DNA from: Zootoca vivipara
Taxonomy: Eukaryota
Length of the DNA: 64,000 nucleotides
Assembly: GCF_963506605.1 (NCBI RefSeq)
Contig: NC_083280.1
Span: 24,118,001 to 24,182,000 of the forward strand
Direction of reading: 5' to 3'
Under the pieces are notes generated by a model. That model was given only the letters and a program-made list of their open reading frames with translations, made no database searches and had not been told where the DNA came from. Shown in pieces: positions 1-64,000 of the stretch; the stretch's first letter is position 1; each line of letters starts with the position of its first letter. Made by a program: the position numbers and the translations under genes.

Positions 1-255
1 GGACATGGAGCAATGGATTCAAACCACAAGAAAGAAGATTCCACCTAAACATAGGAAGATCTTCCTGACAGTAAGAGCTGTTTGGCAGTGCAATTTGCTG
101 CCAAGGAGTGTGGAGGAGTCTCCTTCTTTGGAGGTCTTTAAGCGGAGGCTTGACGGCCATATGTCAGGAATGCTTTGATGGTGTTTCCTGCTTGGCAGGG
201 GGTTGGACTGGATGGCCCTTGTGGTCTCTTCCAACTCTATGATTCTATGATTCTA
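1..255 (+). mobile_element. CR1 LINE 3' end (5'-truncated or cut by window edge)
   Basis: CR1-type 3' sequence ending ...ttccaactctatgattctatgattcta (ATTCTATG octamer tail); near-identical to the minus copy at 44915-45012. Confidence 0.85.
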
Positions 256-2127
256 CCGTTCACTTGCTTTCCTAGTGCTATTGCTCATCCAACTAGAGCT
301 GTCTTCAGGTGTTTTCCAAAACATGCAGGGGTTAAAAGAGGGCGAGGGGTGCACACGCAAGACCCACCTCTGTTGTTCCCACATGCACGGGCTCCTGTCA
401 TTCCTTTGCATGTTGAGCGAGAAGGTCTAATCGCATTCACCTGAAAGGGACTAGACACCACCTGAAAATTGGAAATCCAAGACTGGGAATCTTCCCAGTG
501 TGAACCCACCTGGACCCTTAAATCTTCTGAGGCCCTTCTCCAGGTCCCTCCACTGAGGAAGGCTCATAGGGCAAGTGCCTTTTCCGTTATGGCTTTCCAT
601 CGGTGGAATGCTCTCCTCAGTGAGGCCCGCCTAATGCCGTTTTTTACATCTTTCCAGTGCCAGATAAAGACTTATCTTCCCTCCCTGCCCAGCTTTTGAT
701 GCACCAGGATGGTGTTGTTTTGTTACTAGCATGCTGCCAAAGCTTCCTGTGGTTATGGGACTTGTTTTGTTTTTAATTTGTTTTCTTTGTTTTCATGTTT
801 GTAGTTGTATCATGAGTCTCTTGGGGACATTAATGTGACCAGTGGCTTAATCATCATCAACATCATCCCCGATTATGCAGTTCTAAGTCACATGGTGGCT
901 TCTAACTACATTCAGCTGAATGCAGTTAGGCGTCTCCTTAACGCCTGTGTGCCAAACAAGTAACGGTTGAGTGGATAAGGGATATGCCTAGCGTACAACA
1001 GCCACTGAGGCCATGGGGTTTTAGGGTATCAGTGCAGGCACCTGTGGGCGCCATGCTGCAGGAAGCACCACACCAATGCTGCAGAATGGAGCTCAAGAAA
1101 CAGAGTGGGGGCGCTAAATTTTAGCGTCACACCAGGAGCCGCTGAAATTTGATAGCCCAAAGTCTGCCACTGCTCCCAACAGCCTCAACCAGCATGGCTG
1201 GTGATCAGGACGATAGAATTTGTAGTTCAACCACACCTATAGTCCAGCATCATCTGAAGGGCCACAGCATCCCTGCTATGCTGGTTGAGCAGACATGAGA
1301 CAGATGCAGAAGGAAGCGCTTAGACAGTTCCAGGCTGGCAGCAATTCCGGATCAGCCCCTTCAAATCCAGATCAACTTTTTGCATACCAGAAGTTTAACA
1401 CCAGGGTTGGGTTCCCCCCAAAAAACAAAGCTCTGAGCAGCCTCTCGGATCAGGCAAAACTGGTTTTAGCCTTGGAGGTGGATATGAGCCCAGATGTTTG
1501 GAACAAGGGATTTCTTGCTGCAGCTGGTTGCCTAGTAGGGACTGTTCTGCACACATCATTGCCTTGACTGCACAAAGGCCTACAGAGATTACACCTCCCC
1601 TTTCTGTCATAGAACAATACACACAGAGGGAACGCTAGAAAAGTCTCGTTCATTTGGTATTGCAGCAAAAGCCCTGCCCTCTATGAATTCTACCTTACGC
1701 CCTGTGCTGTGCTGTGCTATTTAGTGCAGAGGAACAGTGGCTGGGCAAAATTTTTAGATCAGTGTGTAATTGTTCACATGATAGGAAACAGTTGACTTGA
1801 ATTCTCATTACAGAAGAAATGTGCCCCCCCCCCCAGCAAATCCCTTGATATTATGGCACTATTTTCAGCACAAGGCAAACTGATGTATTTTTAGTGTGGA
1901 TTCATTTAAAAGATGCCTATATTAAAAAAATACCATTTGGTTTCCCAGAAAAGCTCGTGATAGATGTTTTGTGTTTCTCCAAGTATGTAAGTGCCATCAT
2001 AATGCTGTTTATATGAACAGGTCCTGAAGATCATCCAGGAAGTGATAAAAGTAGATCATCCACTTCTCCAGCTAGGTAACAACAATAACAACAACAAGTC
2101 CTTGCATTAGTCAAAATGGTTATTAGT

Positions 2128-2473
2128 GGGACGCGGGTGGCACTATGGTCTAAACCACAGAGCCTAGAGGGCTTGTCGATCAGAAGGTCAGCGGTTCGAA
2201 TCCCTGCAATGGGGTGAGCTCCCATTGCTCGGTCCTAGCTCCTGCCCACCTAGCAGTTCAAAAGCACTTCAAATGCAAGTAGATAAATAGGTACTGCTCT
2301 GGCGGGAAGGTAAACAGCATTTCAGTGCGCTGCTCTGGTTCGCCAGAAGCGGTTTAGTCATGCTGGCCACATGACCCGGAAGCTGTACGCCGGCTGCCTC
2401 AGCCAGTAAAGCAGGATGAGAACCGCAACCCCAAAGTCGTCTGCGGCTGGACCTAACGGTCAGGGGTCCCTTT
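2128..2473 (+). mobile_element. Sauria SINE (tRNA-derived head, Bov-B-related tail)
   Basis: Starts gggacgcgggtggcactatgg, has B-box ggttcgaatcc, ends ggtcaggggtcccttt; aligns with copies at 8501-9331, 34945-35310 and 41324-41613. Confidence 0.85.
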
Positions 2474-2722
2474 GTTGTTGTTTAGTCATTTAGTTTTTCG
2501 TGACCCCATGGACCATAGCACGCCAGGCACTCCTGTCTTCCACTGCCTCCCGGCAGTTTGGTCAGACTCATGTTCGTAGCTTTGAGAACACTGTCCAACC
2601 ATCTCGTCCTCTGTCGTCCCCTTCTCCTTGTGCCCTCCATCTTTCCCAACATCAGGGTCTTTTCCAGGGAGTCTTCTCTTCTCATGAGGTGGCCAAAGTA
2701 TTGGAGCCTCAGCTTCACGATC
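2474..2722 (-). mobile_element. Bov-B (RTE) LINE 3' fragment, tail-to-tail with the SINE
   Basis: Minus ORF KLRLQYFGHLMRREDSLEKTLMLGK...RRGRQRTRWLD is the Bov-B C-terminus; (CAA)n tail. Confidence 0.9.
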
Positions 2723-3962
2723 TGTTACCCTATTACAAGCGGGTGGTGGAATGAAATTTCTGCTCATTCTTCTGACATTATTTATGCGCTTTCCCTCTAA
2801 CTTATTGCATCTTGTTCAAACTGGTCCATGATGTGTCATGGAAGGTACCACAGCTAGATTTCTGGGTCTTGTTGGAAAGCCTGCTTCACCTTTTATAAAT
2901 AAAAATATAGCATTTTTTTTTTATTTAGTGCTCCTTAGGTGTTTGTTTGAAAGATGAAGGTGTTTTGCACTTCCACAACCTTCGGGGCTCCCCCTTGTAT
3001 GCTGATCTCTCCTGCCCCACCCCACCACCACCACCCCACTCCATGGACCAAGTTTCGCTCCAGTCCTGTCGACACTTGTTGTCACCGCTCGAGTTTACTC
3101 TTAGAAGGAGCGGCATGCATCACAACTGCATGGAAAACATGTTTATTTCTGGCAGGCTATGCTGTGGTCAGAATCAGAATTCCTCAGGAACTGGCAGTAG
3201 TAATTACCGATGAACTACGGTATTTGTGCCATGGATAGAAAGCTCCAGGACTTGCCTGTGTTATTATGAGGCTCAAGGATGTAAGTGTCTGTGTTTGCAC
3301 AGATGCTGACATAAAAAGTGTGGGCTTCCTCTCATTCAATTGCTTTCCCTTTCCCTCAAGCACTAATACATCGTTTTCCATCTGCCTAGGTCAGAGAGCC
3401 CAGAGGGAACAGCTGACGGCAGTCAAAAGCCAGGATTAGATAATGCCCCCTTTGAAAGATCAGCAGAGCTATCCTCCCCAGAAACCCCTGACTCCTTATC
3501 CTCAAGCAAAGGTACTGTGTCCTAACTTCCGCATGCACCAAGAGAGGAGGACTGTAACTTGGGGCGGCTGTTTCCCAGCTGCCAGATGCTGAAATTGAAC
3601 CCTGTTTGTGGAATGCTCTCCTCCGGGAGGCTCGCCTGGTGCCTTCATTAAATATCTTTTAAAGCCCCAGGTGAAAACGTTCCACTTCAACCAGGCCTTT
3701 GGCTGATTAAGCAATCTATGGCCTTTTAAATGTGTCTGTAGAGGTGGGCATTTTTTGTCTGGTTTTCTGCTATTATGCTGCTACGTGTTTTGTGTTCTTA
3801 TGTTGTAAACCGCCCTGTGATCTTTGGATGAAGGGTGGGATATAAATTTAAAAAATAATAATAGTAACCTAGGACCTTCTGCATGCACCTAGGACCTTCT
3901 CTCACACTCAGCTATGGCCCTTTCCAATTCGGTGCTCTAAATTTCCTCTGAATGTTAAAGTG

Positions 3963-4110
3963 GAACGTAGGAAGCTGCCTTATACCAAGTCAGGCCATTG
4001 GTCCACCTAGTTCAGAATTGTCTGCACTGATTGGCTCTCCAGTATTCCAGGCAGCAGACCTTCCGAACTCCTACCTGGATTGAACCTGGGAACTTCTTAT
4101 TGCAAGGCTG
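3963..4110 (-). mobile_element. Degenerate tRNA-derived squamate SINE fragment (Squam3-like)
   Basis: gattgaacctggg (reverse B-box) plus gaagctgccttata...ccattggtcc tail; related fragments near 6566-6740 and 26690-26855; family name from memory. Confidence 0.4.
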
Positions 4111-5299
4111 CGGCAATGTTTTCCAGGGGGGACCTTTTTATGAGGCGACAGCTTAAGCAAGAGAGAACTGTGGAGCCAAACACACTTACAGTTTAAGTGC
4201 TTGAACAAGAAGAGGGAAATTTAAAAACAAATTATAACAATAGTAACATTTGCATAGCGCTTTCAAGCACTTCATATGCACCATCGAGTTGTAATCATTG
4301 CAACAGCCCTGCAAGGTAAGATGATTCTTATCTCCCGTTATTGCAATTTGAGGAACTGAGGCTGAGAGACAGTGGGTTGCCTAAGGTGACCTCATGAAGT
4401 CATGCACTCCTGCCAATGTGTTTGCACCACCTTGTGTCTTCTAGTAAGCAACAGTGACCTACCCGCCAGGAAGCTACCTTGGTGGCTCTGCCTCACCTGA
4501 CAAGCGACTTCTGCTTGTCTCTGCATTCCTTGCCAAATCAATGTCACCCTCAAGTGTCTGCCCCACTCCCTGTCCTGCAAAGCAACTAGAGATCAAGACT
4601 GAGATTTCCCATTCATGAAGGACAGATTATTTAATCTCGATGGTCTGTAGCTCGTACACAATGGAGATTTGGTCAACCGTACGCATAACTAGTTCGGCTT
4701 GTGCTCAGCAGGATCCAATGGCCACCCTGCAATACTGGGAGGAATCAGAAGAGAGAGCTCTGTTGGGTACCACTTAAGGAGGTGAGCAATTGAAGTGGGT
4801 TGCTTTTCCATGTTTCTGTTGAGTTTGATCATGTCACTGTTGAGTAACAACAGGCAAAACCCCGAGCAGTGTGCTTTTCTTCCAGATGATCGTGAAGACG
4901 ACAAGAAGAAATCATGCTTCCTCCTTTTATTCTTCAGCTTTAAATTAAAGTTTGGTTTAAAGTTTAGGTATAAGAGGGTGTGAATTGCAGAGGTGCCGTG
5001 AAACAAGGACTGAAAGGCAGGGCAGTCTTCTGTATTTTAAGCCAAATCGTCTTCACAATGTTATGCTCAAGGCTGAAATTCCTTTTGTTGTGGTTTTGCT
5101 TAGGGATAGAGCTATTTCCCTTTTTCTCGTGACTGTTTCTTTAAGGTTGTTTATATGCATTTGCTCTCTTTTCCAGGGCTAGCATAACAACAAATGGATG
5201 GATTTTGTAGTCAGTTCAAAGATTAGGGTAATAATATGTTTGCACGGGCGACATCATGAATGGGATTCTTATAATGGGTCTAAACCACAGCTCCTTATA

Positions 5300-5487
5300 C
5301 AGTGGTACCTCAGTTTAAGTACACAATTGGTTCCGGAAGTCTATACTTAACCTGAAGCGTACTTAACCTGAAGCGAACTTTCCCATTGAAAGTAATGGAA
5401 AGTGGATTAATCCGTTCCAGATGGGTCTGTGGAGTACTTAAACTGAAAGTACTCAAACCGAAGCGTACTTAAACCGAGGTATGACTG
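5300..5487. mobile_element. Tc1/mariner (Tigger/pogo-type) MITE
   Basis: TA|cagtggtacctc ... gaggtatgactg|TA; same family reversed at 14025-14212 and 20963-21150. Confidence 0.85.
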
Positions 5488-5664
5488 TATTGGCCTCTGG
5501 CCAACTCCTTCTGCCATTTTGCTGTCCCGCTGCTTAGAAGCTGCGAGTGACAAAGATAACTCTTGAGCCTCAAAGACAACAAAGGAGCTTGGTAGTACGG
5601 CGAATTCATGCGGGTACCAATTCATGAGCGCCTTTGCCCTTGCATGTCTAACAAGGTTGAATCT

Positions 5665-5879
5665 AGTTACAGGTAGGTAGCCGTGTTGGTCTGAGTCGAA
5701 GCAAAATAAAAAAATTCCTTCAGTAGCACCTTAAAGACCAACTAAGTTTATATTTTGGTATGAGCTTTCGTGTGCATGCACACTCTGTGTATCTGAAGAA
5801 GTGTGCATGCACACGAAAGCTCATACCAAAATATAAACTTAGTTGGTCTTTAAGGTGCTACTGAAGGAATTTTTTTATT
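5665..5879. mobile_element. Penelope-like element pseudo-LTR inverted-repeat insertion
   Basis: 80-bp perfect inverted arms 5705-5784/5800-5879; flanking direct repeat aaggttgaatct (5653-5664, 5880-5891); contains hammerhead core; same sequence as 40456-40679. Confidence 0.75.
5789..5826 (+). ncRNA. Minimal type I hammerhead ribozyme motif (Penelope-type)
   Basis: GTAT-CTGAAGA-A-GTGTG(CATG)CACAC-GAAA-GC-TC-ATAC: helix I GTAT/ATAC, CUGANGA box, helix II, GAAA, palindromic AGCU helix III, predicted cleavage after C5822. Confidence 0.65.
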
Positions 5880-6330
5880 AAGGTTGAATCTGTGACTCAC
5901 ATTCTTTTATTTTGTGAATTTTATAGTGAAGAACGAGCTCAATTTATTTTACCCCTTTACACCCTTTACAATATTACAAATTTACACCCTTACAATATTA
6001 TTTGGAATTTCCCCCTGAAATCTTACAAAAATTCCTTCCGGAAGATTCCTCAAGCCCAGTGTCATATGACGTGGCCAAATTCTGCAATTTAGCTATTAAG
6101 AAACGTAAATCCCTTCTATTGAATGACACATTGCAAATTCCTTTTTTGTAATTGTTCTATTTTTGGTGATGTTATTGCTGATTTTCTTTCGTTTGGAATT
6201 ATGATATTCTGTATTGCTGGCTTTTGCTGTAATAAAAATTGAATTGAAAAATTGAAAAGGAGCTTGGAGTTTGCTTTGAGACATAATTATTCGTCTTGGT
6301 TATACATCTTATGTTGTGTCTACTGAAAAG

Positions 6331-6437
6331 GGAGACGTTGGATGCAGTTGCTGTTGATCAATCCGGAAAACGTTTGGGAAGATCAGTCTCAATGCAGACA
6401 GATAAGAGCTGGCTTTATGACCACTGCAAAAAAAGGC
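6331..6437 (+). CDS. ERICH6: ERICH6 (FAM194A) internal exon, first confidently placed
   Basis: AG|...|GTAAGT; ETLDAVAVDQSGKRLGRSVSMQTDKSWLYD resembles human VSVQTEESWLQD; phases 2/1. Confidence 0.7.
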
Positions 6438-6836
6438 GTAAGTACCGTAATAGGCTTCTTGTGCTATCTATCCATCCCACACACAGACACATACACACAC
6501 AAAATAGCAGCGGAAAAGAAATCTCCACTGTAATCACCATGCATAGAATTAACCATTTAGCTACATAAGAAACTGCCCCAAGCCTGATCTGATTATTTGC
6601 CCATGTAAACCTAGGTTGTCCGCTCTGACTGGCAGTGCCTCTCCAGGGTCTCAGGAAGGGGTCTCTCCCCCCCCCATCTCCTTTAAATCAGTGGTGTTAA
6701 GGGATTGAAACCAGAGCTTTTTGCTTGCAAAACATGTGATTATTCTGCTGCAAGGTGTTATAGGTTGGGTTGCGTTTGGCAAAGGCTGTTCTATGGTTAG
6801 GCCAGATGTTATGCTTTTCTTTTCTTTTCTTTGCAG

Positions 6837-6869
6837 GTCCAAAGGAAGAAAAGCTTCGTCCTGAGAATG
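6837..6869 (+). CDS. ERICH6: ERICH6 33-nt micro-exon
   Basis: Long pyrimidine tract ttgcag|...|gtaaat; PKEEKLRPEN; phases 1/1 fit both neighbours. Confidence 0.65.
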
Positions 6870-7408
6870 GTAAATTGGTCCTCAGCACATTCAATTTCTC
6901 CTTCATTCTGAGCCCTGCCTTTTTCTTTTAATTTTGTGCGACTCCACGGAGGGGATTGGGTGTGAAACCTAGGAGGTATAACTAACCCCGGCTCAGCCGT
7001 AAACTTGAGAGAATGTGGGCACCTTGCCATTCCTCAATCTGAAATCATGGTCTGTAAAATGGGAATGTTAACAACCTGCTTTACATTGCAAGGTGATGAT
7101 CAATTAAGTTTGTATTGTGAAATGTGTATTGTGACACACTGAAGGTGGAGGCAGACTATCCTTACCTTGTGTGCAATCCTACTGCTGCCTCTGGCGAACA
7201 GGTTTTGCAGCTTTTTTATTGCTTCCAAAGCTTGCAAAACTGATCTGAAGAGTGGTGGCGGGTCCAAAAAAAGGAAAGAAAGAAAAATTTACATCACAGG
7301 AAATGATGCTACTCTCACTGTCAATCTCCAGTCCCAGGCTGGATTTATGTCAGCACTTCCTGTCCTGTTTCTTCAGCATCTCGTTGTTCCAATATATTAT
7401 TCGGTTGC

Positions 7409-7440
<32 letters not shown>

Positions 7441-8251
7441 TTTTCCCTCGTGAATATCAGCACACAAATACTTGCAGCAGCTACTCTGGCCTGTGCTCTG
7501 AGGCATCGGTTCCCCATTTTAAATGGCAAGCTGTAGCCTTGACAGGAAGACACCCCCAACCAATTGTTTAAACCGGCAAGCTCTTCTTCTTTTAACCTCT
7601 AGCAGTGCTCCATTGCTGCTCATTAGCTGGGTAGAATCCAGATGCTGTTCCTCAAGGAGCACATTCCCCACCCTGCCCAATTATTCACAGTTTACTATTC
7701 CACTCTTCCTTCACCAATGGAACCACGTAGGCAGGAGGCGCTGGCCGTTCCTTTGAGCCTCCCCCCCTCCCCAAGTTGTGGCTTCTATTCTATTCTGACC
7801 ACTATATTTTTAACGCTGTGAGGGTGAGTGCTCCCCCGCTGCACTCCAAAGGCACAGGGGCATTCTGCCTGAAAACAAAATCAGGGTTGTCTTTGGGCAG
7901 CCCACTGTAAACAGACAAAAGCAACAATAGCAGGCCAGTCTGGATAACACATGCAAATCCATGGTCTGGAAGTAACTAAGGCGAGGCTTTTTTGGGGGGG
8001 GGAGGGGAGCTCAAAAAGCACTCGAATGGCCATGCAAAGAGGCAGACAGCCACACTGGCTGGGTATGATGGGAGCTGTAGTCTGGAACATGTTCAGGGTA
8101 TCACAATTGGGTGCCACAATTGGCTGTCGCTGGCCTATTGCTACTTCAGTATCTCCAGTCCTAAATAAGCGATGTGGGTGTGTCCTTTGATTCAGACTTT
8201 AAAAGCAAGAACGGACCAATTTCCTAACCCATTCTCTTTGTGTATGTTTAG

Positions 8252-8310
8252 ATATCTACGCCGTCTGGTACGAGGACCTCAGCTGCTTAGACATTTTGTG
8301 CGACACGGAG
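8252..8310 (+). CDS. ERICH6: ERICH6 exon
   Basis: tttag|...|gtattc; IYAVWYEDLSCLDILCDTE resembles human LNILYELE; phases 1/0. Confidence 0.65.
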
Positions 8311-8500
8311 GTATTCGTCGCTCGTGGTCTCTGCACATTTTGGTCAAAGCATCCTCTCAACTCAACATCCCCCAACTCCATCCCTTTCCCTTTCAGCCAA
8401 ATCAAGACTGATGCCATTCATCTTTGGGTAACCCTATGGGGACATTCTGGGCAACGACGTTCAAGATTTGAAATGGAATTAATCTCTTGAATTGTATTAT

Positions 8501-9331
8501 GGGATGCGGGTCATGGGCGTAGGCAGGGGGGCAGGGGGGCAATTGCCCCCCCTAGAAGCAGGGCCGCTGGCCAGCCTGCCCCGCTGCCCGCCCGGTGCCG
8601 TCTCCCTTCTCCCTGGCTGGCTTTGGAGCGGGCGGAGGGAAAGCTAGGCAACCGCTTTGCGCGGCTCTGGGGCTTTCCCTCCACCTGCCCCGGCGATTGC
8701 AGAGGGGGAGGAGGGGATCGGAGCAGCCCAATTTCGGGCTGATCCTGGCTCCCCCTCGCCCCTGCCGATCGCGGAGGGGGAGGAGGGAGTCGGAGCAGCC
8801 CGAAATCGGGCTGCTCTGATCCCCTCCTCCCCCTCCGCGATTGCCGGGGCAGGAGGAAGGAAAGCTGGCAAGGGAGAAGGGAGCTTTCCTTGCCCCGCTG
8901 TGGCCCCTCCCCCGCCCCTTGGCCCCACCCCTTGGCCTCGCCCCTTGGCCCCTGATTTTCATCCTGGCTACGCCCCTGATGTGGGTGGCGCTGTGGGTTA
9001 AACCACTGAGCCTAGGGCTTGCTGATCAGAAGTTTGGCAGTTCGAATCCCCACAATGGGGTGAGCTCCCGTTGCTCCGCCCCAGCTCCTGCCAACCTGGC
9101 AGTTCAAAAGCACGTCAAAGTGCAAGTGGATAAATAGGTACCGCTCCAGCGGGAAGGTAAACGCCGTTTCCGTGTGCTGCTCTGGTTTGCCAGAAGCAGC
9201 TTAGTCATGCTGGCCACATGACCTGGAAGCTGTACGCCGGCTGCCTCGGCCAATAACGCGAGATGAGCGCCGCAACCCCAGAGTCGGTCACGACTAGACC
9301 TAATGGTCTGGGGTCCCTTTGCCATTACCTT
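8501..9331 (+). mobile_element. Sauria SINE interrupted by a hAT MITE and flanked by a 66-bp direct repeat
   Basis: SINE head gggatgcgggt at 8501 resumes as atgtgggtggcgctgtggg at 8979; tail ...cctttgccattaccttt; flanks 8435-8500 and 9332-9397 match at 63/66. Confidence 0.8.
8512..8978. mobile_element. GC-rich non-autonomous hAT element
   Basis: TIRs CATGGGCGTAGGCAGG / CCTGGCTACGCCCCTG; 8-bp TSD atgcgggt/atgtgggt; internal repeats of gcagaggggg-aggagggg-atcggagcagccc. Confidence 0.75.
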
Positions 9332-9434
9332 TATGGGGACATTCTGGGCCACGAGGTTCAAGATTTGAAATGGAATTAATCTCTTGAATTGTAGTATACA
9401 TTGTATTGTTTTTTCTTTTTCTTTTTCTTTTTAG

Positions 9435-9551
9435 TTTCAAGAAGACTTCTTAAAGCTGTTTCAGGAATCTCTACGCACCCTGTCCAGCGTTGGTCCACCA
9501 ACTATACTAGCCTATAGGCCAGAATTATCGAGAGAAGGCATTCAATTCGAG
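9435..9551 (+). CDS. ERICH6: ERICH6 exon
   Basis: FQEDFLKLFQESLRTLSSVGPPTILAYRPE resembles human [32 protein letters not shown]/GT, phases 0/0. Confidence 0.9.
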
Positions 9552-11647
9552 GTGGTTCTCTTTCCATTCTGTGGTTTGTGCATGTAGGATAACCAGAGAG
9601 ATGCGTGCGTAAAATAACACACAAGGATATATGTGACGGATTGCACACTTTTGTGCAAACCTACAGTGTAGTGCTTCTGAAGTGTCACCACTTAAGAATG
9701 CATGTGTTTGTGTGACTGAATGTCCCATTTCCCCTAAACGCACACACACTTCTCTCTGAATTGTACTAATTTTCTGTACGCATATTTCAACACATGACCC
9801 CCAAACCCCTGCCACCAGCATCTGCATCTCAGAAGGGGCTATACCACATACTTTAAAAAACATACTGATTTGCTTAGGTAAGTAGCCTAAGAAGAACACC
9901 ACATAAAGGCAAAATAAAATGGTAAGGAGCAATCAGAAGCGGAAGAGTTGAAACTATTTGGTGTCTAGAGGCAGGTTTACTCCAGAAATATATGCGGGGA
10001 AGCTTCATCCTGTGTCTATATTGCCACGCTTTCCAGGAAACAGATGGCTCTAAGATCCTTAAAGAAATTGGATCATTTACAGTTGCCTGTAATCCCTTGA
10101 GAAAGTGAAAGTGAAACAAGACTCTCCAAGCCATCCCTGATGTTAATCAAGATTAACAAATCTGGATTTGGGAGAGGAGACCAGGAAAGGAACAATATGT
10201 GATATACGGTAGTTCAGTGGTCTTGGTGTCTTACTGTGTTCCAGTCAAAAATGAGAGCTGCAGGCAAGTTGGAGAGGTGTATGGGTCTTTTTTAGAAATG
10301 TGCAAGGACTTGAGGAAGCAAGCTCTGTTGAACTGATAGGGGAAATTAGATTATTGGACTAGGAAAAGGCACCTGTTTTTTAAACCTTACGTTACTTTCC
10401 CTCTCTTCATTCAGCATTTTGCTAGCCAAATTTTACATTAGTCATTTTTAAAATTTATTTTTTAAAGAGCATCCACATGAATTGCCTGAACACTGTGTAG
10501 TAAATTCTGGTGAAAATCCATTGCAGAAACATTGCCATTTCCAATTTACAGGGTGTGGGATGGGTAGGGAGAATAATAGTATTATGCAAAAGCCAAAATT
10601 GTCCAGGGTTGAATTACCTCCTTGCATCACCTCTTCTACGGTGATTGATTGAGAATTCATTTAAGAAAAGCAATATTCTGAAATCCAAGGGCTTGAGATT
10701 TTCCCCAGGAGTGGGGAAATTATAATTATTTAGTGTTTTCATTACTTACTTTGTTGGGGAGATGAATTAGTCATAATTATCATCTATAAGAAAGAAGCAG
10801 CTACGATATTCCTGTATGTGGAATTGACCGGTTCTGGTACTTTGTTTGCATAAAGTTTGTTCCATAGGTTCTTATTAAAAGGGCCCAGTGCCTTATTGTC
10901 TAATGATGTATACAAGTTGCTGGTATGTACTGAATTTTAAAGTAATACTGATGGAACCTGCCAAGTTCCAGCTCTGCTTAATTTAGGCACACAAAGTTCT
11001 GCCTGACTTCAGCCAGGAGCTGAATCTCACCACCTTGATATTGTATACAGGAATCTCAACTCTCTTTTTGCATTTTGCAGAATGAGGTGTTGCATGTTAT
11101 GGACATTTAGGAGGCAGTCCTGTGAAAGTTAAATACTTATAAATATCACTAATTTCCGTGAGAGTGAGCTAAGCACAGATTTCAACTCTCCCTTCAAAGT
11201 AATGGGACTTTTAGGAGTTATTAATGGTCATGCCGAGCTGCTCGCTAAAATAATATCTGACAGCTAAATGCAAAAAAATGTAGCCTCTGGGTTGTAGCCA
11301 TAGTATGTATTTGCAATATTTTATTTAAATGCCTTAAAAGGAAGTGTCATGGAATAACAGGAAGGGGCATTCTTTTAAAGCCAACAGAGTTTGTCAGTTG
11401 TAGCCTGAGGTTCAGCATTCATCTTGTTTCTGCATTTGAACTTGAGGGTGGCTGTGGTCAAAATGACTTGTTCTACATTGTCAGAAAAAATGAATATACT
11501 GCAGGGCCAAGGGAAGATATTCCCACCTGCTCTGCAGTCTTTTCATAGCACCTGAATGAGACTTGCAGACAGCAGTTTGAGAACCTCTTCATTATGGGGA
11601 TAGAGATATGAGAAAAAGCTGGGAAGCAGGGATTATTTGCTTAGCAT

Positions 11648-12121
11648 CAGGGCCGGCGCCTCCATTTAGGCAAACTAGGCCAAGGCCTAGGGCGCCGAAA
11701 TGGAGGGGACGCTGTCGAGCCTGCCCACCGCCCGACTGCCGGCGCCTCCGCGCACATCGCCGCAGCCTGGCGGGTGGCTCCTCGGCTCCGCGCCTGAAAT
11801 GGAGCGGGTGCTGGCGAGCCTGCCCGCCGCCCACCCGCGCTGCCGCCAGCGCCGGGAGCAACAAGCGAGCGGTGGCGGTGGCAGCGCCCGTAGCTGAAGC
11901 CTTCAGCTATGGGCGCTGTTGCTGCCGCCGCTGAAAAACTCACAGCGTCCCCTCCATAGGCGGGAGGCGTGCGAGCCAAAATGAGAGCTCAGCGCCCTCC
12001 CGCCTATGGAGGGGTCGCAGCGGCGTCAGCGGCGTTGTGCGGGCATCATGACGCATGTGCCGGGCGGAGGCGCCAGAAGGCGATTTAGCCTAGGGCACAA
12101 AAATCCCTAGCACCGGCGCTG
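11648..12121. mobile_element. GC-rich non-autonomous hAT element
   Basis: TIRs CAGGGCCGGCGC / GCACCGGCGCTG; perfect 8-bp TSD cttagcat (11640-11647, 12122-12129). Confidence 0.8.
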
Positions 12122-13551
12122 CTTAGCATGATAACTAGGTCATATCCTTCTTCAACAAACTGGCACCCTCCAGATTTTCTGGACTACAACGCCCATCAAC
12201 CCTATCGTTTTGAATACTGTAAACTTTTTCATAATGCTTTTTATTTTTGCTTCAGAAACTTTTCACAATTCTGTGGACAAGCAACCAAAACAGGAGAGGA
12301 CTGCACCCCCGTTTCCACCCTTGCCTAGCCCTGCAGCCCTGCTCCTTTGTTCGGTAGATGCAGCCCTCAGTGCTGGTCACTGCATGTAATGAGCAAATGT
12401 AATGCAGTACTGTATTTTAATTTTCGACTTGGATGCACGGCCTCTGTTTTATTAGGGATGGCAATCCCGACAATTTTAACATTGCCCCCTGCTGCTTATT
12501 CACTGTAGCGCTCCATTGAAATTATTTCTGCTGCTGTTTATTCTTTCCTTGGAGCTTTGGAAAGCCAAGGAGCTGCTTGTTTTCTTACGAGGAGGCGGCT
12601 TAAAATACGCCTGTTCAGATTGCTTGCTGTGGCCTTTTAGCATGCCTTTGGGGATAATTCATGCCCAGGTAATACAAAAAACCCCTGCAGTCCTTAACAC
12701 AGGGCCCTCACCTCACCTCCATTTTCCTCATCTACTTAGTTTTGGATGAAAGTGAATGCTGTCAGGTGACTTGGAGGGCTTCAGTTTCACTTATTTATAC
12801 TTTGAGAGGCTTAAAAAAATCCTTAATTCTGACCGAGAGCAGAGCCTCATGTTATGGTACCTGCGCGTTGGTGGTGTTGTTATGCCACTTAGTTGCATTT
12901 TCAGTACACGCTAAACCTTTAAAACACATTTGAAGCACATGCTTTCCCTCAAAAAATTCTAGGCACTGTAGTTACCAGGAATTGGAACTCTGGTAGGGAA
13001 TAAGCTACACGTATTTATTTTGCTTTAACTTTTCTGTTAAGATGATACAGGGGCAGGAGTTGTGTTTTACCAGATGCACTGCGATTTGTGCGTCTGATGC
13101 CATGTCCAAGATGGGTACATACAGGCACCAAGGAGAAGGCTTGACTATGGCAAAATCATAGGTTTGTAATGACCAACACCAGCATACCTCACTCGTCTCA
13201 AAGCTGGCAAAATGGCTAAAAACAGTTGCAAAAGAATCTGTTGCAAATGTAAACGTAACATGCCGTGAGCTGGATCCAGAGCGGGTCCACTAACTCCTAG
13301 GGGTGGGTGGGGTGAATTCAGCCCCCTCAAAATCTGCTGGCACAGGGCTGGGCTCTGCGCTTGGCCTCCTCCCGGTGATGCAATGTTTCATGGGCATTGT
13401 GTGCATGATGTCACACGTGTGCAACACATGCTGGGCCCATGACATCACATGTGAGCGCTGTGCACCAGGAAACACCCCCCCTCCCCTATTGGGTACAAGA
13501 TGGCACCTCTGATCCAGAGTTACTCTCAGCAGAGTTCTGCTTGCTCTAGAG

Positions 13552-13687
13552 CAGGCATGTCAAACATGCAGCCCTCCAGATGTTTTGGCCTACAACTCCC
13601 ATGATCCCTAGCTAGCAGGACCAGTGGTTGGGGAAGATGGGAATTGTAGTCCAAAACATCTGGAGGGCCGCAGGTTTGACATGCCTG
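13552..13687. mobile_element. 136-bp palindromic hAT MITE
   Basis: caggcat...ccctccagatgttttgg...ccaaaacatctggagggc...atgcctg; TSD ctctagag. Confidence 0.85.
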
Positions 13688-13864
13688 CTCTAGAGGAAAG
13701 AGATGGGATTGTTGATTGTCACATCCTCCCACTCCTTGCTTCTCATGCTGCTTGTGGGGAGGATGTGACCCTCAGCCCTTTGGAGCAGCTTGTCAGGTAG
13801 CACAGGGGACAGCACAGGGAAAGAGAAATTGGCTAAAACAGCTTCCCCATCCCTTCTCCATTGG

Positions 13865-13968
13865 GGAAGTTTTTAATGTTTGATGTTTTATCATTTTTTA
13901 AATATTCTGTTGGGAGCCGCCCAGAGTGGCTGGGGAAACCCAGCCAGATGGGCGGGGTATAAATAATA

Positions 13969-14024
<56 letters not shown>
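13865..14024 (+). mobile_element. L2 LINE 3' tail with (TAT)n microsatellite
   Basis: Matches the 3' UTR of the L2 at 29645-30186 (gagccgcccagagtggctgggg...gatgggcggggtat); long TAT run; reverse copy near 31441-31552. Confidence 0.7.
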
Positions 14025-14025
<1 letters not shown>

Positions 14026-14212
14026 AGTCATACCTGGGTTTAAGTACGCTTTGGTTTGAGTACTTTCAGTTTAAGTACTCTGCGGACCCGTCTGGAATGG
14101 ATTAATCCACTTTCCATTACTTTCAATGGGAAAGTTCGCTTCAGGTTAAGTACGCTTCAGGTTAAGTACAGACTTCCGGAACCAATTGTGTACTTAAACC
14201 AAGGTACCACTG
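14025..14212. mobile_element. Tigger-type MITE
   Basis: TA|cagtcatacct ... aggtaccactg|TA; reverse-oriented copy of 5300-5487. Confidence 0.85.
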
Positions 14213-14627
14213 TATTATTAACTCCACATGATCTTGGTGCCTTTACATGAATGGAAAGAGCCCTTTTGTCCATGGAATGACCATGGATTGGATACAATAA
14301 AACAGACAAGAAGAAGGAAATAGCTGCAAAATAAGATTACAAGAATGGGAGCATTTCTCCATTAAGCAAATCTAAAATGGTGACATTTGGGGTGACATCC
14401 TTCCCCCCCCCCCCCACCAAAAAAAGAAAAAAATCAGATTCAGCCTTCTTTACCATGGGCTAGAACACTTCTCAGCTTTCTTCATTAACATAGGCTTGAT
14501 CCCTTTTCAGCCTAGCTACATTTCAGTCCTAAATAAAAAATAAAAAATCACACGCCTAATATTGAACTTTCCCGCAAGGCGATTGTCACCACTAATGTCT
14601 TCAAAATGTTCCGTTTCCTCTCTGCAG

Positions 14628-14726
14628 TTCGAAAAACACTATGGAGAAATCTGTGAGTTCTGTGGCAGCCCACTGAGAAATTATCCGTCATTTGAAAGTC
14701 TAGAACAAATAGCAGAATATGGAAAT
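14628..14726 (+). CDS. ERICH6: ERICH6 exon
   Basis: FEKHYGEICEFCGSPLR resembles human KCEFCGSDLR; ctgcag|...|gtaagt; phases 0/0. Confidence 0.9.
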
Positions 14727-14814
14727 GTAAGTAATGGGAAAATCATCCTAATGGCATCGCTACAAAGTCAAGGGTGACGTGGCCACGAGGTAACTGTAGG
14801 ATCTTTCCTTCCAG

Positions 14815-14972
14815 CTTTTCTGTTGCCAGAAATGCAGAGATCTTCACGAGTTCCTTGTCAATGAGAAAAAGCGCTATGCAAAGGAAGGAGTTCAGCTGAT
14901 TGATATCACCACTAAGCAGGTAGAAGGAACTGCGGAAGAGAGGAAAAAAGCCAGAGAAAGAGCTCGTCAAAG
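14815..14972 (+). CDS. ERICH6: ERICH6 exon
   Basis: LFCCQKCRDLHEFL...ERKKARERARQR resembles human SCC...DRLKAKEKALQR; phases 0/2. Confidence 0.85.
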
Positions 14973-15082
14973 GTATTGCAAGCTGGTTGGTGTACTTGCC
15001 ATTTTCGGGAACAATTTTGGTATCATTTGGGGCAAGCCAGCATTTCTGAAGTGTTTTGCAAGAAAGAGCGGGGTAATGATTA

Positions 15083-15549
15083 CAGTGGTACCTTGCTTCT
15101 CGAATGGCTTGGCTCCCACACAAATCGGCTCCCAAACACCGCAAACCTGGAAGTGTTCCGGTTTGCAAACGTTTATTGGAAGCCGGACGTCTAACGTGGC
15201 TTCCACGGCTTCTGATTGAGTGCAGGAAGCTCCTGCAGCCAATCGGAAGCTGCGCCTTGGTTTTTGAATGGTTTTGGGAGTCGAATGGACTCCCGCAATG
15301 AATTAAGTTTGAGAACCAAGGTACAGTGGTACCTCGATTTGCGTACTCAATCCGTTTCAAGGTGCCGTTCGCACCCCAAAAAGTACACAGCCCAAGAGGG
15401 GCTTCTGTGCACGTGCGAAGTGCGCAGAACACCTCTGTGCATACACGCGTGGCTGAACCTGGAAGTAAACACTTCCAGATCCGCCGCGTTCTTAAGCCGA
15501 AAGTACGCAACTCACAGCATACTCAACCCAAGGTATGACTGTACCACTG
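15083..15549. mobile_element. Tigger-type MITE with a second MITE (15324-15541) inserted in its right TIR
   Basis: Outer TA|cagtggtacctt...caaggTA[inner cagtggtacctc...aggtatgactg]TAccactg|TA. Confidence 0.8.
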
Positions 15550-15821
15550 TATATTGAGTTTTGAGCTTTCCTGCTAATTCAGGAGGTCTGGCCCTGAGTC
15601 ATAGGCTTTAGCCAATGGTTACACACAAACATGTGCAGTCAAATTCTCTGTTATAGAAAAAGATATTGTGAGCAAGACCAGGGTGATCTGCAGGAGAGGA
15701 GCATCTCTTCTGTTTCAGTGGCTAAAAGATCAGCTAGTCACCTTGCCAACCCTCCAAGAGCACCTGAAATCCAACGTTTAAGAAATTGGGAATTCATGCC
15801 ACGTATGTTTTGATTTTGCAG

Positions 15822-15913
15822 GCTGAAGGAGAAACAAATGGCCCAACAGTTTGTCCACCTCCCAAAAGAGAAAGAGAGAGAAAAGGACGTAGTTCCAACT
15901 CATGTCTTTGACT
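15822..15913 (+). CDS. ERICH6: ERICH6 exon
   Basis: LKEKQMAQQFVHLPKE resembles human KQEQRMARHF; ttgcag|...|gtgagt; phases 2/1. Confidence 0.85.
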
Positions 15914-16834
15914 GTGAGTTCTAATTTTTCTGCAAGTTATTATGGACAGTACTCCTGAGTGGGTGAAACCGTGAGAATGGCTCTTATAGAGCAGAGATTG
16001 AAAACTGGCACATATTCACTCTTACACTAGAATCTCGCCATGTCCCCAGCCAAACTCTTGATTCCCTGTTAATAGGGTTGCCTATGTGTGCAACAAAGAG
16101 TTGAAGAACAGGAGCTCCCTGTGCAGAGAGTGGTCTTGTACTGCTTCCTGTACAGAATGTCTTCCAGATTTCCCGGAGCTTGCCCCTGACTGCTATTGCC
16201 GTTATGTGTCAACAGGGGAGATGTGGTGATATCTCCAGTTATAGGGGGGCAATTTGATTCAATTATGATATGAAGAGCATAAATTATTTATAACAGGGGT
16301 AGGGAACCTTCAGAAGTTGTTGGACTCCATCTCCCATCAGCCTCAGCCAGCAGGGTCAGTGTGGAGGAGGATGGCACTTGTAGTTCAACAACATCTGGAG
16401 GGTCAGTTACCCATCCTTGAATTAAATGGTCTCTTGGGTCAGATCTAGCATGTTCCTACCAACACACCTAGATAAGAGACGTGCACTGTGTTTTTTTTAG
16501 CTCTCTGTTTTATTGTTTCAGGTTAGTAAACAGGTTCATTATTAAGACTCTTAATATAAACATCCGTTGTAATTTTTACCTTGGCTGCTAATCCAATTTG
16601 TGTTGCTGCTGTGTTTTGCTATAATTTCTTTATTCGTTTTTAACTTTGTTATGGTGGTTTTTAATTCCATATTGGGAGCCGCGCTAATAATTTGCATTGA
16701 AGAGCAGGCTATTAAAAACCCAAATGAAACAAAATAAATCTGAACTATATTGAAATTGCTTTTTGTCCTCCTTAGTTCAAGTTTATTGAATAACCTTTAT
16801 TGAACAACATTCTGTGCTGCTTCATGTTCCCTAG

Positions 16835-16998
16835 ATTCTCGGCAACTCAGCACCATTTCCTACTGCCTGTCCCAAATTGGACCTTCTATGTCAGGCTGGA
16901 CGAAGATGCCTCTCCAGGGAATTAAATTCCAAAGTCCCACGAGCCAAGAGGCTAGCTACAGCATCTCTAGCTGCGATTTCACTATTGCAGGTGGAAAG
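16835..16998 (+). CDS. ERICH6: ERICH6 exon
   Basis: YSRQLSTISYCLS...SCDFTIAGGK resembles human SKRLKTISYQLS...CCDSRIACGK; phases 1/0. Confidence 0.9.
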
Positions 16999-17724
16999 GT
17001 AAGTACCTGGATTCTCCTGCGCTGGAACCCCATTATTGGACCTCCTTCTGCTTCCAGGATAAAATCATTGGAGCATTCTGCATTTGACTATGGCAACAGC
17101 TGCACCACACATTTAAAGTACCATAATACCACTTTAACAGTAATAGCTCCCCCCCCCCCCCGCCGCCCACCAGACATCCTGGAGACTGTCCTTTGTTAAG
17201 GGTGATGAGACACTCCCACACACACATTTTCCCTCCCAGAGCGACAATTCCCAGAGTGATTTAACCACCAGACCCTCTTCCTATGGAACTCTGGGATTTG
17301 TAGTTCTATTAGGGATGCTGGAGCAGCAGACTTCCTGCATTGGACTTTAGCTGCCGGCAGAATGCTGCCTTGAATGTTTGCCTATGTAACATCCAACCTG
17401 GTTGCCTTGGAGGACTGGCTTGCAACCGCTTGTCTGAGATCTTGCACTCTGGTCCCTCCATTCCCAGAACTGTCAACTATTAACCGTCACTTGGCTACAG
17501 GATCGCTGAGCTGGGAGGCAGCAGGTCTCACTAGAAACTCAACTTGTAGAAGGAGAAAACTGGGAAGGGACAATTCAGTTGGGCAGCATAGCTTTTGGTT
17601 ACCTAATCCCACCACCCTTTTTGTGTAGTGACCCTTTTTTCAGTGCCCCCCCTTTTGTATACCAATTCTCCTGAAAACAAAATATCATTTTAAAGTACAT
17701 GTCTTGTTTTCCTTTCATGTGCAG

Positions 17725-17810
17725 TTGCTGAAAAACCAGTTCTTCCAGCAATACTACAAAAACGGTGTGAAGTTTCTTACCATGTTTCCAGATGGAAGTG
17801 CACAAATATT
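17725..17810 (+). CDS. ERICH6: ERICH6 exon (FAM194 domain) preceding a U12-type intron
   Basis: YYKNGVKFLTMFPDGSAQI resembles human HYKHGSKFLTSFPDGTTQI; donor |GTATCCTTTT; phases 0/2. Confidence 0.9.
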
Positions 17811-17883
17811 GTATCCTTTTTGTGGTTTTGGGTTTTTTTTTGGACTCGTGGCGATATCTGAGGCACATCTTTACAGTATTAAG

Positions 17884-18019
17884 CAGGCATCCCCAAACTT
17901 TAGCCCTCCAGATGTTTTGGACTACAATTCCCATCTTCACAGACCACTGGTCCTGTTAGCTAGGGACCATGGGAGTTGTAGGCCAAAACATCTGGAGGGC
18001 CGCAGTTTGGGGATGCCTG
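17884..18019. mobile_element. 136-bp palindromic hAT MITE
   Basis: Same family as 13552-13687; TSD gtattaag. Confidence 0.85.
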
Positions 18020-18273
18020 GTATTAAGGGTATAATTCAGCCAAAGCTAAGCACATTTTAAGTCCCATCAATTTCATTGGGAAAAGGTTAAGAACTCAACT
18101 CAAATTCAACTATGCATGTAACTTTACCTTACCTTTTAACCACCCTGTCACAGTCACAGTCAATAATGTAGTAAAGAGGGTGGTTGTTTCCCATTTCTAT
18201 CTATGCTTGTACGTGAGGAGCAGATACCTGTCCTCCTTAGTAATATTGTGAATGTTGGACGAAGGGATTAATG

Positions 18274-18409
18274 CAGGCGCCCCCCAATTTTGGCCCTCCA
18301 GATGTTTTGGACTATAATTTCCATCTTCCCCAACCACTGGTCCTGTTAGCTAGGAATCATGGGAGTTGTAGACCAAAACATCTGGAGGGCCGCAGTTTGG
18401 GGATGCCTG
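18274..18409. mobile_element. 136-bp palindromic hAT MITE
   Basis: Same family; TSD gattaatg/gattagtg. Confidence 0.85.
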
Positions 18410-19968
18410 GATTAGTGCTTTACAAAGCTATGAGGAAGTGGTCTTTGTGCCTGCAAATTTCAGGGCTGCTATACTGCTTTGTTCCCAATCAATGCATGTC
18501 CCATAACTTCCCCCTGAAATCCTGTAACTTCTTATACCACAAATGTTACGGGGTGTTTTTGTCCCGCTTTGCTTGGGCTGTAGTGCGGGAGTCATGCCCC
18601 TGCTGATGGCAGTAATGCAATAACATTGGAGAAATATTACAAAACTAATAAAACAGAATATGTGGATGTTCCCGTATAAACACACCGCTATTACTGCACC
18701 AGTGATGCGTTGCAGAATGCACCTTCGGAAGATCACCGGTCTGGAGGGGCCCCAAGTGTCCACTGATGTTGGGACTTGGAAAAGAGCAGCTAGTACCAGG
18801 TTATTAGTAAGCTATTAACTATGCAATCCTAAAGCCATCTAGGGCAGTGGTTCTCAAAGGGTGTGGTGTGCTCCTGGCACTGGGGTGGCAGGAAGATTCA
18901 AGGAATCAAATCAAAGAAATCATTTAAATATTTCAGTGCAGTGCAGTGCAGTGCAGTATAGTATCAAAATAATGTTTTTATTTCCAGAATATGGATAGAT
19001 ATTCAAGAGCACTGGTTATTCTCCAGTTCTCCAGAATCTATTGTGAACAAGGATTTTCAACTAATATGAAAGATCAGAAAAGAGAAAGACTTCTTTGTGT
19101 TGATGAGATGAGAGTTTGTTTGTCTAAGAAGCAAGCTCACACTTCTCATTGAGTTTGTATGCCTACTTAATGTAAAAGGCTTGCTTATAATTATATTTGG
19201 GGAACGACCCATGTTCTTATGTAGCTGCATCCTTTTATACTTTCTGGACGTTCCATGATCATATTATAAAGATGTTGTGTTCTGTGTTATACATCAGGCA
19301 CCACAAAGAGTCGTTTCTTTTTGTTATGCAATGTATTTCTTTTCAGTTAGAAAATCAGCGAGCAAATTTTTATTCTGAATGTGTAGCCCAGAGAAAAAAG
19401 TTGGAGAACCTCTGCGCTAGGAGTAAGCTACACTGAATTAAGTGGAATTTAACTTCTCAGAAGATGTGTATAGAGTTGCACTGCAAATACTTTAAAGGCT
19501 ATTAATGGTTCATAACTGAGTCTGGGGGGAAATAGGTGACCGTGCTACTAGATAAAGATGGAACAGATAAAAAGTAGCATGTTCCAAACTCCAAGCCTGG
19601 CAGCCACATTTTCGACCAGTTGAAGGATTTTCCTAGGAGCTACTATTTCGCTTTTTCTGTTAAAGGTGGTGGGTTTTTGCCGCAATCTTAGCCACTCTGT
19701 TTTGCTATCACACAACCCTGGAAGAGGTAGTGACAGTGTTTGTTTGGGTTTGTTTTTATTGAAGATTTTATTGGGTTACAGAAGTACACACAGTGTTTCT
19801 GGTGTTTGTTGTGATATGGGTGCAAAAGCATAGCAGAAAGTAGGACTAAATCGTTCAGAAGTGGTAGCAAAGAACACAAACGCACACAAAGAACTAATCA
19901 GTTGAAGCCACGCACACGCCTTGATAACACGACGTTAATGGGCCCGTTGGAACCTTATCTACATACAG

Positions 19969-20127
19969 CTATCCCTCTGGAAATCTGGCGATTATCATTG
20001 TACAAAGGAATGAGGGCACAGGCTACGTTGCCATAGTACAAGATGACAAGCCTGAGAATGCAGAAATCCAAGCGGTGTTCGATTCCTGTGGCAATGGGAC
20101 TTGCTATCATTCAACTGGAAATGTGTG
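19969..20127 (+). CDS. ERICH6: ERICH6 exon
   Basis: YPSGNLAIIIV...IVQDD...CYHSTGNVW resembles human YPSGNLAIIRV...CYHPNGNVW; phases 2/2. Confidence 0.92.
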
Positions 20128-20962
20128 GTACGTTCAGTTCAATCAGGTTCGGTCTTGTTGTTTTACGTTTAGGTTGTAAAATGTATACCTGTGTTTTGTA
20201 CTTAATTTGAAGGGTGGTCAGGACCTCGTTTTCTAATTCAAAAACATATGCAGTGTCCTTTGTTAACCAAATGGCAAATAAATAATACTTGAGGTTACTG
20301 GTGAAGGTAAAAGTTCCAACTGAACATTAAAAATGGATTTCCCGCCAAGAAAACCGCAAGAATTGGAAATTTGAGAGCCATTTCGAAAGCTTCATGTTTG
20401 TTCCCAAAATAGTCACATGTGTTTCGGCCCTGCTGTGGGAAAGGGAAGTTATAAGACAGAATGGCATTTTAGCTCCTGTGCTGTGGCTTCCTTTCAGCAG
20501 AGGCAAGCTGGCAGAATTAGCAGTAAGAGGGAGAGGTTAGCAGCATCTGAATGCCAGTCAGGGATGGAGAAGTAAGCTGGGTGCAAAAGCAGCCTGACAA
20601 GATGATGTTCAGCACATGAGGTTTGTCTCATCGCAACAACACTGTGCTAGGAGAAACGGCATCCTCTGAACTTGCTGAGCTCAGGGGTATTAAAAACCCC
20701 AGAAACCAAATTTGTAGTTCTGCCTCCTGATGAAAGAAATTCTAAGTGAGAAATTGTATGGGTTTTAATCAGTCTGTCAGCTCATTAAATACGTTTACAT
20801 TTTCCTGTAAGTAAAATCAACCTTTTTTTAAAAAAAGAAGACACATTCCTTGTGTTCGCATTGACGAATGCCTATGCCACAGCAGCCATATTAGAAATGA
20901 TATTCCCTCCTATGTCAAAAGAGAAGGAACAACTCTTCTGAGATGGTGTCTGTGTCAAATTA

Positions 20963-21150
20963 CAGTCATACCTCGGTTTAAGTACGCCTCAATTTGAGTA
21001 TTTTCAGTTTAAGTACTCCGCGGACCTGTCTGGAACGGATTAATCCACTTTCCATTACTTTCAGTGGGAAAGTTCGCTTCAGGTTAAGTACACTTCAGGT
21101 TAAGTATAGACTTCCAGAACCAATTGTGTTTGTAAACCGAGGTACCACTG
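20963..21150. mobile_element. Tigger-type MITE
   Basis: TA|cagtcatacctc ... gaggtaccactg|TA; third copy of the 188-bp family. Confidence 0.85.
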
Positions 21151-21486
21151 TAATCGGGGGCAGCTTGTTAGCCAATGAAAGGGTTTTTAATGGAATAATT
21201 AGTTAAATACTACCCTATTTGTCTAGCAATGGAGATGATGATCCTAAGAGTTGGGTGGGGTAACTCTGTTAACAGGCAGGCTGATCTTTAATGAGGCAAG
21301 TGACCTGGCTATTGTTGATCTGAACTTGGAGCTTACCCTTGTACCTTCGCTATTTCCCCCCTATTTTATTTGACGATATCTGGATGTGAAGATGTTTTCA
21401 GCCAAGGGCTTGGGCTGTATAGCCAGGTTTCCCCCCACCCCCTTCCCGATTGGAGGCCCTCTCAAGTTGTTATTTTCCACATTTAG

Positions 21487-21718
21487 GATAAATGTTACGA
21501 TTCGAGGAGGACATTATTCGGATGAAGTTGGCAACAAAGTGAAAACGTGGATCTGGCCCAACAATTTGCAGAAGTGCGTCTCGAGAGCACCATTTAAGCC
21601 AGTCTTTCTATCCTTGAACCAGAATGTTGGTGTCAGGATAGTTGAGCAAGACAGAGTAGCCATTTCTTTCCTTGCAAGTGGAAAACAGGCAAAAATCAAC
21701 ATAGGAGCAAAAGTAAAG
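21487..21718 (+). CDS. ERICH6: ERICH6 exon
   Basis: GGHYSDEVGN...FKPVFLSLNQNVGVRIVEQD...GAKVK resembles human GGQYSDQAGN...[20 protein letters not shown]; phases 2/0. Confidence 0.92.
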
Positions 21719-23158
21719 GTACTTTATTTCAGAGTTACTATGGGGGAGGGTGGGAATGTTTTGGGGAAAATACAGAAAACGTTTTTCAAAAAAGGAATGC
21801 AGCAGTTTGCTTTGAACTTGCAGAGCTACTTGAAAAGCAAAGTTAAATCGGCCAAAGACTGACACATAGTTTATCTGGTCTGTACAAGACAATGCCTATA
21901 GTTCAGCATCACTTGACCAAATAAACCAAAATGTCAGTCAGATGGAAGTTAGGGTTCCCCCCCTCTAGTGAACAAAAAGAGGGAAACAATTTATAATTTC
22001 AAAAAGATTTACGAAAGCATTTACAGAGATGAATTTGTATAACCAAGAATTCAGGTTGAGACTAAAATGATGTGGCTTATAGGATAAGTTAAGAAAAAAG
22101 CAGACTGAGAACAGGCCAAGAAAGAATATGATTTATATAAAACCTTTGAGTTAAAAATCTAGTAGGTAGAACACTCTTCAGCCATGAAGTTTAAAAGTTG
22201 CTTATGTAATCTGATCCAGATTATAAACGTGCCCATAACTGTTCTTGAACTCCTCTCAAGCGCACATTGCTTAGCAATATAGTTCCATACATTAAATTTC
22301 AGCAAATTTGAAAATGAGAGCAGGAACTGCATGCTTTCTTTTTAACAGGGAGTGCAGGAAATAGCAGTTTTAAGAGAATAAAAGGACATCCACCCAAGTT
22401 CTATTCAGAGTAGATCCACTGAAATTAATGGACCTAAGTTAGCCATTCCCATTAATTTCAATGGGTCTACTATGAGCAGGAATAATATTGGACATATTAG
22501 CAAATGTTAGAGACTCCTGCCCTTCTTGAGGTTTCAGCAAATGTGGTGCCCATGTGCGTGCGAAGGGGGAAGTTTCTGAATACCAATCTGACTTTGAGTT
22601 GGTTTTATGCCTTTTGCCATTTCTGCAGTTTTAATGAGGTTGAATTAAAATAGGGTTAGTGGTTTTTTGTTTGTTTTTTAAGGAGCGTTAAAAAAAACAG
22701 GCTCTCAAGAAGGTAGAAATTAGTGCTCTTTGAACTCCTCAGTCCTTTTCCAATTTGTTTTTGGCTGGGAAGAATGAGAGGGAAATTAAAGTGAACCAAC
22801 AATGCCAACTCCAGGGCTGGCATAGTTAACCCCTGGTCTGAGGGCGTGCCAGGGAATGGGGAAGCACCCTCTTTTTAGCCTTGCCAACATCAGCAAGGTC
22901 TGCCCATCAGTAAATTCTAGGTAAGAAGAGGGAATCTGGTCCTTGCCTCACTTCACGCTCAGAGAGAAGTAAGACTACAATGTTGGTCAGTTTTCTCTCA
23001 CGGTAATACGATTTAATTTCCCTTTATTTCTCTTGATTTAAAACAATACTCACGGTTAGGTTTCCTTCCCTGTGCGACCTTTCTGACTTTCTGCAAGCGA
23101 GAACTGCCATGTGACTTGGGAACTACATTAACTCCTTGCTTTTTTGCTTCCTTAAAAG

Positions 23159-23419
23159 CCGCTTGCTGACCATCACCCGTGGCCGAAGTTTGTGTCTGAA
23201 GATGACCTCTTCCTGTTTGCCTGCCGAATAAAGATTCTCCGCATCTTTGCTAAACTGCAAGGGTGTTTAGATTTTCCTAACAATGACTGGTGGGCTAAGC
23301 TCCAGCTGCCTTCGTTTCTTTTCACTAAGGCTTTGAGGTTAATGAACCTTTGTAAGGAATGTGAAGTAAGTTCTGCTCTGGACACCTTAATCATGGAAAC
23401 ATTAAATTCACCAACCTGA
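23159..23419 (+). CDS. ERICH6: ERICH6 last coding exon (TGA 23417-23419)
   Basis: VSEDDLFLFACRIKILRIFAKLQGCLDFP resembles human [29 protein letters not shown]; the 12 exons total 1567 nt in one open frame. Confidence 0.9.
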   Translation, partial: PLADHHPWPKFVSEDDLFLFACRIKILRIFAKLQGCLDFPNNDWWAKLQLPSFLFTKALRLMNLCKECEVSSALDTLIMETLNSPT

Positions 23420-23815
23420 TCGTGATTATGTTATATAAAGTTACTTGTTTCATTGTTCGAAGGAATATTTACTGTTTTGTTGAATTCTACAAGTATCGGA
23501 AAACAGATCTCAGGATTCATTTAATAACAGTTCCATTTGTGCTGGTCACATAACATGCAGTACCTTCTTGTGCTATACAGCAGAAAAGGGGGACGCGGAG
23601 CCTACTTTAGGCAGGAAGTTAAATTAGATTGGCATTTTAGTACCACCCAACTCTATGATTTAGGTGCTGTTATGGTTCTGAGCCTAGACTCTAATTGAGG
23701 AATTGATCTTAGACAGGTGCACTCCCGAGACAGACAGATGCAACTGTAATGGTCCTGGCAGCATGGGTTGGATCTTTTTCTAGGTTTACAACTTCTGAAG
23801 AGCCAAAAGTTCCTC

Positions 23816-23905
23816 CATAGCTGCCAAGTTATCCCTTTTTTAAAGGGATTTTCCCTTATGCTGAATAGGTTTCTTCGCGAGAAAAGGGAAAACTTGGCAG
23901 CTATG
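23816..23905. mobile_element. 90-bp hAT MITE in the putative ERICH6 3' UTR
   Basis: Perfect 15-bp TIR CATAGCTGCCAAGTT/AACTTGGCAGCTATG; TSD agttcctc/agttactc. Confidence 0.75.
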
Positions 23906-24168
23906 AGTTACTCACATCTGATCTGCAGCAGGAGTTGATTCCCATCATATATTACTTTGTACGGTGGCCTTTCACAAGCAGTTGAAGAATGTAACAATAC
24001 TAGAAACCAACTGCTTATGGGCTATGCCTGTCAAGTTTCCCTGAACAGCTGAATGGCCACTAATTTCTGTTCTCCGTCTTTTTAGAAAACAGGCAGCAAG
24101 TCAATGGAAGCAACAGCTATATGGGATGTCCTCCCAAGAGCAGGGGAGGGGGTTAAGTTTAACAATGT

Positions 24169-24250
24169 AATAAATAACAATGTAATACAGCAATAAGGGT
24201 GGGAGAAGAACGTAAAGGCTGGAGAGAGATTTGGGTTTTTATTGTTTATT
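24169..24250. terminator. Facing polyadenylation signals: AATAAA (+) 24169-24174; AATAAA (-) 24238-24243 and 24245-24250
   Basis: Hexamers read directly; assignment to ERICH6 (+) and the GPCR (-) is inferred from position. Confidence 0.4.
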
Positions 24251-24710
24251 GATGCTTGGATTAAATTAACTGCATAGAAATTGGTACTCAAACTAGACCC
24301 AACACATTTTCCCTTCTAGCTCGTTTACCTAGGCCACATGTGGAACCAGATAACCAGGCAAAAAGGAACATATATCTTACAAAGAGATGGTAGACTGGAT
24401 AACACCACAAACAAAATTCTGTCTTAGGGTAAAATTATTTGCGCACTTGTTCCCAAAAGGCAATTATTAAAAAGAACACTATGGGGAAATGTATGCATCA
24501 CTGTTTTCTTAGCTCACTGTTGATCTCTGCGTCACCAAATTATGGTTAACTGCCCAGTAGTGGAATAGATAGAATAGGAAGCCCAAACCTTAGTTCAGAA
24601 AACTTGGTTGCGCATTTGGACTTTTTTCTGCATTACCTTTTTTACTGATGATCAGTGCATAATAAGCTTTCCACCTGCTTTGTGGTGGGTTTTCTCTCTT
24701 CCGCCTTGGA

Positions 24711-25757
24711 TCAAGAAACGGTGAGTACTCCTCTGAAACTGTTGAAGGGAAGAGATTTAGGCGGTTGATCCCCAGATGAATTTCGTCTTGTGGCTCCTCC
24801 GCAGGGTAAGTCACTTTGGTTTATGATGTTGAAATGGGTCGCTGCCAACCTGTTGGACCTGTGGGGTTTTATTTGTCCCTTTCCCTTACACTTCATCATT
24901 TTGACCAACTGGGTTCTTATATCCTTGCTGTATAGTGAATAGATAAAAGGATTTATCAGAGAATTGGCTTCTCCTAAAATGAATAACAAATCCTTCAGCT
25001 GTGAGCTCAGGCTGCAGGAGGTACAAGTAGCTTTCACAATGGCAGTTACATAATAAGGGCTCCAGAAGAGGACAAAACAGATAATCATAATGAGGACTGT
25101 CCTCAGAGCTTTGAAATGGCGGAGAGGAGCAGTAGGGGTATCTGGGTGCAGGCAGACACGCTGGATCTGCTTCTGATGAAGATAAGCAATCCTTCCCACC
25201 GAGATATGTAAACAGACCAAGGTCAGCAAGGCAGGGATATAGATGCCAAAGCAGATTATGTACAGGTAGTCACTCTTGGCTGCTGCCAGGACCCCACAGG
25301 TACCTGAGAGTTCACTCAGGCGAAGTTGTGAGAAAATAAGTGGCATGTGTCCCACCAAGAAGGAAACCGTCCACAGGACAACAAGAGAGAAGACTATAGG
25401 TTTCTTGCTCATAAGTGTAGGGTAATGAAGAGGCAACTTCACTGCCAAGTACCTGTCCAGAGAAACCAAAAGCAAGGTGAGAATGGACCCAATGCAAGGA
25501 GTGATGCTCATGCAGATCCGCAAGAGACAAAGAAACAGATTTTGGTCAAAAAGTGCATCTGTTGCATCATCCAAAGCTTCCCCAATGCACATCACACCAA
25601 CCAGCAGATCAGCAGCTGCCAAGTTAAGGATGAAGACATAGTTTCTGCTTGGTTTCTTCTTTCTCAGCTGGCAGATGACTATGATCACCAAGAGGTTGGA
25701 TGATGGGATGAAGACGCTTAAGAAGGCATGCAGCACTGTACACAATGTATCCGGCAT
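24711..25757 (-). CDS. Intronless class A GPCR, GPR119-like (glucose-dependent insulinotropic receptor-like), 348 aa
   Basis: Seven hydrophobic segments; NLAAAD, DRY, FWSP, NSLINPFIY; GPR119-like LCLLR, HQKQI, FKALRTV, CTSCSL, KDIRTQL; ATG in AAGAAGATGC context; no stops or frameshifts. Confidence 0.9.
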   Translation of the reverse strand: MPDTLCTVLHAFLSVFIPSSNLLVIIVICQLRKKKPSRNYVFILNLAAADLLVGVMCIGEALDDATDALFDQNLFLCLLRICMSITPCIGSILTLLLVSLDRYLAVKLPLHYPTLMSKKPIVFSLVVLWTVSFLVGHMPLIFSQLRLSELSGTCGVLAAAKSDYLYIICFGIYIPALLTLVCLHISVGRIAYLHQKQIQRVCLHPDTPTAPLRHFKALRTVLIMIICFVLFWSPYYVTAIVKATCTSCSLSSQLKDLLFILGEANSLINPFIYSLYSKDIRTQLVKMMKCKGKGQIKPHRSNRLAATHFNIINQSDLPCGGATRRNSSGDQPPKSLPFNSFRGVLTVS

Positions 25758-28700
25758 CTTCTTTGAGAAGCAGCAGTGGAAACTACAGGGTTTAACATAT
25801 GCCTTGCCTATGCACCTTACAATCAATCCACAAGAGGCGACATCAGGCTGGGAGGAAACATACTACTTTTGAGAAACTGGTACAAGTAACAGCAGCAAGA
25901 AGTGATGATCCCGTGTCTAGAATCCATTGGCTCTGCTCTGCTGGTCAGGGGGTTCTTTTCAAACCGCTGGGAAATGTTTGCCATAGAGAGAGATTGCCAG
26001 CATCACTGTAGCTTCCGAGTTCTTTTCCCCTTTGTGAATATAGGTTTTTCTTTTTCATCTGGCAGAGATGTGTCTGAAGATGCATGAAGGCTTCAGGCAC
26101 AATGAACTCATTGGCTTGAGGAGGGGGAAAACACCTGGGTTGGGCAGTGATCAGTTCCTGAACCGGTCTTTGACGCAGAAAGATAAGGAAGGCGTTTGAC
26201 AAACAGAGTGGAGAAACATTGTGAGCTCCTCCCCACCATTAGGCAGCTAAAAGGAGCTCATGCAGTTTAAAAACCATGTCCTGTTTGCATGCAGGAAAAT
26301 ATTCCTGTGTGTTTATGCTATTAATGCCAATGGAGTCAAATCATTTGATCTCGGGTAGAAAACATACTTCAGTTACTACGGCCAGAAAAAGGTCATTGTT
26401 TCCAGTTTAGTGGATACTGGATGTAAATACAAGGCTAGGATGTGAATTGGTAAAAGCTCACCAGAATCCAAGCTATCCAATACTGGTTGGCTTTATTAAG
26501 CCAAACGTAAAATGGGGGCTTAGTACTTCCTACATTTTATTTAGGAATGCAATCCTGGTATCCAGTATTTCCTTATTTGGATTAAGTCCCATTGAACTCA
26601 ATCTCTAACAAGACAAGAATAGGATCACACTGTTAACTTGACAAAACACTCTTTAAAAATCAATTGTTCCGCATCCTCCAGCTTTCTTTCAAAGCAGGGT
26701 AGGCTTGGAGGTAAATCACATGCACTGCCTGCAAAATGTTCCAGGTATGGCTAGGAGAGCCCTCTTCTTGAAAACTGTTGCCAGTCAGTGTAGAAAAAAT
26801 GCTGAACTACGGTAGCTGTATTAATATTCTGACTCGGTGTAAGGGAGCTTCCTAACACTTGATGTTTTTGGTTGCCAAGAAATCTTGCATTTTTCTTTTA
26901 AGTTCAAGGTTATGTGTTCGAGAGTTGTGATTTAGGACAGGGGTAAAACACTGTGTTGTCTTAGAGGCATTTTGGTCTGTAACTCCTGTCAGCCCCAGAT
27001 AGCATGGTCAAGGTTGATTGACAGTTCAACAGCATCTGTTCTACACAGAACACTTGCAGTTTCCATCCTCCTGAAATCAATGTTTTGCAATGACATTGCA
27101 ATATAAAAGTGACTAGTAGAGTACGAAGAGTAAGAGGGGTGGTACAAGAAGGGTCAGAACAAATTAGTAAATCTCCACCACCATTCCCTAAAGCCAAACC
27201 CAGCTTCCTGGCAGTTATAGAAACTAAGTCTGTTGCTTATATTTCTGAGAGTAACCAGAGCAGGGCCCCAAATAGAGAAGGACAAGAAAAGATAAATTAC
27301 ATAAAATTGGGTGCTGGAAAGAATAAGCAGCCCATAAATAGTTGCAACAAATAGAACTGCGCTCTGTTAAGGTTTGAGAGAAAAGAGAATTTTATAGTGT
27401 ACAGACAAAGGTATACCCAACTGTGCTATATTTAGACAACTGCAAGGAACTGGTTCAACTCAGGACTCACTCTAATATGTTGTAAATTTATCCTCTGTCC
27501 AAACAGTATTTTCATTAAGTTCACATTTACTGCAGTTTCCAGTTTTATTGTCAACCATTCCAAGATAGGTATCACTAGCGACTACTTGTTAATGGCCACC
27601 AGAAGAGTTTCAGTAATAGCTCTGCAAACACTGCTTTGGAGAGATTGTACCTTGTGGCTGTTCCTAGGCAATTCACACAGAACATCTGCCAAGCTTTTAG
27701 GGCCTGCAAGCTTCTAATCCTAGGTCTTTAAAACAGTGGCTAGTTGCAGCTATGAGAAATAGGGACCCAACAGGGTAAAGCTCATAGGACCATCCTGCAG
27801 AATTGATGTTGTATTGCCTATTGATAGTGTCCTCCAAGAAGTTTCAACTGGAAAAAAGTAAGAGGTGGGGGGTGGGGAGAGAGACAGAAATAATCTTTTC
27901 AAAGGCATTACCCGAAGTATTTTGCAGCACCTTGAAAACAGGAAAGGCAAGGCAACAGAATTTAAGGTTCTATGAAGTAGGAAACAATCCATTTTATAAT
28001 TTGAGCACCAAAGTATTATTTAATCATTTTGATTGGAAGCCCACAAGAATATTGAGTAAAAACAAGTATATGGCTTTGGGTGCTCAATAAAATTGTGCGT
28101 GAATTCACAATTTTGTGTGTGAATTCAGTGGGACTTTACTTTTTTTCAGTGTTTGTAGGGCCAAACCCTATGGTGTTCTCAGTCAAAAGATTTGTGAGAG
28201 TTGAGTGCTTTTGGTTTACTGAAGACCAGTTATGAAGGATTAAACAAGTGACGTTTCCCATATTGCAAGGGTAGGAACTCTTCAGCCTTCCATATTTATT
28301 TTTAGTTCAACTTTATCAGCACCAGCTAGCAAAGCTAATGGTCAGGGACATGTAGTCTAGCAATAACCAGAGGGCCATAGGGTACCACACAACCACACAT
28401 ACACGTAGACAGACAGCATGCAAAACATTATTTCTTCTTTAAACTCTCATTCTGTTGTTTTAAAAATACTGTGAGTCAGGGGTGGCTAACCTGTAGCCTT
28501 TCAAGTATTGAACTTCAATTCCAATTAGTCCCAGCCAGCTTGGCCAGTGGTCAGAGATGATGGACAATATCTGGAAGGTCACTGGTTAGCCACCCATGCT
28601 GCAGATCAGAAGTACAGAACCTGATCTGGCCAGCAGGATATTCTTTTAACTCCTACCCCTTGTGGGCTGAATTTGGTGGGGAAAGTTACCCACCAGAAAA

Positions 28701-29519
28701 CTGCCTTATGTCAGTGATGTCACCATGCTTGCAAAAAACAACACTCTGTGTGGTGTTTTGAACCAATGCTGATCAGCAGGCTTGAAGTCATGCCCTATGA
28801 GTTGAAGGGCAGTGACTTCAACTATACCTTTTGCAGGGATTGGCTGCAAAAGTGCATTCTCCAAGGGCAACCAGATATTTATGGAGACATGACTCTCTTT
28901 GCCCCATGCCTGACATCACATGACATCAGGAGTGGGACAGGTGGGCATTGTTTCGGGTAAACAGTCTTGCAGGTCCAACTTGGTCCTCCGGCACAGGTCC
29001 CCCACCCCCACCCCCGCTGTAAAGAACTGAAATTAAAAGTAACTCTGTTATTAAAATAACCGAATGCTACAAGTAAAGGGGCTTTGGAATGATCTAGTAT
29101 AAATTACGGGAACAAGCATAAATTATGCTGGCACTAGAATGTGAAGAATGGAGGCAAATCACAAGATTTGTATCCATAACAAACGAAGGTTTCCCTTTTG
29201 TTTACTTGATGAATACAAACACTGCTTCCAAGACATCATACCAAACCTGCTAAGAAGGGTAGGAACAAGCAACTAATAACCTTGTAGCAGGTTAATGCTT
29301 GGGAGGGAAAGGCTTGACGTGAATGTGGACAGGAGGCAGCCTGGGAGGAACCTAGCTGCATGTAGCAAAATAAAATTATGAAAGAGAGCTTAAAGGACCA
29401 CAACCACCAGTCAGTCTCTGCCTCAAATGCAACTCCTCCCTGGTTTTAGGATTCTTCTCTTGAACACCCCCTACTCAGTGCCAGATTTACGTATAAGCTA
29501 AACAAGCTATAGCTTAGGA

Positions 29520-30319
29520 CATGGGTAGGCAAACTAAGGCCGGGGGGCTGGATTCGGCCCAATCACCTTCTCAATCCAGCCCGCAGACGGTCCAGGAATC
29601 AGAGTGTTTTTACATGAGTAGAATGTGTGCTTTTATTTAAAATGTGGGGCTCTATGTGGGGCTACCTTTGAAGGTGACCCGGAAACTACAATTAATCCAG
29701 AATGCGGCAGCTAGACTGGTGACTGGGAGTGGCCGCCGAGACCACATAACACCGGTCCTGAAAGACCTACATTGGCTCCCAGTACGTTTCCGAGCACAAT
29801 TCAAAGTGTTGGTGCTGACCTTTAAAGCCCTAAACGGCCTCGGTCCAGTATACCTGAAGGAGCGTCTCCACCCCCATTGTTCTACCCGGATACTGAGGTC
29901 CAGCGCTGAGGGCCTTCTGGCAGTTCCCTCGCTACGAGAAGCCAAGCTGCAGGGAACCAGGCAGAGGGCCTTCTCGGTAGTGGCACCCACCCTGTGGAAT
30001 GCCCTCCCGCCAAAGGTCAAAGAGAACAACAATTACCAGACCTTTAGAAGGCATCTTAAGGCAGCCCTGTTTAGGGAAGCTTTTAATGTTTGATGGATTT
30101 CTGTATTTTAATGTTTTGTTGGAAGCCGCCCAGAGTGGCTGGGGGAACCCGGCCAGATGGGTGGGGTATTATTATTATTATTAGTAATATGCATCTCTGG
30201 GTTATTTTGGGGGCATAGGAATTCGTTCATTTCCCCCCTCAAAAAAATATAGTTCAGCCCCCTGCAAGGTCTGAGGAACAGTGGGCCAGCCCCCTGCTGA
30301 AAAAGTTTGCTGACCCCTG
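29520..30319. mobile_element. hAT (Charlie-like) MITE (middle layer)
   Basis: TIRs CATGGGTAGGCAAACT / AGTTTGCTGACCCCTG; TSD gcttagga; uninterrupted relative at 38756-39071. Confidence 0.8.
29645..30186 (+). mobile_element. L2 LINE 3' fragment (inner layer)
   Basis: ORF LQLIQNAAARLVTG...HITPVLKDLHWLPVRFRAQFKVLVLTFKALNGLGP is the L2 ORF2 C-terminus; 3' UTR and (TAT)n tail. Confidence 0.88.
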
Positions 30320-33300
30320 GCTTAGGACTCTCTTGGGGGCCTAAAAAAAATTAAAGGGGAAAAAAACCCTGGATGTACATTTCCAAAATATAAGTTCAAC
30401 AATTACTTTGATAAAATACATATTTTGTTATGTGCAAATGGCTTTAGATACCCATTAGGTCCATAAATTACCATATAGCATACATCCAACACAAAAAACA
30501 GCGACAATTTGCTGTGGACAAAGGACAGCTGGACATATAAAGGGCCCCATTACCTTCAGTAGCTTAGGGCCTCATCAAACCTAAATCCGGCCCTGCCCCT
30601 ACTTGAGTGTTAAATTCAAAGTTGATTAAAATTCTGGTTCATTCTCAGAGTAACTACCTCAGTGACTAGTACAGCAGTAAGTCCTCATCTCTGTTCTTCC
30701 CCAGATTTCCAAGTGGGGCAACAGTGGGCTCACTGCATGGCCAGAAGCTAGAAGATACATACCAACTTCCTAAGTGGCAAGAGATGCTGCACATTGTGCT
30801 TTTTACATGGCTGCTAGTGTCACAGCCCTGTTGCAATGCCATGAAGCTAGTTTTAAAACCATGCACTCTCAAAGCAGGAAGGTTCAAAAATAGTGTTGAT
30901 GTTCTGGATGGCTACAGTTTATGGAAATTAACAACCTAGCAACACACCTGAGCAACCACAAACACAGGTGCACTCTGCTTGCTTGATACTAAAACCGTTT
31001 GTTCACATGGAGGTACATTATTCATGGGAAAAGAAAATCCTTCCTTCACAAGATACATTCAGGGTGAGGGGAGGGGATTATACTGAATGCTGAGAGTTGG
31101 GGTGCATTTCACTGGTTATTCAAAAGGCTCAGGAGCTGATCAACAGATTTGTCAGTAATATGTGACGGTCTGTAATTTACAACTCCAGCTGCGTTAAAGC
31201 CAACATGCACATGTAACTCATATCCATCAAGTATCTGTTGCACTCAGATACAGACTGAAAACTTCAAAGACAAATCATATCACAATATACTCAAATTAGA
31301 AACAAAACAGGTGAATGAGCATTAAAAGCTTGTATTAATGTTAGCTATATATGGATGAAAACTGCAGGCCTTTTACAGTTACTGCCTACTGACTAAATAG
31401 CTATTCCTTCCCTAACTCACTAGACCAACAGTGATAAATAAATAAATATATTATTATTATTTGTGCCCTGCCCATCTGGCTGAGTTTCCCCAGCCACTCT
31501 GAGCAGCTTCCATTAAAATACATTAAAATCTCAGACATTAAAAACTTCCCTAAACATAACCCTAAACTTCCCTAAAAATATGCAGCTTTTCCAACAACAT
31601 AGTGGCATAAAACCACTTAGATGAAAATGCAATAAATTACAGAATAAATTTACTGCAGTTCCTGTTGACAAGTACAATGCCAGTACAGGTGACGAATCAC
31701 TTATTTGACTACTACTGCAAAAGTTTCCTGCACGTGGAGACTTCTTACTCATTCTGATTGTTGCCCAAGTTCCATCTTTCAGTTAGTGTGTCACAATAAT
31801 GACAGTTTATTTGCATATGCTTGCCAAATGCTGAGGAAAAGATGCTGTACATCAAATGTTTTCTCGTGAGCACCAACAATTTATGAACTTCAGACTTTCA
31901 TATAGTGCTAGCAATCTACTTGCAGAAAACATATTAGGTATTTGTTTCTTTTTAAAATGAAACATATGACTTTTCTACAATTTGACTACAACGGACACAA
32001 TAAACCATTTTTTAAAAAATACATTAGAAAAACTGAGGTCCCCTTTGCATTTACCTGGGGTTCCTAGTCTGGCTATGGAAGGGGACAAGCCACTGTTCAT
32101 TTGTGTATACATGCATGTATGCCTGTATGTAATTCAAGGCTTCAAAATGTTACCTTGTTTCAGTTAAATTCTTCACAAATATGTCATTATTAAACATGTG
32201 ATATAGAAACACAGTGTGTGTTCCAAATTACATTCTATTTTTGTTTTGCTCATTCTAATATTTTTACCCAGAATTCAAGTCTAAACAAAAGGATGAGTTA
32301 TGTTTCCGCCACCTCCAGATGCTTCCAAGTAAGTTACTGTGTTAGAACTGAGAGTGCAGTTCTGGTCACAGAACACACTCACAAATGGAGGCAAAAGGTA
32401 GGTGGTCCCGTGTCCCCCCCCCCCAATTCTCCTTGCAGTTACAGAAAAACGGCATGGGTTGCTGTATAAGGAATTTGCAAAATACGCTTGAGCTTGTGGA
32501 ATCCTCTGGTGGTTTACAATCCCTTCTGTAAATAGAACAGCTGCACTGGATCCAACCAAACAGCCTTTTCTTAAATATAAATAGTTGTGGTTTATCATAG
32601 ACTTCCAACTCATTCTTCCAGCTCAGTAATTAGAATGTTTAATTTCCCTTCTATCTAGTAAGCCAGAGGAGAGGGAACGGCTGTTACAAGGTAAGTATTC
32701 TATCACAGGCAATGTATTTGGTATTTTCCAAACCTAAGTCTGTAACTGTAACTTGATGTGTTGTGAACTGCAGAAGTTGAGTTTCAAACAAGAAAGCCAC
32801 CATAAACATTAAACATTGTCTTGTGTTTTTCTTCTTCTTCACGCACAGTCGCCAGACAGATAAATTCATAAAATGATTCGAGGTCTTTCACACAGTAGAT
32901 GAAATTTCTTTATTTAAATTAGTTTGCTTAGCTCATATTTAGGACAGAATAAAGGCCAAGCTATTTGATCATTTAGAGTGGCCCAGAAACAAGACTTCAA
33001 AATTGCTGAGGGAATTCGAACAGCACTTGGTCTTCTTTGAAGTCATGACACTTAGGTACTTATTCTGCATATAGTTTTGTTTCTATAATTTATTATACAA
33101 TGCACCATTCACTCAGCAATATACTCTGAAAATATACAAAACTTACATAACCAAATCCGCAATGTTTGACAGCCATCAATTTTTATCCTGACCAGTTTAA
33201 AGGATAACCAGTACTCCTAAGAGATCAATTTTAACTACAAATAAAACATAAATTTCACACACAGTAGATCAGACAATTTTTCCAATGAAAAAAATAAGGT

Positions 33301-33682
33301 TATTGAAGTATATTGTCATCTTCTTAGAAATGAAAATAAGTGTTGGGTCTAGGCTATGGGTTGTATCCAACATTGGTCATACTCGGAGCAGACCCAGTAA
33401 ATAATGAACTGTTCTGTGGGTCTAGTTCAAGTATAACTTAGCTGGACTAGCCCTAAGTTAGATGCACTTAAACTACATTGATTTCAATTGGAACTAAGTG
33501 CAATTAACTATGGATTCAACCCAAAACATTGTTATCGGTTAATGTCTGCATTGTCTAGCTCTAGAGTGGTGAATTAACTTAAAAAAACACACCCTGCGAT
33601 ATAGTATTATTGCACTCCTTGAATGTGCAGTACTTTGAAACATACCAGCACTGAAAGGGGTCTTGCATTAAGATATTCAGGA

Positions 33683-33768
33683 GCAACATGAAAACGAGGA
33701 GAGCATCCAGTCTGTACCAACAAGTATTCTGTCTTCAGTACAGGCCGTCATTTATTTCGTTCATGTTG
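33683..33768 (-). promoter_or_regulatory. SELENOT: SECIS element (type II) of SELENOT in non-coding exon 6 (acceptor at 33792)
   Basis: Minus strand: CAACATGAACGA..ATGAC-GGCCTGTACTG-AA-GACAGAATACTTGT-TGGTACAGACT-GGAT..TCGTTTTCATGTTG, i.e. AUGA/GA core, 11-bp helix II, apical AA with mini-stem, and helix I. Confidence 0.9.
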
Positions 33769-34424
33769 TCTTTTGAAAGTGTCGCTTAATGTCTGAAAAA
33801 CATAGCAAAAACATAGCAGGTTGTACTACAAAAATAGATCAAATAAAATACCCAAAGCCATTCTATATCCAATGTTGCCATGGAAAACCTACTATATTCA
33901 GTTAGAACAACACACTAGAAGCTCAGCAAACAGAAATAATGAACTGATATTTAATATACATGCCACCAGGTTTCTACTACATGAGACAACAGGTGTAGAA
34001 GATATCTAGCAAAGGAAAGAGCTAACACTGACAGTCGCCAAGTTCCAGAAGTTCCCTCTGGAACTGAACATGTTAAGCCTATGTTGAACATGTGTATGAA
34101 ACATTAATTGCATGAGAGTTAGTTGCAGTATTTTTTTTACTAGCCTGCAAAGAGGCCAATAGTTTCTTTTTCCAAAGGAAGAGAAGCTCCTTCCTCCACA
34201 GACAACACAGAAAAACAACAGTCTGGAAAGTAGGGGTGGAATTATCTATCCCTGATTCACCAGTCCACTTACTTGCCTGCATAAAATCCCTTGTCAGCCA
34301 AAAGCTATCAGGTGAGTTATTAAATGCAAGGATTATATATTACCATTTTATCTTGCAAATCAAATAACTATCTGAGTAATCTTCAAAAAAACTTACAAGA
34401 AGTTTTCAGTACTGATGGATGGGG

Positions 34425-34549
34425 CTATGATCTATGGTGGGGCATTTGTTCCAGGTGCACGTTGAGTTTCATTTCATTATCAAGGATTTGAACAAGCTGC
34501 TGCATGGAAGGAAGGTGCCCAGACTGTAGCTTAGACCACACTGGAACAT
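34425..34549 (-). CDS. SELENOT: SELENOT exon 5 coding part (TAG 34425-34427; exon runs to 34397)
   Basis: DVPVWSKLQSGHLPSMQQLVQILDNEMKLNVHLEQMPHHRS*; GTAAGT donor 28 nt after the stop. Confidence 0.95.
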
Positions 34550-34944
34550 CTAAATAAGAAGTGTAGGAGGTAAAGAACATGATTAGCATATTAAACTACT
34601 TTTTGTACAGTGTAGGAACTGCCAGTTACTGCTCTTATTTTATGCTTGCCAGGATATCCAGAGAAAAACAACTGATACAAGCTTTTGAATATACGTTCAC
34701 TCCCACTCCTGTCTCCATCCCACAAATACCAGTTTCTCGCCAATGTACATGCAATGAAGTATTACCAAGCTCCTGAAGAAACTAGATTTAAAAAATACTT
34801 CTGTTTACAAGATTTGCATGAATAATTTGTGTGCAAAGTTCTTTCTTGACAGATTACTCTGTCAATGTTCAATCAACTTACACTGGAGAGGTCTTTTAAA
34901 TGGGACATTACTTAAGAATTGTTAATAGTATAGCCTTAGTTAGA

Positions 34945-35310
34945 GGGACGTGGGTGGCGCTGTGGTCTAAACCACTGAGCCTAGGGCTTGCCAATTGGAA
35001 GGTCGGTGGTTCGAATCCCCGCGACGGGGTGAGTTCCCATTGCTGGGTCCCAGCTCCTGCCAACCTAGCAGTCCAAAAGCACCTCAAAGTGCAAGTAGAT
35101 AAATAGGTACTGCTCTGGCGGGAAGGTAAACAGCGTTTCCGTGTGCTGCTCTGGTCCGCCAGAAGCGGCTTACGTCATGCTGACCACATAACCCAGAAGC
35201 TGTCTGCGGACAAACGCCGGCTCCCTCGGCCTATATAGCGAGATGAATGCGCAACCCCAGAGGTGTCCGTGACTGGACCCAACGGTCAGGGGTACTTTTA
35301 CCTTTACCTT
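34945..35310 (+). mobile_element. Sauria SINE, full length, in SELENOT intron 4
   Basis: gggacgtgggtggcgctgtgg...acctttacctt; TSD tatagccttagtta/tatagctttagtta. Confidence 0.88.
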
Positions 35311-35505
35311 TATAGCTTTAGTTATTTGTGAAAGTTTAGGGATCACTCACACTAGTCACAATTTTGACATAGGGTCATGTCAAACCTTTTATTTCGGTCT
35401 TTTGAACCAAATGCAGCTGGTAGCTTCATAAATACTTAATGGGTACAATTCACACAAAATCCCTCTTAAGCTAACGAGAATACACAAAAGCTGTTCAGAA
35501 CTCAC

Positions 35506-35593
35506 CATTTAAAGTTATTTCAAATGCACCTGTTGACATACAAATGTTCTCAGTCATGCTGCTCAGGAAGAAAACCATCATACAAGCATAGAC
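35506..35593 (-). CDS. SELENOT: SELENOT exon 4
   Basis: VYACMMVFFLSSMTENICMSTGAFEITLN; 88 nt; AG/GT. Confidence 0.95.
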
Positions 35594-36161
35594 CTAAAAA
35601 TTAAACACATTAATCTAAATGTCAGGCTTTAAATGATGCAACATATTTATCAGTTAAGCTCTATATTCAGCTGATACTAATATCAGCAAGTAAGCAAATA
35701 CACATATGCTCTACATGAGTTGTCTTACTACTATTATGTTTCAAACCCTAGAGGCATCGTTCCCTTTACTCCAGAATGTTAAATGTGCTTTTGGGACTAT
35801 ACCCAAAGGATAAAATGATGCAATCTTCAGCAACAGGGCATAAAAAGACCTCATAGTAAAATATTATGTTTCAGCTCATAATAAGACTGCAGCTTCTTGT
35901 ACATGGCTTATCCAAGATCATGTGGTTATATATAGTCATAAGTTTAGTTATTTTTCAGAATTTCTAATACTAAAGATACTACTTAGACCAGAATCCTTGC
36001 CTCATCTGAAAAGTAGTGCTGCTGTTTTCTGCTCTTCTATGCCTTCTGCACCAGCCACCAAAGAAAAAACCATATCTAATGGTGACATACTCTTATCTGC
36101 AGCTCAAAAAGCTGATTATAACCAGTAGAAAGTTATTTTTTCCAGCCATTTTTAAGACATA

Positions 36162-36323
36162 CAGTCGTACCTTGGAAGTCAGATGGAATCCATTCCAGCA
36201 GTCCATTCAACTTCCAAAATGTTTCAAAACTGAATTGAGGCTTCTGATTGGCTGCAGGAACGTCAGACGTTCAGGAGCCAAAACATGCGAGTTCCAGGGC
36301 GTTCAACAACCAAGGTATGACTG
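36162..36323. mobile_element. Tigger-type MITE
   Basis: TA|cagtcgtaccttgg ... ccaaggtatgactg|TA; internal similarity to the element at 15083. Confidence 0.75.
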
Positions 36324-36464
36324 TATTGGTTTTATTATTATGCACACGTGAATTGGGGGGGGGGGTCCTGTAACAATTTCCCCTTCAAGCTATTATCAAA
36401 TTGCAAACCTATCTCCACTCCATTAAAAAAGTAATGTTGTAAGAGGAAAAAGTAGTCTCTTTAC

Positions 36465-36591
36465 CTTATTTTCTTGGCCCCACTGCCAGACGCTTGGAGC
36501 TTGCATGCCAAAGAAAGCAAAAGGATCCTTGCCAACAATAATGAAGCCTATTAACACTAGTTTGAAGACTGACAGGAAAGATGCTATATGC
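36465..36591 (-). CDS. SELENOT: SELENOT exon 3
   Basis: HIASFLSVFKLVLIGFIIVGKDPFAFFGMQAPSVWQWGQENK; 127 nt. Confidence 0.96.
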
Positions 36592-37326
36592 CTGGGAGAA
36601 GAAAGATATGTTAGTTGCTAAAGGCTTTTCCCAAACTTATCTTATCAAAAATGACAAAGATTATGCCATACCTAGCTGTATATCACTATTCTAGTAACTT
36701 TAGTGATATTTAATCTTATCAATATTACATATCTGAAAACATTGCATTTAAAATGCAAGACTACATGTAACTCCCCACTTATGTGCGTTCAACTTGCGTA
36801 TGGCGCTGGGAAAGAAATAATTCTATTTAAACTGCAAAAAGGTGTGGAAAGAGCAGGGAAACAGCAGTTCCATGAGCCTTTGCACTGCCCTTTGAGGCCT
36901 GTGGACAGTTGGAATTTGGAGAGCAGCATCACCAGCAGCTAGAGAATCTGACCCACAGCCAAGCACCTTGGGGTACCATTCTACCCAACTTGTCATTGTT
37001 TCCACATCATCTTCCAGCGATGATGACGACAGAGTCACTGCTGCCACCATTCATGCCAGTATGGTAAGCGGTGTTGGTTTTTCAAGGGTTTCCATAGGTT
37101 TAAAGGGGGGTTTACAGGTTTTTTAGATGGTGTTCCCCCCTATATGTGATTTCAAATACACATGCAGTATGCAGGAACATAAGCTCCATGTAACTAGGGA
37201 GTCGTCTGTATTCCAATTAATGAATGCAATTCTGGGCTGAGATCTTCGTTCTTCCGGTTGTCATAGTGCAAAAAAACCCTCACCGCTTCTTTATGCTCTC
37301 TCTTCTGCATCATCATTTGTGTAAAC

Positions 37327-37462
37327 CATGCATCCCCAAACTTCGGCCCTCCAGATGTTTTGGACTACAATTCCCATCTTCCCCAACCACTGGTCCTGTT
37401 AGCTAGGGATCATGGGAGTTGTAGGCCAAAACATCTGGAGGGCCGCAATTTGGGGGTGCCTG
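37327..37462. mobile_element. 136-bp palindromic hAT MITE
   Basis: Same family; TSD gtgtaaac. Confidence 0.85.
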
Positions 37463-37649
37463 GTGTAAACATTCTAACCACAGCAAAAGCATTCTATCAT
37501 TACTAGTTTGCAAGTGTGGGTTGATTAGCTTAGCTAGCCTCATGAAACTGAACTCGCGCCATAGGTACCAAATCAGATAAACAAGAGGAATAATAGGTCT
37601 AAACTTTTAAAAGATGTTTCTGTCATATTTTAATTCATAATAAACTTAC

Positions 37650-37760
37650 CTATAAATAGGCTGAGGAAGGTAATTTTCCCCTTCAATGCGGATGTCTGGG
37701 TACCGCTGGCTAATAACCTGCATGTACTCCTCAAACACCCGTCTGTATCCTCAGGAAACA
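37650..37760 (-). CDS. SELENOT: SELENOT exon 2 with the selenocysteine UGA (37751-37753)
   Basis: C-V-S-U-GYRRVFEEYMQVISQRYPDIRIEGENYLPQPIYR (CxxU Rdx motif); 111 nt. Confidence 0.96.
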
Positions 37761-38755
37761 CTGAACAGAAATATTTTATTATGATTAGTTTGTGTGTAGT
37801 TAAGCATAAACATTTTGCTAAGATTATTTGTAGGTAATCAATTGGAATTAGCACGCTTCTGGATTTCCCTAAAAACCATTTAACTCTGCTCCCTCAACTG
37901 CCCAAATGTTTCTTGGTCTTCATCACAACTCCCATCGACTTTCCCCCCTCCTGCCTGCCTACGTTTCCCCCTCTGAACAGTGGTGACAGCTCTCCCCCCC
38001 CCCCAAGTCTTTCCTCAAAATCTACATTTTAATGCACTGCAAATTACTTTGAACACAATTCTGTAAATATAAAAGCATCATGTAAATTAATATTTGATCT
38101 GGTCTTTTATGTGGCATTTTGGATTACCCCTCAAATAATCAACTTTGAAATGCAGGCAACTGCATTTTTACACATTAAGCTCTAAACATGGTCTATTTTA
38201 AACAGTAAGCTCCCTAAGGAATGGGGCATTTATTTTTACCTATAGTTTGGTAAGGTGCTACATACACTGATGTATAAACACTTTCATAGATAGCTTTTGG
38301 GACATTTTAGCCCAAGCATAAAAGCCTGCTTTCACTCCATCTCAGTCAGTGCTAGAAATTAGCCAGGTGCATTTTGCGACTAGCGTGGGTCCAATTGCAA
38401 CCACATGGAGATCTCTGGATGCCAGGATGTAGACTAGGGAAGGCAAAATGTCAATTAAAGAAGTATCTGAAATATTTTCCTTGAAGCTTGGATTTGTTTT
38501 ATTCTGGATTGTTTTATTTGGTATTTTAATGTGTTATAAACTGCTTTGAGATTTGTCCTTTAAAATATAAAGTGGTACAGAAATGAAATGAATAATAATA
38601 ATAAATATGGTACCATAAAAGAGCCCAACAAGACAATGACAAAAATCCACCAACAGCATACAAATCAATATGGCTAACCTGATTCAAAACACCCACCCAC
38701 CCCACGAAACGAAGACCACCACAGCCAACTACAAATGAACAACCATACCCTAGGC

Positions 38756-39071
38756 CAGGGGTCAGCAAACTTTTTCAGCAGGGGACCGGTCCACTGTCCC
38801 TCAGACCTTGTGGGGGGCTGGACTATATTTTGGAAAAAATATAAACAAATTCCTATGCCCCACAAATAACCCAGAGATGCATTTTAAATAAAAGGACATA
38901 TTCACGCATGTAAAGACACCAGGCAGGCCTCACAAATAACCCAGAGATGCATTTTAAATAAAAAGGACACATTCTACTCATGTAAAAACATGCTGATTCC
39001 CGGACCGTCCGTGGGATTTAGAAGGCAATTGGGCCGCATCCGGCCCCCGGGCCTTAGTTTGGGGGACCCTG
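38756..39071. mobile_element. hAT (Charlie-like) MITE with an internal ~70-bp tandem duplication
   Basis: TSD ccctaggc; cacaaataacccagagatgcattttaaataaaaggaca occurs twice; reverse of the 29520 element. Confidence 0.8.
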
Positions 39072-40508
39072 CCCTAGGCCAACCAACATCTCTCACCACC
39101 AAAGGAACACAAGCAAACAGCAGAGAACCTGCACAAGCGACGCTGACAAAAAACCTCACATATATTAAGTATAACAGAAACATCATCACCCGACTAGTTT
39201 CCGTGGTGTTAGGTACAATCTGTGAGTTTCAGGGTGAGTTCTTTTCTTTTAACCAAACATTGATTTAAAGGGAAGTTTAGACCACATTCTAGTCCATTAT
39301 GTGGGGTTAGCCTCGTAGCCTATGTCATCCTCTCATTGTTTTTTGCCTATGTTGAGGGGGTTTGTGGGATTTTGGAGCAGTGTTTTGTACTGTATATTGT
39401 GGATTCCATCCCCTTGCCATGTCCATTTGTTGTTAGGAGATTTTGAAGGAAACTGTTTTGAAGCAAACTAGTCTCGAAAATATTTCGAACACAAATAATC
39501 CACAATTTCCTTCCAGGAAATTTATACATAATGGTGATCAGGACATAGGGATACTGTACACCAGAAGAACAAAATTTCCAGATAATGTTTATGATTCTAG
39601 CCTTGAGTTTCCTTTATTTGCCTCCTAGTTTGATTCTCTTCTGAGTTTTATTTTGAGAGGCACAGTTCGGCCTCACGGTTGTCCTCTTCAAAAACAAGGG
39701 AGGTTTATTTTACGTTTGTTCGGGTTTTTTTTAAAGAAAAATAAAACTGGGATTTTCACATTCTTGATTTTAAAAAAGGCTAAATAGCTACTGAGGAATG
39801 TACACTATTCACAAATATTACTCAAAACTTTCAGTAATAGAACTGGGAACCTAGAAGACTAATGTGAAATGCTTTTTAAATGACTCTGCTTTTCTTTCCC
39901 TTTGGTCCCAACTGTGATGCGTTGCTATGCTGATGTAACACTGGTAACACAAGGAGTAACAATGCCTGAAAAAAACTGCAATAACTAGATGGTGAAACTT
40001 TAAAAATGAAGAATGTTTCCAACACAAGAATGAACAGTGCTGAAGCTGATAAAGCAAGCATGTTACAGAAAGAAAACTGGATTGCTAGATATGGGCAAAT
40101 GCTTAAAAACTATTCTAATCGTTACTCCGTTGAATACTGGTACATATTCCTGCGTATCCTGCGTATACTACTTTTTAACCCAGGAAAATCTACTCAAAAG
40201 TCGGGGGTCGTCTTATAAGCTGGGTCGTATTTCTTATACGGCAAGTATATCCCAAACTCTATTTTAACTGGAAAAGTTGGGGGTTGTCTTATACGCCCAG
40301 TCATTTTATACGCTGGAATATACAGTGTATTTTTAGAGGAAAGTACTAACATTTTAGGCCCACACTTTAATTGACTTTCCTATTTTTGCTAATTCCAAAT
40401 CCATTATTCATACTCAGACTGAAGTCTCATATCCAATCCAAACAGCAGTTTGCACAATAAAAAAATTCCTTCAGTAGCACCTTAAAGACCAACTAAGTTT
40501 ATATTTTG

Positions 40509-40546
40509 GTATGAGCTTTCGTGTGCATGCACACTTCTTCAGATAC
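40509..40546 (-). ncRNA. Minimal hammerhead ribozyme motif, sense to the SELENOT pre-mRNA
   Basis: Reverse complement reads GTAT-CTGAAGA-A-GTGTGCATGCACAC-GAAA-GCTC-ATAC. Confidence 0.6.
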
Positions 40547-40550
40547 AGGT

Positions 40551-40588
40551 GTATCTGAAGAAGTGTGCATGCACACGAAAGCTCATAC
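40551..40588 (+). ncRNA. Minimal hammerhead ribozyme motif (other arm)
   Basis: GTAT-CTGAAGA-A-GTGTGCATGCACAC-GAAA-GCTC-ATAC. Confidence 0.6.
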
Positions 40589-41323
40589 CAAAATATAAAC
40601 TTAGTTGGTCTTTAAGGTGCTACTGAAGGAATTTTTTTATTTTGCTTCGACTCAGACCAACACGGCTACCTACCTGTAAGCAGTTTGCACATAAATATAT
40701 TATTAGCAACTTTGTTAATACTGTAAAATGTTGTTTGTGACTTGTCTAAGTTTTCCTACTTTAGCTACAAAATGACTTACTGAAACCCATCACTAACTAC
40801 AATTTGCTGTTTGAAGTTCCTTTATATAAAACGTTGTGCAATTCTAAGCAGCTTTGCTCAGATAGGAGCCTCAGCAACTTCATTAGGACAGTCCTTTTAT
40901 ACAGAGGTACCTCTGGTTATGAACTTAACTGTGATTGAGTCTCAGTTAAACATGTGGCTAGTTCAGATGACAACCTTGAGTTAGGTTAAGAGCTTTGAGA
41001 ACTTAAAGAAGAAAAGCCACTTGATCCAGGGACAGTCCACACATATATTGCCCTATTCCAACCTCTTTTTCTTAATGGTGACTGCTCTTGCTCAGGCTGC
41101 ACAGAAAAAGCATTTTGGTTCCAGAAATTCATTCCTATTGCACAGATAAAATATAACTGATAGAATTCTACAGGATGGGGTATTAATATATGAAAACAGA
41201 CCAGATCCAATGATCCCAAGGCATGCACTTCTAGATGGTAGAGATGTCAGGTGCCATCCTGCTGCCCAGGCCTCTTCCATTGGTTGCAAGTGGTAGAAAA
41301 GCCAGGTACAAAATGTGCCTAGC

Positions 41324-41613
41324 TAAAGGGAGCCATGACCATTAGGTCCAGTTGTGACCGACTCTGGGGTTGCGGTGCTTATCTCGCGTTATTGGTCAAG
41401 GGAGCTGGCGTACAGCTTCCAGGTCATTTGGCCAGCATGACAAAGCCGCTTCTGGCAAACCAGAGCAGCACATGGAAATGCCATTTACCTTCCTGCTGTA
41501 GTGGTACCTATTTGTCTACTTGCACTTTGAGGTGCTTTCGAACTGCTAGGTTGGCAGGAGCTGGGACCGAGCCCTAGGCTCAGTGGTTTAACCCACAGCA
41601 CCACCCGTGTCCC
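41324..41613 (-). mobile_element. Sauria SINE with an internal deletion in the tRNA-like region
   Basis: Reverse complement of the SINE consensus; 16-bp TSD acaaaatgtgcctagc. Confidence 0.85.
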
Positions 41614-41795
41614 AACAAAATGTGCCTAGCACCTGGCTAATTTCAAACTCTGCCTAACCCACAGCTTCTAAGTGCCTATACCGCCCCCTCGACTTCTTGC
41701 AATGATTCTTCCACCACTACACCGTTTCTGAAAGCCCTTAAACACATTTTTTAATCACCAGGCACCCCCAACTCCCCCCAGCAGTCAACATAGTC

Positions 41796-41931
41796 CAGGA
41801 ATCCCCAAACTGCGGCCCTCCAGATGTTTTGGCCTACAACTCCCATGATCCCTAGCTAACAGGACCAGTGGTCGGGGAAGATGGAAATTGTAGTTCAAAA
41901 CATCTGGAGGGCCGAAATTTGGGGATGCCTG
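41796..41931. mobile_element. 136-bp palindromic hAT MITE
   Basis: Same family; TSD acatagtc. Confidence 0.85.
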
Positions 41932-42579
41932 ACATAGTCCCACCAATCTGCCCTGCTACTCACACCTCTTCTCATCCTCAAGTCCCAACCTCTTTTGCCA
42001 ACACCAACTTGGCCTCAATCTATTAATCACTCAGGGCCTCCTCGTCTTTCCCCATCCTATTGAACACCTATCCACCTCAAGCCCTATATTTCACACACAC
42101 TCACACATTTTCAAGGTGAGCTCAGCGCTCTACACAGCACCGAAAGGGCAGCATTGCCCAACCCTCCCTCCTCTCATTTCAGCTTCATGCCTCCTGCCTA
42201 TCAGAAAGCCAACATTACCGTAGCAACCCTAAAGTCTTCCATGAAGGGCCACAGCATCCTAAGCCAGTCGTCTTCAACTGGTGGGCCATGGCCTAATCCG
42301 AGGTGGGCCACAACAGCTGCACTACCGCCATACAGATATTTGGGGTGGATATGTGTGCGGGGAGAGAGAGATGATAAGAAGAAATGGGATCCCCAGACGC
42401 ATGTTTGAGGTTAATGGTGGGTCTAAAGGCTAAAACTATTGAAATTGGGGGGGGGGTGAGAGATAAGAACCGCCCTGAGACCTCCGGGTATAGGGCGGTA
42501 TATAAATTCAATAAATAGTAATAAGAGGCAAAGACGTTTCCTGCCCTGGGAAAACAACTATTATCTGAATTCCGACGTA

Positions 42580-43360
42580 GCCTGTCCTCTACTTTCCTCG
42601 AGGGCTGAAGGGGCTTCTCCGCACCTTCATGTGCGGACCTGCCGCCCTTCGCCCCCCAGCACCTCCCCAGGGGCTCCCCTAATTCTCTCTCTTCCCCCCA
42701 CCCCAGACGCCTCCTTTCGCCCCCTCCTCGCTCGCCCTTCGCCTCCCTTCCCTTTCCGGCCTCCGCAGGGCGAGACTTCGGCGGGGAAGGGAGGCCAGAG
42801 CGACGGAGCGCGGTCGGCTGTGGCCTTGGCCCTCCCAACCACGACGAAGAAAGGTCTGAGGAGGAGAAGGAAGGGGGCGCCTGGCAGCGCGAGCAGCAGG
42901 AGGCCTCCTCGCAGGGCTCACCAGATCTGGAACTTGAGCAGCGGCCCCGTCGCGTAGGCCATGCGCAGCTTCTTCCCGGGCGGCAACCCGTCCGACTGAG
43001 CGCGAGAGCCGCCCAGGCCCGCCGCCAGCAGGAACAGCAACGCCAGCGCCGGCCTCATCTCGTCTTCGTCTTCTCCTCCGCCGCCTGCGCGCGACCACGA
43101 CCGGCTTTATAAACGCTCCTCGCTCCGTTTCCCTCTACCCCCCTCCCACCTCCACACGCTCACCGCCTCGCGCTCTGTCGCTAGCAGGCGATGGTCACGT
43201 GAGCGAGGGCGCCGCAGCGCGCCTGCGCCAGGTTCCACCTATCTCCGGCCGCGGAAAGAACGGCGGGCCCCCTATTTGACGAGTTTGCTTCACGGGTGGA
43301 GTAGGGTACATACGGGCTACTCGCGCCCGGCTGAACAGGGGTGGGGTGGACTTCCGTTGC
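42580..43360 (-). promoter_or_regulatory. SELENOT: SELENOT CpG-island promoter and exon 1 region
   Basis: High GC and CpG density; TTTATAAA 43106-43113 about 50 nt upstream of the ATG; E-box GTCACGTGAG 43194-43203; NRF1-like GCGCCTGCGC 43219-43228 (motif function inferred). Confidence 0.7.
42922..43058 (-). CDS. SELENOT: SELENOT exon 1 (signal peptide)
   Basis: MRPALALLFLLAAGLGGSRAQSDGLPPGKKLRMAYATGPLLKFQI|GTGAG; five exons total 588 nt = 195 aa + stop. Confidence 0.95.
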
Positions 43361-43393
43361 TCTGCCAAAATGAGAGACCCTAACCGTCCTCTC

Positions 43394-43552
43394 CTGCTTC
43401 TTGGGAGAAAAGCAATGACCTAGACAACATCTTAACAACATCTTAAAAAGCAGAGACATCACCTTGCGGACAAACGTCCGTATAGTTAAAGCTATGGTTT
43501 TCCCAGTAGTGATGTATGGAAGTGAGAGCTGGACCATAAAGAAGGCTGATCG
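43394..43552 (+). mobile_element. Bov-B internal fragment
   Basis: Matches the reverse complement of about 61827-61978 (RDITLxTxVRIVKAMVFPVVMYGSESWTIKKAD). Confidence 0.85.
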
Positions 43553-43626
43553 TAGAGTTTTTAAAGATCCTGAGCACTATGAAGATCAAAGACAATGTCT
43601 GCAAATGTGTGGAAAGTTAATCTACT

Positions 43627-43751
43627 TAGAATCATAGGGTTGGAGAGTTGGAAGGGATCCAAAGGGTCTCATAGTCCAACCTGTTGCATTGCAGGAATCT
43701 CAGCTAAGGAATCCCTGGCGGATGGCCATCCAACCTGTGTTTGAAAACCTC
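43627..43751 (-). mobile_element. CR1 LINE 3' end
   Basis: tagaatcatag...gttggaaggga...gatggccatccaacc, the reverse of a CR1 terminus like 54421-54708. Confidence 0.7.
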
Positions 43752-44025
43752 CCTCTCACAGAAGTCAATGACATTTAATCAGCCTACTCACAAACAGAAT
43801 TGCTGCTAAAGTCCAAAAGGACAGCTCACAAACAATACATGCGCCGTGATAGCACAGCTTGTAGGGAAGAGTTGCCCTTGACTACCTGCATAGATCAGCA
43901 AAACTATGCAGTAATGATTATGTACCTCAGAGCAACAACGAGCTCTTATTCACTTTAACAACACAAAACTCAATTAAAGCCAATGGAAGTCACCCAACCG
44001 ACAGCTGAAAATGTTATGTCCTCAC

Positions 44026-44689
44026 TAGGGTGATGACTTTTTCAAAAAAAATTCTCAAAAATTATTTCCTGTAGCACAATTGGATGAACTTTTGCCTATT
44101 AATGACTAAAATGAGGTATTTTCCATTGAAATATTTTAAAAGGTTACACAGAAACCGGTTTTAATTTTTTTTAATGCCGTTTTACCATTTCATAAAATTG
44201 TATTAACAATTCTATATATATTTCGTATCAAATTTGGACACAACACCACATTCCACAATGGGAAGTGTTCTTAGCAACATAGGGTATACAAATGTCACAC
44301 CTGCGCAAGGTAAAAGCCCCTTTTTGGGACCTCAAAACTCAGCCAGCAGGCCCTGTCGGGCATGCTGGGGAAAGAACCTACAGGAGAGGTAGCAAAACAT
44401 CGTCCTCCAGCAGCATCTATACTGTTACTGCAGCTAAAAAAAAGCTTCCTTGTGTGTTTGATGACCCTATATAATGTTGTATATATGTGACTCTAAAGCT
44501 TGGGTTCAATTTTATATCTGCTTACAGTGACTTCAAAAATGGTCAAAAAACTGATAAAATTTTTAAAATCATTTTGTGCGTGGTTTTTTTTTATCAAATC
44601 TCTTTGAAAGTAAGATTTTGTCTAATCTTTAATGAAAGCTCATCAAATTATGGTATAGGGAAATGGGTTGTAAAAAAGTCATCACCCTA
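44026..44689. mobile_element. AT-rich non-autonomous hAT element
   Basis: 17-bp perfect TIR TAGGGTGATGACTTTTT; perfect 8-bp TSD gtcctcac. Confidence 0.85.
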
Positions 44690-44914
44690 GTCCTCACGGT
44701 TGAGGAAAAACTGCTTTCAGAAAGGTTATCATTTTTTGAGGGGGGGGGTGGTAGAATATTTAGTGGAGGGGTTCATATATGAAAAAACACTACCTGAATA
44801 CTTCCTGTGAAGCTCCCCCCCCAGTGTTGATGACCCCCCAAAAAAATAGCCTGAAAATGGTGCCTGAAAAGTTAGGAGTGTGAATATAAGCCATGTTAAA
44901 AAAAAATGAGATAA

Positions 44915-45012
44915 TAGAATCATAGAGTTGGAAGAGACCACAAGGGCCATCCAGGCCAACCCCCTGCCAAGCAGGAAACACCATCAAAGCATTCCTGACA
45001 TATGCCTTGACA
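44915..45012 (-). mobile_element. CR1 LINE 3' end running into an assembly gap
   Basis: Near-identical reverse complement of about 157-250. Confidence 0.85.
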
Positions 45013-45163
45013 NNNNNNNNNNNNNNNNNNNNNNNNNNNNNNNNNNNNNNNNNNNNNNNNNNNNNNNNNNNNNNNNNNNNNNNNNNNNNNNNNNNNNNNN
45101 NNNNNNNNNNNNNNNNNNNNNNNNNNNNNNNNNNNNNNNNNNNNNNNNNNNNNNNNNNNNNNN
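45013..45163. other. Assembly gap (151 N)
   Basis: N run. Confidence 1.
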
Positions 45164-47163
45164 CCACTTTATCACTACCCAAAGCGGCTAACATTCTCCT
45201 TTCCCTTCCTCCCCCACAACAAACACAAGATGTGAGTGGGGCTGAGAGACTTCAAAGAAGTGTGACTAGCCCAAGTAATTGCCTTGAGAGATGGACCATT
45301 AAAAGACCACAAAGAAATGATGACCCATTAGAAAGGCCATTAACAGAGACACTGTGGGCTGACAGCAAATGGGGAAAGCCCCTCCCTGAGGTGAGGGATA
45401 GTTAGCAAACACCAAAAAAAAAACCAGAGTTTCAGGAGTGAGCAACAGAATTGCAGTGGGCAGTGGTAGAGTAAGAAACATTTTTCCTCACCGTGAAAAA
45501 ATGAAACTGCCCACCTGACCAGAGGCAGGGCAGGATGGCTCTTTTCCCCAGAAAAGGAGGCAAACGACTTGGAAGGCCCTACTTGCCCAGTCCAGTGCAA
45601 GGAGTAATCTTATTCACTTAATGTCTTCCATTCCACTTTGGCAAAATGCAATTCCAGTTTGGACACTTTAAAACACGGAGGGCTAACCTGTGGCCCCTCC
45701 AGATGTTGATGATTACAGCTCACACAATCGTTGTCCATATTCCATGCTGGCTAAGACTGATGGGGGATTTCAACAACATTTGGAGGGTCCATGGGCCAAC
45801 CATTTCTGCTTTGTATGTTTTGACATCAATTTCTTTCGAACGATGCAGCCGTTGCGTGGCTATTCCACTAGAGGGCATCTCAGGCATTCATTTGGACACT
45901 CTTGTGTCCAAATGGAAGAAAATACCATGTGACATAAGTACGGTACACAAGGGTTTCTTGCTCTAGGTCCACTTGGTTACTTTGAAAGTTTCTTTCAGCT
46001 GCATATAAAATGATTGCATCATGGACCACACAGAAAGGGAGTTGAGGCAGAAGGAGCCAGCCACTTTTTAACAGTTCACTATGATTTTATTGGTGTTTCT
46101 GGTATTGCCTGCCATCTTCAGTTTCCATTGTGGAAGAATGGGAGAATATGTTGATTTAATAACAACACAGAATAATAGAATTGTACTGTTGGTGGTACCC
46201 CCAAGAGTCACCAAGTCCAACCCCCTGGAATGCATAGTCATATGGGCAGGGAAGGAGCTATTCTGAAAAGACTATGTTCCATATCATTCCCACCCACACC
46301 CCATTTAATCTACACTATGGCACTTCCTAATTTAGACACCAGGTATGTGTGTTACGGATGAATCCCCTTATGACTATTGACCAGTTACCTAATATTCCTC
46401 CTTTCATTTCTAGCACACCATGAAAACACTAGTAAGTTCAGACATTTACTTCTAATTGATTTGGAACTGGGGTTTCCAGAAAGGTAAAACTTCTTCCCTT
46501 TTCATCAGGGAGTTCATGAATCCCACCTGTCTCCAATTCAGAGAAGGGACATGTCCTTTTTCTTTTACACTCAATCCCTTTTCTCAATTGTGACATTCTT
46601 GTACCGAGAGAGAGAAATTGAAATCCCTGTTTTTATGGTTTTTACGGTTATTGTAGTTTTTATTTTGTTTCCTTTGTGAATGATGCCATGGCCTTTGGCT
46701 AGTGCAATAAGGTGTATGATTGATTGATTGATTGAAATCCCAGTATCTAGGAAAATGTCTCTCAATCCACAAAAAGTCACACTGAAACAGAAATACACCA
46801 GGTTAGAAACATGCAAGACCTATAAAGAGAACACCAAAATCTTTATTAAATGGAAAATGCTTTTTATTATATTCTACAATCTTCTTATTACATAAGGGTC
46901 ACTTCTATGTTATCTGGCCAAAGAGTAAATAGAGGGACCCACTGTACTTTATTTAGTTCAGTAATACCATTTTGGAATCACAGCAAATTTTTTGCCTCAT
47001 TTTGATTTACAATACTTCTGCTCAAAATTTTTACATGTATCCATATATTAGGGACAAGGAAATAAAAATGTAGCTGTGTATAGTGTTTTTAAATGAGCAT
47101 TTTCAGTCTTTTATTATTAAATGATTCTACAGAACGAACCCGTGAGTTTCATCTGTCTTCTTT

Positions 47164-47229
47164 CTAAACACCCAGCTCCAACTCTTCCAGCTCCTTAAGG
47201 AGGGCAGCCTCTTTCTGAATTTTCTCCAA
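47164..47229 (-). CDS. EIF2A: EIF2A last coding exon (TAG 47164-47166)
   Basis: LEKIQKEAALLKELEELELGV*. Confidence 0.95.
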   Translation of the reverse strand: MEKIQKEAALLKELEELELGV

Positions 47230-48308
47230 CTAGGACACATACACAGAAGACACCATCAGATACAACTTAGCACAGGCAAAGGAAAAATTATCAATGGCTC
47301 TCAGTCGCAGCAGCCAAACGGAATGTCCATGTTTCAATGCTTTAGGGCTCCACAGGAACTATGTCAGAAAACTTACTTTCATGGCCTGCCAGTGGGTTTC
47401 CTAGCCACTAATAAAAACAGGTTGTTGGGCTAGAACAGGTGTGGAGACCCTTGGGCCCTCTAGATGTTGCTGAACCACAACTGACATCATCCCTGGCCCC
47501 TGACCATGCTTGCTGGGGCTGATGGGAATTGTTGCTGTTTATTAAATTTGTATATCGCCCTATACCCACAGTCTCGGAGCAGATCACAACAAAAAGTTAC
47601 AACACGAAAAGCACAAAATACATAATGAAAATAATTTAAACAACTAACTATACTAAAGTATACAAGCTAAGAAAAGGGACCCCAACAAAGGCCCCTAAAC
47701 AATACCCCAGCCCACAAATGCAAAATGCAAATCAACATATAACATTTAAAAACAATTTTAAACCACCCCACCCAACCAAATAAAACAGCACCCACTCAAG
47801 TTAAAAAACCCATCCCCATTAGAACAGCAATCGTAGCACAAGGGGGCTGGCCCACGCATTTGTTCCATCCCCAAAGGGATGACCCCCTTTGGTTTCTCCC
47901 CGTCAGTGGCGGCACCAAGTTGTAGTTCAGCAACACCTGGGGGGCCCGAGGGTTCTCATACATGGGCTAGATGGAGCTTTGGTCCAATCCAGCAGGGCTC
48001 ATCTCATGTGCTTACAAACACCATTCATTTCAAGACGTCTGCCTGCCATGTGTGGGAAGGAGAGTCCCGTGCATTCAAGAGGTTCTAGGTCATGACTTCT
48101 GTCTTTAGTCCCACACTACACATTGCAACTTTAATAGGAGCACATTCAAATAAGTTCAGAGCCTTTGTTTCTGGCTTTTTTAATTGTTTTCAGAAGAAAA
48201 CAGAATAGTGCTTTTTTACATTTACAATGTACTAATAGTACATTTTAGTACTTTTAACGTGCTGTACAAGCCATCCCTAAAAATAGAATAATCTATGAAT
48301 AGGCATAC

Positions 48309-48374
48309 CTGGTTTTTCTCTAGCTGTTTGCCTGTAGCAGCCTGATCCTTCAGCTGTTCAATTGCTTTTAGTTT
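48309..48374 (-). CDS. EIF2A: EIF2A exon
   Basis: KLKAIEQLKDQAATGKQLEKNQ; AG/GT. Confidence 0.95.
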
Positions 48375-48774
48375 CTGCAGTGGTGGAAAAAAACCACGTC
48401 TTAAGACAACATTTGAATATTTATGCTGTAAGAATTTTTTGGCGGGTGGGGGAGGAGAGAGAGGAAGTGCCCTTTACCGTTCCCTAATCATTATCCTCAA
48501 GGTCATGGATGCCTTCACACTACTTTGAAACTTATTTTTCCCTGCGGAAAAGTGTAAACAGCACAGAGAGAGCCTGAGCTGTGCAGCCCAAACCACAGAT
48601 CAGCAAGCGGGCAGCTGAGTGATTAAAATGCACACTGATTTCTTGCTTTCCTAAAGGAGATATGGTAGGTTCAAGCACTCTATTGAGAGCAACAGCTGTC
48701 ATATAGATTGCTGCTCTGCACCCTGGAGTGGTGGCTGCTGAATGTAAAGGATTTTGTGCCACATTCGTTTATTG

Positions 48775-48910
48775 CAGGCATAGGCAAACTCGGCCCTTCA
48801 GATGTTTTGGGACTACAACTCCCATCACCCCTAGCTAACAGGACCGGTGGTCAGGGATGATGGGAGCTGTAGTCCCAAAACATCTGGAGGGCTGAGTTTG
48901 CCTATGCCTG
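48775..48910. mobile_element. 136-bp palindromic hAT MITE (variant)
   Basis: TIR caggcataggcaaactc; TSD gtttattg. Confidence 0.85.
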
Positions 48911-49456
48911 GTTTATTGCAAGATCAGAGAGCATATCTAGATAAGGACATTGTGCCTATCCTAACTTAAAATTGCTCTTCCAGATGCTTCCCATCCTATA
49001 ACGTTTCTGCTCCAGAAAGGAGAGGAGCTGGCGGACCATTTTGATTGGGGGGCGGGTAGCAATGAAGAGCTGATCACCCCTCTGCACCACTGCTCTCCTC
49101 AATTTTACAGGTTCCCATCTTTTTATAATACTATGATGATGATGATGATGATGATGATACTTGCATATGTATCTGCTGCATTTTCCCTACTTTTGGCACT
49201 CACAGGACTTCTCATCTAGCCTGTCACGCTAGTCTGATACAAAAGGGAAGAGACTGGAGGACTTTGGCTGTCTTGGGGAACATTGGTTTTATACCTAATA
49301 GCCCTTATTGTGCACCATGCATTGAACTAACATAGGGAAAAATTTTTAAAAGTTAGATGGTGAGAGAAGTGGCAGCTGTTAGGTACTGGGGGATGGTGCT
49401 AGAGAGAAGACCTTTTGCCAGAACAGACAAGCTTCTTCATTAGAAAAGCTCCTCAC

Positions 49457-49585
49457 CTTCCTCAGGTTCTTTATCTTCTTATCAACCTCAGGATCTCCTG
49501 ATGTTATGGAGGGAGCCGCATTCTGTGATGCATTCTGTACTGGTGCGGCTGGAGTAACTTCCTGGCTCCCTTCAGCTCTGGCCTC
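49457..49585 (-). CDS. EIF2A: EIF2A exon
   Basis: EARAEGSQ...SGDPEVDKKIKNLRK. Confidence 0.93.
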
Positions 49586-49794
49586 CTGTAAAAAAACCCA
49601 ACAAATTAAATCATCATCTGCAACAATGTCTGTCGTATACAACCCCATGGGACATTTGCACGAATGGTATACATGTTAAGCTCTCCAGAATGTTGGAATT
49701 CAGCACGCTTTGGCTCTGTTCAGGGTAATGGTAAACAGGTTTAGAAAATGTGAATGCAACAGTTTGCTCAAGAGAACTGAAGCAGCAGCCATAC

Positions 49795-49905
49795 CTGTTT
49801 GGCAACTTTCTTTGCCTCGTGCTTCCTTTGATTTTTGAGTGCTGTTTTAGATAAAGGTTTATCGCCATTTTTTGGTCTCATGTTCTGTGGTGGTTCATCC
49901 TCATG
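49795..49905 (-). CDS. EIF2A: EIF2A exon
   Basis: HEDEPPQNMRPKNGDKPLSKTALKNQRKHEAKKVAKQ. Confidence 0.95.
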
Positions 49906-50507
49906 CTAAGAGAAAGCAAAGACGACAAAATTACCATAAGAAAACCCACACATAATTATCTGCTGCCTGATAAGAGGGGCTTGTGCTGCAGTTGTTTTTT
50001 ATGTTCACATATGCCACAAGTCTTATAGCAATGCCACAACTACACAACCCCTACACTACGGATGGGAAACCTGTGGCCCTACCAGATGTGGTCAAACTCC
50101 AACTCCCATCAGCCATGGCCAACATCATCAATTATGATGGGAGTTGTAGTCCAGCGAACATCTGGAGGGTCTCACGTTCTCCATCTCAGCCCTACACAAG
50201 AGGACTCTCTTCCATGTTAAGAAATTGTGTGAAACCCATGTAGATTGTCACCTATGACTGTGTGTGCGCATGTGCATTAGTCAGTTGTGATTATCTGTTT
50301 CAGGGTTCACAAAGTTTGGTACTCCCAGAATCCTTCTATCCACTATAAAGTTGTTAAGCTTATGGTGGTGAGCTTATGTCACAGAAAGCAACTTTTGTGG
50401 TTGGTTAGGCTCAGTTAGAAAATCAGCACCTCCTTGCAAGAAGGGCTTCTCCGTTACACAGAGCACATGCTCAGCCATGCTTGAGAATGACATGTTATAG
50501 ACCAGAC

Positions 50508-50643
50508 CAGGCATCCCCAAACTGCGGCCCTCCAGATGTTTTGGCCTACAACTCCCATGATCCCTAGCTAACAGGACCAGTGGTCAGAGAAGATGGGAAT
50601 TGTAGTCCAAAACATCTGGAGGGCCGAAGTTTGGGGGTGCCTG
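50508..50643. mobile_element. 136-bp palindromic hAT MITE
   Basis: Same family; ttatagac on both sides (left copy offset by 5 bp). Confidence 0.8.
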
Positions 50644-50666
50644 TTATAGACACAACACTGAAGTGT

Positions 50667-50815
50667 NNNNNNNNNNNNNNNNNNNNNNNNNNNNNNNNNN
50701 NNNNNNNNNNNNNNNNNNNNNNNNNNNNNNNNNNNNNNNNNNNNNNNNNNNNNNNNNNNNNNNNNNNNNNNNNNNNNNNNNNNNNNNNNNNNNNNNNNNN
50801 NNNNNNNNNNNNNNN
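50667..50815. other. Assembly gap (149 N)
   Basis: N run. Confidence 1.
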
Positions 50816-52087
50816 ACATGTCCAGTTTTTTATTCCACCTTGATTAAAAAGTTGGTCAACTTGCCAAAGAATAGATCAATCCTTTTATGGGCCACCCGTG
50901 GCCTATAGACAACCAGCTAGTCATTCTCAATCTATATCATGCACAAGGATTCCACAGAATTTATTGCGTAAGTATTGCTTCTGTGCATGGGAAGTGAAAA
51001 CATTTGGAGCATCCATTTCAATACAGAGAGCCCAGGCGGGTGGGGGAGAACAGTTCTCTTCTTGTTTTTTTGCTTTTGTGTTTCATTTGCTTGTTTCATT
51101 TCCACTACTGCAGCCTTATTACTAACCTTCCAAATGTTTCTACCCATCATCTTTGGCTTGCAAGAGACAACCATCTTATGAGTAAAAAAAACCAGGCTGG
51201 TATAAAAATCTGCAGTCAGTAAGTGCAGTAATCTCAGGAAGGAGGAAGAGGGTGCTAAGTCTCTTCTTCACCAGCCTTCTGCTTCCACGCTGCCTTTCGA
51301 GGAAAGGGCTTCATTACTTACACAACCAGTACAGAATCCAAGCAGCTGGCAAAAGCGAAAGAGAGGGCTCGGTTTCTCCTTCACAAGCCTGTTTGCTCAC
51401 CTAGAGGGAATGCCAGACTTGCCTGTGGCAACCAAGTGAGGGATTAAAGACTGCACTACTGGTATTTCAGTATTGCAGTCAGAACTATGAATGTTCTACC
51501 TCTTTTGGGGGGCAAGGGGCTGGGTTCAGGTACACCTTTAAATCTTAATAAAATAATAAAGGCAAGAGCTTTCCCCCTCTTCATTGTGCAGCTTAATTTT
51601 TAATGTATCAAGTAGGTTAAATCCCCTAATGTTACTTGATTCCTAGTCGGCAGCCCCCTAATTAACACCCACTTAACTATGGGAAGACCCCAATGAACTT
51701 AATGGAACTTAATTCCGAGTGGACATGTATTAGAGTTGACTGTGCTATGAGCAACTTAGTTTTAACACACGCTACACACCTTAAAATGTTTCTCACTGAC
51801 CAGTTTTGTTCCTCTATCACATGCGGTTAGGATTACATCAGCCTTCTTTCGTAACAAACCTCTTATTAACTGTGCTTATGAAGTTAGTAAGAAATAAGTC
51901 ACTTGCAATGACCAGCAGTGTGGGAGAAACCAACACTCCTTTCACTGCTGGTAGTCTCAGATTACGCTCTTTCAAAAAGAAAATAAGAAAGAGGAAATAA
52001 AGAGCTATGTTCTCAAATCTGTTTTTGAATACTGAAAGGAAAATAGATTAATGACTCTCTACATAAAAGGCAAATGCAGATGTAATA

Positions 52088-52331
52088 CAGTGGTACCTCT
52101 ACTTACGAATAACTCTACTTACGAATGTTTCTACTTACGAATTGAGCTCCGTCCGCCATCTTGGATGCGGTTTAGATAGGGTTTTTTTCTACTTATGAAT
52201 TTTTAAATAGGGTTGCTTCGACTTACGATTTTTTTCTCCCAATGCATTCCTATGGGATTCGACTTTAAAAAAATTTCGACTTACGAATGTGCGTTTGGAA
52301 CGCATTAAATTCGTAAGTAGAGGTACCACTG
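52088..52331. mobile_element. Tigger-type MITE
   Basis: 23-bp perfect TIR CAGTGGTACCTCTACTTACGAAT; TA TSD; internal ACTTACGAA repeats. Confidence 0.85.
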
Positions 52332-52605
52332 TATAGGTTTCCCATACCTTATAGATAGGAGATGAAGAACTATGGGACTACCTTCCTAGAACAAATTCTC
52401 CTCTCCTATCTCAACTGCGGTTAAGGAATGCATTGGCACCTCACATGAAAAACAGGGAAGGAAAAAAATACCCAAGGGTAATTTTGTGCAAATAAATATA
52501 GGAGGGAAAAACCTGTAATGCCTGGGCGGGAAAAGCGACGAGACCTTACATTTGAGATGAAGGCGTAGTAGTGACTCTGTATGTGAGCTGACACAACCCG
52601 TAAAT

Positions 52606-52750
52606 CACAGAATCATAGAATTGTAGAGCTGGAAGAGGCCACAAGGCTAATCTACCCTCTGAAATGCAGGAATCTTTTGTCCAACACTGGGCTTGAACCC
52701 ATGACCCTGAGATTAAAAGTCTCATGCTCTAACAGCTGAGCTTCAGCCCT
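52606..52750 (-). mobile_element. tRNA-Lys-derived SINE with a CR1 3' tail
   Basis: Minus strand AGCTCAGCTGTTAGAGCATGAGACTTTTAATCTCAGGGTCATGGGTTCAAGCCC (tRNA-Lys UUU-like), then a CR1-like end ...TACAATTCTATGATTCTGTG. Confidence 0.7.
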
Positions 52751-53306
52751 ATAACTGAGGATGCAGCTGGGCTAGAGAGATAAGAGCTATCGGCAGTACC
52801 CGAACAGATAAGAAAAAGAAAAGCACAGCATATTATTCTTTAGACAGCTACTGCGATTCAGTTACTGCAACTCAGATTCTGCTTGAAATGTATCGTGCCT
52901 TCGAGTCTGTGTTCTTGCATGACATCCGCAAGCATTATAGTTTCCCATTTATACTAGGAAATATCAGCTCCATGGTATCTTTGACGTCGTAACCTAGGGT
53001 TCTCATATTTTGGTAGGGTATCAGTGCCTTAAACATCTTCCAGATAGGCAAAAATCCAACAAGTGAATGAAGGACTCTGGAGTCAAAGCCAGAACTCTGC
53101 ATGCTGGCAGCTGTGGAAAAGCACTGCAGCCTGTATACATGGTACCAATTTGCATGTGTGTCCCAAACAAGTTTTGAGAGGTTATTATGTTAGGAAGAAA
53201 ATGATATTTCACCGCAATGAATAGTACTGCTCTTGTATAATATTTTTAGTGACTGCTAACAGGGTTGCAGCTGTTCAGAAGTAAGCCCTGAGGAATTAAT
53301 TCCTCA

Positions 53307-54057
53307 TCCTATATAATAATATGCAAGTGTCCCTGCGTCCAGTCCCTGTGTCCCGTGTGTCCCTGGGGTACTGCGCATGTACCCCAGAGACACAGGGATT
53401 GGACGGAGAGACAGAACGCGCACACGCGCGCGCTCCCCCCCCCGCCTACCGTTTAATCCGCTTAGTCTGGGTGCTCCGCTGAGCCCAGCTGGGCAGCGGG
53501 CGCCCAAGAAAAGGCCGCGATTCGGCCTCTTTCTGTGGCGGCGGCGCGTGGGGGGGGCGGCTAGCCCCTCCCACAGCCGCCGCTTCGTTGGGGCGCTCTG
53601 CTGAGCCCAGCTGGGCAGCAGGCGCCCAGAAGAAGGCCGCAATTCGGCCTCTTTCTGTGGTGGCGGCGGCGCGTGGGGGGGGCCGGCTAGCCCCTCCCAC
53701 AGCCGCCGCTTCGTTGGGGCGCTCCGCTGAGCCCAGCTGGGCAGCGGGCGCCCAGAAGAAGGCCGCAATTCGGCCTCTTTCTGTGGCGGCGGCGGCGCGT
53801 GGGGGGGCCGGCTAGCCCCTCCCACAGCCGCCGCTTCATTGGGGCGATCCGCTGAGCCCAGCTGGGCAGCGGGCGCCCAGAAGAAGACCGCAATTCGGCC
53901 TCTTTCTGTGGCGGCGGCGCGTGGGGGGGGGCGGCTAGCCCCTCCCACAGCCGCCGCTTCGGCGGGGCTGCACACCCGTTCCTCTTTGCTTTGCACACTA
54001 AAAAACAATAAAATCTGTTCTAGCGCCCGTTTATTTTAACGGGCTGAATTCCACTAG
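53307..54057 (+). mobile_element. Non-autonomous Helitron
   Basis: A|TCCTATATATAATA 5' end; 3' hairpin GCCCGTT-TATTTT-AACGGGC (54025-54044), then CTAG|T; no TSD. Confidence 0.75.
53471..53961. repeat. GC-rich tandem repeat, about 4 units of 122-126 bp, inside the Helitron
   Basis: Unit gcgctccgctgagcccagctgggcagc...gctagcccctcccacagccgccgcttcg starts at 53471, 53593, 53719 and 53844. Confidence 0.9.
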
Positions 54058-54420
54058 TACTACTATAAAAGGATAAAACCTAATTTGCCATCAAGCTTAG
54101 TTACTGCCACTTTTCTTTAACTTTCCTTTCAATCTGTCATCTCAAGTCTTTAAAATGTTGCAGGAGGTGCTTTCCCCTTCTCCACTATTGAAATGTGAGC
54201 AATCCACGGGATGCTTGCTTAATAAACCCCCATTAGTGTCAGAACCCATCAGGGATATGGTCATAACTGTTTAATCCTCATGGGAAAGAGAGGCCAATTA
54301 CCAGAATCTCCTTGTGCAAATGGCATCTCCTGTGAGCCCCTCTCTCCCTGCGACACAACAGGGATACTGCTTGGTCATGGAACAGGCTCCTATGATGCAG
54401 CAATAGGGAGGACGAATGAT

Positions 54421-54708
54421 AGAGCAAGCTTGTTTTCTTCTGCTCCAGAGGGTAGGACACGAACCAATGGATTCAAGCTACAAGAAAGGAAATTCTGACT
54501 AAACATCAGGAAGAACTTTCTGATGGTAAGAGCTGGTCGACAATGGAAGGGACTCCCTCGGGAGATTGTGGACTCTGCTTCATTGCGGTTTTTTAAGCAG
54601 AGCTTGGATGGCCATCTGTCAGGGATGCTTTAGCTGAGATTCCAATATTGCAGGGGATTCAACTAGATGACCCTTGAGGTCCCTTCCAACTCTTACAATT
54701 CTATGATT
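54421..54708 (+). mobile_element. CR1 LINE 3' fragment
   Basis: Encodes ASLFSSAPEGRTRTNGFKLQERKF (CR1 ORF2 end); tail cccttccaactcttacaattctatgatt. Confidence 0.85.
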
Positions 54709-55470
54709 TCAGGGATGAGAAACTACGGTAGTAAAGAAGAATTCAGAAGAAGTGCTGCAGATAATGTACAAACAAATTCAAAGCATCTGGTAACAAATTT
54801 GTGGGATTAAATCACAACCATATTCATTCTTTAAAAAATAAAAATGGCTACATGGCACAGCTATACCAAGTGTCTATTATGGTGCTGTGCCAGCAGGGCC
54901 TCCTTCAATAGTAGTTGGTATGCTTTATTAAGGTTTACAGCCTGATTTGCCCGAAAGAGCCAAAATCTATTTAAAAACAGGAGCATTTTCACAGAAATAC
55001 ATTTATTTGTTTTGGAAATATGAACTATATGTTAAAATTATAAAGGCTTAATGTGCCACTTTTTTAGGTGAGGGAAGAAGTTACTGTACTTCAGTTGCAC
55101 AGCCTATTTGAAAAGAAATATTTAAGATTAGTCTGCCTTTACTCCCATAGACTTAAAAAACAACCACGTACTGATCTGACAGCAGAAAAGCACTTGTGCA
55201 AACCAGTGCTTACATATACCTTTCCTATATTATGTGTACCTCAGCTGCTTTTATAAACAATACAGGATTATAGTTGGGTGGGGCAAGTGGGTAGGGGAAT
55301 CCAATCTTGGCATTTGCAAAGTCCTAGTTAAATGGTCTTCAATAGTGCTAATTGTCTGTTGAAGCGGAAGAACAAAGGACTGGATTTAATATCGTGCCCC
55401 CTACCCTTTCCCAGAGCTGCAAAGACATTTTTCAGCAAGACATTTTACAACAGAGGCAACAGTTACTTAC

Positions 55471-56039
55471 AAGTTTAGAGCTAGTCACAGGTTTGTTTCT
55501 CAGAGCTGGGGGCCTGTAAGCTTGGGCAGCCTTGGGCTCATCGTTCGGCACTTTGCTCGGAACAGCATATGTTACCGCCTTCGCTGGAAAGACGCCATCC
55601 AAAAAGGGTTGCCAGGCAACTTGCCAAAGTTCTGCGTTCTGCTGGACTTCATACTTGTATAGGACAGGGCCTGTGTAATGCCAGATCTTGTACCCATTCC
55701 CAACCCGTAGCCTTGGAGAACATGTAGCTGTTACAATATGTTCCCCATCGGGGCACCAGGCAAAGTACGTGGAATCCGAGGCCTGTGGTTTCGAAATGAG
55801 TTTGTAGTTTTTAACGTCCCACACGTCCAGTTGCCCATTGAGATTCCCAAATCCAGCTAAGACTAAGATGTGTCCTTGAGGGCTGTAGTAGGCAGCATTG
55901 TGTGGGCCGGTTCCAAAGTCAAACACAGGGTCGCATTTCAGATTGAAGATTGTAGCCTTGGCAGGCATAAAACCATAGACGACACAAAACTCTGCGGAAT
56001 TGGGGCTCCAGGTTGCATCATAAATAGGACCATTTTTTG
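55471..56039 (-). CDS. EIF2A: EIF2A large exon (beta-propeller C-terminal part)
   Basis: KNGPIYD...MPAKATIFNLKCDPVFDFGTGP...AYRPPALRNKPVTSSKL; 569 nt. Confidence 0.97.
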
Positions 56040-57227
56040 CTAGAGGAAAAAGAAAGAAGTCGAAGTTTCTTTTAACTGTTATCTACATGTGCCTGAGGAA
56101 GGAGGAATCGATTTTGCAGAATAGTTACAAGTCATGATAGCTTCTCTTAACAAGTACAGGCCACCACAACCTGTGAAGCTGAAAACAGCCCTATTGTTCC
56201 TTAGCAGAGTGACTCAATAATCCCTCTTTTGCTACCTCTTTTGGATTGCACACGCACACACACACACACTGAAGGTGTGTATTTGTCTGTAGATTGTCAA
56301 GCATCTAGACACCACACTGTATGCCTGCTGGGCTATATTAGGCTTGGAAGTACATAAGTTACGCAGGCCTACATTAGGCTGTAATTATTCTACCGCAGCA
56401 GGTTAACCGCATCTCTCCTGACACTACTGAGGAGCAGCAGCCAGCGAGTAGCCTGGCCACGTGATGAGAGAAACACCACCTTATTCAGTGGCCAGAACAC
56501 TGCCCAAGTTCCTTTCAGCAGGATTAGCCCTGAAAGGCTATTCCACAAGGGCTGCACATTTTTCTTTGTTTAGTTAATTCATTGCAATTAAAAACCTTAA
56601 TAGGTTAAAACGGTCTACATGTTTTACAGATTTAAAGAGTACTCTCAGTAGTAGTAAACACTCTGGATATTGGGGCATTTGAAAGTATTGCAACTGGCCC
56701 AGACACTGTTAAGAGGGCTTTACTTTCTTAAAACGAACAGGTACCCTTTTCTTACTTAAGTTGTCACTCCCCAACTATCACGTGCTCAAGACGGATGATC
56801 TGTTTAAGCTTTGTAATATATACATTTGTTGAATTATAATAAGTGCGACAGATTAAAAGCAATTCAACAATTGGGGGTTGGGGCCTAAAACTGATTTGGA
56901 GCCCTAGTTTTAACCACTTTCTGTTCCCAATTCAAGAATCGGGGGCTCCTTAACGGAATTAGGTGCTCCATCCTGTCCCCATCTCCTCTCTATGATCCGC
57001 ACTTTCGAGCCCAACTCTTATACTACCTCACTTCTTCTGAATTAATAGAACTTCAGATAACAAACGTCAAAACGAAAACATTCCAAAGGAATTTAATCTG
57101 TACAAGGTTGGTCATTAGAGCAAACACAGGAGACTGAAGTTTATTTCCAAAGAGCATTACAGGGTTTTTAGCATATATGGAGGGCGATTTTTCAGTTCAT
57201 TATACAATTACTAGGAGAGTCACTTAC

Positions 57228-57344
57228 GTAGTTGTACGACAGCACTTTCCCCATTCGTTGCGATGTAATGCAGATTTTGTTCTCCGTAATACGATGCTCC
57301 CGTTTTATCAACTTCTGTACTAGCGATTACAAGCACAGCAGTAG
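57228..57344 (-). CDS. EIF2A: EIF2A exon
   Basis: TAVLVIASTEVDKTGASYYGEQNLHYIATNGESAVVQL. Confidence 0.96.
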
Positions 57345-58149
57345 CTATTTGGAGATAAAAACCAACAATAATTAGATGTTTTCAGAAAGCAAACTACCCA
57401 ATGATATTAATTTTAAGGTTCAATAAAATGAAACTGGAATGCATGGCAGGGGCAGCATGGTCACTGTCCTTGCTATAGTAATGCCACAACCCACCTCCAC
57501 CCAACGTGTTTGCTTCCTGACCAGTATACTATGTACAACTCACTGGAATACCAGCAACCCTAGCGTGCAAGGACTGGAGTTAACTCACAGAAACAAAGCA
57601 AGAGATTCCTTTGCATGTGCAAAAGGCACTCAGCACCAAATTCTGCACATTAATGTGGTACTGTTGGAGAACTATAAAATATGCCATGTAGTTGTATTTT
57701 CTTGTCAAAGCTTCGAAGACTGCATTACCGGTCAAAGAATTACAAACATCCATTTATTACAGTATCCCTTGTGACATTTTTAAAGACAGGCAGTACATAT
57801 GGAACATGTGGAGCATAAGCTTCATTTAGAATGAAAGGAAGGTTTGCACAATTCATGTTGTTTGTCAATTTAGCCTGTCTCAATGGCTTTCGAGTAATGC
57901 CTGTTACTCAAAAGCAAGTCTGATTGTACTCCCAAGGAAGGGTGCCTATGACTGCTGCATGCTGGGAGTTACAGGGGATGGGACTGGAAGAATAGCTGCA
58001 AGTATAGTTTAAATGCCATAGAGGAAAACTGCAACTAGCACTTAGAATTACAAAACACTTGCACTAGTTATCTACACAGAAGAACACAGAGAATCAATAC
58101 ATTCACTTCTTGCCAGATAAAGACAGGGGAAATTTGAAATTTCTTATAC

Positions 58150-58294
58150 CTTTACTATTCCACAGCATCGTCACCTTATCAGCTTTAAAGAAACTCTTGT
58201 TGGCCAATGCAGATTGCGGGCCTCCAAAGTTTGGGTACTGATACAGCCTTACGAAAGATGGAGCTCCTTTGCTTCCAGGAACATAGACAGCAAC
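58150..58294 (-). CDS. EIF2A: EIF2A exon
   Basis: VAVYVPGSKGAPSFVRLYQYPNF...ANKSFFKADKVTMLWNSK. Confidence 0.96.
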
Positions 58295-58434
58295 CTGTGT
58301 CAATAACATTTAATCAACTTGGTAATACAATTCTTAAGAGCAGCACAAAAGACAGAAGCGGAATAATTCATAATCCTTTTCAGGATTCCTAAGAAATTAA
58401 AATTGTTGAAGAAATAAAAATCAAAAGGAGGCAC

Positions 58435-58508
58435 CTTAGTTGGCTGGTCCCCTGGCGATATCACAAAATCGGTGACTTTTTGCAAATGAAGTTTATTTGC
58501 AATTGTAC
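58435..58508 (-). CDS. EIF2A: EIF2A exon
   Basis: TIANKLHLQKVTDFVISPGDQPTK. Confidence 0.94.
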
Positions 58509-58720
58509 CTGCAAAATCATAATTTTACTCAGGTTAATAAAAGTTACCTAAATAATTGTTACGATTGTGCTGCTTATGAGCCTATGCTAGAGGCAAGTAA
58601 AAAGCAAACATACACATAATGGTAAAGGCCTTCTTGACGTAGTAGAATAACCCCTTCAAAATTGATTTACACCAAAGCTATATATTCTCACAGCATGATG
58701 CAAGTGTATCACACACACAC

Positions 58721-58755
<35 letters not shown>

Positions 58756-60184
58756 TATAGGAGCAACAAAACACATTTTCTACAACTCTTAAAGCTTTTT
58801 CAGCTAAACTGTCTATATTTTAGGGGGTGCATTCAAAAAGTAAGTTTGTACATGCATTCAGGCACAGCTCAAAGAAGCTCCTTAGCTTAAGTGTGGTCCA
58901 CCCTCTTCTCTTAGCTATGTTCTTGAGTGGAGGTGAGGAACCATAGGCCTAAGAGTTGCATATAGCCCTCCAGGCCTCTGCCAGACTCTCAGAAATCCCC
59001 CGACACCATACCCCTCACCCGACCTACAATGCACCATCCTCAAATGTTTTTGCATTGATGTAAAATGCCATGAAATATGCTAATACCTCCTGCTTGCCTG
59101 TATGGAGGATGGAATAATGTTTGGGTGTGAGTAGAAACTTCTGACTTTTGCATGGCTGGAATGTAGCCCGTACAAAAGGATCACACCTGTTGCCTGACCC
59201 ACTTTTTGCCTCTGGCCCTACCCATCTCTGGTTTGCATCGCTCCAAAAGGTTCCCCCATGAGAGTGCTTGGTCCTTGGGCTTTTCTTGAGTAAGTTTGTT
59301 TTGCTTCAGGCTGTCTTCACACTGTTGAATCAAGTGCTCCTACCTCTTTTATGTACCTGAGAGTCTGCCTCCAAATGCCATTACATTTCCCAAAGGGCAA
59401 GCAGCTTCCTCCCTTAATGCTTAAACTACACATTAGAAACAGCACCTGGCCCCATCTTTGGGCATGAGTCACTACTGCTGATGCCTTGGCAAATTCCAAG
59501 CGTACAGACACTGCACACCCCAGAAGTAGTGCATCTAGGGAAGGCACTGCTCATGATTGGTTAGAGCATCTGCAACAGGTTAAACTCAGGTGCAGAAGTA
59601 GTTTCAGTGATGGGTGCAAAGCTACTTGTGCAAGACTGTCCACCTGGAGCCTGTATTGCGAATGGGTGTATCTGCACTGCCAGTGTGATGTTGCTGCTTA
59701 TGCATCACATATGGCAGATGTTTACTCAACCTCACATCTGCCTCCATCACCACATTCAAGTTGCAACCATTTACACTTGCCTTGGAGAAAGTTCCATTGA
59801 CCACAGTGGGACTTACTTCCGAGTGAACTTACACAAGGTTGCTCTTTGCCTCTCATTATCTTCCATGCATCTCTGGCTAAACCACAGGAGCAATTAATTC
59901 ACAGACCTACCTGGCATTGCTGCCCCCTCTGTAAGAACCACTCTCTAAAAACGTTTTTAAGAACTATTTCTAATTTTCATCCATTCAAGTATTCCTTAGG
60001 TATTAAGCCAATGTGGATTTTGTACTATAGAAGGGAGTTTCAAAACTGTATCAAGGCGCTCAATAAACACTATGGTTCCCCAGAATGGGTCAACTGTGAT
60101 AAAAGCAGGTGCTCAAAACACAAGAGAAATAAAGGCAAACTAAAAGGGAAAGCTTATCTAGAGAACAAGAAAGGGCTTGCATAC

Positions 60185-60267
60185 TGAAGTTGTTGTTTTC
60201 AAAGAAGTGCAGTTCATTGTTAACACTCCTGGCGCATATGCTTTCATCATCTGACCAGCAAGGACAC
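60185..60267 (-). CDS. EIF2A: EIF2A exon
   Basis: CPCWSDDESICARSVNNELHFFENNNF. Confidence 0.94.
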
Positions 60268-60750
60268 CTAATGGTTAGAGAGGGGGGGCAAGTGATTTAG
60301 AAACGAGGTTTGAAAATGTTTAAGAATTATTAAATTAGGAAAAAAGTATTGAAATGGTTACTGGTGCTATTTTTCAACTATCCCACTGCTTTCATCCTGG
60401 TCTGATAAGATAGGCTGACATCCCATGACATCACCTCACCAGCAGAACAGATTTCCCTTGTGCAGTGAAAGGCATACTTCCTCTCTTTACTCTGCCACCC
60501 CCTACATGCCCCCAAAACCTGCTCTGGGGGGTTAGGGGACCCTTTGGAGCAGATTTGTTTTGAGGGAAGTCCTAGTGCATGAGTAGAAGTCTACTTCTTT
60601 GATGTCAGATATTGCTCACCACCTACAGGGTTGCTTGAAATGAAATATACTGTGTTATGAACTGCAGAACAAAACCAGATACTGCAACTTCAAGTGCAAA
60701 AGTTTTCAAGTCATTTTTGTGAATGATAAATTATCCTGAATGCTACTTAC

Positions 60751-60850
60751 CAGTTCTGCATCTTTTTCTGGATGAACGACTTTAAGAACTTTCCAGTATT
60801 CACATCAAAAAGTTGAAGATTGGGCACTCCTGGTCCACCATCTTTAGAAG
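60751..60850 (-). CDS. EIF2A: EIF2A exon
   Basis: SKDGGPGVPNLQLFDVNTGKFLKSFIQKKMQN. Confidence 0.94.
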
Positions 60851-61451
60851 CTACAAAAAAAGCAACTTATATTGCAGTGTTGGCCTTCAAAGTAAGCTGT
60901 GGGTCTCCCTCCCTAATCTACAACATCCTGACCATGTTTGATGTGTTTATAGAGAATGCTATACTAGAGGTTAGCACACAAGGACAAGAAAACAGGATGT
61001 TTCCTTTAACATTAGCTTTCACTGATCCCGTATGTGTAAGTATGAAAAAATATTTTCCTTCTTAAACAAACCTAGACACAACAGGTTTTTTCTGAAATAA
61101 AAATTCTCAGTTCCTGCCACTGATGCAATACGTAAGTTTATTTAAAAGCCTTTATAAACCTCTTAATAGTTCATAAATGGTTCAATAGTAGTGTGCAGTC
61201 TAAAAAAATACATAGTTAAAACTTTAAAAAAACAAAACCAAAAACTAAAACCAGTAAAACAGCAATACTGTATAGAAAAACATAAAAGTATGTAAAAGTT
61301 ATTACAATAACTAAAAACCACTGTCTGGGGTGGGTAGACAAGCAATATCTCTCTCCCCCAACCACACAACTAACAGTAGTTTTAGGGGAACAATTTAAGC
61401 GGAAAAAACTCCAGGGTGTGTGTTAATCCTTTCCCTGTGCTATGGCTCTGA

Positions 61452-62373
61452 TTGTTGTTGTTGTTTAGTCATGTCCGACTCTTCGTGACCCCATGGACCA
61501 TAGCATGCCAGGCGCTCCTGTCTTCCAATGCCTCCCGCAGTTTGGTCAGACTCATGTTGGTTGCTTCAAGAACACTGTCCAACCATCTCATCCTCTGTCG
61601 TCCCCTTCTCTTAGTGTCCTCAATCTTTCCCAACATCAGGGTCTTTTCCAGGGAGTCTTCTCTTTTCATGAGGTGGCCAAAGTATTGGAGCCTCAGCTTC
61701 AGGATCTGTCCTTCCAGTGAGCACTCAGGGCTGATTTCCTTCAGAATGGATAGGTTTGATCTTCTTGCAGTCCATGGGACTCTCAAGAGTCTCCTCCAGC
61801 ACCATAATTCAAAAGCATCAATTCTTCGGCGATCAGCCTTCTTTATGGTCCAGCTCTCACTTCCATACATCACTACTGGGAAAACCATAGCTTTAACTAT
61901 ACGGACCTTTGTCGGCAAGGTGATGTCTCTGCTTTTTAAGATGCTGTCTAGGTTTGTCATTGCTTTTCTCCCAAGAAGGAGGCGTCTTTTAATTTTGTGA
62001 CTGCTGTCACCATCTGCCGTGATCATGGAGCCCAAGAAAGTAAAATCTCTCACTGCCTCCATTTCTTCCCCTTCTATTTGCCAAGAGGTGATGGGACCAG
62101 TGGCCATGATCTTAGTTTTTTTTGATGTTGAGCTTCAGACCATATTTTGCGCTCTCCTCTTTCACCCTCATTAAAAGGTTCTTTAATTCCTGCTCACTTT
62201 CTGCCATCAAGGTTGTTTCATCAGCATATCTGAGGTTGTTAATATTTCTTCCGGCAATCTTAATTCTGGTTTGGGATTAATCCAGTCCAGCCTTTCGCAT
62301 GATGAATTCTGCATATAAGTTAAATAAGCAGGGAGACAATATACAGCCTTGTCGTACCCCTTTCCCAATTTTG
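61452..62373 (-). mobile_element. Bov-B (RTE) LINE, 5'-truncated ~0.9 kb, degenerate RT C-terminus
   Basis: ORF 61469-62107 FTFLGSMITADGD...AMVFPVVMYGSESWTIKKA...LQYFGHLM; (CAA)n tail; upstream frameshift and stop. Confidence 0.92.
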
Positions 62374-62988
62374 AGGAAATCAGCCCTGAGTGCTCACTGG
62401 AAGCACAGATCCTGAAGCTGAGGCTCCCATCACAATGCATAATGGTTTTATGTGTTTCAAAATTGAAGTGATTTTTATCTATTTTAAAATTGCATTTTTT
62501 ATTGTAGTGATTCTTATCTATTTTATAATTGTACTTTCCACTTGTTGCAACCCGCCGTTGGTGAAAAGCAGGTAATGAATCTTACAAACATATAAGCCCT
62601 CATTGGCCATGCTGGCTACAACTAATGGGAGCTGGAGTCAAAAAGATCTGATGGGCATAAGATTGGGGAAGGCTGGCTGACACTAACAACAGAGAATAAG
62701 ACGGGGGGGGGATCCTAAGGAAAAAGGCAAGTCCCTCTCCTGAAGAGCTTGCACTCTATATTGAAGGGCATAGCAATGAGAAATTAGAAAAAGGAAAGGC
62801 AAGAGCAGCATACGTAACTTATTACTATGACACTTCAGAAGGAAGCTTTTGATTTTTCTTCTGTATTCTTACAATACCTAACATACAAAAGGTTGCCGTA
62901 CTTAATGAATCTTCCAATGTTTACAACATGCACGACTGCAGCCATGTTTACACTGAAGGAAGCTGGAGCAGACACCTGAAGTACTCAC

Positions 62989-63107
62989 TTGTGTAGGGCT
63001 GCCATGTTACCAGGACATTGCTCTTTGGAGAGAAGTCAAGGCAAACTGTCTTTGGCTGATCAAAAGAACGCAGCACCTCGTGGCTGGTGACATTCACGAT
63101 GTTTACT
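62989..63107 (-). CDS. EIF2A: EIF2A exon (5'-most found in window; upstream exons lie beyond 64000)
   Basis: VNIVNVTSHEVLRSFDQPKTVCLDFSPKSNVLVTWQPYT; the 11 exons total 1579 nt in one open frame. Confidence 0.93.
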
Positions 63108-64000
63108 CTGGAACCAAAAGAGGTAACTTCAACAAAGCTTGATCAGGGTGGTTAATTAATAACAAGCTTTATCTGTTCAGTGCCAAATTTGGCCTCTTTG
63201 GAACCACCTAATAGAATACATAACTATTTTTCCATTTACTATAATGTTCAGTATTTCACTAATATAATTCCCCCCCCCAATCAAGGTTGTTGCATTCCTT
63301 TGGGGGTAACCTAGCAATAGTATGACAGCAATAGGCCGATCCAAGGCCAAAGGTAGATAGGGCGACCCTTCTCTCTCTGCCACCTCTTTCCCACCATTTT
63401 GTTCCCTCCCAGACAGTCACATATAAGGCTGAGGGCTGCAGGTGGCCCACTGCTTAAGTATCCTCAGTTTGTAACAACCAAACTCCAAACCTTCAATGAC
63501 TCGTGTGCACACGTTTCACTACCATGCCCACGAGACTGAAGTCATGCAAGAGTCACATTGCAAATGACTGTGATAAGAGAACCTTTCTATTTTTGGCCTA
63601 GTCACACACTACTTCCATACACTTCATCCCAAATGGCATAAAGTAAGATTGGGGAGCTGGCCTCAGGTTAAACAGTAGTAACAGTCCCATCTGCTATATG
63701 CTAAGTGGTATCTAAACTGCTGAGAATGGCACACATGTGCAATATAATACTCCAAGAATAACAAAACAGACTAACATCTTTGGAAATGTACAAATTGAAA
63801 ATGGAAAGGGGAGGATATTCAGTTTCAGAAACTACAATCCTACACATGCTTAGGTCAATGCATTTCAGTAAGCTAAGCCTGCCCAACTGCGTCCATGATT
63901 CAAGCATTTTAGGCTGTCAATCCTACCAATCTAATCCTACCATCTGGAAAGCAATGCGTAAATTGGATAGAATTGCATGTGTTGGTAAAGCTTTAATCCT

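Follow-up and report, generated by a model that had tools for sequence, protein, structure and literature searches.

GPR119, a gut-hormone lipid receptor, is a drug target in diabetes and obesity, and its evolution is usually told as that of a single-copy gene. A one-residue shift of the proline in TM5 (P176 in the human receptor) has been described as a distinguishing trait of GPR119 (PMC9671963), and its neighbours in fish and human are UCP5 (SLC25A14) and RBMX2 (PMC3064598). A second member has been named once: a survey published in 2019 under the title 'Cartography of rhodopsin-like GPCRs across vertebrate genomes' proposed 'GPR119B' as a potential subtype in gar and five sauropsids, in one sentence and with one Ensembl ID, ENSLOCP00000002170 (PMC6504862). 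The same survey contains the GPR185 and GPR188 sets, which are alike in being ancient paralogs that fishes, amphibians and sauropsids kept and therian mammals lost. They belong to different receptor families, however, and for GPR119B the mammalian sister has been studied closely as a drug target and solved in complex with ligands, so that residue-level predictions are possible.

The window considered here, the whole 64-kb stretch of Zootoca vivipara DNA that was analysed, contains an intact open reading frame that we assign with high confidence to GPR119B, an ancient paralog of GPR119 which encodes a functional class A GPCR in one exon. The original prediction had guessed that the gene might already carry the label 'GPR119-like', which is indeed the case: the exact protein is present in NCBI and UniRef and the lacertid orthologs are so named. 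The existence of GPR119B is on record in NCBI annotation and in one survey, and the present work confirms and sharpens it. Our clade resembles the published subtype in being a second GPR119-type clade that has gar and sauropsids; it comprises gar (P0393), bowfin and every sauropsid group and is without mammals and teleosts. The two were matched by taxon content. Our clade is wider, as it also takes in amphibians, lungfish, bichir and sturgeon, and its split from GPR119 is dated to before the crown gnathostomes, whereas the survey gives no synteny, dating, residues or function.

The gene and its surroundings

The reading frame was predicted to be an uninterrupted single-exon seven-transmembrane ORF of 348 residues with a series of GPR119-family motifs, and retranslation agrees in every point (Table 1). 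The start ATG at 25757 stands in the context aagATGc with an A at -3, the stop occupies 24713-24711, and the translation contains LCLLR in TM3, HQKQI after TM5, FKALRTV, CTSCSL in ECL3, LGEANSLINPFIY and KDIRTQL. Counted from an upstream TTG the ORF has 371 residues and is the longest in the window, the runner-up reaching 255. On the 3' side, minus-strand RNA coverage in run X19 begins at 24380 and continues upward, and a contig of 1225 nt from run X1 terminates at 24255. No splice joints were reported in the RNA reads over the gene.

Table 1. Features of the GPR119B locus, in positions of the 64-kb window
Feature	Position	Strand	Evidence
ERICH6 exon region, FAM194 domain	21386..21859	+	Pfam FAM194, E 3.9e-25
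GPR119B, probable 3' UTR	24230..24710	-	two overlapping AATAAA signals at 24250-24245 and 24243-24238
GPR119B, stop codon TGA	24711..24713	-	sequence read
GPR119B, CDS of a class A GPCR (single exon, 348 codons)	24714..25757	-	ORF; Pfam; PDB; ML trees; AF2 model
GPR119B, probable 5' UTR or proximal promoter	25758..25955	-	strand-specific RNA reads to about 25955 (run X19)
SELENOT, second exon (VYACMMVFFLSS...AFEITLNG)	35504..35593 (bounds approximate)	-	six-frame motif scan
SELENOT, exon with in-frame UGA (selenocysteine) in the CVS-U-GY redox motif	37650..37756 (bounds approximate)	-	six-frame motif scan
EIF2A exon region	55435..55968	-	Pfam eIF2A, E 2.3e-42

The predicted location between ERICH6 and SELENOT was likewise confirmed, by the FAM194 domain on one side and by SELENOT exons, including the one with the UGA codon, on the other. 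ERICH6 (plus strand) is convergent with GPR119B, SELENOT lies on the minus strand, and EIF2A is found farther out. The 3' end of ERICH6 is covered by plus-strand RNA over 23001-23591, with molecule ends at about 23412-23421. In the window, which is partly annotated, the neighbours seen are ERICH6, SELENOT and EIF2A, and the SLC25A14 (UCP5)/RBMX2 neighbourhood was not seen. A scan of the whole window with Rfam at gathering thresholds returned a single tRNA-like match and no SECIS match for SELENOT. A 90-bp palindrome occupies 23816-23905; the idea that it belongs to the same family as a hairpin at 40456-40679 was dropped, as a pattern search of the window gave no further copy.

Family membership and age of the split

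Several lines of evidence place the protein next to GPR119. Pfam 7tm_1 (PF00001) matches residues 21-273 with an E value of 3.7e-40, and the best match in the PDB by phmmer is human GPR119 (E 3e-42, 148 bits), followed as next family by H2R (E 1e-25, 93 bits). The AF2 model (pLDDT 79, pTM 0.74) has seven long helices and H8, and the top six of at least 500 Foldseek matches to GPCR structures are GPR119 structures with TMt values of 0.88-0.91. The class A microswitches D101-R102-Y103, W232-S-P234 and N269-P-F-I-Y273 and the cysteine pair C77/C154 are invariant or nearly so in an alignment of 50 sequences. Scored by alignment position, P175 of the lizard protein corresponds to human P176, and a proline stands there in 27 of 27 clade A and 26 of 26 clade B sequences. 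With GPR119 (human Xq26.1; PDB 7WCM, 7XZ5 and others) the lizard receptor has in common the very short N-terminus, the intronless CDS, the disulfide between C3.25 and ECL2, the shifted TM5 proline, W6.48, DRY, NPxxY, the CxxC of ECL3, the ICL1 lysine and I5.73. It differs in sequence, with about 31% identity both to human GPR119 and to the clade A protein of Podarcis, in belonging to a separate clade, and in its locus between ERICH6 and SELENOT as opposed to the SLC25A14-RBMX2 neighbourhood.

In maximum likelihood trees the lizard protein falls into clade B (support 100/100), which is sister to clade A with human GPR119 (100/99); A and B together are separated from aminergic outgroups with 100/98, and invertebrate GPR119-like proteins come next outside. 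Clade A contains mammals, sauropsids, salamanders, a caecilian, teleosts and a skate, the last at its base (100/97). Clade B contains sauropsids, amphibians, lungfish, bichir, sturgeon, gar and bowfin, with birds, crocodilians, turtles and all three amphibian orders represented and with gar (P0393) and bowfin (P0398) grouped inside it together with the sauropsids. Since the skate is found in A and ray-finned fishes in B, the split between A and B is older than the crown gnathostomes; the tree, whose vertebrate members are all gnathostomes, dates the duplication between the split from invertebrate deuterostomes and the crown gnathostomes.

Both genes are carried by Python, Elgaria, Sceloporus, Eublepharis, Ambystoma and Microcaecilia, and by five lacertids other than the source genome, where the chromosome with B measures 96-102 Mb and the one with A 47-51 Mb. 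The claim of a second GPR119-type gene besides the GPR119 ortholog thus stands, with a true GPR119 on another chromosome in these five species. That it was kept in reptiles and lost in mammals was right as far as sauropsid retention is concerned and in that three large protein searches gave no mammalian member, but retention is not limited to reptiles and extends to birds, amphibians, lungfish and non-teleost ray-finned fishes. In word-limited searches of annotated proteins clade B was not represented in mammals or teleosts, nor clade A in frogs; GPR119B was apparently lost in mammals and teleosts, and B seems to be the only copy in frogs and gar. Such a reciprocal loss, leaving A in mammals and teleosts and apparently B in frogs, would illustrate neatly how ohnologs can be retained differentially. 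The entries called 'GPR119' in frogs, gar and crocodilians probably represent the B paralog, and if this is true, 'gpr119' of Xenopus or gar would be the wrong ortholog from which to draw conclusions on GPR119 in mammals.

Origin of the duplication

How did the two genes arise? Human 3q24-25, 13q and Xq26 have common sets of genes, namely ZIC1/2/3, MBNL1/2/3, RAP2B/A/C, ERICH6/ERICH6B and SLC25A14/SLC25A30, as would be expected of an ohnolog block, and the age of the split, before cartilaginous and bony vertebrates parted, is compatible with whole-genome duplication. The early vertebrate genome duplications are the most likely mechanism for the origin of GPR119 and GPR119B, which would make the two candidate ohnologs; we consider this probable. 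A search of the literature for a published listing of a 3q25/13q/Xq26 paralogon gave nothing usable. A small-scale duplication in the vertebrate stem, either segmental or tandem with later dispersal, could have produced the same tree, as the split is bracketed only by the invertebrate deuterostomes and the crown gnathostomes, and the A and B proteins of Microcaecilia are both encoded on contigs of 221,182,781 bp, which may be one and the same chromosome. Such an origin is nevertheless rather unlikely, considering that A and B are found on contigs of unlike size in all squamates and in axolotl and that ohnolog-type sets extend across the three human regions. The proximity of GPR119 to UCP5 (SLC25A14) and RBMX2 in fish and human (PMC3064598) also speaks against it.

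Two further accounts would make the lizard gene something other than an ancient paralog. It could be a divergent GPR119 ortholog that left the X-syntenic block for the SELENOT locus; in favour of this one might cite that GPR119 is the closest solved relative and that NCBI calls the frog, gar and some other members of clade B 'glucose-dependent insulinotropic receptor' without the addition '-like'. Yet the GPR119 proteins of human, opossum and elephant group with other lizard proteins in A while the ORF is in B, lacertids have both genes, and the identity to human GPR119 and Podarcis A is as low as given above, making this extremely improbable; neither is the ORF inside the GPR119 ortholog clade nor is it the sole gene of this type, five other lacertids carrying the pair. 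The CDS in one exon could also be taken as a sign of retroposition, that is, of a duplicate or retrocopy of GPR119 specific for sauropsids or squamates. An intronless CDS is the norm in the GPR119 family, however, and amphibian, lungfish, bichir, sturgeon, gar and bowfin orthologs share one clade with the lizard ORF. Moreover, in an AU test the tree in which sauropsid A and B were joined had a log-likelihood lower by 361 and a duplication restricted to sauropsids was rejected with p 1.2e-6, leaving this account with virtually no credibility.

Constraint, transcription and the ligand pocket

GPR119B is under purifying selection. In runs of the same species 11 variants of the CDS were found, eight synonymous and three non-synonymous, which with 244 and 800 sites, respectively, yields a pN/pS of about 0.11, a value drawn from only these 11 variants in contigs and reads. 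Identity between lizard and amphibians is 50-54% for B and 50-56% for A, and the two clades are about equally conserved. GPR119B is also transcribed at low level from its own strand: over 24380-25955 the first mate of the X19 reads is always on the plus strand, and over the ERICH6 3' end the orientation is reversed. In one run, of which about 6% was read, the depth is 0.5-2.4; a second run gave few reads and a third none. The picture is not that of a recent retrocopy with dN/dS near 1 and no expression, considering the AU test, the pN/pS and the strand-specific reads together.

What might the receptor bind? For human GPR119, mutation of F157, W265, E261, M82, F241 or R262 abolishes OEA or agonist signalling (PMC9671963; bioRxiv 10.64898/2026.08.27.747701), and functional residues were mapped onto GPR119B by the positions given in these two sources. 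At the OEA head-group site clade B has conserved swaps, L61E, E261K, R262D, W265F, F157L and F241Y, and further changes relative to human GPR119 at the head group and stacking gate are Q65D and M82I, together with W7.56 to Y. The lizard protein itself has C6, E60, I81, V156, Y235, K255 and F259 at human F7, L61, M82, F157, F241, E261 and W265. In clade A, M82, F241, E261 and W265 are kept in 27 of 27 sequences, and the skate has F7, F241, E261 and W265 but isoleucine at 82. The resulting pocket set of clade B includes three acidic residues (E2.60, D2.64 and D7.36) as well as K7.35, F7.39 and Y6.51. The hydrophobic tunnel is largely retained (I92, L93, I168, Y/F173, W232 and P175), and so are the Gs-contact residues K34 and I198, with H194 in squamates. 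By alignment, the putative Gs-contact positions of the lizard receptor are K34, I198, L110 and H194; in clade B the ICL1 lysine (human K35, which forms a salt bridge with G-beta) is present in 22 of 26 sequences, isoleucine or leucine at 5.73 and leucine in ICL2 in all 26, and histidine or glutamine at 5.69 in 25 of 26.

GPR119B would be expected to work along the lines of GPR119, probably with a hydrophobic or amphipathic ligand bound in the tunnel between TM3, TM5 and TM6 and probably with signalling via Gs that raises cAMP. The reasons are that it retains the family-specific shift of the TM5 proline, the DRY and NPxxY motifs, the toggle residue W6.48 and the disulfide linking C3.25 to ECL2, as well as I5.73 and the ICL1 lysine in contact with G-beta. 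Of the original prediction, the part on a lipid sensor is putative, with the OEA head-group site remodelled. The replacement of the OEA head-group site by other residues that are conserved in clade B leads us to expect a ligand specificity unlike that of GPR119, and on this point the balance tips slightly in favour of a difference. The remodelled pocket entrance suggests, as judged from aligned residues, an amphipathic ligand whose head group is cationic or differs in some other way; that it is cationic is possible and speculative.

Two more sceptical views have to be considered. The very low RNA depth, with one of three RNA runs empty, might point to a non-functional relic in which the ORF is intact by chance or was recently freed from constraint. 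Arguing against this, dozens of species whose divergence spans much more than 400 million years have an intact ORF, conservation between lizard and amphibians is equally high for B and A, synonymous variants prevail by eight to three and two of these three fall into the disordered C-tail, and the core GPCR microswitches are all intact, so that a relic is very improbable. Alternatively, GPR119B could be redundant with GPR119, with the same OEA, 2-OG and LPC ligands and the same role, as might be concluded from the tunnel and Gs-contact residues that are largely retained. This seems doubtful, as F157, W265, E261, M82, F241 and R262 are all swapped in B with replacements that are conserved in the clade, and as many lineages have maintained both A and B over hundreds of millions of years. 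The reading of GPR119B not as a spare copy of GPR119 but as a receptor for a different endogenous ligand in birds, reptiles, amphibians and basal fishes is proposed tentatively, with somewhat less than even confidence. A second subtype that is as old and as conserved as GPR119 and differs at the ligand head-group site would offer an orphan receptor to researchers working with chicken, Xenopus and lizards.

The receptor gene and its neighbourhood

As originally predicted, GPR119B is encoded by an uninterrupted reading frame of 348 amino acids, in which every motif quoted in the prediction is in place. From an upstream in-frame TTG the frame comprises 371 amino acids and is the longest of the 64-kb window (runner-up 255 amino acids). 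The Pfam family 7tm_1 matches residues 21-273 (E 3.7e-40). The claimed flanks were also recovered, with ERICH6-type and SELENOT exons on either side of the receptor gene. The order ERICH6, SELENOT, EIF2A is that of human 3q25.1, the receptor being extra in the lizard.

Coordinates of features in the window
Feature	Position	Strand	Evidence or remark
FAM194 (ERICH6-type) exon	21386-21859	+	Pfam, E 3.9e-25
Palindrome	23816-23905		90 bp, MITE-like
AATAAA signals (two)	24250-24238	-	
GPR119B coding sequence	24711-25757	-	ATG 25757, stop 24713-24711
SELENOT 3' region	~30000-35500	-	
SELENOT, another exon	~35.5 kb	-	window sequence
SELENOT exon, in-frame UGA in CVS-U-GY motif	~37.7 kb	-	window sequence
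Hairpin	40456-40679		
N run	45013-45163		
N run	50667-50815		
tRNA-like match	52686-52742	-	RF00005, 34.9 bits, partial (model 9-63)
EIF2A exon	55435-55968	-	E 2.3e-42

SELENOT with its in-frame UGA requires a SECIS element in the 3' UTR. An Rfam scan of the whole window, the SELENOT 3' region included, returned no SECIS at gathering score, and the element may lie below this threshold here. The sole gathering match in the window is the tRNA-like one, probably a fragment of a SINE of tRNA origin, within or close to EIF2A.

Relatives of GPR119B and origin of the duplication

What kind of receptor is GPR119B? Searching the PDB sequences yielded human GPR119 chains on top (E 3e-42, 148 bits), histamine H2 being the next family (E 1e-25). 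An AlphaFold2 model built from a 50-sequence alignment (mean pLDDT 79, pTM 0.74, tail disordered from residue 298) retrieved GPR119-Gs complexes as the top six Foldseek matches (33% identity, TMt 0.88-0.91); A2A and beta-1 receptors rank next. With a word-indexed protein search we obtained about 80 clusters of near relatives, most of them annotated as 'glucose-dependent insulinotropic receptor(-like)', in Lacerta agilis (95% identity), other squamates (63-77%), crocodilians and turtles (62-66%), birds (54-63%), frogs (52-59%) and axolotl, caecilians, lungfish, sturgeon and bichir (50-55%). No mammal or teleost was among these clusters except one herring protein (37%), which proved to belong with the true GPR119 orthologs. 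When 1.84 billion cluster representatives were searched exhaustively with HMMER, just ten proteins reached E <= 1e-30. The matches looked up include a second protein each from Python (32% identical, named 'glucose-dependent insulinotropic receptor') and Microcaecilia, three from teleosts, and a 'GPR119-like' protein of a starfish; 'GPR119-like' proteins of mussel and acorn worm fell slightly below the cut-off. The second Python protein as query led to the true GPR119 set: human, about 50 other mammalian clusters, marsupials, squamates including Podarcis muralis, tuatara, turtles, ducks, tinamous, salamanders, one caecilian and many teleosts; this search returned none from frogs, crocodilians or holosteans.

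In a maximum likelihood tree of 60 sequences and 357 columns (IQ-TREE, LG+C20+F+G4 PMSF) the window protein and 25 others form clade B (support 100/100), sister (100/98) to clade A with 27 true GPR119 sequences (100/99), as expected for a second GPR119-type gene apart from the ortholog. Invertebrate GPR119-like proteins branch immediately outside, aminergic receptors served as outgroup, and a quick version of the tree agrees. GPR119B could be imagined to be a sauropsid-specific duplicate of GPR119, but this is rejected by the AU test (p-AU 1.2e-6, log-likelihood 361 lower). A bichir/sturgeon/lungfish profile, used in a third word search, supplied sequences for a second tree, adding B-type proteins of gar, bowfin and two more salamanders and one skate protein. 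In this tree gar and bowfin nest in clade B, and the skate protein is basal in clade A (100/97), outside bony-vertebrate A (99/94). As judged from these sequences, the duplication thus occurred before the split of cartilaginous and bony vertebrates, and after divergence from the sampled invertebrates.

Several paralog sets link 3q24-25, 13q and Xq26 (ZIC1/2/3, MBNL1/2/3, RAP2B/A/C, ERICH6/6B, SLC25A14/30); a literature search found no published documentation of these pairs. Both the timing of the A/B split and the placement of B within a 3q25-type block fit the early vertebrate genome duplications, GPR119 of mammals and fish adjoining SLC25A14 (UCP5) and RBMX2 according to a figure legend (PMC3064598). 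Such a pair of clades could also go back to a small-scale duplication in stem vertebrates, an origin that we consider less likely.

Both clades are represented by one protein each in Python, Elgaria, Sceloporus, Eublepharis, Paroedura, Hemicordylus and Candoia and in the amphibians axolotl, Pleurodeles and Microcaecilia, and both also occur in turtle (Pelodiscus, Pelusios) and duck (Cairina) lineages. NCBI, UniRef and nr already list a protein identical to that of the window, from a 98.2-Mb contig, and the gene is annotated in lacertids as 'glucose-dependent insulinotropic receptor-like', much as had been guessed. Its 90% cluster comprises Lacerta agilis, Zootoca vivipara and three Podarcis species, and protein records include a clade A protein for the same five. 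In lacertids with a contig on record A (proteins P0408-P0411) lies on 47-51 Mb and B on 96-102 Mb chromosomes. In other squamates and axolotl the two also come from contigs of different size, unlike in Microcaecilia unicolor, where P0069 (B) and P0123 (A) are both recorded on 221,182,781-bp contigs and may share a chromosome. Lacertid Z chromosomes carry orthologs of chicken 4p and human X genes, and mbnl3 was tested as candidate Z-linked gene (PMC6534595); given this homology, true GPR119 may be Z-linked in lacertids, this lizard included.

Going by annotated proteins, A alone is present in mammals and teleosts, and B alone in frogs, crocodilians, gar, bowfin, sturgeon and bichir. The proposed retention in reptiles and loss in mammals agrees with clade B, for which the protein searches yielded no mammalian member, but retention is wider, extending to birds, amphibians, lungfish and non-teleost fishes. 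Provisionally, with annotated proteins as basis, this distribution suggests mosaic loss of A and B across vertebrates, with probable reciprocal loss between lineages. Frog, gar and gharial proteins (P0054, P0037, P0393, P0020) belong to clade B and carry the plain NCBI name 'glucose-dependent insulinotropic receptor', a trap for annotation transfer.

The name GPR119B was proposed in a GPCR survey in 2019 (PMC6504862); our literature search found no further use of it and no functional study. Added here are the wider taxonomic distribution, the pre-gnathostome date from the skate sequence, a formal test that rejects a lineage-specific origin, evidence for constraint and transcription, and a residue-level prediction of an altered ligand head-group site.

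Conserved scaffold and predicted ligand site

Functional residues of human GPR119 (PMC9671963; bioRxiv 10.64898/2026.08.27.747701) were mapped onto the alignment.

Human GPR119 residues and their counterparts (clade B counts out of 26 sequences)
Human	Role	Window protein	Clade B
C78-C155	TM3-ECL2 disulfide	C77-C154	
P176	TM5 proline shifted by one residue	P175	
W238	toggle	W232	
F174	pocket	Y173	
L94	pocket	L93	
K35	ICL1, salt bridge to G-beta	K34	
I199	Gs contact	I198	
L61			E, 23/26
Q65 (E in most of A)			D, 25/26
M82			I, L or V
F157			L, 20/26
A90			I
G173			I or V
F241			Y, 26/26
E261			K or R, 22/26
R262			D, 24/26
W265			F, 25/26
W282			Y

The residues common to A and B, to which a hydrophobic ICL2 residue (window L110) and, in squamates, human H195 (window H194) can be added, support a GPR119-like architecture with a hydrophobic tunnel and putative Gs coupling. 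Scaffold and G-protein contacts are thus alike in human GPR119 and GPR119B, whereas the OEA head-group and 'stacking gate' residues, (near-)invariant in A, are replaced in B by another, itself conserved set. In human GPR119, alanine mutation of F157, W265, F241, M82, E261 or R262 abolishes or cripples signalling (PMC9671963; bioRxiv 10.64898/2026.08.27.747701). The skate protein has A-type residues, and comparison with the invertebrate proteins shows derived states in both clades. On sequence grounds GPR119B would be a putative Gs-coupled receptor for an amphipathic ligand with a head group unlike that of OEA. At the mouth of the pocket GPR119B has gained three acidic residues, which might, speculatively, hint at a cationic head group.

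Constraint and transcription

Lizard-amphibian identity for the same species pairs is 50-54% in B and 50-56% in A, indicating that the paralog is as conserved as the well-studied GPR119. In reads and contigs labelled as this species the coding sequence (244 synonymous and 800 non-synonymous sites) shows 11 differences, 8 synonymous and 3 non-synonymous (K196R, and N310D and V347I in the disordered tail). The resulting pN/pS of about 0.11 is far from 1, near which a dN/dS would, by the original prediction, have spoken against it; by our own binomial estimate at least 8 synonymous of 11 has a probability below 0.001 under neutrality.

Of three raw RNA-seq runs from the species, about 6% each was read and mapped to 23001-28900. 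Run X19 covers 24380-25955 continuously at a depth of 0.5-2.4, the first mate always on the plus strand, and reads at the ERICH6 3' end (23001-23591) have the opposite orientation only. The library is therefore stranded and GPR119B transcribed from its own minus strand. Run X21 had a few reads at the locus and run X20 none in the part read, and no splice joints were reported in the mapped region. A 1225-nt contig of sequencing run X1 ends at 24255, near the two AATAAA signals. Expression, for which the original prediction had asked, is real but low.

The palindrome, with 24-nt terminal inverted repeats CATAGCTGCCAAGTT.TCCCTTTT, lies in the gap between ERICH6 and GPR119B, whose 3' ends converge there. 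A pattern search found no second copy in the window, which rules out that it is of the same family as the hairpin. RNA reads pile up over it to 100-470x on either strand, and their loose ends at each side are unrelated, indicating that many genomic copies are transcribed.
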